DNA of 64,000 nt from Selaginella moellendorffii. Its lineage: Eukaryota > Plantae > Lycopodiophyta. Shown here piece after piece: positions 1-64,000 of the stretch (position 1 is its first letter; each line of letters begins with the position of its first letter). Location of the stretch: contig NW_003314269.1 in assembly GCF_000143415.4 (NCBI RefSeq), positions 2,425,544-2,489,543 on the forward strand, written 5' to 3'. The notes under the pieces were generated by a model. That model worked only from the letters and a program-made list of their open reading frames with translations. It was not told the origin of the DNA and did not search any database. Position numbers and translations under genes: made by a program.

Positions 1-1238
1 AGCAGCGAAGATGCAAACAATCAAAAAACATACTATGAAGAACGCACAATAACTTGCTGTGAAAGTCAGCGTGATTTCTATAACGGTATCGTTAAACATG
101 ATCCCGAGCCAAAAGATCGACAGCATTCCAAAAGTCATGCCCAGAGCCACGCTGCAGCAACGAGAAACAAGTAAGAGAAAACACAAAACAATTCATCTCT
201 TCGCACTTACGATCCCAATGCAACTTGAGACAAGAATTTGCAAATGTCGCCAGCAGAGAAATGTTTCCCGAGCACCATTTGATGGAAAAGCTCAAACACC
301 ACCATTGCTGTTCTGCATCCCAACAAAATTCACGAAAACACATGAGCAACTGATGAGAAAAGCTGAAGGTACAAACCCATCGTTCATCAATGCTTCCCCC
401 TCAATTATCGTGCTCAGTTTTTTGCTTGCCTTCACATCTCTGAGAAGAGAGACAACCGCTACAGGATCCGTGGCACTGAGAAGCCCTCCCAGTAATAAGG
501 ACACACTCCAGCTCCATCCATAAGGAAGAATAAACTAAACAACCACAACACTGTGAAACGATAGTAAACTCTTAAAAAACGTGAGGAAGAGGTCTTACGT
601 GGCTGAAAAGCCCCAGACAAAATGTTGAAATGACCACTCCAGGGCCCGCGAGGAGTACCATCTGTAACAAGCATCTCTATCTCCAGGCAAAGAGCAAAAC
701 AAAACAGGAGAAGATTGCAAAAGTTTGATCCAGTTCACGAGAAAGATGGCTTCTCGCGTACCTTGATTTGATGGACTTCCATGGAAAACGAGCTCTCGAA
801 AAGAAGAGCCGGCAAGAACACGTAGAGAATGAGATTGGGATGAATGTTCGACCCTGCGAAAGAGATTGAAAACCATACAAAGAAAAAAAGAGACAATGGA
901 GGAGCTTACACAAGCGAATGCTATGGCCGAGAGATCCCAGGCCCCGTTGAGTTCCATATTCTAGGTGGAAAACCATAGCAACAAGAGATAGATTGTGAAG
1001 AGAAAGAAGACATCGATCGATTACCCAGAGCGCCCAGCCCCATTCCAATCACCAGCAGCGCCACAGTGTACGGAACCTTGGTCTTGTGCAAGATTTGCCT
1101 CGACACCGTCCCAATCGCCAGCGACACGACGACGAAGAGAATCGCCGTCTCCGGCCCCCATTTCTCGATCGCAGAGGGCGGATTTTCGGCGTCCAATGCT
1201 GCGACGTTCAATCGCGATCCCGTGGTGATCGCTGCCAT
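1..1238 (-). CDS. SOS1: SOS1/NHX7-like plasma-membrane Na+/H+ antiporter, copy A (5' exons only; continues off the window)
   Basis: Spliced exons encode PETAILFVVVSLAIGTVSRQILHKTKVPYTVALLVIG, IHPNLILYVFLPALLFESSFSMEVHQIK and SLLLGGLLSATDPVAVVSLLRDVKASKKLSTIIEGEALMNDG. ATG at 1238; GT-AG introns. Confidence 0.92.
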
Positions 1239-1351
1239 CTCCAAACTCTCTTGAGACCATACAAGCTAGCTAGCAAGAACCCTAAAATATTTTTGATTAA
1301 TGCGCTCTTGCCGGCTATGGCGATGGCGGCGATGACGACTAAGGCGCTGGA

Positions 1352-3154
1352 ATGGCGCTCTCCCTGGCGGCGCTGGCTCGACGGACCTCGGCTGCCACTC
1401 TCGATGCGGCGATTCTCAGGTTCTTATCCTCCTCCGCTGCTAGGTTCTCCACTCCATCGCCGCCCCGGATTTCCAAGACTCTACCCAATCTCGACGCCAT
1501 CGCTGCCGCATTGCGAAGCAGCCAGCACGGGGAGGTGCTGACGCACATCGGCGGACGCCTCACGCTCTTCCTCTTCCTCAAGGTGATTCGCAGCCTCAGG
1601 GACGCCGATGCGTGGGTGATCTTCTTCGACTGGGCTGGCGCACAGCAGGGATTCCTCCACAAGCCAGTCACTTGCAATGCGCTGCTCGATTTGCTCGAGA
1701 GAGCTCGCCGGAGCGAGCAGATTGTGGTGGTCTTTGGGAGGATCTTCTCGCAGGACTGCAAGCCCAACGCTCTCAGCTACTGCTACCTGGTGAAAGCCCT
1801 GTGTAGGACGGGAAAGATCGACAAGGCGTGTAGCACCATAGCCGAGATGGCCAGGGAGAAGCTGGTCCCGGATGTTTTCACGTACAACGTGGTGATAGAC
1901 ACACTCTGCAAAGCACGGAGGATCTCTCGAGCGATCGAGTTCTTCGAGACAATGCCCGAGCCGGATGTGGTCACCTACAACACGCTGCTTGGTGGGCTCT
2001 GCAAGAACGGCAGAGTGGCTCAAGCGTGCTCGTTGTTTGGAAGCATGGAGGGCGCTGGTATCACCCCAAGCGATGTGACTTACACCACTCTCATCGACGT
2101 CTTCTGCAAGATGTGCCAGTTTGAGACCGCCTACGGCCTCCTCCAGCTGATGGCGTCGAGGAAGTGCTCGCCGACCGTCTACTCGTACTGCTCGATCATC
2201 AACGGGCTGTGCAAGAACAGGAAGGTGGATCAAGCGTATCAGCTCTTCGAGGAGATGAAGCTAGCGGGTTGCAAGCCGGACAGAGTGACTTACAACACTC
2301 TGATCCACGGGCTTTGCGTCAAGCAGAGGCTCCACGAAGCGAAGGACCTCCTGACGGTCATGGTGGAGAATAGCTTCCAGCCGGACAAGATCACTTTCAC
2401 GGCACTCATCGAGGGCCTTTGCACGACGGATCGGATTAAGGAAGCCTTCGTGCTGTTCCAAGGCATGGCAAAGCAGGGATGCGCTCCGGACCTCGTCACT
2501 CACACCGTCCTCGTCTCCAAGCTGTGCATCCGGCGGAAGCTCCGCCCGGCCTTGAGTGTGGTACGCAACTATCCGGCCTGTCCCGAGGCAGTGATTCTTT
2601 ACACTCCCATTTTCAGGGAACTCGGGAGGAGGAGAGGCTTTGACCGTGCGGCAAGGCTGCTACAGAAGATGGCCAGGAGAGGCGTCGCTCCAAACGTTGT
2701 GACTTACACCGCGTTCTTCAAGGGGCTGGGCGACTGGAAAGAGGGAATGCGAGCGTACCGGGAGTTTAGGCGGATGCTCGAGCAGGGAATAGAGCCGGAC
2801 ATGGTGGCTTACAACGTTCTGGTGGACGGGTTTTGCAAGGCGAATAGGCTGGACATGGCAGAAAAGATGGTGAGGTACATGGATCAGAGTGGACTCCCTC
2901 CAAACATCGTCACTTACAACACGCTCGTCGGCCACCACTGTAGGAAGGGGAAGGTGGAGGCCATTGGCGAGCTCCTCCACACCATGGTTAGCAGGGGCCG
3001 GCAGCCCGACGTTGCGACTTGGAGCACGCTGGTGGCGGGGCTCTTCAGGGTCGGGCAAGTGGACGCGGCGTATAGCTTTCTTAACTTGGCCATGTCCCAG
3101 GGCTACACTCGGGAAGCCTTGAGGTTCAAGGCGGCAACAAAGTTCAAGTGGTGA
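1352..3154 (+). CDS. P-class pentatricopeptide repeat protein, 600 aa, intronless, probably organelle-targeted
   Basis: Tandem ~35-aa motifs (PDVVTYNTLLGGLCKNGRVAQA, PDRVTYNTLIHGLC, PNIVTYNTLVGHHC). Ala/Arg/Ser-rich N-terminus. No E/DYW domain. Confidence 0.93.
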   Translation: MALSLAALARRTSAATLDAAILRFLSSSAARFSTPSPPRISKTLPNLDAIAAALRSSQHGEVLTHIGGRLTLFLFLKVIRSLRDADAWVIFFDWAGAQQGFLHKPVTCNALLDLLERARRSEQIVVVFGRIFSQDCKPNALSYCYLVKALCRTGKIDKACSTIAEMAREKLVPDVFTYNVVIDTLCKARRISRAIEFFETMPEPDVVTYNTLLGGLCKNGRVAQACSLFGSMEGAGITPSDVTYTTLIDVFCKMCQFETAYGLLQLMASRKCSPTVYSYCSIINGLCKNRKVDQAYQLFEEMKLAGCKPDRVTYNTLIHGLCVKQRLHEAKDLLTVMVENSFQPDKITFTALIEGLCTTDRIKEAFVLFQGMAKQGCAPDLVTHTVLVSKLCIRRKLRPALSVVRNYPACPEAVILYTPIFRELGRRRGFDRAARLLQKMARRGVAPNVVTYTAFFKGLGDWKEGMRAYREFRRMLEQGIEPDMVAYNVLVDGFCKANRLDMAEKMVRYMDQSGLPPNIVTYNTLVGHHCRKGKVEAIGELLHTMVSRGRQPDVATWSTLVAGLFRVGQVDAAYSFLNLAMSQGYTREALRFKAATKFKW

Positions 3155-3277
3155 ATGGCGTTGACAGAAGAGCGTACGTTTTTTGGATTGTAAATTCTAA
3201 GGTTTTCCACACAGGCCTTAGAACCCAGCGCAGCAATGAACGCTATAGATGCCAAGAAACACCCTGTGCGCTCACAC

Positions 3278-3711
3278 ACCTCTGAGGCTCAAGAACTACT
3301 GCCACTAGCGAGCTAGTGTCACCTTCGGGATCAGCTACTCACTGCCGAGCAATCTCGCGCGAAAGAAGTGTTTGACAGCATGATCCAATACGTGCTGCGA
3401 ATATCAACAAAAACATCAATGAACTGAGAAGTCACATACCATGAACACAGTCCCGGCCAGGGCTTCCCGCGGGTTTAAAGTCTTGCTCTGTAACTCAATA
3501 TGGAGATCAGTTCAAGAATCACATACCTTTTTTGTTCATCTACAACAAAAACAGCAAAGTCGCCTCCACCCGCAGCAACAAGCCTGTTGCCTTGTATTTG
3601 TAGTTCTTTTCCTGAAACGTTCTTCATTAGCTTGACAACACTCGATGAGATCGAGAATAAAAGCTTACTCTAGAAAGCCGTCCGTATGGCTTTCTCACAA
3701 CATACTTTCCA
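3278..3711 (+). repeat. Local dispersed duplication, copy A (degenerate, with deletions)
   Basis: Colinear with 5343-5956. Shared blocks include acctctgaggctcaagaacta, cagtcccggccagggcttcc, tcttgctctgtaactcaatatggagatcagttca and agaaagccgtccgtatggctttctcacaa. Confidence 0.9.
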
Positions 3712-3884
3712 GCGTTCAGTTCAGCTATCAACTTGAAGTAGTGTTCTAAGAGATCTGGTTGATCGGGCATGCAAGACTCATCGACATCCCTCAGATGAAA
3801 ATGTTGGCCTTCCTGTCAGACCTTGGAAGACCTTCCTGCAGTGGAGCTTGATAAACTGGAACACTGAAGCAACTGCAATTACCT

Positions 3885-5015
3885 GTGAGTATAGAGAACA
3901 TTCACAGCCTTATAGATATATCCGGTTCTCATGATGAATGGCACCGATGGATGTGCCCTCTGCAGTGTGGTAAGCTTTTGTACAATCTCCAAGTGGGAAT
4001 GAGTGATCTCGTTCAAGCTCTTCGACCATTTTTTCTTCCGTTTTCGAGAATAGAAGTCGTAGAGGTTTCTCAACGTATTGTTTCTCATCATTTGTCCAAG
4101 CTAGAGTTTTGGAAAGAATAAGGAGTTTCTAATCGGACATGTACGCAACACTGGCTGCAACACAATCAACCCGCAAGGGAGAACACAAAAGTGCCAAAAG
4201 GCTCAGGCTTGACAGGAGAACGGTATTGGGAACGGGAACGAGAACGAGACCTGTGTCAAGAAGACTCTCCTGGGAGAAAAGATCGAGCATACTCAACTAT
4301 GACTTGAATCAGCAACCCATCCAGATCCCGAACTCGAATGCAACTTCCTGCGGTCGTGCAAATTCCACAAAACCGTAGCTTCCCTTCACATAGACGCTAA
4401 GAATCCTGCAAGGACAAGTGTATGATGGGTACCTTCTTTGCAACGTGATGATACTTTAATTCCTCAACTGAGGAAGAGGAAGTATTTTTATGCTACCAAA
4501 CTCCATGCAGAGCTGAGATTACAAATGTTCCTAGCGAGACACAACTACATCGGTGTTTCTAAGTTGCTGTGGGTGGATAATTTGGTAGAAAGGATTAGCG
4601 GTTTGGCTATCCAAATTCTAGTTGGAGGGTTTAGAACTAGTGAGATGACGCCAGATCAAAATGTGCTAGTTATGCTTGGTATTTCCCCATATAAATGAGA
4701 CTTGGTCCTTTTCTAGCATCCTGGGACAAGTAACGGGTTTGATCGAGCCAGATCAAACCAGAAAACTCTTATCTTTTCACAGTGGACATCGACGCTTCTG
4801 ATCGAGTAGAAGCACTGGCCAGCCAGGAGTAAGCCAACCATTCATAATATAACTAAGTAATATGCCTGAAGTGATTGGAAGTAGGCTCGTTTGAAATTAG
4901 AGCTTCCATGATTGCGCGCAATGGATTCAGGAGTTGTTATGCCCCATGGCTCAGATTAAAAGGGCCGTGGCGCTCGCACCCCATGACCGATACAGCCTCC
5001 TTACATAGCATCTCA
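3885..5015 (+). pseudogene. Fragmented OTT_1508-like zinc-dependent nucleic-acid deaminase relic
   Basis: HAELRLQMFLARHNYIGVSKL at 4504-4566, followed by out-of-frame TGC TGT (CC). A putative C-terminal part, HDCAQWIQELL...HDRYSLLT*HL, lies at ~4907-5015. Confidence 0.55.
4200..4405 (-). pseudogene. SR-protein (RRM + RS domain) gene fragment, frameshifted
   Basis: After a TGCAG acceptor the minus strand reads ILSVYVKGSYGFVEFARPQEVA (RNP1-like). After a frameshift it reads VRDLDGLLIQVIVEYAR, then RSRSRSQYRSP. Confidence 0.65.
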
Positions 5016-5053
5016 GTTCACGATCTGTGCATCCAACTCTGCAAATCATCGGG

Positions 5054-5245
5054 GACTGCGACTACGGCTCCGGCTATGTTGGCGTCTTCGAGAACGGTCC
5101 CAACTGCGACTACGGCTCCGGCTATGTCGGCGTCCTCGAGAACGGTCCCGACTGAGACTTCGGCTCCGGCTATGGCGGCGTCTTCGAGAACGGTCCCGAC
5201 TGAGACTTCGGCTCCGGCTATGCCAGCCTCTTCGAGAGCGGTCTG
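5054..5245 (+). repeat. Tandem minisatellite, 4 x 48 bp
   Basis: Units start at 5054, 5102, 5150 and 5198. Consensus gactg(c/a)gact(a/t)cggctccggctatg..ggcgtcttcgagaacggtccc. Confidence 0.95.
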
Positions 5246-5342
5246 TACTCCGACTATGACTTCCGCTATGATCCTGGCTCCGGCCCGGCTACGATAAAAA
5301 TAATTGAAAGATCAAAACAAAAGCAACCATTCACCTCATCGT

Positions 5343-5956
5343 ACCTCTGAGGCTCAAGAACTATTGCTACTAGCGAGCTAGCGTCACCTTCAGGAGCAGC
5401 TACCAACTGCCGAGCAATCTCGAGCGAAGGAAGTGCCATTACATTTTCGACAGCCTTGCCACGATGAGCCAAAACGAGAAACTGCTTTCCGTCCAATATG
5501 TGCTGCAGCGCAAGGAGAATATCAACCAAAAGATCAATGAACTGAAGTCAGATACCATATGTACAGTCCCGGCCAGGGCTTCCAGCGGGTTTAGAATCTT
5601 GCTCTGTAACTCAATATGGAGATCAGTTCATCATCGAGAGCCGAGAATTACGTACCTTTCCTTCATCTACAACAAAAACAGCAAAGTTGCCTTCACCCGC
5701 AGCAAGAAGCCGTATAGCTACCATCGTAGTTGTGTAGTTTGCCAGCCACAACCGGAACTAGTACAACGGGAACAATCAAGAAAGGACCAGCCAAAACAGT
5801 TGGATTACCTTAGATTTGAATACTTCAATGGGCCGCTCCCCATCAATATAAGGTTCATCTTCTTCCCATCTATCGGCAAAGGGTTTTGGCTTAGTATGTT
5901 AGCATTACTTGGAGAAAGCCGTCCGTATGGCTTTCTCACAAAAGCCATACTTTCCA
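5343..5956 (+). repeat. Local dispersed duplication, copy B; overlaps the 209-aa ORF 5464-6093 of unknown function
   Basis: Colinear with 3278-3711 but longer. The ORF MSQNEKLLSVQYVLQRKENINQKINELKSD... is open here and broken in copy A. Confidence 0.85.
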
Positions 5957-6599
5957 AAAGATGTCGCGAGCTCGTTCCCCATGACATCGATTTTCTCTTC
6001 CATAAAAGGAAGGGCCTCTGGCAACAAGGCAATCTGTATGAGAAACAGGATCATATGGTGATAAACCTCCTCCACCAGGCTTCATGCAGGTGAAGGACCG
6101 TAGTCGGCCCTCCTTGGCAATCTAGCTGCAACACTTCCTGCTGCTAGCCAGCGATTAGGGAAACTATTCAATGGTGCTGCCAAAACCTTGCAGTTTTCAG
6201 GTGATTCCTTTAGGCCCTCACCCACCTAACGCCGTTCACTTCTCCACTAGGAATGTCTACCTTTGCCCCGAGCTGGGAAAAAGAGGTTTAGGGTTTTTGC
6301 TGCTGAGCTAAATTAAAAAGCTTAAGGGCTGTCCGATCTTTTATATAACTTGGGCATTTTTATTTCCTGGGTGTAGGACTGGTACACAAGCCACTGGCGG
6401 CTACGTTGAAGAGGACGCATTCTGAAGCAGAGCCTCGTGCAGCGTGCCTGGAATTTTTACGTGGGCGCGAGGCTGCTCCCGGAAGTAGAAGGTGGGCGTT
6501 TCTGGTGGCATGAGCTCGATGTAACTCCTGTTCTACTGGAAGGTAAAGCTTTTTCAATCTTACAGAATTTGAAACGCTTTCTTGTGCAGAGATGCTGGA

Positions 6600-7830
6600 A
6601 GTGACAATCTTAGCCCTGCCGAGCAACGAAACGGGAGAAGCAGCAGAGAGAATGGAGCCACTTTCACTTCGAGCCAAACATTCGGCTAGAACAAAATTTC
6701 GGTGTTCGCAAGCAGCAAGTAAGCAGTGGCTTCATCGAGCTCGAGCATTTGTCGAGCTACCATTTCTCAGCAACCCACCACACACCAGTAGTGCTCGTGT
6801 GTCAGAGATATCCCAAAGCTGGAGCGCAGCGACAGGAAGCACTGTCTCCCGTCCTCGTGGGTGTAGCCGACAAGGACGGCGTCAAATGTCGCTCCCAGCC
6901 GTCACGCATATGCCTCGGCAAGAGACGTCCACGTCCGTAGCAGTCATGTTCTCGACAGCAGGTTGACAAAGGGCATCGAGTCAAAAACACTTTTTGCTTG
7001 CTTGCAATGCCGGATTGTGATTTGGATCGTTCCCCGAGACAACGTATCACCTAGATACCCTTCCTGGGAGACAAGATTCCACGATACAGCATCGTGCCGA
7101 GGGATATTCTTGAAGAGTACTAGACGGAATCTCTTGGAGGCATCTTTTCCATGTGCAGCCTCGCCTCTCAAGATCACCCACCAGAGAACTCGCCTGCATA
7201 ACCAGATTCCAGGAAACTATCTCAGTCGAGCATAGACTCAAATTCCTGCTCCGTTTAGAGAATATACTGCAATCACAGTGCGTTAAAGAGAATAGGTTGG
7301 ATTGAACTGACGTCTACCAGGAATTGGAGCAGCACAGTCCAGGACACAACATCTCTTTCCTGCATCCCTTCAAAGCATTGCATTGCTTGTAAATGATGCC
7401 TGGTGCAGCTCCCAAAGTCCCTCCTAAGTGATTAAGGTAAATCTGTCCTTTTTTACCAATTTGTGACTGCTGCTTTTGAGGGCAACATTAGGACGAAAAG
7501 GACACCATTTAGGTAAGAAACCAGCATGTACTTCTGCCATGCCCCTACAACAGAACCCTGGTAAGGACCACAGTACAAGCGAACTGCCACTCGTGCACAT
7601 GAATTTATTTAAACTGTCCTGCTGATCACATTGCACTGGGGCATTGCAGCAAATATTTCAAGTACGGCCACAAGATGCTCTTGACAAGCATTTGCTTGCA
7701 ATATGCTCGTCCCTGCATGGCATTCTTTGAAAGAGAATTTCAATGATGCAGAGGTCCCAGCATGAGTCAAGCGCAGCCAGCATAGTGTTCCACGAGACAA
7801 TGTCGCAGTGGGCATTGTGTGAAAAGCAGC
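6600..7830 (-). pseudogene. PLS/E-class PPR pseudogene
   Basis: Frameshifted fragments: CDIVSWNTMLAA, AMQCFEGMQERDVVSWTVLL, EIVSWNLVM, RHDAVSWNL, AKSVFDSMP, EHYWCVV (S2-like) and LLAACEH...SAASP (E-domain-like). Confidence 0.8.
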
Positions 7831-9509
7831 CTAAAAGTGTGACAAATGCCCAGTTCAGGCACTTGCCACAAGGAGAGTATTCCAAGAGTGGAAGTTCAGA
7901 ATCTGGATCACATTGAATGTGCTGGTGGCCAGTTGCGGAGTTTGGCAAGGTATCTGTCAGATAGTAAAGATCATAGCTAAGTTATGTACATGTATATATA
8001 CCCAATCATATATATATATCATGTATATAATCATCTTTGCTTTCATGGTCTTAATCTTGAGCATGGCATTTACTGGCTAGGAGGCCAATGATGAGGAGGA
8101 GGAGGAGGATGAGCCTTTTAATTCCAATACAAGTGCTAGCTTTAGGAACAGTGTCTCATCCAGATTAGAGGGATATTATCTCACAAGCATGGCATCTAAG
8201 CATGCACTTTTGTGCTTGTCCAGCTGTGGCCAAGTTGCTCTAGAGACAAACTTGGACACTTCATAAGCATAACCAATATCCCTTAAGATGAATTTCCTAA
8301 CAACATTATCAAACTAGTTTTAAAATCTTGTTGCTTTGGGGATAAGTGGCATAGTACACCTCAGATCTGCAAAAAACTACTCAATGCTTAGAATTGTCAA
8401 TCTTCTCACTGAATGAATAGTGTGTTTTATTTGTTTAGTGATAAGAGACAAAAGCTACCTAAAGTATGTGAATTAGTGAGTTCATGTAATAGGTTGCTCC
8501 TTGATTCTTCAACTTGATAAAACCAGTCTTCTTTTTCAAATTGTAAGCCCAATAGTCCATCACCTTCTGAATATTTTTCTGCCTTTACATCCTCTATAAG
8601 ATTGTGAAATAGTATGTAAGCCCAAGTATCTGGACAAAATGCCCAGCCCAACCTTAAATCCCAATTACTTTTTAGCTGTAGTAGCTTTGTGCATGCATAG
8701 TTTTTGTTTGAACTGGCTAATGATAAATTGTGATTATGGTGAAGTAATGTCTTGGTAGATGGACAGATCTCTACATTGTTTCTATATTGCAATTCACAAA
8801 ATACTCATTTATCACACGAAGAAAAAGAAAGGAATAAAGCTCATTGTACATGTATTAGATAATTCTATTAGAGCAATGCTTTATCATAGTAATTCTCAAA
8901 AAGTTTGGATGTGTTCTTTTCTTCTAGGGCTGCAAAGTTTGCCAAAGTGATAGAAGATTTGAATACTTTCATGAATATTTCTAGACTTGGATATCAACCA
9001 AAAAAGAGCACTGCTACAATGTAACATAGCTGTGTAATTTGGATAGCTCACCCTCCAATCCTCCAAGTCAAAGTAACATTGCCATCCTAGTTGATATAGT
9101 GGGATCCAAGGTGCGTCATAAGAGTGCCCAACAAAGGATTGAGCTGGAGCCAATGAACTCACCAGACTGTGGCCTCTAACTTTCTCCTTGAAAGTGTTAC
9201 AAATATTTGACAACTAACATAGTCTTGACCAAATCGTTCCATATCATCCAAGCTCCCTAAGTAATATATTCTAGCTGATGGCCAGAGAAATATATGATGC
9301 TATAACAACTCATTGATAGTGATTTCAATATCAATGTCTAAGAACCCAAGTGAGAGAATTATTCTATCAACCTAAATAATATTACATTTAGACTTCACAA
9401 CTCAAAAATTATTAAAACATAATTAATTAAATTTAGAGTAATTTGTGTGGTCGCAAATGGTGACAACGGCTTGATGTTGATCTTCAAACAACTTTTCCTG
9501 GTTTGCTCT

Positions 9510-10872
9510 TTACTCATAGCGGATCATTTCCACGGAAAATTTTCCTTTCTTTGTTGTCTCGATCTCACCGATCTAAAGACAAGTGAGTTCGTCTCAAAAG
9601 CATTCCAGCAAGTTTGATACTAACCTGGAGTCTTCCTTTACCGGCGAGGGAGATAACATCCCCAGATTTCAAGCTCGTGTTGCTCTTTGTTGCCTCTTTC
9701 CAATTCAATCTTACGTCCCCTTTGCTGTTCAGAGTAAAAGCCCAAGCCAAACAGTCCGATGCATTAGCTTCCATCTCTTCAACTCTACCTTATCAAGTCT
9801 GCAAGCTTAGAACGCGAGAGCTTAAACCCTGCACTGGCAACAGCGTCCAGCCTCAACGATGCTTCCACAGATTTCAAAGCCTTCACCCTTTTCAACACGA
9901 ATGTTAGCAACCTTCAGCAAAGTACTAGCTCTACCTTGGTTTATGGATTTCTATCTCGGCGAGTGGTATTTCTTTGCATTGGACTGAAATGGTTCTCACC
10001 TGTGTGAAACATAACTAGCAAGTGAAAATCCTCACGACGAATTCTACCACTTGCCTGCTTGAGAGAGGCGATAAGATACTCGACGAGCTCCGGGACGACT
10101 AGGATTTGCGCACCTTGAGAACAATCCTTGTAACAGTAAATGTCATCTTACACAGTCGCAAAGATAGAACTTACCAGAACGATAATGTCTCCAACTTTCT
10201 CGCGAACAATTCCAGTTCCCAGGACTGCTCCAAGAAAATCCCCATGGTTGGCTGCATCATGGACGAACTTGCCAGAAACACTGCAAAGAAATCAAGCAAC
10301 ATGAAAGCTATAGCTGGGATATATGGAATGGTACCTCAATGCTGATACTGCTCCAGGATATCCACCGGCGCTGCATTGGGAAGCTCTTATCAGATCGGCA
10401 GGGCCAAGTGATAGACGACATCTTTCAGCCTGGAACAAAGTTTCACAAAGTTTTCCATTTTTGTTTTTGTTTTGATCGTCTCTACCTGAGCGTAGCCACC
10501 GGAGACGACCACTCCAACATCCGCGAGCTTTCTCACGCACGCAAGCGACTCTTGCAATGCGGGCGGTGTCAGGAAATCCGTGTGCAAAACCTCTTGCCTC
10601 TCGACAGCTCTGTCTGCCTGTTTGCCAGCAAGAAAACATCACTCACTACCTGGTCAAACGTCTACGACGAGATTACCTTCTCAAGCACACGCGAAAGATC
10701 CGCTTGACAAGAACAGTACAATCTAGCCGCTGCAAATCACACACTTTCCTCCACACACTCATCCTCGTATCAAATCCGAGCAATGCCACTGACCTGCTGG
10801 AGCGCGCCATCGCTGCCGCGCGCCCAGAACAAGTGCCCCGTGCGCGTGCCAACACCACAATCGAAGAATCAT
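9510..10872 (-). CDS. YlmH/Sll1252-like S4-domain RNA-binding protein, probably organellar
   Basis: Exons encode HTDFLTPP...SGGYAQ/AERCRLSLG, SVEASLRLDAVASAGFKLSRSKLADLI, GDVRLNWK...LKSGDVISLAGKGRL and KGKFSVEMIRYE*. The start is inferred from splice phase. Confidence 0.88.
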
Positions 10873-11216
10873 CTCCCCCAAGCTTAGGGTTCTAAAGAAC
10901 GATATAAGCACAAAGAAATTTTCAAATGGGCCTTTTCAAACGCTTCTACGCATTTTTTCCTTTTCATTATAGGTAATTACAAAAGGAGGAAGTTTAGCAC
11001 CCTCCTTCCTACCTACCAAGCAAAATTTTCTCCTTTTCCCTCTCTTGTTCCTAGTGTACACTCCCTCCTACCGACCAACCAACTGAACCGACCAACCCGC
11101 TAGTATTCCCCCAAGCGTGAAACGAGCAAAACGATCGAAGAACATAGAAAGAACGATCGCCCTTGCTCAAAATCTTTCCCCGCGAGTCTCCCGACCAGGG
11201 AATTGGGGGCGAAGTA

Positions 11217-12419
11217 TTAGCTGGGAGGATCGAACGACACCTCCCACGGCATCAAATCGTCCATGGCCGCTGGCTGCTGCTGGCACTGCTGCTGCTGCTG
11301 CCAAATCTGGCTCGTGTTCCTGTCATAGTCCTCTCCCTCCACAATCCGCATGAGTTCCTCCGGATCGATGAGCTCCTGGAAGTCCTCGCACTCGCTGAAA
11401 CCCAAGTCGTCCATGATCGCCAGCCCCTGCGACTGCTGCTGCTGCTGGGACGACGACGAGGAATCCTCCTGCTTCATCTCCCCTGGCTCCTCTTTCACCC
11501 TCACGCCCTGCTCCACCGACGACGAATCATACGAGGATGGCGACTGCATCGACTGGAACGACGTGGAGATGCTGCTCTCGCCATCGTCCTCCTCCATCTT
11601 GACACCCGGGTCACAATCCTCCTCCTCCTCCTCCTCCTTGATCGCCATCTTCTTCCTGGACGACGTCTGCCGCGATGAATCCAAGTTGATCGCTTGCGAT
11701 CGCTGGCCGCCGGCGCTCCCAGAGACTGGGAGATTGAGGCGCGCGCACGATCCATAGAGCACCCGCGCTGCATCGTCGTAGGCCATCGCCGCTTCCTCGG
11801 CAGTGGCGTAGGTCCCCAGCCACAGCCGCGATCCTCGATTGGGCTCTCGAATCTCCGCGACCCATTTCCCCCACGTCCTCTGGCGCACGCCCCGGTAGTG
11901 GCACAGGGGATTCTCCGGCCCGCCCTTGCCCTTCATGCATCCCTTCTTGGAACCCTTGGCCGGCGCCTTCTTGATCGATGATCCTGCTGGAGAGCACGCC
12001 CAGGATGCTAGCGCGTCGGCGGCCGCGCCGTTCTGGATGGAATGCATCATCCCAGTGGAGTTCTTGCGGCGGCTGCGCGTGAATTTCGCCCGGCTAGACG
12101 GGGAGTCCGATTCACCCCCAGACATTGGAGGGAGCGAGGATGAAACCCTGGAAAGAATCATCGGAGCTGACTCCTGGAGGGCGCGCTTCCGCTTGATCCC
12201 TGCCCGCCGCCGCTGCTGCTGCTCCTCCAGGCGATCGCCAATTTCATGAGATATCTGGAGAGGGAAGCCGAAATGTGAGTGCTTCCCTAGCTTGCGCTCA
12301 AAGCAATCTCGAGAGGAATCGAAAGAAAGAAGAGCGGAGGAGGAGCGCGGAGAGATTCTTACCAAGAGATTGCTGGGAGGGGAAGCAATCTTCTTCCTGG
12401 CCGCGCCGTTCACAGTCAT
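11217..12419 (-). CDS. DREB2: DREB2-type AP2/ERF transcription factor
   Basis: [20 protein letters not shown] motif followed by the AP2 domain [29 protein letters not shown], then an acidic C-terminus. Probable intron at 12255-12362. Confidence 0.93.
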
Positions 12420-12498
12420 GCAATCGCGTTTTTTCAAATCGGATCGATGGGAAGAGCTCGAGAAGAAACCCTATCGCGGATTATATCCCCCACCGATT

Positions 12499-12908
12499 GG
12501 AAGCTTCGCCGCTGCTGCCCTAGAAAGCTTCTAGAAATCCAAGCTAGCAGCTCCAAATCCAATTGCCTCTTGCTTCTTCTCTTTTCTTGTGATCCTTTCC
12601 TAGCGCATTTAAAGATGCCACACGGAACCCTAATTTATACCGTGCTAATCCAACGCCCCAAAAAGCGCGGTGTTATTTGGAAGAATCTTCGCCGTGGATG
12701 CACCGGCGATGGGATACCTTTTCCGGCTAACGGGCAGACGTGGCTGGGTGCTGCCCGGACACGAAAGCATCCACGTGGACAGTTGTGCGGGCCAGAAAGA
12801 GACACGTAGTGAGAGAGGGTAATATCTGCCACGTGGGCGTATCGCGGACGCCGGAAGATTCTGGAGAGACGCGGTTACTTGTGGCACAAGAAACCACCAA
12901 AACGTGTC
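12499..12908 (-). promoter_or_regulatory. ABRE/G-box cluster and heat-shock-element-like sites upstream of DREB2
   Basis: ACGTGGC 12738, CACGTG 12772, GACACGT 12801, GCCACGTG 12828, ACGTGTC 12902. HSE-like GAAgaTTCtgGAG 12854-12866 and AAAgcTTCtaGAA ~12524-12536. Confidence 0.7.
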
Positions 12909-13009
12909 TTAGTTAATCTAACATCGATTAATATAACGCTCATTAATTTCAACTTAATGCTTATTATATACAACAAAAAAACTCTTGCTTGGATCAATCA
13001 ATGGGACCA

Positions 13010-15683
13010 TTAAGACCCAATCTTCCATCGTCTACCAATCTTCGTGAGCGTGACGCCTTTGAGACGTAAGCTTGGCGAGATGGTCCTCAGGTTCTTCTTG
13101 CAAATCTTTCGCGAGAGCCCTGAAACTCCAAGCCTCTGGGAGATCTTGTCGCCATCTCCGGGATTCTTCTTGTCGTCCTTGTTCCCAGCATCAGGCTTCC
13201 CGTGGCTAGCTTCCAATCTCTCGGGAGATTTCACGCCATCTTCCAGGCGATCTTCGTTTGCCGCCGCCGTGTCTTGCTGCTCGACGTCTCGATCGAGTGC
13301 TTCGTGAGGAGACGCATTCTTCTCAGCTACATCAATGCAACGCGAGTTACTTAGTTTGGATGAACAACTACTACTCATACCAGCGATTTTCGATCTGAGT
13401 TCTTCCACTGCCGCGATGAGATGCGTCACTGTGCCAGACAGCGTGCTCACCTCGTCCGAAACTTTGTTCATCTCGCTCCTCAGTTCCTGGAGATCCATTG
13501 TCACGCAAGTTCAAAGAAAGTGCCAAACTAGTCACTTACCGGCAAGCTGCCCTCCAACTTAGCTACATGGCGGCGTTGAAGTTTCCTGCAGTGCAAAAAA
13601 CCTTAGCTTGACACACGGAGAAGTTTGGGAGACTTACCGCGCGGATTTATAAAGTTTGAGAGCTAAGAAGAGTTCGTCAGCACGCTTCTTCTCTGAAGCA
13701 GCTTTCTCCTTCTCCTTCTTGCAACGAGCAAGCAGAGCCTTTAACAATCTGGAGGTGAGAAAGTGCGCTGCCAAGGAAAAACAATGCTTGTACCTTGCAT
13801 TGCCGCTTGATAGCACCCAAGTGTGCGTCATGGCATGCCGTTCGTACCGTCCTCGCGTGGGAATACGAGCTGCAAATGCCAAGAATGAGAGAAACGTAAA
13901 AGCTAGACTCAAGCTCACAAACCGGACAATGCTCTTCAAGGCACCAGCAGGATCACGTTGACGCACAAACCGTCTCTTCATCTTGGCAGGATCACGTCGA
14001 CGCGAGCTGTCAAATGCAGTTTCAGGTGCTGCCATCGCTATGTCGTCCGGCTGTTCAGGTTCAATGGGAGTAGCACGCTCAGATGGCACTTCAGCTTCCA
14101 TCGAAGTATGAAGGTCAGGTTCCTCTTGTACGGAAGCACGCATTTCCTCTTCCATGGTAGTAGAGTTTCCAGGATTCTCCGCAGTCGTGTTTTCAGGTTT
14201 CTCTGGCTCAAGCTCCTCCATCGTAGACTTCTCTTCAGCGTTTTCAGAAACTGGCAGCTCGTCTTCTTCTTCCCGTTGTGGCAGCGCAGTTTCTTCAGCT
14301 GGCACCTCAAGGTCCTTCTGCTCTAAAGAAGAGTTGTCAAGTTGCTCTGAAGCTGGCAGCTCCTCCTTCTCTGGAACCAGTTCCGAGCCAGCAGTCTGTG
14401 AGGCCAGTTCTGTCTGCGAGGGAAGCTCGTCCAGCGTCTCGGGTTTGCTGTTCAAATCCAAATCCTTCACAGCGTCCGTTGAGGCAGGCATCTCGACTTC
14501 TCTTGGAAGAAGCTCACTGCCCTCCATTTGATTCGGGACAAGCTGAGGTTCCACAACAGGTGCTATAGAGTCCACTTCCACTGAAACAAGGAACTCCTTT
14601 TCTTTCGAAGGTGATAACTCGTTCTCGCTTGCGTCCTTTGCGGCCACCTCGGCCTCAGTATCCATTGGAGCACTCATCTCCACCATGTCCACCTCCACAA
14701 GCTCAGCGGACTCGACTACTTCACGATCTTTTCCCTTCTCATCTGGATTTGTTTCCTGTTGCTCTACCGTCGTGATCACAGCTTCGCCAAGCTCGGCAGC
14801 AACGTTCTCCACGCACAGCACCTTCACGTGGCCGGACTCGGCAGTAACTTCTTGAGTCTCGCACATACTGGAATCAAACTCGACCACCTTCCTGAGAGCC
14901 GAGAGCTTAAAGTCGGCCTCGCCACCATTGCCATCATTCTCGTGATCCGTCACCACCACCCTGTACTCCACAAGATTTGAGTCTCCATTGCTTCTCTTCT
15001 CGTCCTCTGCAGGGATCGGAGCCACAGCAACGCTCGGAAAAGACATCCTGCTCTTTTTCTTGGCGACCTTTTCGCTCCTCGGCGAGGATTTGGCAGCGGA
15101 GCCTATCACCTTTTGTCCCTGCGTGGCCGCGACGTCCTTGAGCGTCGACCAGCTTTTCCTCTTCCTCTTCTTCGCGGTAGAAGTTTGCTGATCCGGGGTA
15201 GCGGGGTTGGAGGTCGGCTTGGATTTCTTGAGTGTGTTGTGGTGACCGCAGTAGCTGCAAATCCGGAAACCAGCTTTTTTGGCGGCGGAGAGCTCGTCAC
15301 TGCTGGCGATGATCGTCTCACACCTGTATCAAAAGGTTGGATTAAAGTAGACACAGCCTGCAAGCACGAAGATCAGCCAGCATGCAAGGAAAAAAGAACA
15401 ACTGCAAGATCGAAGAAGAAAACCACACTGGAAAATCCTTTCCATGATCCAGGCAAGAGGGAAAGAGGGCGTACCTTTGGCACTGGACCTGGTTCTTGAT
15501 CGAAGCGCCCGTTTTCTCGCACGACGCTGCCAATCGATGGCCCCAGAGAGCGCCGAGAGGAGGAACCGCGGCCGACGCCCACTTTGCGATGCGGCTGAGG
15601 AAATCCGCCTTGAGCGATTGCGCTGTGCTCGCCGCGCCCGCGATCGCGCTGCTGGATTTAGGATTGGCGGATCGCCGCATCAT
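13010..15683 (-). CDS. Rpp21/Rpr2/SNM1-like zinc-ribbon protein with a long Glu-rich region and C-terminal coiled coil
   Basis: Exon 15475-15683 splices to 15323, giving LWGHRLAA...QCQRCETII...ICSYCGHHN...KRKRKSWSTLKDVA. This continues in frame into ORF 13634-15109. The last exon (ORF 13010-13504) is coiled-coil-like. Confidence 0.68.
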
Positions 15684-15754
15684 AAATCCATGAAGAACCC
15701 TAAACCCCTGAAGAAGAGAAGAAAAAAAAAAAAAATAGGGCAAGGGTTTTAGCG

Positions 15755-18038
15755 ATGGAGAGTGGAGGAGGAGCCCGGCGAGGGCGGACGGTGATCGATC
15801 CCAAGGTCCGGCAGGTTGGATTCGTGACGCCGGGCGAGCAGGACGGCCCCGCGGGGGTGTCGTCGTCGTCGGCGCAGGTAAATGCCCCGGATTCGCCAGC
15901 GCCGGTGATGATCCCGCCCGCGCCTCGCGTAGCAGTGCCGGCGGCGGCAGATCATTCTCCTCCAAAGCCCGCGGCTCCCGTGCCAATCCCGCCGCGCTCT
16001 CCGCCCCTGCCGCCCCGTAATTTCGATGCCGAGGATGAAATGCCACTGGGGAGTTATAACCCCGGTGGAGAGGGAGTTCTTGCGGGGAGCCCGAATAGCT
16101 CGTATGGGAAGGCTAGCAGCGAGAAGGCCGAGATTGGAGACCTCTCTCCCACGATGGTGGCAGAGTTGAATAGCAGCATGATGGAGATGAGTCTCGAGAG
16201 AAGCAAGTATGAGCTTCCAGTGCCGGAGAAGGAGAATGAGAGCACAGCCGACGTTATCAGTGAGCGAGTGGAAGTTCCAGCGATCAATAACAACGAAGGT
16301 AGCCTTTCTCTCGAGGAACTTTTGGGATGATCGAAAGTGTTTTCCAGGACCAGAGAACGATGCACGGCAAAGGAAACTCAAGGATCGGACGTCCAAGGCG
16401 GAGAGGCGGGCTTTGCAAGAGTCTCAGCGAGCAGCGAAAGAAGCGGCCAGAGCTTCTGGTAATCAGACCTTCTTCATGCCTGGTATGTGGGAAGCTGGGA
16501 CTAACCCGTGTTTAGCACAGCGGCCGTAGCAAAGGCCAAGGCACCACCGCAGAAGAAAGATGGCAGCAACGAAAAGAAAGGAGTTGACAAGAAGCCCGTG
16601 GACAAGAGAGGCGAGAAGGACAAGAAGAAGGAAGTAGTCGTTCCGGAGAAGGACAAAAGGAAGGATGCCCCGGCTCCGAGGCTGCAGTTCGACGACGAGC
16701 AAAAAGTGGCGAAAGCGAGGCGACGGGCAATTGTGGAACAAACCACCGAGACCAAGCATCGAGTAGAGCTCTTCCGGCATCTTCCACAGTTTGTGCCGGC
16801 TACACAGCTCCAAGCGCTGGAAGAGAAGTACCTCCAGAATGATACGATGCATATACACCCGGCTGTGTATCAGGCAAGCTTTCTTTCTTCTTTTCCTTCG
16901 TCGGCTAAAACGCAAAGCTTTGCAGGTTGGACTGAAGTACTTGACGTGGGACATCGTCGGCGGAAATGCGAGGTGTGTTGCGATGCTGGAGGCCTTCAAG
17001 GAGATGATCCGAGACTACACAACGCCGCCTCAAAAGGTCATGTCTCGAGATCTCACAGCCAAGATCAACAGCCACGTATCGTTTCTCAGTACATGCCGGC
17101 CGCTCTCGATTAGCATGGGAAACGCGATACGATCGTTCAAGTTGAAGATCGGGAAGCTGCGGGATACGCTCACAGAGGCGGAGGCAAAGTCGAGCCTCGT
17201 CTCTCACCTGGAGACGTTTGCTCAGGAGAAGATCATTCTGGCCGACAAGGAGATAGTGAAGCACGCAGTAACGAAGATCATCGACGGGGACGTGGTTCTC
17301 ACGCACGGCTTCTCGTGCGTCGTCGAGATGGTTCTCTCTCACGCGCACAGCATTGGGAAGAAGTTCCGGGTGGTGGTCATGGATTCCAGGCCCAGGCTCG
17401 AGGGACGAATTCTTCTTCGCAGCCTTCTGGCCCAGGGGGTGCAGTGCACGTACACGCACATCAACGCGGTCACCTACATCATGCAAGAGGTGACGAAGGT
17501 TTTCCTTGGAGCTGCTTCGATTCTAGCGAACGGCACTGTTTACTCGAGAGTCGGCACTGCTGCGGCCGCAATGGTCGCTCATGGTTACCGGGTACCCGTC
17601 ATGATCTGCTGCGAGACGTACAAGTTCCACGAGAGAGTCCAGCTCGACTCCATTTGCTCCAACGAGCTCGGTAGGCTTTGTTTGGTTTGGGTCTGAGCTC
17701 AGTTCTTCCTTCCAGGCGATCCAGATGCTCTCGTTGGAGTTGCCGGGAGGAAGGAATTTCGCGAGCTTGTTGGCTGGGACGGGAGCGAGCATCTCCGGTT
17801 GCTGAATCTAACGTGAGTGTGCAAATGAGATTCCTTTCTTCCTTTCTTCATATTGCGTTACTTCCAGGTATGACGCGACTCCTGCCGACTACGTCTCGAT
17901 GATCATCACCGAGCACGGGATGGTGAGTTGCATCATTGAAAACAGAAGTTTGAGTGACTGAGTTTTCCGGTTGTGCAGGTTCCACCGACGAGCGTCCCTG
18001 TCATTCTCAGGGAGTATAGAAAAGAGCCGATCCTGTAA
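15755..18038 (+). CDS. EIF2B4: Translation initiation factor eIF2B delta subunit
   Basis: TSKAERRALQESQRAAK, RVELFRHLPQ, HPAVYQ/VGLKYL, GGNARCVAML, CRPLSISMGNAIR, VFLGAASILANGTVYSRVGTA, CETYKFHERVQLDSICSNELG, VPPTSVPVILREY. Confidence 0.95.
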
Positions 18039-18099
18039 GAAAAAAGCGAAGAAGAAAAGTGGAGCATATGGTCGATTTTGTCGAACGAGAATAAGCTAC

Positions 18100-19753
18100 C
18101 TAGAGGTGAATTGTTGGTGGTGCTGCTACTGCGGCCCCAGACTGTGCTCTCTGTGACTCAATTTTGAATCGAGTTTTGAGCTCCTTTTTGGCCATCCTCG
18201 CAGCTCGTCGTTCTTCTTTCACAGCGCTCTGCCAAAAACAAAGCAGCAACTGAGAACTAAGTTCCAAAGAAAATATCAAACTCACCTTTCGAGCTTTGTG
18301 TTCCTCTTTGCTCTCTCCCTTTTGTCGCAGCGGAGCGGTTTTCTTGTGTGGCTCCGACTCTTTCTTCCGCTCGCTCGACACTTCGCTCGTCTTTGGCGTC
18401 ACGAAATCCAGTGGCAACTTTTGCTTGCCGCCAATGCGAATCACTTGCTGCTGCGCCTGGCGAATCGAGGAGAAGTCGACCCGTTTGCCGACTGGAGCAC
18501 CGATCCTCGATGGATGGTTGTCGAGGTTCGACAGTGTAGACACGATCGTCTCACAGTCCCATTTCGCCTTTTTGTCATCGTCGCTTTCGGCAACCCAGAC
18601 TGTTTCCAGCTCTTCCTCTGCAGACTCACTGCTTTTTCCAAACTCCTCATACTCTTGCACCACTAACTCTAACTTTGCTGGCACTTCTTCCAGTCTCTCT
18701 TGCTTCACTGTCCGTTGAACTGGCTTGCTCGCGAAACTCGGATTTTCCGCAAGAAACTCGTCAAAGATCGACGTGAATTCAGAAATGTGGGCCTGGCCTC
18801 TGGCTCGCGGATCGTCGTCCCCGAAGTCCGCAACATCACAGTCGTATTCTTTCGAGGTGAGCTACAAAAGAAACGATAGTCAGTCACGATCTCGATAAAA
18901 GTTGCGGCAAGAGATTTACCACTTCAAACTGCTCGTCGAGAATCCCATTCGCTCGCTCGTTGGTGATGGCCATCGCTGCGAAAGACCGGACTTCTTCCTC
19001 TTCCTCTTCTTCGAACCTTTTCACGGGTGGCAAATCCTTCCTGTTGGAAGTTTCGGCTTTGGCTTCTTCCTCCACCCCCTCGTTTGCAATGAGGATAAAA
19101 TCGTCTTCCAAACCATCGGACTCGTCCCCATCATCGTCTGAGAAATCACTCTCCTCGAGAACAGCAGCAACTTCGGGATCCAAGCCTCCCACCTTGACAA
19201 ACGCACTTCGAATCGGCCTGAGATTGGTCGTGTTACTGGCAGATTCGTCCGCAACCGCTTCCTTGACAGGAACTTTGGAAGCATCATAAGCCTGAAGAAC
19301 AAAACTCTATTGGATTGCAAGCGAAGGAAGAAGAAAAAATCATACCTTAAAATCGGCTGGAAGAACATTACTCGTCTCACTGGTCGTAGGAACAAAGACG
19401 CTACCGCCTCCAGCACCAATGCTCCTCATATGTTTCATGTAATTGTAGCCATCGTCTGGAAATCCCATCTCCACGAGCTCTCTCCTTACATGCTCCGGCA
19501 ATCCCTGCGGAGTAATCTCCATCTTCGCCACTGCCGCCTCCAATTCCCCTTCTTCCTCTTCCTCCTCAGCATCAGCAAACCTGGAATCATCGTCGTCGTC
19601 TTGCTCGAAACCTGGCAACCGGATCGCGGCATTGCCGTCCACTCGCGTGTACACTCGCTCACCCCCAATCTCCTCGCCATCGCCAGATTCCCGGTAGAGC
19701 AGCGCGAATGTGGCGGATTTCTTCTTGTCGATGAATTTCTTCTTCCTGCCCAT
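18100..19753 (-). CDS. LTV1: LTV1 40S ribosome biogenesis factor
   Basis: MGRKKKFIDKKKSATFAL, GFPDDGYNYMKHMR, LDPEVAAVLE...LEDDFILIAN, WDCETIVSTLSNLDNHP and C-terminal KSAVKEERRAARMAKKELK. Confidence 0.92.
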
Positions 19754-19803
19754 CCCTCCTCGCCGCAAGCCCTAAACCTCCGTTCTACCCTAAACTAGGG
19801 CTT

Positions 19804-19813
19804 GCCACGTGGC
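19804..19813. promoter_or_regulatory. Perfect palindromic G-box GCCACGTGGC in the LTV1/PPI divergent promoter
   Basis: Exact sequence. A second CACGTG lies at ~19837, a site-II-like AGCCCA at ~19960, and telobox-like CCCTAAA motifs at 19770-19795. Confidence 0.55.
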
Positions 19814-20220
19814 GTAGTATTGACTTTCATATTTTTCACGTGGGACTCTGCGATGACCGTTGGATTTTTCCTGCATCGGACGGACGGGATTCTCTGCCCT
19901 AAACTTGGCCGATCGGACGGGCCACGTTTATCCCCTTTGGCGTTAAAATTGGTGTTAAAAGCCCATTTGGTCAAGGGAAGGTTTTAGGCTTTTTTGGGTG
20001 AACAGTTCGCGAGTGCCGCGTTCTGGATCCAATCTTGGGGAAAATTTTTGGTAAGTGATTTCGTCTTCCTCGTAGCTCGAATCCCGAGCGCTAGCTGCGC
20101 CACAGCAGATTTTCGCAGATCTAAGGAAGATTTCGCAAGAAAGGGAGAGAATCTCGGTGGCCTTCACCCTTTCGGATGCTCTAGGGACCTAAGATCAAGA
20201 TTTGGATCTCTTTCTCGGCC

Positions 20221-22612
20221 ATGGGAGCAGTGTCGGAGGCGATCGCGGCGGACACCGCCGAGAAATTGCATGCCGTGGCGGCGGCCGATATCGAGGAGGA
20301 GAATCACCAGGCGGTGGAAGACGAAGCACCCTCCTCGGTCGATGACGCTGCCGATGGGATCGAGGATCACGCGGAGAGTGGGATTCTCGAGGAGGAAGCT
20401 GTGCAGCGCGACAATGACGAGAATATAGCGAAGGCTCCGATTGTGGGCGGGGCTACTCCCAGCGAGGCGAGCTCGGAATGGCCGGAGCAAGGATTTGCTT
20501 CCTGTGATCCGCCCGGGGGAGTGGCCGCGGTAGCTCCGACGACAAAATCGGTGTTCACGTATTACCTCGTGAGAATTCCGAAACGAGGGGACAATCTAGT
20601 GGATTTTAGGACGACGACGGACGCACAAGTTAAGGATAAGATTGAGAAGAAAAATTCTCTTATCGCAAAGCTCCAGCAAAAGAGAGTAAGTTCTTCACTC
20701 CCTAGTTCCAAAGAGAGAAAAGGAAGAACAACTCTCACTGTTTTCTTTCTTTGTTTGCAGGCGGAGAAACAGGAACTGCTTGACAAGCTTGTCGAGCCTC
20801 GAAATTATTTTAGGGAGTGCCGAGGCGAGCTCCAGGAGAAAATAGAAGAGAGCAAACCTGTGGCCGCGGAGCTTAAGAAAATCAATGAGTTGCCTTATGC
20901 GGGTATGTCTAATGTTTGTAGATCGGAGGAAGATCTCGATGCAAAGGTGAAGCTCCCACTATGCTTGTGGATAGTTTACTGACCAATTGCTAATGAGTTT
21001 CAGCTTGCGGGCTTAGAGCATGACTTACAGCAGCTTGATCGTCCGTTAACTTTACGAGAAGAGAAACAGATTATTCGCGAGATTCAGGCTCTTAAAGCCA
21101 CTCGCGAGCAGGTAATTATCAATGCAAGCTTTCGTGCTTCCAAACAGGATGCCAAGCAAGGCTATCAAACGCGACTCAAGGTAATGCTTTTCTTGTAACT
21201 TATGTCCAGGCTAACAGGATTTTGAATTGTGGCGTAGTCACTGAACGAGGAGATTGAAGAATTGTCAAAGAAAAAGAACCTGGCGTGGTCCAAAGTAAAA
21301 CCGTTGGAAGACAGGGTTTCGGCCCTTACGGAGGAGATTAAGATTCTTTCGTCTCAGAGGAAGGCGCTTGATGAAATTATTGACGAAGTCTTCAACGAGC
21401 GTAGAAGTTTGTCAGCGCAAGAGTATGCTAAGGTGCGGCTGTTGGATAAAGCAGTGTTGATTTCAAGGCTAAACGGTGTTGTTGTCCATGCAGAACAACG
21501 ATTTCCACCAAAACAGGCGGGATATCAACACGGCCAAGCAGCTTGCGTACGCCAAAGATATAGGGGCCTTGAAAGAATATTGCTCCGCCCAGGTCTGGTG
21601 AAGTTGAAGTGTCATTTGTTTTTGACATTTTTCACCAGGTGGAGCGCGTGATGGAACTTTGGAACAACGATACCTCCTTCCGGTCGGAGTATATGAAGAA
21701 CAATCTCCGGAGTACAATCAGGCGCTTGGCAACCCCGGACGGCAGGTCGCTAGGACCTAACGAACAACCGTATGAGCTCCCGAAAGATGAACCTCCTGTT
21801 GCTGCGCCGGCACCTGTAGTAGAAGAGAAGGAAGCGCCGAAGCCAACACTTGAAGTCAAGGCTGAGCCATCGAAGACTGCTGCGAAAACGAAGCAGAAGT
21901 CCGATGCCAAGGAAGCCAAGGAAGCTGGAACCAAAGCCAAGCCTGTCTCCGAGGAGAGCGAGAATGTCGTGGAAGCCGAGGATGAGGTGGAGGCGGAGCG
22001 AGCCGCAATCTCGGAGCTGGCGAAACAGCTCGAGCGAAGGGAGGTGGAGATTCAAAAGGCGAAGGAAGCCGAGGCCAGGAAGAAGAGGCAAGCTGAGAAG
22101 AAGCAAGCCAAGGCCCAGGCCCGGATCGAGAAGGAACTCCAACGCAGGGAAAAGGTTCGTCAAGTCTCTCTCCCCACTCTTGTCTGACTTCAAGCTCTCC
22201 TCCATTGCAGGAAAGGGAGAAGAGACTCCGGAAGAAAACTTCCGCCACAGACGAAGCCGGAGAAGGCGCCGATTCGCCCTCCGAGCAGGAAAAGGAAAAC
22301 TTAGAACCGGCCGTGGCTGCCGAGAACGGCGAGAAGCCATCGCCCGAGGAGAAGAAGCCATCGAGCGTGACACGCCGCGGGAAGAAACCGGCCAAGAACA
22401 CCCCCGTGAAGCTCCAGCTGAGGAAGAAGCGCTCGCTCCAGCGACAGCTCTTGGATCACTGGCAGATCATAGCGGCCATTGGAGTGGCGCTCCTTGTTGT
22501 TCTAGGCGCTACCATGGTGAGAGAGCTCTCTTTTTTTCTTTTCTCTATCACAGTTGTGATCGATCGTCTCCATTGTCTTTGCAGGTCTTTGTTCGTGCTG
22601 CTTATTAGCTAG
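20221..22612 (+). CDS. PPI1: Proton pump-interactor (PPI1-like) coiled-coil, tail-anchored protein
   Basis: YYLVRIPK; coiled coils; VERVMELWNNDTSFRSEY...STIRRLATPDGRSLGPNEQP; KAKEAEARKKRQAEKKQAKAQAR; hydrophobic C-terminus. Confidence 0.85.
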
Positions 22613-22839
22613 TTTTGCGGGAAGAAAATTTTTGAAAATAAAAGAAGTTTGCTTGTCAATTGATAAACTAAGCTAGTAGTGAGTGTCGCTGTAAAAGTCA
22701 AAGCCACCTGACTATATTTTACCCTGTGGTCAACCCCATCGCTGGATTTTTTGTTTTTCTTTTTTTATACGAGTATAAAAGGAGGGATAGGGAAGATAGA
22801 TATGGCGTTGGCGCTCGATCTCTTCTCCTCGTGTGACCG

Positions 22840-25290
22840 ATGCTTCTCCAGCAGAGCTTGCGCAGCCTGTGCGGCAAGAGCGGCTGGTGCTACGCGGTCT
22901 TCTGGCGCCTCAAGCGCCGCAATCGCATGTAAGTTTCTTGGATTTCGCTTGGATCGCTATCGATCGCCTACGTTTCGCGAATTTCTCCCTCGCGATCGAT
23001 GGATGCCAGGGTTCTTACTTGGGAGGATGCCTACTGCGATTACTCCGCAGCGGCGGCCGCCAGTGCCGCCGCCGCCGCCGCCGCTGCTGCTGCTGGAGGA
23101 AATCTTCTCGATCAAGCGGCAAACTCTGGCGCTCCGGGGGCGAGTTCTTCTTCTCACGATCAGATTGGCTTGGCGGTGGCCAAGATGTGCTACCACGTCT
23201 ATTCCTTGGGCGAAGGGTAACGAGCATTACCTTGCTCTAGGATATTTTTTCTTGTCTTGTTTTGCGTTTTTAGCAGCGAGCTCTAATTGTGCGATTTTTT
23301 TTCAAGGATAATTGGTCGTGTAGCTTTCACACAGAAGCACCAATGGGTCTTTGGACGAGTGGACGGAACGTTACATGAAAAGGTCTTTGCATTCTTCTTG
23401 TTGTTTTGTGGTTTGCCTTCTTCTTTATAAGTTTTTTTTGTTCTTGTTCATCACTGACAAGATCACCTGTTTGATGAGCAGTACCCGGCTGGATGGGCGA
23501 GCCAATTTGCTGCAGGGATTCAAGTGAGTTTACATGTTCTTGGGAGGATCCTTCTCTCATTTCGTTTCTGAATAGCAATGTGCTTGCAGACCATAGCTGT
23601 TATATCCGTGCCGCAGGGTGTTGTTCAGCTAGGATCTACGCAGAGAGTGAGCAATCTTTTCACTTCATTCTTTTCGTTTTTGATGTCTATTGGCAGATCA
23701 TGGAAGACTTGGAAATGGTTTCGCACGTCAGGACTATGTTTTGCACGCTTCAAAGGGTGCCTGGAGCATTTTTCCCTGACTACGTGAATGCCCAAGCAGC
23801 AACTCAAGGAGGAGCTTTTCGGTATATGACTCCCATCCAGGCGCTTACGGCAGCACCGGCGCCAAACCTTCTTACACATCAGCCACCGTTCCCGTTCAGC
23901 TGTTCTTCGAGATCACATGTTTCTGGTGGAAATCTCCTCCTGAATGCAGGTGTTGCGGCGTCAAACTTAAGAGACATGGAAAACTTGTTAGCAGGTCCGA
24001 AGAACGTTTGTGATGGAAGTTCTCCTGCTATGTTTCCATCCACCGGGACAACGGTTCTGGATCAAGCCCGTCATAGATCGAGAGGAACGAATGAAGCTTG
24101 CAGCAGCTTTGTGGGCGTTGGTTTTCCTTGTGAGGCTCGGCATGATGGAACTTCACCGACTACTACACTCTCATATTCTAATACGGAAGAAAGTACAGAT
24201 GAAGCTCATGGCCGGCCTCCTGGTGTAGGAAGCTCCGGTAGTGCAACTGAGCTTCCTGATCTCGACAGCTTGCTACTCCCAGCAGATGCATTTCACGACC
24301 GCGGGTTTGACAGTCTAATGCCCAGAGGTGTTGAAGACATCGACCAATTCTTCGCTCTGCTGCCAAAAGATAGTAACGATTTCCGAGAAGAAGATTTGCC
24401 AAAGGTGGTTCCAGAAGCAGGCATCGAAACGCAAGCGATGGCAGCCGATATGAACTTGTCTGTTGCGCGGGATCATGCGTTTGGTGCAAGCTCAGACTTT
24501 GTTTCAAGTATGCTATTCCCGTCGTCGCCATCGGCACTACAGAAAGATGAACAGCAGCCGACTGGTGTCAAGCGAGCTAGGCCTCAAGAAGAAGGAAAAC
24601 CACAATCAAGGGGCAGGCCGCAAATTCTAGACCGAGTGAAGGAGCTCAGAGGCATTGTTCCAAACGCAGAAAAGGTATGATTTTTTCTCTTTTTGTCTAC
24701 GTATCTTTTTTCAACTGCTCATAAATGTCTGCTGATCAGTGTAGCATCGACGCACTTCTTGAGAAAACCATCGATCATGTTCGCTTCTTACAGGCTGTGT
24801 TGCAGCAAATCGGAAGTTCGAGCAGGCAAGAGGTACCTCTGTTCAATCTTGACTACTTTCTCTTTACTCTTTCTTCTTTTGCTGGAGGTTGACAACGGCG
24901 CAAGCTTGGCCATGAAAGCTGCCCGGTTCCTGTCAAAGACATGAGCGCAATGCTGGTGCCTATTTGTAGTCCCGCGTTTTGTTACCTATATCAATGCAGG
25001 TTAACGCTGCTCTTGCAGATGATTTGCGACGAGAAAAAGAATTTCCTAGTGATGGCAACACATATTTGTGGCTTGAGTTCCGTGGTTATTCACGGAACAG
25101 TAGAAAAGATGTCCGTCCTTGAGGTGCGGCCACAAAACTTTTCTTTCTTTCCTTTTTTTTTTCCCTCAAAGAATCCTTTTTTTTTTCTCTCAGGCTTCGT
25201 CGGAGGATGTTCGTAGATTTCATGCGCTCGCTTATGCGCCTATTCAGCGAAATAAAATTGGTATGGATGATCTGTCTTCTCTTTGCTGAT
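22840..25290 (+). CDS. LONESOME HIGHWAY-family atypical bHLH (3' end uncertain)
   Basis: MLLQQSLRSLCGKSGWCYAVFWRLK...VLTWEDAYC, SLGEGIIGRVAFTQKHQWV, QFAAGI.TIAVISVPQGVVQLGST and ILDRVKELRGIVPNAEKCSIDALLEKTI. Confidence 0.88.
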
Positions 25291-25993
25291 TCAAAGCTTG
25301 ATCAACAGACACAGAAAACACGAGCTAAGCCATGATCCGTCAGATACAAAAAAAACTCGTCTTACTGGTAATGTATTTCATAGTTTCGTCAAAGTTGTAA
25401 GAAGTAACAATGCAGGAGGAGAGGACGTCGGTTGTAGCACGGGAAAAATCACGTCGCTGGAGAGATCACTGAAGATCACTTTGCCCTCATAGCCTAAAGG
25501 TAGCCAGAGCTTCTCTTTTTTCCATTACTATTTGTTGATTGATCAATGATGCGTGTGTGGTCCTTGCAGAAGGTCGTTCTTCGGTGGTGCGAGCATCGTC
25601 TCGAGAGAAAGGAACGTGCCGTACGCCCAACCGCGATTTCTGTCATGTAGTTGTCACTTGCCTATGGTCATGAAATTTTAACGTTTTAAAAGGGATCCTT
25701 GTTTCCCTCGCATTCTTATCGTCATCCCTAATCTTTAGTTTTCGATTCAACGGTGAGATAGGGCAGGCCGGACGCGGAATCCGATCGATTCTATCGATCG
25801 CCAGGGATTTCCACAAAATAATATATCGATCCATCGTCTCGAGCGATCGCGCCAATGCGGTGACAGCGGCACAGTAGCTGGGAACGTAAGTACCGATTGG
25901 ATTTCTCCATCGTTGACCATTGGTGCTTAAAAATCTAGCGATCGAGCCACTGGCACCACGAGTCCTCGTCCTCGTTTTCTTCTAGCAAAGGCT

Positions 25994-28900
25994 ATGGCTT
26001 CGCAGGATGATCAAAGCGATCATGGAGGAGAGGGTCCAGAGATTGCAATTCTCTTCGTGGTTGTAGCGTTCTTTATTGGGACGCTCTCTCGCCAGATGCT
26101 CGGCAAGATAAAAGTTCCCTACACTGTTGTTTTGCTAGTCATTGGAATTGGACTTGGTTCTCTCGGTACGTTTATTTTTATCTCCTTCTCACTGTTTATG
26201 CTACCTTTTGTCCCAATCTCCAGAGCATGGAACTCATCGTGGCCTTGGAGCACTTGGTCAGAGTATACGAATGTGTAAGTAAACTCTCTCTCCAGCTCTC
26301 GTGTCACAAATTCCCGCGAGATGAAATGTTTTCAGGGTCCAAGATCAATCCAAACCTCATACTGTTCGTGTTTTTGCCTGCTCTCCTCTTCGATAGTTCT
26401 TTCTCCATGGAGTTCCACCAAATCAAGGTACTGGTTTCAAGTAAAGCTTCGTTAGTGTCCTGATTCTTCTGGTCATGCGGACAGAGATGTATAATCCAGA
26501 TGTTGTTGCTCGCGGTCCCTGGAGTGATCATATCGACTGTTTGTCTCGCTCTCGTGCATCACGTAAGTTCAGCCTGTTTGGAACGAAAGTGTATATTTGG
26601 CTCTCCTGTTTGCCAGTGTGTGTTTCCGTATGGATGGAACTGGAGCATTTCCTTGCTCTTGGGAGGCTTGTTAAGCGCTACAGATCCCGTGGCTGTGGTG
26701 GCCTTGCTCAAGGACCTTGGAGCTAGTAAGAAGCTCAACACCATCATCGATGGAGAAGCGTTGATGAACGACGGGTACGTGAAACTTGGTGTCAAATTAT
26801 ACATGTGTGATAGTCGTTTCATGTGCTGCAGGACTGCAATGGTTGTGTTTGAGCTGTTTCATCAGATGGCAATGGGCAAGCATTTCTCTCCAGGCGATGT
26901 GATCGAGTTCCTGTCTAAAGTCTCTCTTCTTGCGTAAGGATTTTTACTTCTCTTACTCTCTCTTTCGGATTCAATTGATTTGGCTGGGGTTTTGCTCGCA
27001 GCTTGGGACTGGGTTTGATTATTGGGATGATAACGGTACTATGGCTGGGATTTATATTCAACGATACTGTTATGGAGATTACATTGACATTCACAGCAAG
27101 CTACTTCGCTTTCTTTCTAGTAAGATATTTACCTGAGAGGCTTTGAGGTTATATTTGTAACAACTTCCTGTGCTAGGCACAATCTGTGGCGGAAGTTTCC
27201 GGTGTCTTGGCCGTCATGACAGTTGGCATGTAAGATTCCCGTGTTGAAGCTCATAATGTCTTTGCTTTCAAGGTTTCTTGCAGCTTTTGCCAGGACTGCT
27301 TTTAGAGGTGAAAGTCAACAAGCTATGCATCACTTTTGGTACGGTGTGTGTATATCAGCCGCTGGGAATAGGAACTAAATAAACTAGCTTTCAGGAACAT
27401 GGTCGCTTATTTTGCCAACACTATCATCTTCTTGCTAAGGTAAGTGTGTTTTTCAGCAAGACAAATGTTTACATCGTCCCGGTTCTTGCGCAGCGGCGTT
27501 GTCATTGCCGAGAACATCCTACGAAGTCAATCGCTTATTGAAGGTAGATATATATTATCTAGTGGTGGAATTCCTCGTACTAAGCTTCGCGGTTCAATGC
27601 TGTTTCCAGCCCGAGACTGGGGATATCTGGTTCTTCTTTACCTCTTTGTCCAACTGTCAAGAGCTCTTGTGGTGGCAGTTCTGTATCCTGGTTTAAGATA
27701 CTACGGATATGGTCTAAGTTTGAAGGAGGCAACAGTTCTTGTTTGGGCTGGCCTGCGAGGGGCTGTTGCTCTAGCGCTATCACTTTCTGTCAATGTAAGT
27801 GCCTAAAGTAGTCATGCTGTGCTGAATTCGGGCTGTTTATGCAGGTTTCTGGGAACGTCTCGGAGATCACCCGAGCAAAGGTTAGCTAGCTAGCTGATAG
27901 TTTGTTTTTCTCAATGGATACCTTATTCGGTTTTCTAGTTTGTATTTTTCACGGGTGGGGTGGTGTTCCTTACGCTTACTATCAACGGGACTACAACACA
28001 ATTCCTTTTAAGGTTCCTTCGCATGGAAAAGACAACGGATACTAAGGTACGCTACGTTATTTGCAATCCACTGACGCGTTCTCACGGTCTGAACTTGTAG
28101 AGGCTTGTACTAGAGCATGTCATGCATGATATGAATATGAAAGCGGTTGAAGCGTATGAAGAGCTTGGAGAAGACGAGGAGCTCGGACCTGCCGACATGA
28201 CAACTGTATATAAGTACATTGGCTGCTTGAACCAGTTTGGGAGGGGTCATCATCCCCATGGATTAGCACCAAATGTCGAGGATTCACGGAGTATACAATT
28301 GCAAGATACGCGCTTGCGATTTCTAAACGGTATGCACTGCCAATTCAACTCCTTTTGGATGTGACCAGTTAACAAGTGTGACACAGGAGTACAAGCTGCA
28401 TATTGGCAGATGCTAGAGGAAGGGAGGATTTCGGAGAATGCTGCATTGTTGCTAATGCAATCCGTAGACGAAGCTCTCGACGGAGTCGCCAAGCAGGAGG
28501 AGCTTTCGGATTGGACTGGTTTGCGGCCATACGTCCACATTCCGAAATACTTAAAGCTCTTGCAAAGCAAACGCCCCTTCTTTCCACAGAAACTAGTGCA
28601 CTATCTGGTAGTAGAGAGGCTAGAACTTGGGTGCTATGTCACCGCAGCATTTTTACGTGCGCATGTATACGTTCGGCGCCATATTCGGGATTTTATTGGT
28701 AAGCTCCTGCATTAGTTGAAATTTCCCTACATTAGCAGCTCTGCCTTTCAGGTGAAACCGAGGTAACAAAAGCTGTTATAAAAGAAAGCGAGGACGAGGA
28801 GCTGGAAGCTAAACGATTTCTAGAGGACATCCGACTTACATTTTCACAGGTATGTCACAGCTTTTCCTCTTGTTCTTATGAACTTGCATATTAAGTAAGT

Positions 28901-30467
28901 ATTAATGCAGGTGTTACGAGTGGTTAAAACTAAGCAAGTTGTACATGCAATTCTAGTACGCCTCCATGACTATATCAGAAGCCTGGAAAAATCAGGCCTG
29001 CTGGAAGAGAAGGAAACTGTGCAGCTCAGTGATGCTATTCAGGTAAGGTACCAAGCTTTCTGGAGTAACTTGACAGATTACGTTTTATTGCAGCTAGAGC
29101 TAAAAAAACTACTAAGAAAACCTCCTACTGTAAAGATACCCAAAGGCTCTCAGGTTTTGCGTGATCATCCTTTCATTGCTGCCCTCCCCGATCACATCCA
29201 GGCGCAACTTGTGAGCTGTGCGAAGCAGTGCTTGAAACTACGTGGTAATGTTATTTGCGAAGAAGGCTCGCGAGCGGATGGCCTGTGGCTTATAGCAAAC
29301 GGAGTTGTCAAAGTACGTTAAGTTCTTCACTCCTCGTCTCACGAGCATTTTGTGTTTGCACAGTGGAGCAAGCGAAACTTGGACAAGAACCGCTCTCTTC
29401 ATCCAGTTTTTGCCCATGGGAGCACGCTGGGTCTCTATGAAGTTCTCATGGGGATGCCTTACTTGTGCGAGTTGACTGCGGATTCTGTGGTTCAGTGTTT
29501 TTTTCTGGAGGCGTCCAAAGTGCTTTCAATTTGTCGATCCGAGCCAAGGCTAGAACACTACTTTTGGCAGGTACACTCTTTGTTTCCTCTATTTTCTTGG
29601 TGCCATTTCAAAGCTTTTGTCTGCAGGAAAGTACACTTGCGATATCAAAGATAATTCTTCCCGAGACATTTGAGTTGCTCGCAATGCATGAACTGCGATT
29701 GGTGTTTGAAAGCTCTAGTACCACAGTATCCTGCCTCCGAGGTGAGGTTGTCGAGCTTCGGCCTGGTGAAACAGCTTTGCTCGTCGATGGATTTATCAAA
29801 AGAGACGAAAGCGACGAGATTATAGCTGCCCCTTCGGCTGTTGTCTGTCCGCATCGTGCTAGTTTGCAGGCATCTGGTAACACGACATGCGTTCATTCTT
29901 TCACATGTCTAAACGCTTTGCGGTTTTCAGATGGAATTTACTATGGAAGTGTTCTTGATGTCGTGGCACGATCACGCCTGATCATTATTAGATGCGATTT
30001 GTTTACCGCGACGTCTTCCATGTCGCTGCTTCCTCGCCGTTCTAGCTTGGGACGTGATAGCTTCATTCAGCGAGCTAGAATGAGCAGTTTTGATCGGAAA
30101 CCAAGGTCAGGGAGAGCTCGGAGTTTCGCAACTTTCTTTCAGGTACTTACAAGTGCATTTTAATAGTTTCTGTTGTTTATTCTTCTTTTTTCATGAGGAA
30201 CAGCCAAATATTCAACGAAAGAAAAGCAGCACTAGTCAAATCCGGCCAGAGCAACAACAAGAAAAGCCAGCTGCATATCTATCACTACATGAAACTCAAC
30301 TGGCCAGCTTGCCAAGCATTCCAGTTTCCGCGCATCTTGCACCCCTGCGGACTCAAAACCGACGAAACGACCGCGCCGCTTCCAGAGATTCCAGTGACGC
30401 GTCGGACGACGAACATATCGTAGAAATCGAGTCACCGAGTGGTCTCAGCTTCAACAATGTTTTCTAG
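25994..30467 (+). CDS. SOS1: SOS1/NHX7-like Na+/H+ antiporter, copy B (complete, multi-exon)
   Basis: Membrane domain (SATDPVAVV, GEALMNDG, WAGLRGAVALALSL, FTGGVVFLTLTINGTTTQ), cNMP-like domain (GLWLIANGVVK, HGSTLGLYEVL) and C-terminal DDEHIVEIESPSGLSF*. Confidence 0.94.
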
Positions 30468-31552
30468 TGCCTCCTTCCAGGCAGCGCTCCTCGATATGGT
30501 TTTCTAAGCGACGTTGGCTATGGTTTCTATAAAATGGTACGTAGACTGTCGATGTTTTGTCTTGACTTTGTTGGCAATGGCAGCAAGGCAGCGAATTTCG
30601 CGTTTTCTATGGGTGATTGCGGCTGCCATGGCCATTTTATATTAGCGTTTCACAACCAGAGATTGGAAAAACATCTACTAATCGCATGTTACAGGATAAC
30701 ACGCGGGCACCGGCTTTAAAACTTGTTGGAAGGATCGTGGTAGCTCGCGATTTACGCAGACAATTCCAAGGAGTGCATACCAGGTACTCGAAGTTTCTGT
30801 ATAAAACAGTTCCCGAGGATCATTGATCATGAGTCTGGAACTTACTTTTTTACGTGGGCATCAGGGAGGCCGAGTCATTTGGACGCGTTTCAGGCGGTGG
30901 TGCTCGGTGAGTGGTGATGATGTATCTTTTTCTTAGCTTGTAAGGCTTTCGCGTGGTGCTAAGTGATCTAACTTTGTTCTCTCGCTAGATCTCTGTGCCT
31001 GGCTGGACGCACAAACGCGAAAATGGCTAGCTCCACGCGACTGTCCCTCGCGCAGGAGCTCCATGTGCTCACATTATCAGCCGGAATCTTTGCTGTAAGT
31101 TGTACGCCGCACTACAGGATCTCTTCGCCTTCCTCTTGAATCTTGAGGCTTCTTCTCTGGGCGAGTAGAGCTCGCACAGATGCGCTGCTTTTACCACCTT
31201 GGAAGCAAGCTAAAAGCTGCGGGATCGAAAGAAGAAAAACAAAGAAGAGAAGAATCGATCCGACTCACTCCAAAAAGGATCAAGGGTTGTTTTCTTCTGT
31301 ATTATATGCCTTTTGTTTGTGCGCGAATCTAGGCAGCGCGAGAGAAAACACAGCTGTTCTTTTCGGAAAAGCTTGTTGACCTTGACTGGAGTGGACTACC
31401 GTTGACTGGCCATGGAAAAACGCGGGGAAGGTCTCGCATTTAATGGAAGGTTGGTCGCATCGCAGGGGGAGGATTGGGGAAGAAGACAATGCCAAAATGA
31501 ATACACGCTTCGCAAGTTCCACCCCCAACCCGAGGGGTCAATCCATTGGCAG

Positions 31553-31556
<4 letters not shown>

Positions 31557-31586
<30 letters not shown>
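31557..31586 (+). repeat. (GA)15 microsatellite
   Basis: Read directly. Confidence 0.95.
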
Positions 31587-31595
<9 letters not shown>

Positions 31596-32291
31596 ACTCC
31601 CTTTCCTGGATCTTCCTAGTTTTGCTCGCGGGGTCGGTGTTAAGTTGATCGAGACGACGAACTCGCTTTCTATAACTCGCTACCTGACGGACGAATCGCC
31701 CCCTGTGCTGATCTCCTACAGGCTATGCAAAAAAAAAAAGGAACTCTGATCTGATCACGCACGAGTATATTATAATCTCTCTGTAGAAGACTACTAGCGA
31801 GAAGTCAGCGTCACACAAACGCACAGGGAAAAGAAGCAAGACGAGACGCGGGCGAAGGCACAGGAGGAGAGAACACTTTAACCTGGGCGATTGAATGCAG
31901 CTGTTGGCTCGCTCCTGCATTGATTTCTTTTCGTTGGAGATGAGCAGCAGCCCAGCAGCCGCAGCAGCAGTGACAAGCAATAATTCATCACCTCTCACTG
32001 GCCTGCCACTCTGCTCTGTTGATCTCTCTCTTCCCAAATCCAAAAAAATCTCACTCCTGCGCTTGACTTCCCTCGCCTCGCAGCAGCTGGTTTGTTTGTC
32101 CCTGTCCTCGTCACGAATTTAGAACGGGGGCGTGCTTCAGCTGAAGCCAACCGGATCAAGATCGAGAGAGATTCCGTTCTATAAGTTGCGCAGCAAGACA
32201 CACATTTAACTTGTTGGTTTTTTCTTCTTCTTCTTCCCGGGAATGGAAAATCTCCGCGAGCTTCCACAGGTATGAATCCTGGAATGGATGG

Positions 32292-34172
32292 ATGGAGCTG
32301 CACCAAGGGATTGAATCGCTGGGTATGAGAAGGGAGCCCACCAGGGAGTTGACTGTAGTAGGCCGGGAAATTCTCAAGAGCAGCGACGCCAGATCAAAGA
32401 CCAACAACAACACTGGTGCCAAGAAGAAGAAGAAGAAGAGGAAGCCGGACATCATCGCGCCCTCGCCATCGTCGACCACCAGCACGACGAGCACAACCAC
32501 GAATTCTCCTTCCGCATCTCCCAATCCCATCGACAAGAGATGGTTCAGCGTCTACGACGTCTTCCGCTGCAAGCAGCTCCACGTCGAGCTCTCGGCGCTC
32601 ACGGCAAACTCCCATCGCTGCTACACCAGGAGCAAGAGCAAGAACAAGAACGCCGCCACCGCCACCGCAGCCGCCGCAGCCACCACCACCACCACAAGCA
32701 ACGCAAACAACGCAAGCAAACGAAGAACTTTCCCGCAAGAGCGCCACCTCGTAAGGCTTCCAGGCGATCATCACGAAGATGGAGAGGAGGAGAAGAAAAG
32801 CTTTCGTTTCTCCGAGGAAGAACAAGAGGATGATCGGCACCAGCAGCAGCAAAAGGATCGAAAGAAGGCGGAGATGTGGCGGAGGATGGAGATGGTCCGC
32901 CGCCTCCAATCGGGCGACATAGAGGAGCAAACCAGCGCGGCGGCGGACATCCGCGCGGCGTGCCGCCGGGACGGCGACGCCCGCACGACGCTGGCGCTCA
33001 TGGGCGCCATCCCGCCGCTCGTCGCGATGCTCGACTCGCTCAACACCGCGGCGGCGGCGGCGGGGCTGGCGGCGCTGCTCAATCTCTCCGTCCGGAACGA
33101 TCAGTAAGTCCCTCGCTTGACAAAAGCTCGATCGTTATGTTACTCTTGCAGGAACAAGGCGGCGATCGTGGCGGCGGGAGCCATCCCAAAGATCCTCCGC
33201 CTCGCCAAGAGCCACCCTGGCTCCCACATCCAAATGCAGCTCCTGGAATCCTCGGTGGCGGCGCTGCTCAGCCTCAGCGCTCTCGACGCCAACAAGCTCG
33301 CCATCGCCGCCTCCCCGGGCGCCGCCGCCAGCCTCGTCGCCACCGTCCTCGACAGCTCCTCCACCGACCAGGCCCGCCGCGACGCCATGGCCGCGCTCTA
33401 CAACCTCTCCCTCTGCCCGACCAACGCGCCCGTGCTGTGCGCCGCCGCCGCGGTACCCGCCGTGCTGTCGGCGGCGTACGAGCCCGAGCTGTGCAGCCGC
33501 GCGGTAGCCACCGCCGCCAACCTCGTGTCCACGTCACCCGGCCGCCGGGCAATGGCGCGGGTGGAGAGCTCGTGTCTCGTCTTCACCGACATTCTCAACT
33601 GGTGCCGCTGTGGATACTGTCCGAGTGTCGCCAGCCCGTACCGCGGCGGCGTCGGCGGTACCGTCACCCGCGGCCTCATCGAACGCGCGGTATACGTGGT
33701 CATGGTCCTGGCCCAGTGCAGCCAGTCGCAGCGCCGCGCCATGTGCCGCGCGGGATGCTCGTCAATGCTGCTCGAGCTCGTTCTCATTGGCAGCCCGGCC
33801 GTCCAGGACCGCGCGTCTCGGACTCTCCAGTGCCTGGCGGCGGCCGACGATGACAACTCCTCGTCGACGAATTCCTACTGCTGCCTGCTGCTCCAAGAGG
33901 GCGAGGGAGACGATGAGCAGCACCAGCAGCACGAGCACCAGCAGCGGCGGCAGCTTCTCGAACGAGAGCTCTACTCGGAGGAGCGACGCGCGGTAAACAG
34001 GCTGGTGGAGCGGAGCCTCAAGATCAACATGCAGCGCATCACCGAGCGCGCTTGCATTCCTCTTGCTGCTGGTGCTGCTTCGGATGTGACCACTGCTGCC
34101 ACTGGCACTACTGCGACTTCGTCGTCATCGTCATCATCCACATCTTCCACTCGTCCGCTAGTCAGCTCGTAG
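32292..34172 (+). CDS. Armadillo-repeat protein (PUB-like ARM region, no U-box seen), 2 coding exons; start uncertain
   Basis: AAADIRAAC...ARTTLALMGAIPPLVAMLDS, ALLNLSVRNDQ/NKAAIVAAGAIP, LLSLSALDANK, DAMAALYNLSL, LLELVLIGSPAVQDRASRTL. Intron ~33104-33151. Confidence 0.85.
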
Positions 34173-34499
34173 CTCTCGAAAGCCATTATTTGTACGTAGC
34201 GTATCACTTCCACTTGGACTTGATTCGGACTTGATTCGAAGACTGGACGGGGATCTCTCACGGCACCACATTTCCTTCCCTGCCAGGAGAGTTTGACCGC
34301 TTGTGTGCTTCGAGTTGGACGGCTCCCACCGACTTCTCGTTTAAACCGTTTTGGTTTTTGTCTTTCGTAGAACGCACAAAATGAATGTGGCAAACGGCCA
34401 AGATTCTCATGTATCTGGAAGTTGTGGAAGATTAGAAAGAAAAGCAAAGGCCTTACCAGTCAAGCGGCGTATTCCTCTGCCAGCTTCGATGGTCTTCTC

Positions 34500-37400
34500 T
34501 CAGCTTCGAACGTGTAGCTTCACCAGCAGGGAGTACACCCCGTTTTCAATCTGGAGCAGCTCCTTGTGCCTGCCCTGTTCTGCCACCACCCCGTTCTTCA
34601 CCACCGAAATAACTCCTGCGTTGACAATGGTGGAGAGCCTGTGAGCCACCACGACCACGGTCCGGTTCTGCATCACGAGATTGAGCGCCTCTTGCACTAG
34701 GCGCTCCGATTCAGCATCCAGAGCGCTGGTTGCTTCGTCTAGGAGCAATATCTTCGGGTTCTTCACGATGGCTCTTGCTATGGCGATCCTTTGCTTCTGG
34801 CCTCCCGACAGCTGAGTACCACGCTCGCCAACTTCTGTGTCAAATCCGTCGGGAAGATCCATTATAAACTTGTAAGCGTTCGCAGAGATAGCAGCGTCTT
34901 TGATCTCGTCATCTGAGACTCCATCCTTTCCGTAGCCTATATTTGAGCCCAGCGTCCCAGAGAAAAGTACTGGCTCCTGTCCAACCAATGCCATCTGCTG
35001 CCTCAACCATCTGAGTTGGAGCGACCTTATGTCCACGCCATCTATGAAGATCTTTCCGCAATCAGGATCATAAAACCTTTGGATAAGAGAGATTGCAGTT
35101 GATTTTCCACAACCGCTCTCTCCAACCAATGCTGCAGTCTGAAAGGTAAGACGTCTTTTTACCATGACAAATAAATTGCAAAACTCAAAATGCAACATCT
35201 TACCGTTCCGGCCTCAACAAACAGTGTGAAATCTCGAAATATTTGCACATCTGGCCGACTGGGATACTTAAAGCTTACGTGCTGAAACTGGACGTCACCA
35301 TGCAGAATGTCCAAAGTGCTTCCTTGCAAATCTGCTGGATCGATTTTCGACTTGCGGTCAAGCATTGAGAAGATAGAAATGACCGAAGTCTTGACCTTGC
35401 CGAGATCTGGCGCCAGTCCAGCAGCATGCGAAACTCCAATTGCAGACATTGTGATTGCAAAGAAGACCTGAAACGAGAATATGAGTCTGCTGAAACAGTA
35501 AAGAACCCATGTCATTACCTTGAAAACTTTCTGAAACGTTGTCTTTCTGTCTTTCACAAGTTGAGCACCATACCAAAAGCTAAGGCCGTAGGACGAAAAC
35601 ATAACCACATTCGAGCAGCCAAAACCTGCACCGCTAACAAGTCCCAGGCGAATCCCGTTCTTCAAAGGTCTTCGACACTTATCTTCGTATAGCTTCAGCA
35701 TTTTCTCTTCAGCACAGAAGGAAGCCACGCTTCGAATGCTGCTTATTGCATCCGCAGCCACATGGCTAGCTTCCTCGTACATCACCTGGCAAGAGAACTG
35801 CTTTAATATCTCTAGTCCATAAAGAGGGAACGTACCTTTGCATCGGCACTGAAACCGGTCATAACTTTTATTTGCATGATCCCTTGCAGGCTAAGCAAAG
35901 GCACCAGCGCAAAAATTACGAGCGCCAACTCCCAAGTAGCAGAAAACGCAATTAGCAAGCCGGCTGCGATTGTTGCTAAGTTTTGCACGGTCAAGGCCAA
36001 GCTGTCGCCTACCATTCCTCGCACATAAGCAGCATCAGTTGATAGCCTGGAACTTATCGCCCCGCTGCATAGAACTTGAAGTCAGCGAAAAGATGCTTGC
36101 TAATCTTACCTCGAGTTCTCACGGGCATCAAACCAGCCAATCTCTTGTCGAAGAACTGTTTTAAAGGTGAGGTAGCGTATACGTCGGATCAAATTCTGGC
36201 CAACATAAGCAAAGGAGACCATCTGGCAGGGTATAATAATAAAGCATGCGCACGCGAGAACGACGAACATCGAAGCCCAGAAGTTAGCACCTTTGCGCAG
36301 CTCGTTTCGGTCGGGGTTATAGAAAACTCCCAGGATGCTTGAAAGAAGAAGGCCAAACATGGGAAAGACTATCGCATTCACTGCCGCTGCCACCGAGCCC
36401 AAGATAAACACGGGAGCTTCTGGTTTGTTTAAGGCAGCCAGCCGTAGCATCGACGAAGTTGTACTTACACCATCCCGAGGCTTATGTTTCAAACCAAAGA
36501 GATACTTCCATCTGCTGTGACTGCGACCACTTTCCTGCACCTCTCTTTGTACTGGTATTTGAAGGCTTGATTCCCTCAGAGATGACAACCGACGACGAGA
36601 TACTTTCGGACTGCCGCTACCACTGCTGCTGCTGCTGCTGCCGGACTCCTCGTCACGGTGGTCGTCATGACGCATTTCCTGCAGTTTTATAAGCTGAGAA
36701 TAGTGGCCATCTGGAATAGCCAAAAGACTTGAATGCGTCCCTGCAAAAGGTAACAGCGTGAGGACGCCTTGGTTTTTAATGTTTTCGTGTCACGTACCAC
36801 TTTCTACTATTTTTCCTTGTTGGAACACGAAAATAGAGTTTGCGTCCCGGATTGTCGAAAGTCTGTGTGCCACAATCACAGTAGTGCGGTCTACCATGAC
36901 ACGTTCAAGAGATTTTTGAACGATTCTTTCGGACTCCGCATCCAACGCGCTAGTAGCCTCATCCAGCAAAAGTATACGGGGATTTTTTAGTATAGCCCGT
37001 GCGATTGCTATCCTCTGCTTTTGGCCACCAGATAATTGTGTACCGTGGTGTCCGACATAAGTGTCATATCCCTGAAACATGTTATGTTCCATTGAATTGC
37101 CGGAAAAATAAAATAAAATAAAGAGCACGTCTACCTGTGGCATGTTGCTGATGAACCTTGCAGCATTGGCCAGTTCACATGCGGCTTGCACATCCTCCTT
37201 GGTTGCACCATTTTTTCCATAGGCGACATTTTCCCACACAGATACTCCGAAAAGGACTGGCTCCTGACTCACGAGTCCAATCTGCTGTCTCAGCCATTTG
37301 AGCTGTAGTTTTCTGATGTCGTGGCCGTCGATAGAAACCACGCCACTTTGTGGGTCATAGAACCTTTCCAGCAAGCTAATGACCGTAGACTTTCCGCTTC

Positions 37401-39239
37401 CACTTTGTCCGACAAGTGCAGCTGTCATCCCAGACGGGATCGATAAACAAAAGCCTTTTAGGATCTGTACACCTGGTCGTGAGGGGTAAGTGAAGTTCAC
37501 ACTTTCAATCTCTATATTCCCTTGCACGTTTGTCAGAATGGCACCCTTCATATTGTAGGAATCGATTGCAGGCACACGATGTATAACTTCAAACATCTTG
37601 TACGCAGCTGCTTGGCCTGCTGCAAAGGCACGCAGAGATGGTGAAGCCTGGCCCAGTGCCCTGCACTACAAGTTCAATACAGCGCTATTGTAAGAAATTT
37701 TAAAGACCAGCTTTTCTTACTGTTGAATTAAGGTTGATATAGACTGCGAGATATCCAGCTTACATGCCTCCCATGAGAACCGAAAGCATGACGTTGATGA
37801 CTGCACCGCCTGTATAACCGTTGTGAAGAATAAGCTTGGAGCCATACCAAAGAGCCAGAGCATAGCTCAAATAGAGCGTTAGCAACGTGCATCCCATGCC
37901 AAAACCTGAACTTAAACCCTGATAAACACCAGCTCTATATGCCTTTCCCAAAGCTGTATCATAGTCTCCCACAGCTTTGTCTTCTCCAGTGAAAGATGCA
38001 ACCTGATGACAAAAGACAATGAGTAATGAAACCGGACGTTTGATGTCGCCTTACCGTTCTAATGCCACCGACAGCTTGTTGGACAATATTTCCAGCGTCA
38101 GCATAAGCCATTTGTCCCCTGCTCGACGTTTTAGAAATCAGCATAGCCATCGTAGCTCCCGCAATGACGAGGAGGGGCAGCACTGATGAAACGACAAGCG
38201 CAAGCCTCCAACCTCTGATAAATGCGAGTATAAAACCACCAAAGAACGTGGACAAGAGCTGTACAAACTTTCCAACCTGCATAGACAAGCTTAGGAATGA
38301 AAACCAGATCATCTTTGCATACCTTTTCACCAATGGCATCCTGTATAAGAAAAGTGTCATCCGACATTCGGCCCAACACTTCGCCAGTACTGATTCCCTT
38401 GTCAAAAAATGAGACGTCCTGCCGCAAAATCGATTTTAAATACAAAGCTCTAATCCGTGCTGCTTGTCTTTCGCCAGCACACATCCAAAATGAAGTCTCT
38501 GGTAGAAAATCCATGCTTGTCAATCCAAAAGCTATCATTCACAATTGTAAAATACTCACCCATCAAAGCCGCAGCTCCTGTTCCCAGACCCAAAAACACG
38601 TATCTAAGAGCAACCTGCATTGAAAGCTCGTCAAACTCAAGCAGCCAAGAACCAAAAGTTGGAGATCTACTATACCTTGGAGACCTCGTGGACAAGGTTG
38701 GAGACATTGTGCTCATTCTCCCCAAAAGCGTTGGCAACCTGTCCAAAGATGAGAGCCATGAGCGGCCGTGCCATGCCATTCCCGACGGCTCCAAAGATCC
38801 CCAGCGACATGAGAAGCACGTCCAGCCAGTCGGCAAACATGAAGAGCTTGTAGAAAGGCAAGGACTTAAACTCGTGTGCCTTGAAACGATCCGGTTCTTC
38901 ACTAGCTGCGGCAGTCGATGCCACGGTCGAGACCGATGCTTGTTCTTCCACAGGCCCGATCGACACCGAAACTTCCGACGCTTTAGCGTCCGTGGAAGCT
39001 GAAATCCCCGACGCTTGAGCATCCAATCCCGAAATATCCGCCGCTTGAGCATCCAATCCCTTCTCCTCTGCGCCTTGCGCCTCCCGGACCTCTACCCGGA
39101 CCTCCTGCGAATCCTCTACCTCGATCGGCATCGCCGGCGTTGCCGATTCCAACATTTCCTCGATGCCGGCACCTACATTTCCATCGGGAGGAGCTGCGCG
39201 ATCCACAGCGGGCAGAGGCGGCGCGTCATGCACATTCAT
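34500..39239 (-). CDS. ABCB: Full-size ABCB (MDR/P-glycoprotein) transporter
   Basis: Two TMDs and two NBDs: GQSGSGKST and [24 protein letters not shown] twice, [15 protein letters not shown] twice. Confidence 0.96.
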
Positions 39240-39369
39240 CGCGAGCGCATCGATCACCGCGACCTAAAATCTCTGGCAGTTGAGGAGGAAGAACACTCTT
39301 TGTTTAGGGCAAAGTGATCCAATAAAAACTCTGGCCTAAACGATGAGAAAGAGAAGATCACGATCACTA

Positions 39370-39810
39370 CTACGCGCTCGTGAACTTGGTGACCGCCTTG
39401 GTCCCCTCGCTCACAGCGTGCTTGGCGAGCTCGCCGGGGAGGATGAGCCTCACGGCGGTCTGGATCTCGCGCGACGTGATGGTGGGCTTCTTGTTGTAGC
39501 GCGCCAGCCGCGCCGCCTCCTGCGCGAGCTTCTCAAAGATATCATTGATGAAGCTGTTCATGATCCCCATGGCCTTGCTCGAGATCCCAATCTCCTGGTG
39601 GACCTGCTTGAGCACCTTGAAAATGTAGCTCTTGTACGTCTCCGTCGCCTTTTTCATGCGCTTCTTCTTCATCGCCGCCGCCGCCACTCCGCCACCGCCG
39701 CCGCCGGATCCATCCTTGTCCGCCGCTGCCGCCCCCCGGGGCTTCTTCTCCACGGGCTTCTTCTCCGCGGGGGCTTTGCTCGCGGGCTTCTTCTCTCCCT
39801 TGGGCGCCAT
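39370..39810 (-). CDS. H2B: Histone H2B (divergent variant)
   Basis: [33 protein letters not shown]...[21 protein letters not shown]; intronless. Confidence 0.97.
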
Positions 39811-39888
39811 TCCAAGCGCTCAACCAATGACAAGGCTGGAAAAGCTATCGACCATGCTAGGGCTCGAACTCTAGACCTTTTCTACTGC

Positions 39889-39897
39889 TGACGTGGC
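39889..39897 (-). promoter_or_regulatory. Histone hexamer-type element GCCACGTCA
   Basis: TGACGTGGC on the + strand, ~80 nt upstream of the H2B ATG. Confidence 0.55.
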
Positions 39898-39939
39898 TCC
39901 ACATTGGCCACATCACTATTGAGTGGTATTTTTTGGGTC

Positions 39940-41589
39940 ATGGATGCGCGCGCTAGTAGTAGCGCCTTGCGCGGGGCTGGAGTGATCGTCCCAGCTCCCG
40001 CCGCTTGGATTCATCGGCGCCGGCGGCATTGCGCTGCGATTTCCAGCTCGGGCATAGAATCTCCGAGTCTAGCAAGAGGTCTTGCCGCTGATTCCAATCC
40101 AGGAGCTCGTTCTAACCTAATACTGTTGTCGCAGGCGTCACTGATAACCATGGCAATTTTGTGAGGAATGTAGCGGGACTGGAGCCTCCCACGCAGCTCC
40201 AAATGCTGCTCGACGTCCTGCAAGCCAAAGGTTTGCGTAAATTTCTCTTTCGCTCCATCTTTGATTGCTTTCGCATCAGGCGAGCAAGTAGTTTCTCCTG
40301 AGAAAAGGCAGGGATTGCATCCTTTGGCGATCCCACTGTCACAAAACTCTACTGGTAAGCTCAAAAAAGAAATTCTATCTTCGTTTGCCATATTCACGAC
40401 TATCACAGGCACTATCACTGCTTTGTTGAGATGGCCGACGCCACCAGAAGGGTCAGTATAAACCATCACCTCCAGCGATTTATTCCCTTCGCTTAGAAAC
40501 AAGGAAATCAATGCTCCATGCACGAAAATTCTAACAGCATGGCGATCCCAGTTGTCGAAGTACACACGTATGGACTGTGCCTCCTTTCTAAGAGCGTGAG
40601 TAGGCCCCGATCATTCTCATCTATGCAGCAACGCGTTGCTTTCACAGGTAGAACAATATGTGCAAAAGATTCTCGTCGAGGAAGAGGTTCACGGTCGTGG
40701 TGACGCATGCTACAGTGCTGCCGTTGCTTCCGCTGGCGGTGATCCGGACAGAGTTCCTTATAAAAGAGGTGACTTCGAAAACTCCAAACTAGCTGGTTTG
40801 GATGTCTATCTCATGAAGAAGGTGATGCTTGTCATGTTCTTCCCGAGTTTTTCTTTGTGACTTTTGAAACTGCAGGTGGGACTGTTTCCGGATGTGTTTG
40901 AGCGCTTAGCTCTCAAGCACCTCGAGAAGGGCGACGAGGTAAACGCGCATTATAACTTCACACTAACTCTCGTAGCTCTATTGAGCCAGGTATCTGCTCT
41001 AGTGACCGGAGAGTTTTATGTTACGAAGAAGCACTTTCCTGGATTTGGAAGGCCTCTTGTTTTCAACGCGGAGCTCATGCTAAAGTTTGCGATCTCCGTG
41101 AAAGATTTGCTGCAAAAACTCACCTTGTTTTCCAGAATTGGACGGAAGAGCGAGGCCAAAGACGCGGCCAGGATTGCTCTCAAGTCGCCGTGGTGGACGC
41201 TGGGCTGCGAGTACAAGACTGTGGCCGAGATTGCCGGGTGGGGAGACGAGAAAGTGGAGTACATGAGAGAGAAGATGACGGAGGAAGGAAGAAAGGAGGA
41301 GCTCAACAAAGGCAAAGCCCCCGAACAGGTGACACGGTCGTGGTGATCTCATCTACAAGATGTTTTCCAACCTTTGTTTTGCAGGTGGCATTGGATCAAG
41401 CAGCGTTCCTTTTGGACCTGGGAACCGTGGATGGGAACTGGGATGAGATTAGCGAGAAGCTTGCATCGTTTTATACGGAGGCTGGCCTGGACACCATCGC
41501 CAAATTCGTTGCGCTACAAAGTGGTATGTTCGTAGGTTGCTTGAAAGTTTGTATCGCTTCTCAAACGTTCACCTTTTGCAGAAATGTAA
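39940..41589 (+). CDS. PAB: PAB-like protein (Protein in chloroplast ATPase Biogenesis family)
   Basis: RQGLHPLAIPLS, TALLRWPTPPEG, PVVEVHTYGLCLLSK, KKVGLFPDVFERL, SALVTGEFY.KKHFPGFGRP, EAKDAARIALKSPWWTLG, GKAPEQVALDQAAFLLD. Confidence 0.82.
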
Positions 41590-42041
41590 AAGTGGTCGTT
41601 CTTGGGCTCGTCTTCTTTGTGGGCGAGGATGGAAAGAGTACACGAGTGGTTGAGCTCTCGCAAAAGAATGCGAAGCTGAAAATCTATTCTTTCAACGTTG
41701 CAAATCATTCAAGGCAAGCAAAGATTTTTCTGCGTTAATGAAGATGAAAACAATATGGATATGAAACTTAAGAATGAGTTGATTATAGTATACACCTCGA
41801 AACCCTTCCCTTCTGACGACGAAACCACGGTCAGTTCTTCGCGGCACAAACGAAGAAACTTAGCTTTTTTCTCTGTACACCTTTCTCTACCAAAAGACTT
41901 CCAGCCCGGGCACAAAATTGATGTCTGCAGCATGCTTTTCCTCGACGTCCATCCGCCTCCTAAGTACGAAAGAGCCCCTCCAAGCTCTGCTCCGCCCTTC
42001 ACCATCACAAAAGCTTGAAGCTACGATCCCTCCGCAAAATC

Positions 42042-45000
42042 TCATCTCGATGCTTGATCCGATACCTGGACCGAGCCTGTTGGCGGACCCGAGGTGGTGA
42101 CCATGGCGGAGCCGTTCTCCGCCGGCGGCGCCACCCCCCACTTGGCCTCCGACTCTAGAGGCTCTAGCACTTGGACGCTTCCGTCGGTTAGTCCCAGTGC
42201 GAAGAGATTGGGCTCGGAGGGGTGCGCTGCGACTACAAGCGGATGAGCGCTGCGAAACAAAAGAGAGAAAACTTATTTCCATGGAAAGCTAGCGTGTGTA
42301 CGTACCCTGTGACTCCCTGAGGTAGATACACGGTCGGAGCAATGCGACAGTATGGTCGCAACGTCTCGGCTTCAAACACGCCGATGGCGCCGTCGAGAAA
42401 CGCGGCGTAGACCAGCCGACTGTCGCAGGAATACGTTCCGCTAGAGATTCCGGCCGGGAAGTTGTCTTTCGGAACCCACTGGAAGAACAGCAACAAGTAT
42501 TTTGAGAGAGTCTTCTAGAAGGAGATGCGGCTTACTTGACTCAAGCGCTCTAGTTTGGCGGCATCATAAATAGCTAGCTGCGTCTCGTGCACGACCAGAA
42601 GACGAGTATGGTCGTTGTGAAACTGTACTTTGGTGTCTCCGGTGGCCGGAGTTCCCTTCACTGGCGGTGTTTGAAGGAATTTTGACTTGCGCTTCTCCCA
42701 TCCATCGGTGCCCCATACACAAAGCTGCAGAGAGAAGATGTTTAGACAAGTAACATCGCTTGTGCAGCGTCATTACCTGATCATCGGCTCCAGACGACAC
42801 AAGTACGTGTAGGACATTGGAGAATGCTAGTCCAGTAATCCTCTTTTGGTGACCTTTGAGCTTACTTTTAACCTCGTCAACTCGAACATTGTATATTTGT
42901 ATTGTAGAATCTTCCATTCCAATCGCTATGATATTGTTGTCTTGAGGGTGAAAAGCCAGGAACGTTGCTGCTGGTGGCGGTGGCATGAATGCTGTCATCA
43001 CCTGGACATGGCAAGTTCTTACACCGGTCAAGAAGGAAAAATGTGCATACCTTGAAAGTCATCATATTAAATAGAGAAACTTTGCCTCCCGAAGCGGACA
43101 TCACGTAAGAGTCATTCTTTGACAAGGCAATGCAAGGCACAGCTTCTTCCGGATTGTTCTCGGTCGTATCATTGGTCATGAGAATCCCACTTGATGGCTG
43201 GAATAGTTGTGGTGGAAAACTAGCAGTCGCCTGTAAGAACAAAATGAGTGTCAGTATCGGTAAGGTCTAGATTCAAATCATCACACATACTTTTCCAAGT
43301 GGATTGCGAGACCATTTCCAAACCTTGTGAACTGCACTAGAAGCGAGCGCTAATAAGCCCAGACCATTGTTTGTGAAGATAAGTCTTGATATCTGTTGCA
43401 AAAAGTGTAAACACTCTAGCTTACGAATAGTCAAGTACCTTGCTTGCTGGTAGAGTATCTGGTAGCTTTAATGCACGACAATGAGAGGGTTCCACAATTT
43501 CAGTTAGCTTCCACAGTTTGTTTGAGTCGTCTGTAGTTCGGGGTTTTGTCTCCGGGCGTCCATTTTCAATGCCGTTCTGCAGTTATATTTGTCAGAAGGC
43601 ATTTCAAAAGAGATTTCCATCCATACCCCTCCAGTAAAAGGTACCGGTTGCGAAACTGGTCTGTCAATGGCCACAACCCCGCTGCCTGATGCACTTGCAA
43701 CGTTCCCCTGAAGAAACATGCAAATTTACAAATTCCTTCATGGATAGACCGTCATACCTTTGTTTCCGGAGGTACTTTGTTACCCTCAAAAGACCGTAGA
43801 AGCCGCAAGCCATCTGCATTAGCCAAAATCTTGAAACCATTGTCGATTGTTGTTACTGCGAGTAAAGAGCCTTCTTTGTTGAAACGAATTCGCGGGCTCG
43901 CCTACAGAAAACGTTATAGCAACGAATCTTCCTCGAAACGAACAAGTGCTTACAGGCAATCCGCCGTCGGCATCGATGGAGGTCAATAAGTTTATGTTGT
44001 CCATGTCCCAGAACTTGACCGAGAACTCGTCCCCAACCGCTAGAAAGCAGTTCCTAGTGGTGTCGAACTGGACAACGTTTGGCATTCTCTTACGGAATCC
44101 AATGTACGTGCGTTTGATAACCCCTTCACTTTCATTCCACTCGACAAGGAATGAGTCACCCTCCTTGCTAGTTCCGCACGAAAAGAGCCTACAAAACACA
44201 TAGCCTCGTTTAGCGCGTGTCTTACGATAGAAACGAGACAAACGAGACAAACCTTGTGCCATCAGCACTGTAGGCCATTGTTGTGCACCAACTTCCAGGC
44301 GCATCATAGTCAACCCGTGAACCAAGGCAATCGTACAGCCACGCCTTGATTTTGCCGTCCATTGCTGTAGAAAATATGAACTGCCAAGAACAACAGTGTT
44401 GAAATCAGAGTACACGCGGAACTCACAATCTTACCTGTATATTTTCCTTGTGATGCGGACAAACAGAGTACACTGGCGCTTCGTGACCCTCAAAAGTGTA
44501 TTTGTTGCGACCACTCACCGCATCCCACACCTGATTTTTTCATTGCCCTTTCAGTCCATATTTTTCTCAAAGATTATGCAGACCTTGATCGTTTTGTCAT
44601 CGCCACAAGAAATGATGCACAGTTGCTTGTTTGGATGGGCAAATGCAAGATCGTTCACACTCCCCACATGCGCATCAATCTGTTGGAAGAGAAACATTCA
44701 AGTGTTTTCGTCTTCACAAGGTATAAACAATGCGTACATACCTCCACTTGCTGCCGTAGCTCGACGCCTCCAAAATACTGATAAACCTGAACAATGTGCT
44801 TATTGAAAGCCACCCCTGCACGCATGCAAAACGAGTTAGCTCAACAGCATATGACAATCGCGCGCACCTATAAAATTTCCATCTGGACTCCAAACAACCC
44901 TCGTAACAGCAACTGCTGGGTCTTTAACGAGAGCAGTCTGTAAAGCACGTTAGAACGCTAGAAATAGATATAAAAAGGACATGAGCAGACCTGGAGAGGC

Positions 45001-46709
45001 ATAGAACACACTGAAACCTCCCAGACTTTGAACGTTTTCAGCGCGAGGCGTTCCCGCGTGGCCACATCCCAAATAGCAATTTCACCAACATTTGTACCAA
45101 CTGCCAGAAAAAAGAAAGATCAGAGCGTTTCTACCACGGCGGGCACTGTACCTAAAAGAATGACTTGCTGCAGAGGGTGGAAGTCCATTGTCGCAACACA
45201 GGAACCTTGGTTGATGGTCCTCGCAACAGTCTTTGGAATATCATCTATCGTATATGACGCTTGCTGAATGTTTGGTCCCGGAAAGTTCACCTGCATTTGC
45301 AAGTCACTTACAAAATTCAAACTATCGCTTTCATCCCGACCTCTTCCACATGCTGACCAACAGGTCGGTTTCGCTTCATTAAGTGCTCGGAATCAGCCGT
45401 CTGGAAATCAACCGTAGGGGCTGGCGGAGGCGTCCTGGGTCGCTTTAGCATTGCAGCTGAAAGAAACTCAGCTGAAAACTTGAAAGCGGCAACAGAACGA
45501 AAACCAAACCTGGGTTCGGAGCTCCAGCGAGAGCGGCAGGCCCTCCAACAACACCTGGATGTGACGGAGGATTTGGATTGGCCATCCAGCCTGCAAGTGC
45601 ACTAGCTGTAGGGGCTGCTGGTTGGAAAGGCTGTACACGTTTCAAAACCAAAGTTGTTAGACAGTAAAACTAAAGCCTGCAAGTTGCACGTACGCTGTGC
45701 GCACCCAAGGGGGGGAACCCGGCACCTTTCGGAAGACTCCCGACCAAGGGACTGTTTGCTGGTGGTGGCGCGCGGGCTCCATTCGGCGCGCCACAGGTAT
45801 GATCTACAAACAGAGTTTTGATATCTGGGTTGGGCCTAGGATTCTTGCAAAGCTGATGTTGCCAATTGAGGCTGGACAAAAAAAGAAAAAAAGAAATGCA
45901 TTTCTTCTATCAGCACAGAAGTAGCTGGAAAAGCAGGTACGCACCTTTGATTAATCAGCGTTCGGAGCCGTGACGCTTTGAGCCCCGGAAATTGAAGCTT
46001 CTCCCGGAACAAAGGATTGGCCTCAATCAGTTTCTTAAGCTCCAATAGCATTATGTTCCGGGCAGATTTCGTGTCCCCATACTTGGACAGCTGTTCGTTT
46101 TCTCTGCAACCAAGTCCATAGCGTGTCAGGACAGCCTACAAAAGGGCCGTGTTACACTTCAAACCTGAAGTTTTCCAGCGTAAGAAGCTGTGTAATCTCC
46201 TTGTACAGATCTTCGTTGAAGGACGCAAACACTTTGAGGTCCTTGACTAGTATCTCCACTGCCCTCGCTCTATCTTGCCTGCAAACAACACAGAGCCCCC
46301 CTTATCAGAACTGGCTCACCACACGAGATAAGAGAGAAGCAAGAAAACATAAAAAGAGAGAAAGAGAGAAAGAGAAAACTTGTCACTCACCTGTCCAAGG
46401 CCTCGAGGTACTTTTGCTTTCTTATCTCGAAGAAAATCTTCATGGAGTAGCGATTGTCATCCACCTTGGTGAAGCCAGACAAGTACCTCTCCACCTCGTC
46501 CCACTCCCCATTCTGGACCTGATCTTCAAAGTACTTCATGTTGAAGTAGAAGCCAGATTCTTGCTCCAGCCTGCCAAAATCGCACAACACTTACATCCAC
46601 CAACAAGAACAAACCACAAATCTTCTCACTTGTGCACCGTCTCCTTGAATTTCTCCTCATCCAGGAACTGCAAGATGAGGAACACGAGCTCCCGGCTGAG
46701 TGACGACAT
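42042..46709 (-). CDS. TPL: TOPLESS/TPR transcriptional co-repressor (LisH-CTLH-CRA + WD40)
   Basis: MSSLSRELVFLILQFLDEEKFKETVHKLEQESG, ASRLRTLINQSLNWQHQLCKNPRPNPDIKTLF, WD40 repeats, FMPPPPAATFLAFHPQDNNIIAIG. Confidence 0.97.
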
Positions 46710-48449
46710 ATCTCCACCGCCCCGATCTTCTTGGACCGCTTCCCCTGCCGCCGCCGCCGCCGCGCCGCCCTGTCCTTGGCCGCTGCCACCAGCGCGTCCT
46801 ACCCTGAGCTACCAATCCATGGGAATCCACACCCGACCTGTCCAATCCCGCGCCCCGCGCCTTAACAGGACGCCGGACCTAGATTATTGGCGGCGGCGCT
46901 CGCGAATCCTCCTCCGCCGCGACTAGGGTTTGATTGACACAGAGAAAGAGAGAAGAGGAAGAACTCCAAGGAAAGGACATTGAGTTGCGCGGCAGCATCC
47001 TTTCTTGGGAATCAAAGCCCTCGCCAAAGCCGATGCCGCATTCTAGGCCCTCTCACACACTCTCACGCTCACACACACAAACACTCTCTCTCTCTCTCTC
47101 TCTTCTATCTCTCTCTCCTTTGCCAGGAAAACCAAATAAAAATTCCCCCACACACTGTCACACAAGCGCCACAGCCACACCACACCACCACTCGCCTTCG
47201 ATCGAATGGCCGACATTTGCTAATAAAAGAGGAGGAAAAAACAGTGCTCTCTGGCCGCTTATCATCTCGCCCGCGCTGCGCTTATCGCCCTATCACGCCG
47301 CGCGCTTATCGCTTATCGGGCTGGTAAAGTGTCGGAGGTCGCCAATAGCGTATCACTCCGACCCTTTGGTTTCTTTTTGCTTCGTTTATCATCTGTCGTC
47401 CTTTGGGCGCGATAGGCTATCCGAATGCCCTGTCGGGGCGCAGATCCAACGGCAGGGAACCGGGGATTGCCCCCGACATTTTGGACATCTCGACCGTTCG
47501 AAAGTGTGCGAGGGATTTTGCTGCTCGTGTTTTTTTTTTCGTCCGTCCAGTGAACGGAGGCAGACGGAGCTTCCAGAAGAAAAGTATATCAGTCGATTTT
47601 AACTTATCATCGCATAGTAAATTCTCTTTTTGTGTGTATGCCTGTGTGAGTCGAGCAAAAGGTGGCAAGAAAATGTGATTGATAAAAAAATAGGAGTCCG
47701 TTCCCTCGATGTGACCGCCCTGCTACGGGCCATAGGACAAAATGCCCACAACGCTGAGACGAGTTTAAATCCCTTTTGCGAAAGTCACAGGCTTGGCATG
47801 ACACTTGAATTCGACGTGTTTAAATCCGGAGCATATTCGCCACCAGGATTCCCGGCGGGGCATGAGGTGAGAGAATGGAATCTTTTTTCTCGCTCAATCG
47901 TTGACTTGGAACATTGGAAGCAAGAACGCGCTACTATTGGAGAGGCCACTATGGAGCTACCATCTTTTCTCTCTCTTCGTTTTTTTTGGGTCTCTCCTTT
48001 TTCCTCCACTCCACACGATCTCCAATCCTTCTCGTGAGCCCAAAACAAAAGCGTCGTCGTTTGCTCGCTCGCTGTTGAAAGCAACGCCTTATAAAGTCTC
48101 TGTACTGTGGCCTAAGTCTCTGTGTCCCGTGGATGACAGTGGAACGAAGATGGAGGGATTACGCCACATGATCGGACTGCGATTGATTGATGTGATATCT
48201 CGCCAATCAAGAAAAAAATAAAACTTCCATATAAAAAAACTAAGGTATAAGTCTCATGATCAATCTTTGCTTTTCTTGGCACCGCACCGTGTACCGCCCA
48301 GCCTGACTGGCGTACCGCGCTGTGCAGATTGACACTACGCATGGCAAGGACTGAAATTAAAATCTTTTTGTTCCTTTTTGTGGGATGAATGAGATCGGGA
48401 CGCGCAAGCGAAGCACGCGCAGTGTAAGACTGGGCTGGTTGTTCGTTTG

Positions 48450-48472
48450 GAGAGAGAGAGAGAGAGAGAGAG
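48450..48472 (+). repeat. (GA)n microsatellite
   Basis: Read directly. Confidence 0.9.
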
Positions 48473-49045
48473 AAAGAGTCTCAGAGCTATGGCGATGACA
48501 GCACTTTAGCAGCAAGCAACGAACGACAAGAGCTAAAGGGAGAACTCCTCGGGAGTACACTGGTTCTTCTTCTTTCTTTCTTTTTCTTTGACAGAGTAAA
48601 ATTGGGAAGTTCACATCACTCCTGATCGTGATCGCGAGTGGTGTATCAGTCCGGGACAAGTTCTTTTTTTTTCGATGCGAGAGTAAATTTGCTTTGCCTG
48701 TCTGCGCTGTCCTCTGTTCTTCTGCTGCAACTGCTGTGCGGCATTTTGCGCCGTGCAAAAATTCCAAGCTTTTTTCTGCCAAGTTGGAGAACTAGCCACC
48801 CCAATCCAGACTGGTCGTTCAGGCGGGGCATTTTCGTTGGTCGGGTTCTTGGAGTGGATTACAGCGCATGGGTCGATGGTGTTGGATTGGATCAAGCCAT
48901 CCAACCAAATGATTGCGAGATATAATTGTGATCTTTGAGCATCACATCCAAGACTGATGGCGTTGTTGTGTTGGTGGTGGTGTGCATAGATTGATCAAAC
49001 ACCAAGAATCATCCATCCAGTTCCAAACAGAAAGTTCATCTTCAA

Positions 49046-49047
<2 letters not shown>

Positions 49048-49103
<56 letters not shown>
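49048..49103 (+). repeat. Compound (TC)n(AC)n microsatellite
   Basis: Read directly. Confidence 0.92.
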
Positions 49104-49106
<3 letters not shown>

Positions 49107-50890
49107 CGAACTCCATCGAGCTTTCCTTCGTACTGCTGCCTCCGATTGCGATGTGACTCGCCATCAATCAATTGGAGATCATGCAATTTGGTGGCACACC
49201 TGTTTGCCGTCCTTGCTCGCATTCATTCCAGAGATTCGCTTTCCCTGCTGCTTTAGCAGCAAAACAAAGAAAAATAATGCGTACGACAGTGGATCTAATG
49301 CCGTACTTTAGCCGGCCTCCTGCCTTTTGTCACGTATAAACAAAGGAGCGAAAGGTTCCTCGATCGAGAGACAATGTTCATCGTCAGGTAATGCTTACGT
49401 ACTTGGCGTACGTGAGTGTCATCCCCTCTCTGGATTCAATCCACCGCGGGAATATATTTTTGGTGGAGCTGCATTGTCAAGCAAAGGATTCCTTTCTCTT
49501 TTCCTCGCCACCTCCGCTCATACCACAGGATTTCCACTAAACGACTTTGAGATAAGAACCAAGGTTCCACAACCTTATTATTATTGTACAGTGTCATACG
49601 CAGCACCACTTATCAGGTGCCCTTATCTAGCCAGACTCCTCCACGCAAAGACTTGGACTTGGGCGAGCTGGAAGCTCCGCACTGTTACTATAGCAACAAT
49701 GTTAAACATAAAGAATCCTCTGCGAAAGCTGCTACAACTATCGCTTTGTGTGTGTAGATTGATGGCGAAAGTGGCTTTGATTGTATAGCGCAAACAATGA
49801 AGTTACATCCATACCTAGAAGTGCTTGGCACAGGGGTTCCTTTTCTCGCCCTTCTTACAGGTTTAAGTACCTGCAATTGCGGCCTTTTCCCGTCGCTGGC
49901 AGCACAGCACATTTACGAAGAATTTGTCACAGCAGCACCAAAGCGGGGAGGAGCCCAATTCAAGTGTGATGGCGACCCACACTCGCGGGACGTGCTGCTG
50001 ACGCTTTCAAGACGGTGACAACGACGATTACTTTATATCTCTTTCAGGCCCTTTTCTTTCATTGAACGTTGTGTAACTTGGGTGGCTGGTTTTCTCACTG
50101 CTCCAGTGTCTGATCCTCAGCTCTGTGACCTGACCTGACTTGCTTGTGTTCAACAAACAGCAGCTGCAACAACGACAACAACACCGGCAGTAAAATAGCG
50201 GCAGTAGATTCACAGACGAACGGTCGTAAAACATTGGATTGGATCAAAGAGTTTGGTATGAAGAATCTGAACGATGCCTGTTTTTCGCGAAGTCACTTTA
50301 CCGTACAGAGGCAGATGTGGATTTCATTGCTCCGTGTCTTTTCTTCATCTTGCCCTTCCGTCCCCATTTGTTAGGTACTGAACATACCGCCAACTTTGTT
50401 ATAATATTGCACGCACGTCGGCGTCGTGCGATTGCCACATCGTTGGTCTTTTTTTTTTTCTCAGGTTTCTTCCACCGACTCGCGGAATTGGATTTGCCCT
50501 AATTCAAATGTATGTAAGTATAAATATACATAAGATGTTCGCTGTAATCGAGCGAAGCTCTTTGGCTGGCTGGCTGATGGGGATGTATGTGCCCCGTGAT
50601 TTATCACAGTCTAGTCGCTGAATCTAGAACCCAACATCACACGACATTTTGTCCGCCTCACCTCACTCGGCTCCTTTAAACACACGCATATGTGTATGGA
50701 TCACTCACACACTTGTCTCTTTCAGTTCCTTTACTGCTGTGTGTGTTGTTTTTGTGGAAAATGTGCAGCGGTCATGCATTGCAGATAGAGCGTCACAGAA
50801 ACATGACCTTTGTAGTTTACACGTTTGCTTGCTTGGCGGTCCTGTTCTCCACTATCAAGATAGTCTTTGGCGGTATGCTTATGTGAGCTT

Positions 50891-50962
50891 GGGCATTTGG
50901 TCTAGTGGTATGATTCTCGCTTTGGGTGCGAGAGGTCGCGAGTTCGATTCTCGCAATGCCCC
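50891..50962 (+). tRNA. trnP-UGG: tRNA-Pro (anticodon UGG)
   Basis: Acceptor stem GGGCATT...AATGCCC; D-loop TGGTCTAGTGGTATGA; anticodon arm CTCGC-TT-TGG-GT-GCGAG; T-loop GTTCGATTC; downstream T-runs at ~51005-51017. Confidence 0.96.
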
Positions 50963-52067
50963 TAGCCTCCCAACACCTTTATATATAAGCCTGAGAGCTC
51001 TTTCTTTTCTTTTTTTTGGATCATCCGTAACGGCATTGTGAATTGATTGAGCCAGGAATTCCCCTTGCTGTAGGCTCTATGGTCCTCTCCCTGGGTGCCT
51101 TTTCTTAATACCCTGGCATCCCGAATCTCTAGCAACAAAAATCTCTCGTTCCTTGCTTTGTCGACTCACGCTGGTAAACTTTGCGATCTTAGCACAGGAA
51201 GTTTTCAGAAACCGAACTTGAAACAATTCAATTAAAACAAAATTGACACAACTGGATTCAGCACTTGCCTTGTCAAAAGACAGGTTTTGCAGCACACACA
51301 AAACAGCTTTGTCTGCTCCACTGCATCCAAAATTTGGAGAATCAGGTTATGACACCTTGGCAGCCTCTTCTCTATAAGCATCGTTGTACCAAGAGTCCTA
51401 GTGATTGTCCTTGTAGAAGTGTTTCCTTGTGAAGCTCTAGAATCAAAGTTCGTGCTCGAACTATGCTGGTTTCCTCCAAAATCAGTCGTTTCTTGTCAAT
51501 GCAAGCATGGCCATGATGGTGTCCTGAGCAGTCACCATATCGATGATGGAACAACTGCTGTATTGTGTCCCTGCTAACTGTCGAGTTGCCTCTCTCCCTT
51601 AAACTTCCAACTTCGAGTTTTAAAAACCTCCCAGTTGAGAAAAGAACTAAGCTGATCTTGTTGAATAGCAATTTCAAAAAGTTTTTAAAAAAAAACCAAA
51701 AGAGATAATTCAATTATTAACAAAAATTAAAATAAGAAACAAAACTCGGCAAACTAATAAATAACAATTATACAAAAAATAAAACTTATATGTATATATT
51801 ACATTTTTTTAATTTTTATATTTATAGTTTATAAAACAAGAATAAAGGAAATAGAAATTATAATAAGGGATTTTAAAATAATAAAAATAAATTCAATAGA
51901 AAATAATACAGCCTCTGTAAGTGCTTGGAATATGGAAATAATTATATTAATTGAGGTTTAAATTCCTGCTTATATACATGACAAAATTCAGTCCCAGATA
52001 AATAATTTATATGTTATACTAATATAATTAGTGTATTACCTAAGCAAGGTAGTATGTATGTTGTATA

Positions 52068-52083
52068 TACATACATACATACA

Positions 52084-52133
<50 letters not shown>
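52068..52133 (+). repeat. (TACA)n(TA)n microsatellite
   Basis: Read directly. Confidence 0.95.
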
Positions 52134-52703
52134 AAACATGTATTTACCAATATGAAGAATATAAGTCAAATGGAATATCTAGAGTTTCCACTATGATTAT
52201 ACAATACCACAAGAATTTGAAATTCCCATAAAACCACTAATTTAATTGTTGACAGCCATGATAGAAACAAAACCTAAAGACATAGCAGGATTTTGATAAA
52301 TTAATTGCAACTCTATATGCAATTAATAAATGCTTAAACAAACATAAAAACCATAACTATGAACTAAAGCAAGGCATTTCAAGGATAATTATAATCCACA
52401 AAACACTATTGTAATAAATGATAAATTTTATCTTTGCATCATCCATTCAATCAATCTTCAAAATCATTATTAACTCAAATTCACAATTTTTATCCTTGTC
52501 TAGCATCATATATTAGAAGTCAGACTTACTTTATACAAATTAGTTACATTCATCTTCCTATATTTGCCTTAAATAATTAGGGTTAGGCATTTCATTCAGA
52601 TTCACCACATTAATTTTGACAAAGGTGAATGGGCATAGTTTTAGTGTAATGGGTTAATATGTCAGTGGTACCTTTGGGTGTCAGTCATAGGGTTGGACAC
52701 GTG

Positions 52704-52855
52704 TGTAGGAATAATGATGAACACGACAAGTAGTCCGAATCGTGATCAGATCTCTGGTGATTTCTGATTTGATTGAAGTTGTATATATATACAACTATAT
52801 ATGAATCAACGTGTGTTGAAGTGAAATCTATTGTTCTTGCTCCGCTTTTCTTTCT
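52704..52855 (+). repeat. 5' LTR (TG...CT)
   Basis: Matches 57192-57343 at 143/152 positions by manual comparison. Confidence 0.95.
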
Positions 52856-52912
52856 TGGTATCGGAGCGTTGGTTTCTGAACTCTTTCTTCTCCTTTCTTT
52901 GTGCCTCACATC

Positions 52913-55900
52913 ATGAGCTGCAGCAAAGTTGGATTGATCTTGCTTCAGGGAGTCACTGCCTTTGATGGGAGGAGAGGGTTCAACACTTGGTCCGAGAAAA
53001 TGATGCGTGTGCTGCAGATGGAAGAACTCTGGGAAATCGTTTCACCACCAACAATCGCTGCAGATGCTCGTACGCGGCGAGCCCCTGCTGCGTTGGGAGC
53101 TTCAACTTCAGTGGAAGGAGAAGTCATGGATGAAGAGGCAATTCATGCCTCTGTTATAGCAGCTCGACAACAGCTTGATCTAGGGGAACAAGCTGCGCTG
53201 GAGAAGAAGAAATCTCGAGCAAAAGGATTGATTCTTTCTAAGCTTGCAGATGCCCTTATGATGCGTTTGCGTCATAAGTGTGCTTGTGAGATCTAGGCTC
53301 ATCTCCACAACAAGTATGCTGTTCTTTCCCTCTCCAAGATTAGCATGGTCGAGACTTGCATTCATGAGACCCGTTTTCATCCATACGAGAACTTTGAAGA
53401 GTTCCTCGCCAAGATGCAAGATCTGTGGATGGAGCTTGAAGGCAGTCCAGCAGCGTTCAACGAAAGCAAGAAAGTTCTGGCACTTTGCGAGGCCATGCAA
53501 GATTCTTCTTTTAGTTCTTTCGTCCCTACCGTTCGCATGATGTCACTCAACTTTGAACAAGCTGAGCAAACTTTACGCTCGGAGCTGGCTGCGAGAGGTT
53601 TGATTGTGGACTTTGATCAGAGGCCTTCCCATGTTTTGATCTCACAGTCTACATCAAATGCTTCTGCATCAAGCAATCAGTCAGGGACTGATTCAGCTCT
53701 GTGGGCTGGAAATCATCAAGGCAGAGGAGGCCGCGGAAGAGGAGGACGAGGCAAAGGTCGCGGGTTTAGGGGAAATCCGCAACAGCAGCAGAATTCAGGG
53801 AATTCTGGTAAAGAAGCAGTAGTTCGGGATTGTTTTGTGGGCAAGAACAAACAGGAATGCTGGACCTGTGGGATGCCAGGGCACTACTCCAAGGATTGCC
53901 CAGTTGCAGCTTGGCTGCAACGCATGAACATAGGGCTCGCAGCAAATGCTCAGGAAGGGGAAACATAGGAACTTGCGGCATCATCTGAGGTAGCAGTTCC
54001 AAACGTTTCTGAAAAACTGACCATCGATTCAGGTTCAGAGAGACACCTGATGCAAAGCGGGTCGAACTTTGTGCAGTTGCGTGCTGCAAAAGGGAAGTGC
54101 ATTCGTGTGGGAGATGGAAGCATTTTACCTGTTCGTGCAACTGGGGATGTGCGAGTTCCACTGGGAAGAAAGTCTCTGCTCTTGAAGAATGTGTGGTATG
54201 TTCCAAAGATAGTGAAGAATCTGGTTTCTGTAGCCAGGCTTACGGATGAAGGTCTGGATGTGAATTTCTCCAAACATCAATGTCAAGTTCTTGCAAATGG
54301 CCGTCCATTACTACATTTTCCCAGATGTGGTAACCTATTTGAGAAGGAGATATCTTCTGGAGAAAAATCGAATGCTCCTGAGATATGCATGACTGCAGAT
54401 AGTTCTCTCTGGCATTCTAGACTTGCACATGCCAATCCCCCTCTCATCAGGCGTATGCAGAAGCAGGAGCTTGTGGATGGCTTCAATGACCATGTTCTTC
54501 AAAGTTTAGCAAAATGTCACACTTGCATTCTTGGCAAGCAAACCCGTCGTACTTTCAAACCTGCTGTGACCAGAAGCACTCATCCCTTGCAGCTCATTCA
54601 CTCAGATGTTTGTGGACCCATGCGACTGTTTGCTCAGAATGGCACGAAGTATTTTGTGACATTTACAGATGATTTCTCTAGGCACACGGACATCTTCTTT
54701 CTTTGTCACAAAGATGAAGTCTTTAGCAAATTCAAGCAATTCGTAGTAGAAGCCGAAGTGAAAACTGGTCAGAGGGTTGGTTGTTTACGTACTGATTCAG
54801 GAGGGGAATACGTCAACAAGTCCTTTCAGCAATTCTGTGCTGAACGAGGAATTCTTCATCAGCGCTCTTGCTCTCATACCCCTCAACAGAATGGAGTCTC
54901 TGAGCGCAAGAATAGGACAATCATGAACGCAGTTCGGTGCTTCCTTCAAGAATCAGGACTACCAAAATTCCTTTGGGCTGAAGCAGTTGGATCAGTTGTG
55001 CATGTTCAAAACCTTCTCCCTCATTCTCGCAATCCCAACAAGATCCCAGAAGAGCTTTGGACTGGTCAAAGACAATTGGTGGTGCATCTCAGGCGTTTTG
55101 GTTGTTTAAGCTTTGCAAAAAGGGTGGATGAGCATCTTGGCAAGTTGGAGAGCAGAAGCAAGTTGGCCTTTCTTGTTGGATACGATTCCAATTCAAAAGG
55201 ATATCGCCTGTACCAGCCTAGTAATCATCAAATTTTTGTAAGCACTGATGTTCGTTTTGATGAAGGAACACTCTACAAAGATCATGTTCAAGAAGAAGGA
55301 AGCTCAGATCAGAACATGAACTGGACTCCAGAAGAATGGAGTTGGGATGGTGTTGAAGACGGTGATGAAGATGACGATGATCTGACAATCATCTATCCCT
55401 CATCTCCTTTAGCAGATGATCATCCAACACCAGTCTCTGGATCTTTTCTTCCTGAAGAACAGGGCGATGCTACTCATCGTGCACGAACTGGAGAAGTCGA
55501 CAAGCTCACACATGATCTACCATTCAATGTGGAGAACTATGGGCGGACATCATCTGGACGATCAAGTAGAGCACCTCATCCCAAGCAATGGTCTTTGCAG
55601 CAACAGAAATAGCTTCTGAACCAGTCAACTTTGAGCAGGTGATTCAAGCTCCTGATGCAGATAAGTGGATTTCAGCAATGCAAGATGAGTTGAATTCTCT
55701 TGATGAGAACCAGACTTATGACTTGGTGGAAGCTCCTGAAGGACGTGAAGTTGTTGGATCACGCTGGGTGTTCAAGCTTCACAGAAATCCTAATGGATCG
55801 GTACAGCGTTACAAAGCAAGACTTGTTGCTCAAGGATATTCACAAGTTCTTGGAGTGGATTTTGATGAGACCTTCTCACCAATTGTGAAGCAGACAAGTA

Positions 55901-57177
55901 TCAGAATGCTTCTGGCTTTTACAGTGGAGTTTGGTTTGTGCGCACATCACATGGATGTAAAAACAGCCTTCCTTAATGGGAACTTGAAGGAGGAGATATT
56001 TATGTGGCAACCCCCAGGCTTTGAGCTTTTTGGATCACGGTGCTCCGAACTCATCTTCAAGCTTTGCAAGGCTCTTTATGGCCTTAAGCAGGCTTCCCGT
56101 CAATGGTATGAATGTTTGGATTCTTTTCTTATGGATCTCGGTATGCAGAGGTTGAACAGCGATGGAAATTTATATCTTCTTCAGCAGGGTGATCACTTTG
56201 TTGTGATAGCAGTTTATGTGGATGACTGTTTGATTGTCAGCAACAATCACACTATTTTGAAGGATGTGAAGATCAAGCTTATGAACAGGTTTGTGATGAA
56301 GGACTTAGGGGCTGTGCGGCAGCTGTTAGGGATGGAAGTTGACAGGGATGAAGCAGACAGGACAATCACCCTCACACAGTGCCAATATGTGAAGAAGCTT
56401 CTCAACCAGTTCAACATGACAAGTTGCAAATCCGTGGCTACACCAGTCGTCACTGGCATCAAGTTCACAAGCAAGATGGATGATTTATTTGATCAGCCCT
56501 CGGTCTATCGATCACTTGTTGGAGGACTACTCTACCTCGCCAACATGACTCGTCCCGACATCTCCTTTGCCGTTGGTCTCCTCAGCCGATACATGCAGTC
56601 TCCGAGTTGTTATCATTGGCAGATGGCGAAAAGAGTTTTGAGGTATTTGAAAGGAACAGCTGCTCATGGATTGGTTTACAAATGCTCAGGTCAATCCAAA
56701 CTTGTTCTTCAAGCTTACTGTGATGCAGATTGGGCTGGCAACTTGGATACACAACATTCAACCTCTGGAATTTGCTGCATAATTGCCGGTGCTCCGGTTT
56801 CATGGGGAAGCAAGAAGCAAATGACAGTTGCTCTTTCCAGTGCAGAAGCAGAATACGTAGCTGCCAGTACAGCAGCAAGGGAGATCATCTGGCTTCGTCG
56901 ATTACTTGGAGAACTCAATCAACAGCAATCAGATGCGACCATTCTGCATTGCGACAGCAGAAGTGCAATCGCCATGTCAAAGAATCCTGTGTTTCATGCT
57001 CATACGAAACATATAGACGTGCAGCATCACTTCATTCGCGAACATGTAGCAGCCGGAGATCTTCACCTGGAATACGTTCCTTCACAGTATCAGTTGGCAG
57101 ACCTTCTAACCAAGCCACTTTCGGAGCTCACATTCATCAAGCTGAGGAATCAACTTGGAGTGTCAAGCACACCCTGA
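52913..57177 (+). pseudogene. Copia gag-pol polyprotein, disrupted
   Basis: Zn knuckle CWTCGMPGHYSKDC, protease IDSGS, WHSRLAH...CHTC, integrase HSDVCGP/RTDSGGEY/NGVSERKN, RT YVDD, RNase H YCDADWA. TAG stops at 53294 and 53966; frameshift before ~55590. Confidence 0.95.
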
Positions 57178-57191
57178 GCTTGAAGGGGGAG

Positions 57192-57343
57192 TGTAGGAAT
57201 AATGATGAACATGACAAGCAGTCTAAATCGTGATCAGATCTCTGGTGATTTCCGATTTGATTGAAGTTGTATATATATACAGCTATATATGAATCAATGT
57301 GTGTTGAAGTGAAATCCGTTGTTCTTGCTCCGCTTTTCTTTCT
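57192..57343 (+). repeat. 3' LTR (TG...CT)
   Basis: Directly follows the PPT and is followed by the ACGTG TSD. Confidence 0.95.
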
Positions 57344-59929
57344 ACGTGAAGCATGAACCATATGCAAATATTGAATAGTATAGATCATTTCAAAATCCAT
57401 ATATTCCTCATAACTTTAATAGCATTCTTTCATCCTCACTCTATTGTTGGGGTTGGAATCCCATCTATCCCTTCTACCCACTCATCTTGAAGAAAGATAA
57501 GTATGAAGTGTTGAAGCAAAGAGGAAAAAGTGAAAAAAATTAAAGAAGAAACAAAATGGAAGAAGAAAAAGTAATGTTAATTTCAATAATTGTCAAGTTA
57601 GAAATAGGAAAATAAAAAGAAACATCTAGCAACATTTAATAGCTATACTTTTATAGCTATATAGACTTTTATAGCTATACTTTTCCTCTGTGGCACCATT
57701 GAGCAGCACTATTTAACAATGCCATGGAGCAATAGCACTCAGTAAGCTTGCGGCCCTCACTATGGTGTTGCTTGGCCAAGGGCTATGGCCATGGCACTGC
57801 TAGGAAAAGGCTATGGCTAGATTGCCTAACTTGAGCAAAAGAGAGATGGAGCTAGCATCCAGTAGATCCAACACAAGATCAAGCAGTTCATGCAACAAAT
57901 ACTTTGCAATAAATTTCTCCTCAGTAATCAAGATTTAATTTAGATTGACTATAGCACAGGCCATGGCACTACCAGGCCATGGCCAGACCGTGGTGCTGCT
58001 GAGCCCTGGAGTTTCATGGCCCGAGCAGCCATGATATATGTATGTGTTTTGAAACCAAAACTCTGGTATCAGTTTTATATATTTGTACTTTTTATATAAA
58101 TTTTGATTAAAAAAAATATGGAAGCCAAAAATGGATGTTAAAAATGTGCTTTCCTTGATATAATATGAGAAGTTTGAATATCTTTTTCTAGCACTAGAAG
58201 CTTTCATTTCCAGGCTCCTACTTAGTTATGATATATACTGCTTATCAACATTTGTGGGGTAAAGCATTACCTCAAACAAAGCAAACCACTGCTCTTGCCA
58301 CATATCAATCACTTGGGAATGGGTTTTCAATAAATTCATGGCCTCTCAATTCATTAGATATTTGACTGAAAAAAAATATCACCAATAACTCCAAAGGAAA
58401 ATGAAGTTAAAAGTTTCATTTGCACCTTAAATAATGCATTGGATTAGCCTTTAGATTTTCATTTGTGTCTCTAAATTCCTTAAGAGCACCCTTCTAGCAT
58501 CATTTGGCAATCAAGACATACAGCAAATGTGGTTTATTGATTTTGTATAGTTTTTTGTATGTTAAAATTAAATTTGTGTATGGTTATCTATGTGATAGAT
58601 TTTTGTATAATTTCAACATTTTGTATAGTTTTTTTCTCTGGCACACCAATACTTTCTTTCTTATAGTTTTCTCATATCATTTTTATAGCTCAGTAATATA
58701 TATATTTATAGTTCATTGATGCATTTTTCAATGTGGTTATCCAAATAGTTTTTTAAATCTCATACACTATATGTTTATTCATATTGATTATAATGCAATT
58801 ATTCCTATCACACTATAGTCATAATATTATTCCTACAATACTTTTGTTATTCATTTTTCTTACTTTGTATAAGTTTTAACAATAAATGGTATATTATACC
58901 AAAAAAATACAATAATAATAACAATTGTTAAATTTTAAAACAATTCTGCTTTTAACTAGGGTTTCAATTCTTCACAACTGTCTGCGTTTGGGCACTCAGA
59001 GCTAAAGGTTGGAAATGATCTTGCCCGGCTGGTGGGCGGCGGGCCACTCACTACAGTGGCATGGCTATGGCTGCTGCCGTGGCCAGTGGCTTGGCAGGTG
59101 GTTGTGGCCAGTGGCCATTGCCGCTGCCACTAGCCTTGGCCGTGGCTGTTGCCTTTGACGGTGACCATGGTAATGGTGCTACATTTACATCAGCTCCAAG
59201 TTTTTTATAGTCTCCATGGAGCAACTTTACTTGGTAATTTTGTTGTTGAACTTGTATTCTCTCAGCAACATCATGTTGAGGAATTTCTGAATCAAGGTTT
59301 CCAAAGCATTGTCCACCTAGAACGAGATTCAAAAGTTTTAGCATAGGAGAAACCTTTATAGCATCTTTCGCTGCCTCTTTCCCTAAGGAGAACTATTGCA
59401 CCATTGTTGAAGCCTGGGAGAAAAGAGACTAAAGCTAAAGAAACTCCAAAAAGACCAACAAAAAAAAACTTGCCACCATCACTATATAGCTTTTGAGCAA
59501 ATTCTGAAGCCAACTCCAAAGATTTTGAGCAATCTAGTGATCCAGGAGAATTCAGCTATGCTCTAGAGAGGACACAACTACATATGATGCAGCTAAAACT
59601 ATACATAAGCCTAGACATTTTTTGTATTTGTCAAAAGAATAATTATATATAATTTTCTATATCAAGCACTACTGTTCTTATTTCTCTCACTATAATGTTG
59701 TCACCCACTACGATCCACAGCATGGCCTCTATGAAGCTACATGAATCAGGACCAGTCATGCCATTGGGATTCAATTAGCTAGACAATCCATACCTCATCC
59801 TCTACATAGAGATCTCCAACTAAGCATTTGTCATCCGGGCACTGCTTTCATTCCAAGTGTGGCCATTGCCACAGCTCAAGGAAGTAATTTAGCCAACATT
59901 GATTCGTCCAAAGGAGGCACGCCTCCCCC

Positions 59930-61149
59930 TTAGCACGACTCTAAACAGATAAAACGCACTGCAAGTTGGCAAAACAGGTCAATACCTTTGTACGAGTGGT
60001 AGTAGATCTTGTTCTTCCGAACGTGCACTTGAGTATGGACATCAAGGATGCCAGAAGTGTAGAATCGCCCACCAAAGATCCGCAAATACAGTGTCCAGCA
60101 GCGATGTTTCTCCACGTCTCAACTCGGGCAGAACCAGCATTCTAAAGGAAATACTTGAGCATCATCAGAATCGCCCTGAGAAACAGAACAAAACTACAAT
60201 CAGAATATGTTATTTAATGCACAAACTAAGCTTCTGACCTCCTCCTCGCCAGACTCCTCATCCTGGGCCTGAATCAAAGTGAAAACAAATTTCACAACCG
60301 TATATTTTCCGTGCACACAAACCAAGAAACCTTACCAAAACATATTTCTCGAATTCCAAGGCAAAGCCTTCGAAGTCCTCTCGAAGGCGCGTCATAGCTT
60401 GCATGCCCTTCACATCACTTTTAAATCGAAACAGCTTGCACAGCCGAGTGTAATCCTGGTGTGAGGGTACAAAGATGCATTGGAACATGTCAACAAGCGC
60501 CAGGTGATACCCCTCGTTCTTTCCCTTGACGTAGATCCTGAAGAGCAATGTAAGCATGAAAAGATGAGAGTAGAAAGGGAGTAACCTTGTCCCGACATAA
60601 CATCAGCGCAGCGTTTAGACCTCCATAAAACTTGTTCTTAGTCTCAGATGCTTTAAAAGGGTTGTATAAAACAATTACCTTAGATTTAAAATATTTCTGA
60701 AAATTATTGTCTTTACAACCTGAATTTAAACATCCAAATGCTTTTGCTGTCTTTTTCACATTCTAAAGCTCTTTACAGTTCAGCTGCTTCTCAAACTCAC
60801 TACCAAAGTAGTCCACGAGAAGGCGCCCACAATCCTTAAGTTTCAGTGGTGCTGCGTCCTCGTTGATGCCTCGCTGCCTGAAGTGCTCGTCCCTCACCAT
60901 GGACGTGCTCGCATTCTGTTCCATTCGGGAGCTCGAATTCCGTCTAAAGTTTCGTGAAACTTACAATGCCATGGAATCCGCATACCTGGATGATTGGAAA
61001 GGTGCTCGCAGCAGACTTCTGTCCAGTAGCCAGTCGCACAGTGAGAAGTTCCTGGTCCAGTCACCAAGGGCTGGATTTGCATAGCCCCCTGTAGCCGGTA
61101 GACTTTCTGCCAAGACTCCCTTGCACTTTGTTCTTGGTCTCTTGGTCAT
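59930..61149 (-). pseudogene. Multi-exon pseudogene of an unrecognised family
   Basis: Coding-like segments bounded by GT-AG sites (e.g. exons ~60335-60537 and 60239-60268). In-frame stops at ~60961, ~60763 and ~60119. Confidence 0.5.
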
Positions 61150-62586
61150 GAAGTTGAAAATGGCACTGGCGTGACAAAAGAAATTACATTTTCATACCTT
61201 TGTCCAGACAATTTATTTTTTTATTGTTTTTAACATTTGTTAATGTTAAATATAAATCAGGTTTAGTGAGCATTCTAATAGCTAATAGTAATAGCTTTTC
61301 TATTGATGGTGTGTGAACTCCAGGAAATATATTGAAATCAGCCATAATAATACAGGCCATTAAGACCACTTAAAAGTGTTATTTACCTAGTCTCTTACAC
61401 TTAAGCTGCCCTTAGCCCTCCATTCTGATGGCCATGGCATCTTTCTTTGACAATGCTTAACACCCTGAGATTTATTAAGACATGATTTTGCTATACTATG
61501 ATAAACATTTGAATAGTAATTACAAACTAAATGGAAGGAAAAATCCCAAATGTTGTGGTTGTAAAGGGGAATTTTCTTTTCTCCAGATCTATCATTTTGT
61601 CCAAAGTCTAGAAGTGAGAATCTTAAGAGATCACTTGGGCTGTATCACTATTACCGCTTATAATAACATTATATAGACTTTTGAAGATTCGCAAGTTAAG
61701 CATAATTGTAATTATCTTTAAGCATTGATAATTACTAGACAAAAAATATGTATTATGTAAGATACTAAATTACAATTATTTTGTAAGATAGGTGAAGAAA
61801 AAAACTTAGGATTATTTTTAGAACACTAGTGATTATGCTTTATGTTACATAGAGAAAAACAAGATTACCATCATTTTGAAGTTTAAAGAAGCATAAATAT
61901 TATTTTATTTCCATAAAATATTCTCCAAAAAATTAAGTGAAATCTTAAAATTTGATTCTACTAATAATATAGTTATTCTATTAATCTAGCACTTAAGGTT
62001 GTAAAATATCTTATTTTAACTAGTAATTTAATGAATGAGATAAATAAATTTAAAATAAATTTAAAAGGGAAGAAAAAATACTGAATTTTATAATTGTAAA
62101 CACTGATTTGACAAGATTTTTGTCATTTTAATATTTTTTATTAACTGTTTAAAGATTAAAAAATTGCAATTCATGTATTTCATTTTTCACAAAATTAATG
62201 ATAAATTGATGTATATTGCCCTTGTGTGAGAGTAATACCAATATCAGAAGATAATGAATTTTTATAATCTGTTAGATGGATGCCATTTTTGTTTATTTCA
62301 ATACAAAATAACTTATATTGTATAAATTATTTAAATTTATTTATAAATTAAATTATAATTACTAAATTTAACAAATAATTTCAATATAGTAAAAATATTA
62401 TAAATAAAATAAACGTAAAACTGAAATAAATTAAAAGACTCATGAGAGAATTTTATTTAACTTGTTCTTAGAAGATCAAAATAATTTTTATCCTTTATTA
62501 AGATTATATATAATTAAAAAAGCTAAAAGACATATTAAATTCTGGTTTAATGTACTTATTTTATTATTGGATATATATATTTATTA

Positions 62587-62686
62587 NNNNNNNNNNNNNN
62601 NNNNNNNNNNNNNNNNNNNNNNNNNNNNNNNNNNNNNNNNNNNNNNNNNNNNNNNNNNNNNNNNNNNNNNNNNNNNNNNNNNNNNN
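62587..62686. other. Assembly gap (100 N)
   Basis: Run of N. Confidence 1.
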
Positions 62687-62786
<100 letters not shown>

Positions 62787-63867
62787 TTTAGATTAATCTT
62801 CTGTTTATAGATTATATTATATAATTTATAAACTTTTCTAAAAATCAGCTGCAATAGCCTCCAATCTTTAAAAAAAATCTTTGTATAAGGAAATTTCAAA
62901 ATTACAAATGTGTTGTTAAATTATATGTTTCTTCCTAGTTCTTTGACTTATATCTCTATAGCTCCCACAAGAATCACTGTGGAACACTAATGAATTCTCT
63001 TTTCTTCCTGTGCACACACCTCATCACTCCTCTAATCAATGAGAAAGCATGTATGCTCTCTGGGTGTTTCTATCTCTCACTTGCATGTGTTTTGGCTGGT
63101 GGAGATGCTTGTAAAATGTTTGTTTACAAGCTTCCTGTCCCGCAGATCAAGTATTCCTCAGCTTGCAAAGTCAGAATTGTGGATCCAAGAGAATGTAGCC
63201 GTCATATCCAAATCATGGACACTTTTCCAGAATCACCAATTGAACTTAGGTTGGTTTTTTCTCACTTTTTGAAACTGCTGGATAATTAATAATAAATATT
63301 ATAATAAATAAGCAAACCATTATTTTATCAGGGACAATTTTAGAAAAATATGACCAGATATCCTAAATGTTTTTCAAACTAAAAAGAAGTCTTGCTGTGT
63401 TGGCTGGAGTTTCATTCATTGTCGATCTAACTCTTTCCTCTGTTTCGCACTGGTTAGAACAACGCTGGGTCCAGGAGGTGCGTGTGCCCATCTCATTGGT
63501 CCAGGCAGCCAAAAGCCAGTCAAACAATTCAACTCGTATTGACCGGCCACACACAAAAAAAGTGATGCCGGCATGACACACTCAACCTCTGTTACACGGC
63601 GTTTGGTGGTGCAGCGAATCCAAGATGACGAGCCAAGTGTAAAGACGTGAGCCAAGCTACCCGTCGCCATGGGAACTTCTCGCTCGCGTACCGGACATTT
63701 GGAAAGTTGTGTGCTTCTCTCGACACTTGGCCTGTGATCTGGGAAGATCATCCCTTTGTTTTTTTAAGACGCTTTGCGATCCTCTGTGTGGGCGGTGCCA
63801 GCCAGCCAGCCAAGTTCTAGCTCGTCCCCAACACTCCACTTGTATCGTCACCAGATCGTCCCGGGGG

Positions 63868-63917
63868 GCACTGTTGGCGAGATCCTCTTCGTGCGCACTG
63901 TTGGCGAGCTCATCTTC
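63868..63917. repeat. 27-bp period tandem duplication
   Basis: gcactgttggcgag occurs at 63868 and 63895 (minus strand EDELANSAH/EEDLANSAP). Confidence 0.7.
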
Positions 63918-64000
63918 TATAAAAGAATGTGTGAGCGGTCCTTGATGCCAAATGTTATCGCCGTGGTGGGGGGTGATATGGACGCGGGCCACCTTCGCAG

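Follow-up and report, generated by a model that had tools for sequence, protein, structure and literature searches.

OTT_1508-like deaminases are bacterial toxins that have been acquired repeatedly by eukaryotes. In the deaminase fold, the histidine of an HAE motif and the two cysteines of a CxxC motif hold a zinc ion, and the glutamate of HAE shuttles a proton (PMC3239186); within the fold, the OTT_1508 clade is recognised by a GxxK motif that precedes CxxC (PMC3239186, Table 1). Furthermore, it has been reported that the lycophyte Selaginella moellendorffii hosts a member of this clade, SELMODRAFT_427619, which was described as "strongly divergent" (Iyer, Zhang, Rogozin, Aravind 2011; PMC3239186), and no mention of this gene was found in the other papers that were searched. 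The only eukaryotic OTT_1508-like members with a described function are the OLD deaminases of Neurospora crassa, which are responsible for antiviral A-to-I mRNA editing in the OLD-ZAO system (PMC12754623).

Here we describe a sequence in the S. moellendorffii genome, located in a window of 64,000 nucleotides (the whole stretch of DNA that was analysed), which is very probably what is left, in short and dead form, of a gene for an OTT_1508-like zinc deaminase (4459–4576; PF14441, Helix-4 division). The fragment is new as a dead member, whereas the family itself is already recorded for this species; SELMODRAFT_427619 shows that the Selaginella genome has contained the family, and this lends plausibility to a relic.

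The locus and its neighbours

Gene calls were taken from the annotation of scaffold GL377573.1 in assembly GCA_000143415.2. This NCBI annotation contains no call between the PPR gene on the left and the 335-aa gene on the minus strand on the right (Table 1), and the segment 3885–5015 is therefore unannotated intergenic DNA. The fragment had originally been placed between two PPR loci, a setting that could not be confirmed: a single PPR locus (1352–3154) is detectable in the whole window, and the right-hand neighbour is an orphan in which no Pfam family was matched when the exons were scanned singly. The PPR neighbour is of the P type and is unrelated to the deaminase fragment; a cluster look-up of its protein gave no result.

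Table 1. Coordinates of the relic, its motifs and its neighbours in the window
Feature	Position	Strand	Remarks
P-type PPR gene, 600 aa	1352..3154	+	left-hand neighbour of the relic; NCBI annotation
Partial, degenerate copy of a part of the orphan gene that contains exons	3278..3711	-	matches 5343-5956, 74-91% identity, indels
Stop-free frame of 90 codons with the deaminase-like core	4426..4695	+	reads ...YATKLHAELRLQMFLARHNYIGVSKL
OTT_1508-like deaminase core relic	4459..4566	+	end of helix 1/strand 2, helix 2 with HAE, strand 3 with GxxK
HAE of helix 2 (zinc-binding His, catalytic Glu)	4504..4512	+	corresponds in the alignment to HAE, invariant in 20 bacterial members
YIGVSK, strand 3 with the GxxK motif before CxxC	4546..4563	+	string identical in PF14441 members
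Break point	4564..4588	+	frame shift between 4564 and 4567; CCG at 4565-4573 in the next frame; stop at 4586-4588
HDCAQWIQELL...SLLT, then TAG	4907..5008	+	not supported as part of a deaminase
Orphan gene, 335 aa	5018..6763	-	right-hand neighbour of the relic; NCBI annotation

Between the PPR gene and the relic lies a degenerate copy of part of the orphan gene. Indels make the distance between this duplicate (3278–3711) and its source (5343–5956) drift from 2065 to 2127 nt, and the duplication stops there, with no homology to the orphan gene detected in 3712–5017. The surroundings of the relic are decaying as well, cf. this pseudogene fragment.

The last exon of the orphan gene contains four tandem units of 48 nt (5054–5293) that are 68–92% identical; their minus-strand product is a series of 16-residue IAGAEVSVGTVLEDA-like repeats at the C-terminus of the 335-aa protein. 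At a distance, the window also contains polyprotein ORFs of the Ty1/copia type (54050–57177, plus strand) with GAG-pre-integrase, integrase core, retroviral SH3-like and RVT_2 domains. For the fragment itself, neither terminal inverted repeats nor further copies were found within the window, and the sole Rfam match, to IS009, was far below the threshold.

The deaminase-like core and its break

The relic frame is preceded by a stop codon at 4423–4425, and past approximately position 4566 the in-frame remainder of 4426–4695 is unrelated sequence. Between these limits, HAE is found in the sequence context of the family (4504–4512), and the GxxK motif that has been described as a synapomorphy of the clade (PMC3239186, Table 1) is present as GVSK (4552–4563) inside YIGVSK. 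Immediately downstream the frame is lost: TGC TGT (4565–4570), in frame +1 relative to the relic, encodes two cysteines that are followed by GWIIW and by a stop codon (4586–4588), seven codons past the out-of-frame CC. The second zinc-binding cysteine of CxxC is missing at the break, and the relic frame contains no CxxC. All the peptides quoted in the original prediction, along with the out-of-frame TGC TGT, are located where it had placed them, and the strings that it gave as the family signature (HAE...YIGVSKxxCxxC and SKLCC) match real OTT_1508-like members. The data show that the core is homologous to the family and where the break is located.

A complete deaminase fold in a single ORF was not found, approximately 40 codons being recognisable; neither strand 1 nor the CxxC pair could be recognised, nor could the strand-4/helix-4 loop or any later part of the fold. 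An upstream extension of the relic through the stop at 4423 was considered and rejected, given that the piece that precedes this stop in the same frame adds nothing to the score of the family HMM. The codon-usage score of the relic ORF (0.025 per codon, within the top 11.5% of open segments) is indifferent, and a single-sequence AlphaFold2 model is all-helical, with a confidence (pLDDT 62) too low for the model to be of use.

The HDCAQW piece had been proposed to supply the H/aromatic loop of the same deaminase. This piece (4907–5005) has no Pfam match, and neither does any other piece downstream of the break. An HMM of the C-terminal part of the family, in which the RG(T)HG...W.(L)P loop is located, gives no match in any frame of 4570–5300 and does not align to 4901–5005; likewise, the strand-4/helix-4 loop with its polar residue (usually H) and the aromatic-xx-P motif were not found downstream of the relic. 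The piece is located 10–110 nt beyond the stop codon (5018–5020) of the minus-strand neighbour and, judging from the position of this gene end, is probably the 3′ flank of that gene. The assignment of HDCAQW to a deaminase loop is not supported, and neither is the notion that insertions shattered a complete gene: the recognisable part of the fold amounts to about 40 codons, and because no further part of it can be discerned, what we observe is one short relic.

These data also bear on the possibility that a deaminase gene with introns is alive but unannotated here and that the relic is part of it, with the CxxC motif and C-terminal exons, including the HDCAQW piece, located downstream. In favour of such a gene, the family exists in S. 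moellendorffii, and the CC (4565) and HDCAQW (4907) share a frame (both 2 modulo 3); nevertheless, we consider it highly improbable, given that no stop-free CxxC is present in any frame from 4540 to 5020, that a stop follows seven codons past the CC, that the downstream pieces have no profile support, that 4907–5005 adjoins the 3′ end of the minus-strand gene, and that the ORF corresponds to no called gene and to no recorded product.

A different reading dispenses with the frameshift altogether. Residues 28–67 of the ORF, read in the unshifted frame (4510–4626), resemble repeat 2 of the ClpC N-domain, with which they have HNYIG...LL...G.A.Q.LV in common, so that the fragment might be a relic of a Clp_N repeat. 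A phmmer search against the PDB retrieved 13 ClpC/MecB N-domain chains (E 0.27–1.6, approximately 14.5 bits), and the alignment continues beyond the supposed frameshift. However, an E value of about 0.3 arises by chance for one query in four, Pfam does not report Clp_N even at E values up to 10, the N-terminal half of the ORF alone has no PDB match, and there is neither a repeat-1 partner upstream nor a Clp gene nearby. Moreover, independent support exists for the deaminase reading and none for Clp_N. We can therefore lend hardly any credence to a Clp_N origin and judge the resemblance of the two sequences to be a coincidence.

Profile scores, chance expectation and bacterial relatives

The Pfam profile PF14441 (OTT_1508_deam) matches the relic ORF with 12.5–13.7 bits (E 0.06–0.14) over model positions 1–30 of 64 and thus does not reach the gathering score of 27 bits; the short spacing between HAE and YIGVSK costs the alignment a deletion of 8 positions. 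When 149 stop-free segments were picked arbitrarily from the window as a control, approximately 20 unrelated Pfam matches were obtained at E 0.14 or better, and, except for two bHLH matches, these were absurd (e.g., polyomavirus coat protein, Trp leader peptide). Taken alone, the Pfam match of the relic is at noise level. When ten true members were cut at the residue at which the relic breaks, they yielded 12.9–27.6 bits or no match at all, and hence a half-domain cannot be expected to pass 27 bits; a score of 13.7 bits is what a real half-domain yields.

Sub-threshold spurious Pfam matches also occur on arbitrary intergenic frames nearby, namely HTH_5 (E 0.009; 3885–4121, plus strand) and BrxB (E 0.04; 3879–4091, minus strand), and illustrate the local noise level.

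A phmmer search with the 90-aa ORF against 1.84 billion representative proteins returned nothing at E values up to 1e-3, which is weak evidence of absence, given that a match of 30–45 aa needs approximately 45 bits in a search of this size. No relative was found in a word search with the 86-aa ORF among proteins of 47–150 aa, and word searches that started from two of the bacterial members introduced below, L043 and L051 (110–820 aa), retrieved metagenomic members only and no plant protein. Within the limits of length and score of these searches, no intact plant paralog appeared among predicted proteins, and SELMODRAFT_427619 is itself absent from the results of the representative-protein search and of the L043 and L051 word searches. 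For the relic ORF, a direct search found no related loci in bacterial genomes, the exact-product look-up gave no recorded product, NCBIfam gave no match, and a protein-language-model atlas returned noise only.

A more informative comparison was obtained from the family itself. A scan of a collection of bacterial and archaeal genomes with the back-translated YIGVSKxxCxxC motif yielded 50 loci, approximately 20 of which are long ORFs with an in-frame HAE 11–27 residues upstream; the ORFs come from Rickettsiales, Holosporaceae, Coxiellaceae, Legionellales, Acidobacteriota and others. All ten loci that were tested are PF14441 members (27.7–46 bits), and one of them is fused to an eCIS core domain; the locus L043:2023-3429 (minus strand) is from a metagenome-assembled genome (MAG) of Acidobacteriota. 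A family HMM built from such loci carries a bias in the columns of YIGVSK and C..C, on which they were selected, but because the loci were chosen solely by these columns, the remaining ones provide an independent test. In the unselected columns, the KLHAELRLQMFL segment of the relic fits the family pattern (V/L)HAE[LM][KRQ][LI]..[YF][LI]. Our own family HMM gives the relic 17.5–19.7 bits, compared with 6.5 for the next-best segment of the window. An HMM restricted to the upstream columns still gives the 40 residues before YIGVSK 9.6 bits (HMMER P 5e-5), a score that is reached by 5 of 120000 random 40-mers (P about 4e-5), and by this measure the relic ORF ranks first among the 1906 stop-free segments of the window. 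The proposal that the first piece derives from an OTT_1508-like, non-DYW deaminase is supported.

Several details of the sequence are in agreement with this assignment. In a tblastn comparison, the relic matches L048 with 32.3 bits. At the position of the out-of-frame CC of the relic, CC is present in 18 of 20 members, and the first of these cysteines is not a selected column. With our own, biased family HMM, a reading bridged with X across the break scores 30.3 bits, compared with 19.7 for the unbridged one, and in the subgroup of L051 (L051, L032, P0010 and others) the string is NYIGVSKLCCG, identical to that of the relic when bridged across frames. The spacing of 11 residues between HAE and YIGVSK is also found in true members (P0003, P0005, P0006 and P0007).

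A subgroup of PF14441 proteins (P0012–P0023), relatives of L051 from metagenomes and Logan, has HAD in place of HAE, i.e., the catalytic Glu is replaced by Asp, and retains Y[VI]GVSKLCCGYCH and HRGTHGVCD. As far as can be read from these motifs, this subgroup may be an inactive branch of PF14441 or one with altered chemistry.

It is against this background that one has to weigh the possibility that there was never a deaminase gene at this site and that the open frame, with its HAE and YIGVSK strings, arose in intergenic DNA by accident. A Pfam score of just 12.5–13.7 bits against a cutoff of 27, with equal or better spurious matches for some 20 of the 149 control segments, would fit such an accident, as would the failure of the large protein search to return relatives and the lack of the second half of the domain. 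Furthermore, the loose pattern HAE-x(10,35)-[YFILVM][ILV]Gx[ST]K is expected approximately 9 times per genome. However, the relic matches exact strings of the family rather than the loose pattern, and the exact YIGVSK is expected just 0.0018 times per window, or about 7 times per genome; in addition, the upstream columns, which are independent of the selection, single out the relic with the probability and rank given above, and the CC in the adjacent frame occupies exactly the expected position. The joint chance expectation is approximately 3e-4 per genome, or 0.02 per scan of 250000 windows, with the CC not counted. A chance origin of the fragment is, in our estimate, quite improbable.

Beyond this locus, the methodological lesson is that subfamily evidence, if taken from columns that were not used for selection, can rescue a sub-threshold Pfam match that would otherwise pass for noise.

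Proposed origin of the relic and comparison with known systems

We propose the following scenario for the dead deaminase remnant. The ancestor would have been a complete gene for a zinc-dependent nucleic-acid deaminase, whether imported from bacteria or paralogous to the Selaginella member already reported, and most of this gene would subsequently have been lost through deletion and neutral decay. The part that survives in one frame comprises the run into helix 2, helix 2 itself with HAE, and strand 3 with YIGVSK, and the frame shifts exactly where helix 3 should provide the two zinc-binding cysteines. No functional protein can be made from the relic: it retains His and Glu, but it has no in-frame zinc cysteines, no substrate loop and little of the beta sheet, and can therefore neither fold nor act.

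A more far-reaching hypothesis is that a deaminase gene of the type found in intracellular bacteria (Rickettsiales-, Legionellales- or eCIS-type toxins) reached the lycophyte genome by horizontal transfer and left the fragment as its trace, and that its intact descendants function in an editing defence. We consider this unlikely; if it were true, intact copies elsewhere in Selaginella (e.g., SELMODRAFT_427619 or unannotated ones) would represent an uncharacterised system of nuclear mRNA or DNA editing in defence, comparable to OLD-ZAO. The dead remnant adds a data point for a formerly larger family, or for more than one arrival, in a lycophyte with a single reported and uncharacterised member, and its practical value is as a pointer to the question of whether plants possess an editing or defence deaminase that is not of the DYW type.

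According to its published description, SELMODRAFT_427619 has the species and the clade assignment in common with the relic.

Among the bacterial PF14441 toxins, those of a Legionellales MAG (L048), of Rickettsiales MAGs (L051, L032 and L041), of Holosporaceae (L039) and of Acidobacteriota (L043, the fusion to an eCIS core domain) have in common with the relic the (V/L)HAE[LM][KR]L segment, the exact YIGVSK and the SKL-CC-G string; in the L043 group, the spacing between HAE and YIGVSK is 11–12 residues, as in the relic. Unlike the relic, these toxins have all their parts, including CxxC, the loop RG(T)HG...W.(L)P and domains for delivery at the N-terminus. The plant fragment is limited to about 40 codons, is disrupted by a frame shift and a stop codon, and is located on a eukaryotic chromosome, outside any toxin-delivery context.

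The OLD proteins of N. crassa, likened here by description, belong to the same domain family and have the same HxE...CxxC centre. In contrast to the relic, which has neither a partner gene nor an intact domain, they are intact, expressed and paired with a ZAO gene.

Finally, the PPR-DYW deaminases are abundant in the S. moellendorffii genome. These enzymes of RNA editing in plant organelles are likewise zinc deaminases with an HxE...CxxC centre. They belong, however, to another clade (the C-terminal hairpin division), have no GxxK motif ahead of CxxC and invariably occur as fusions to PPR/E domains (PMC3239186).
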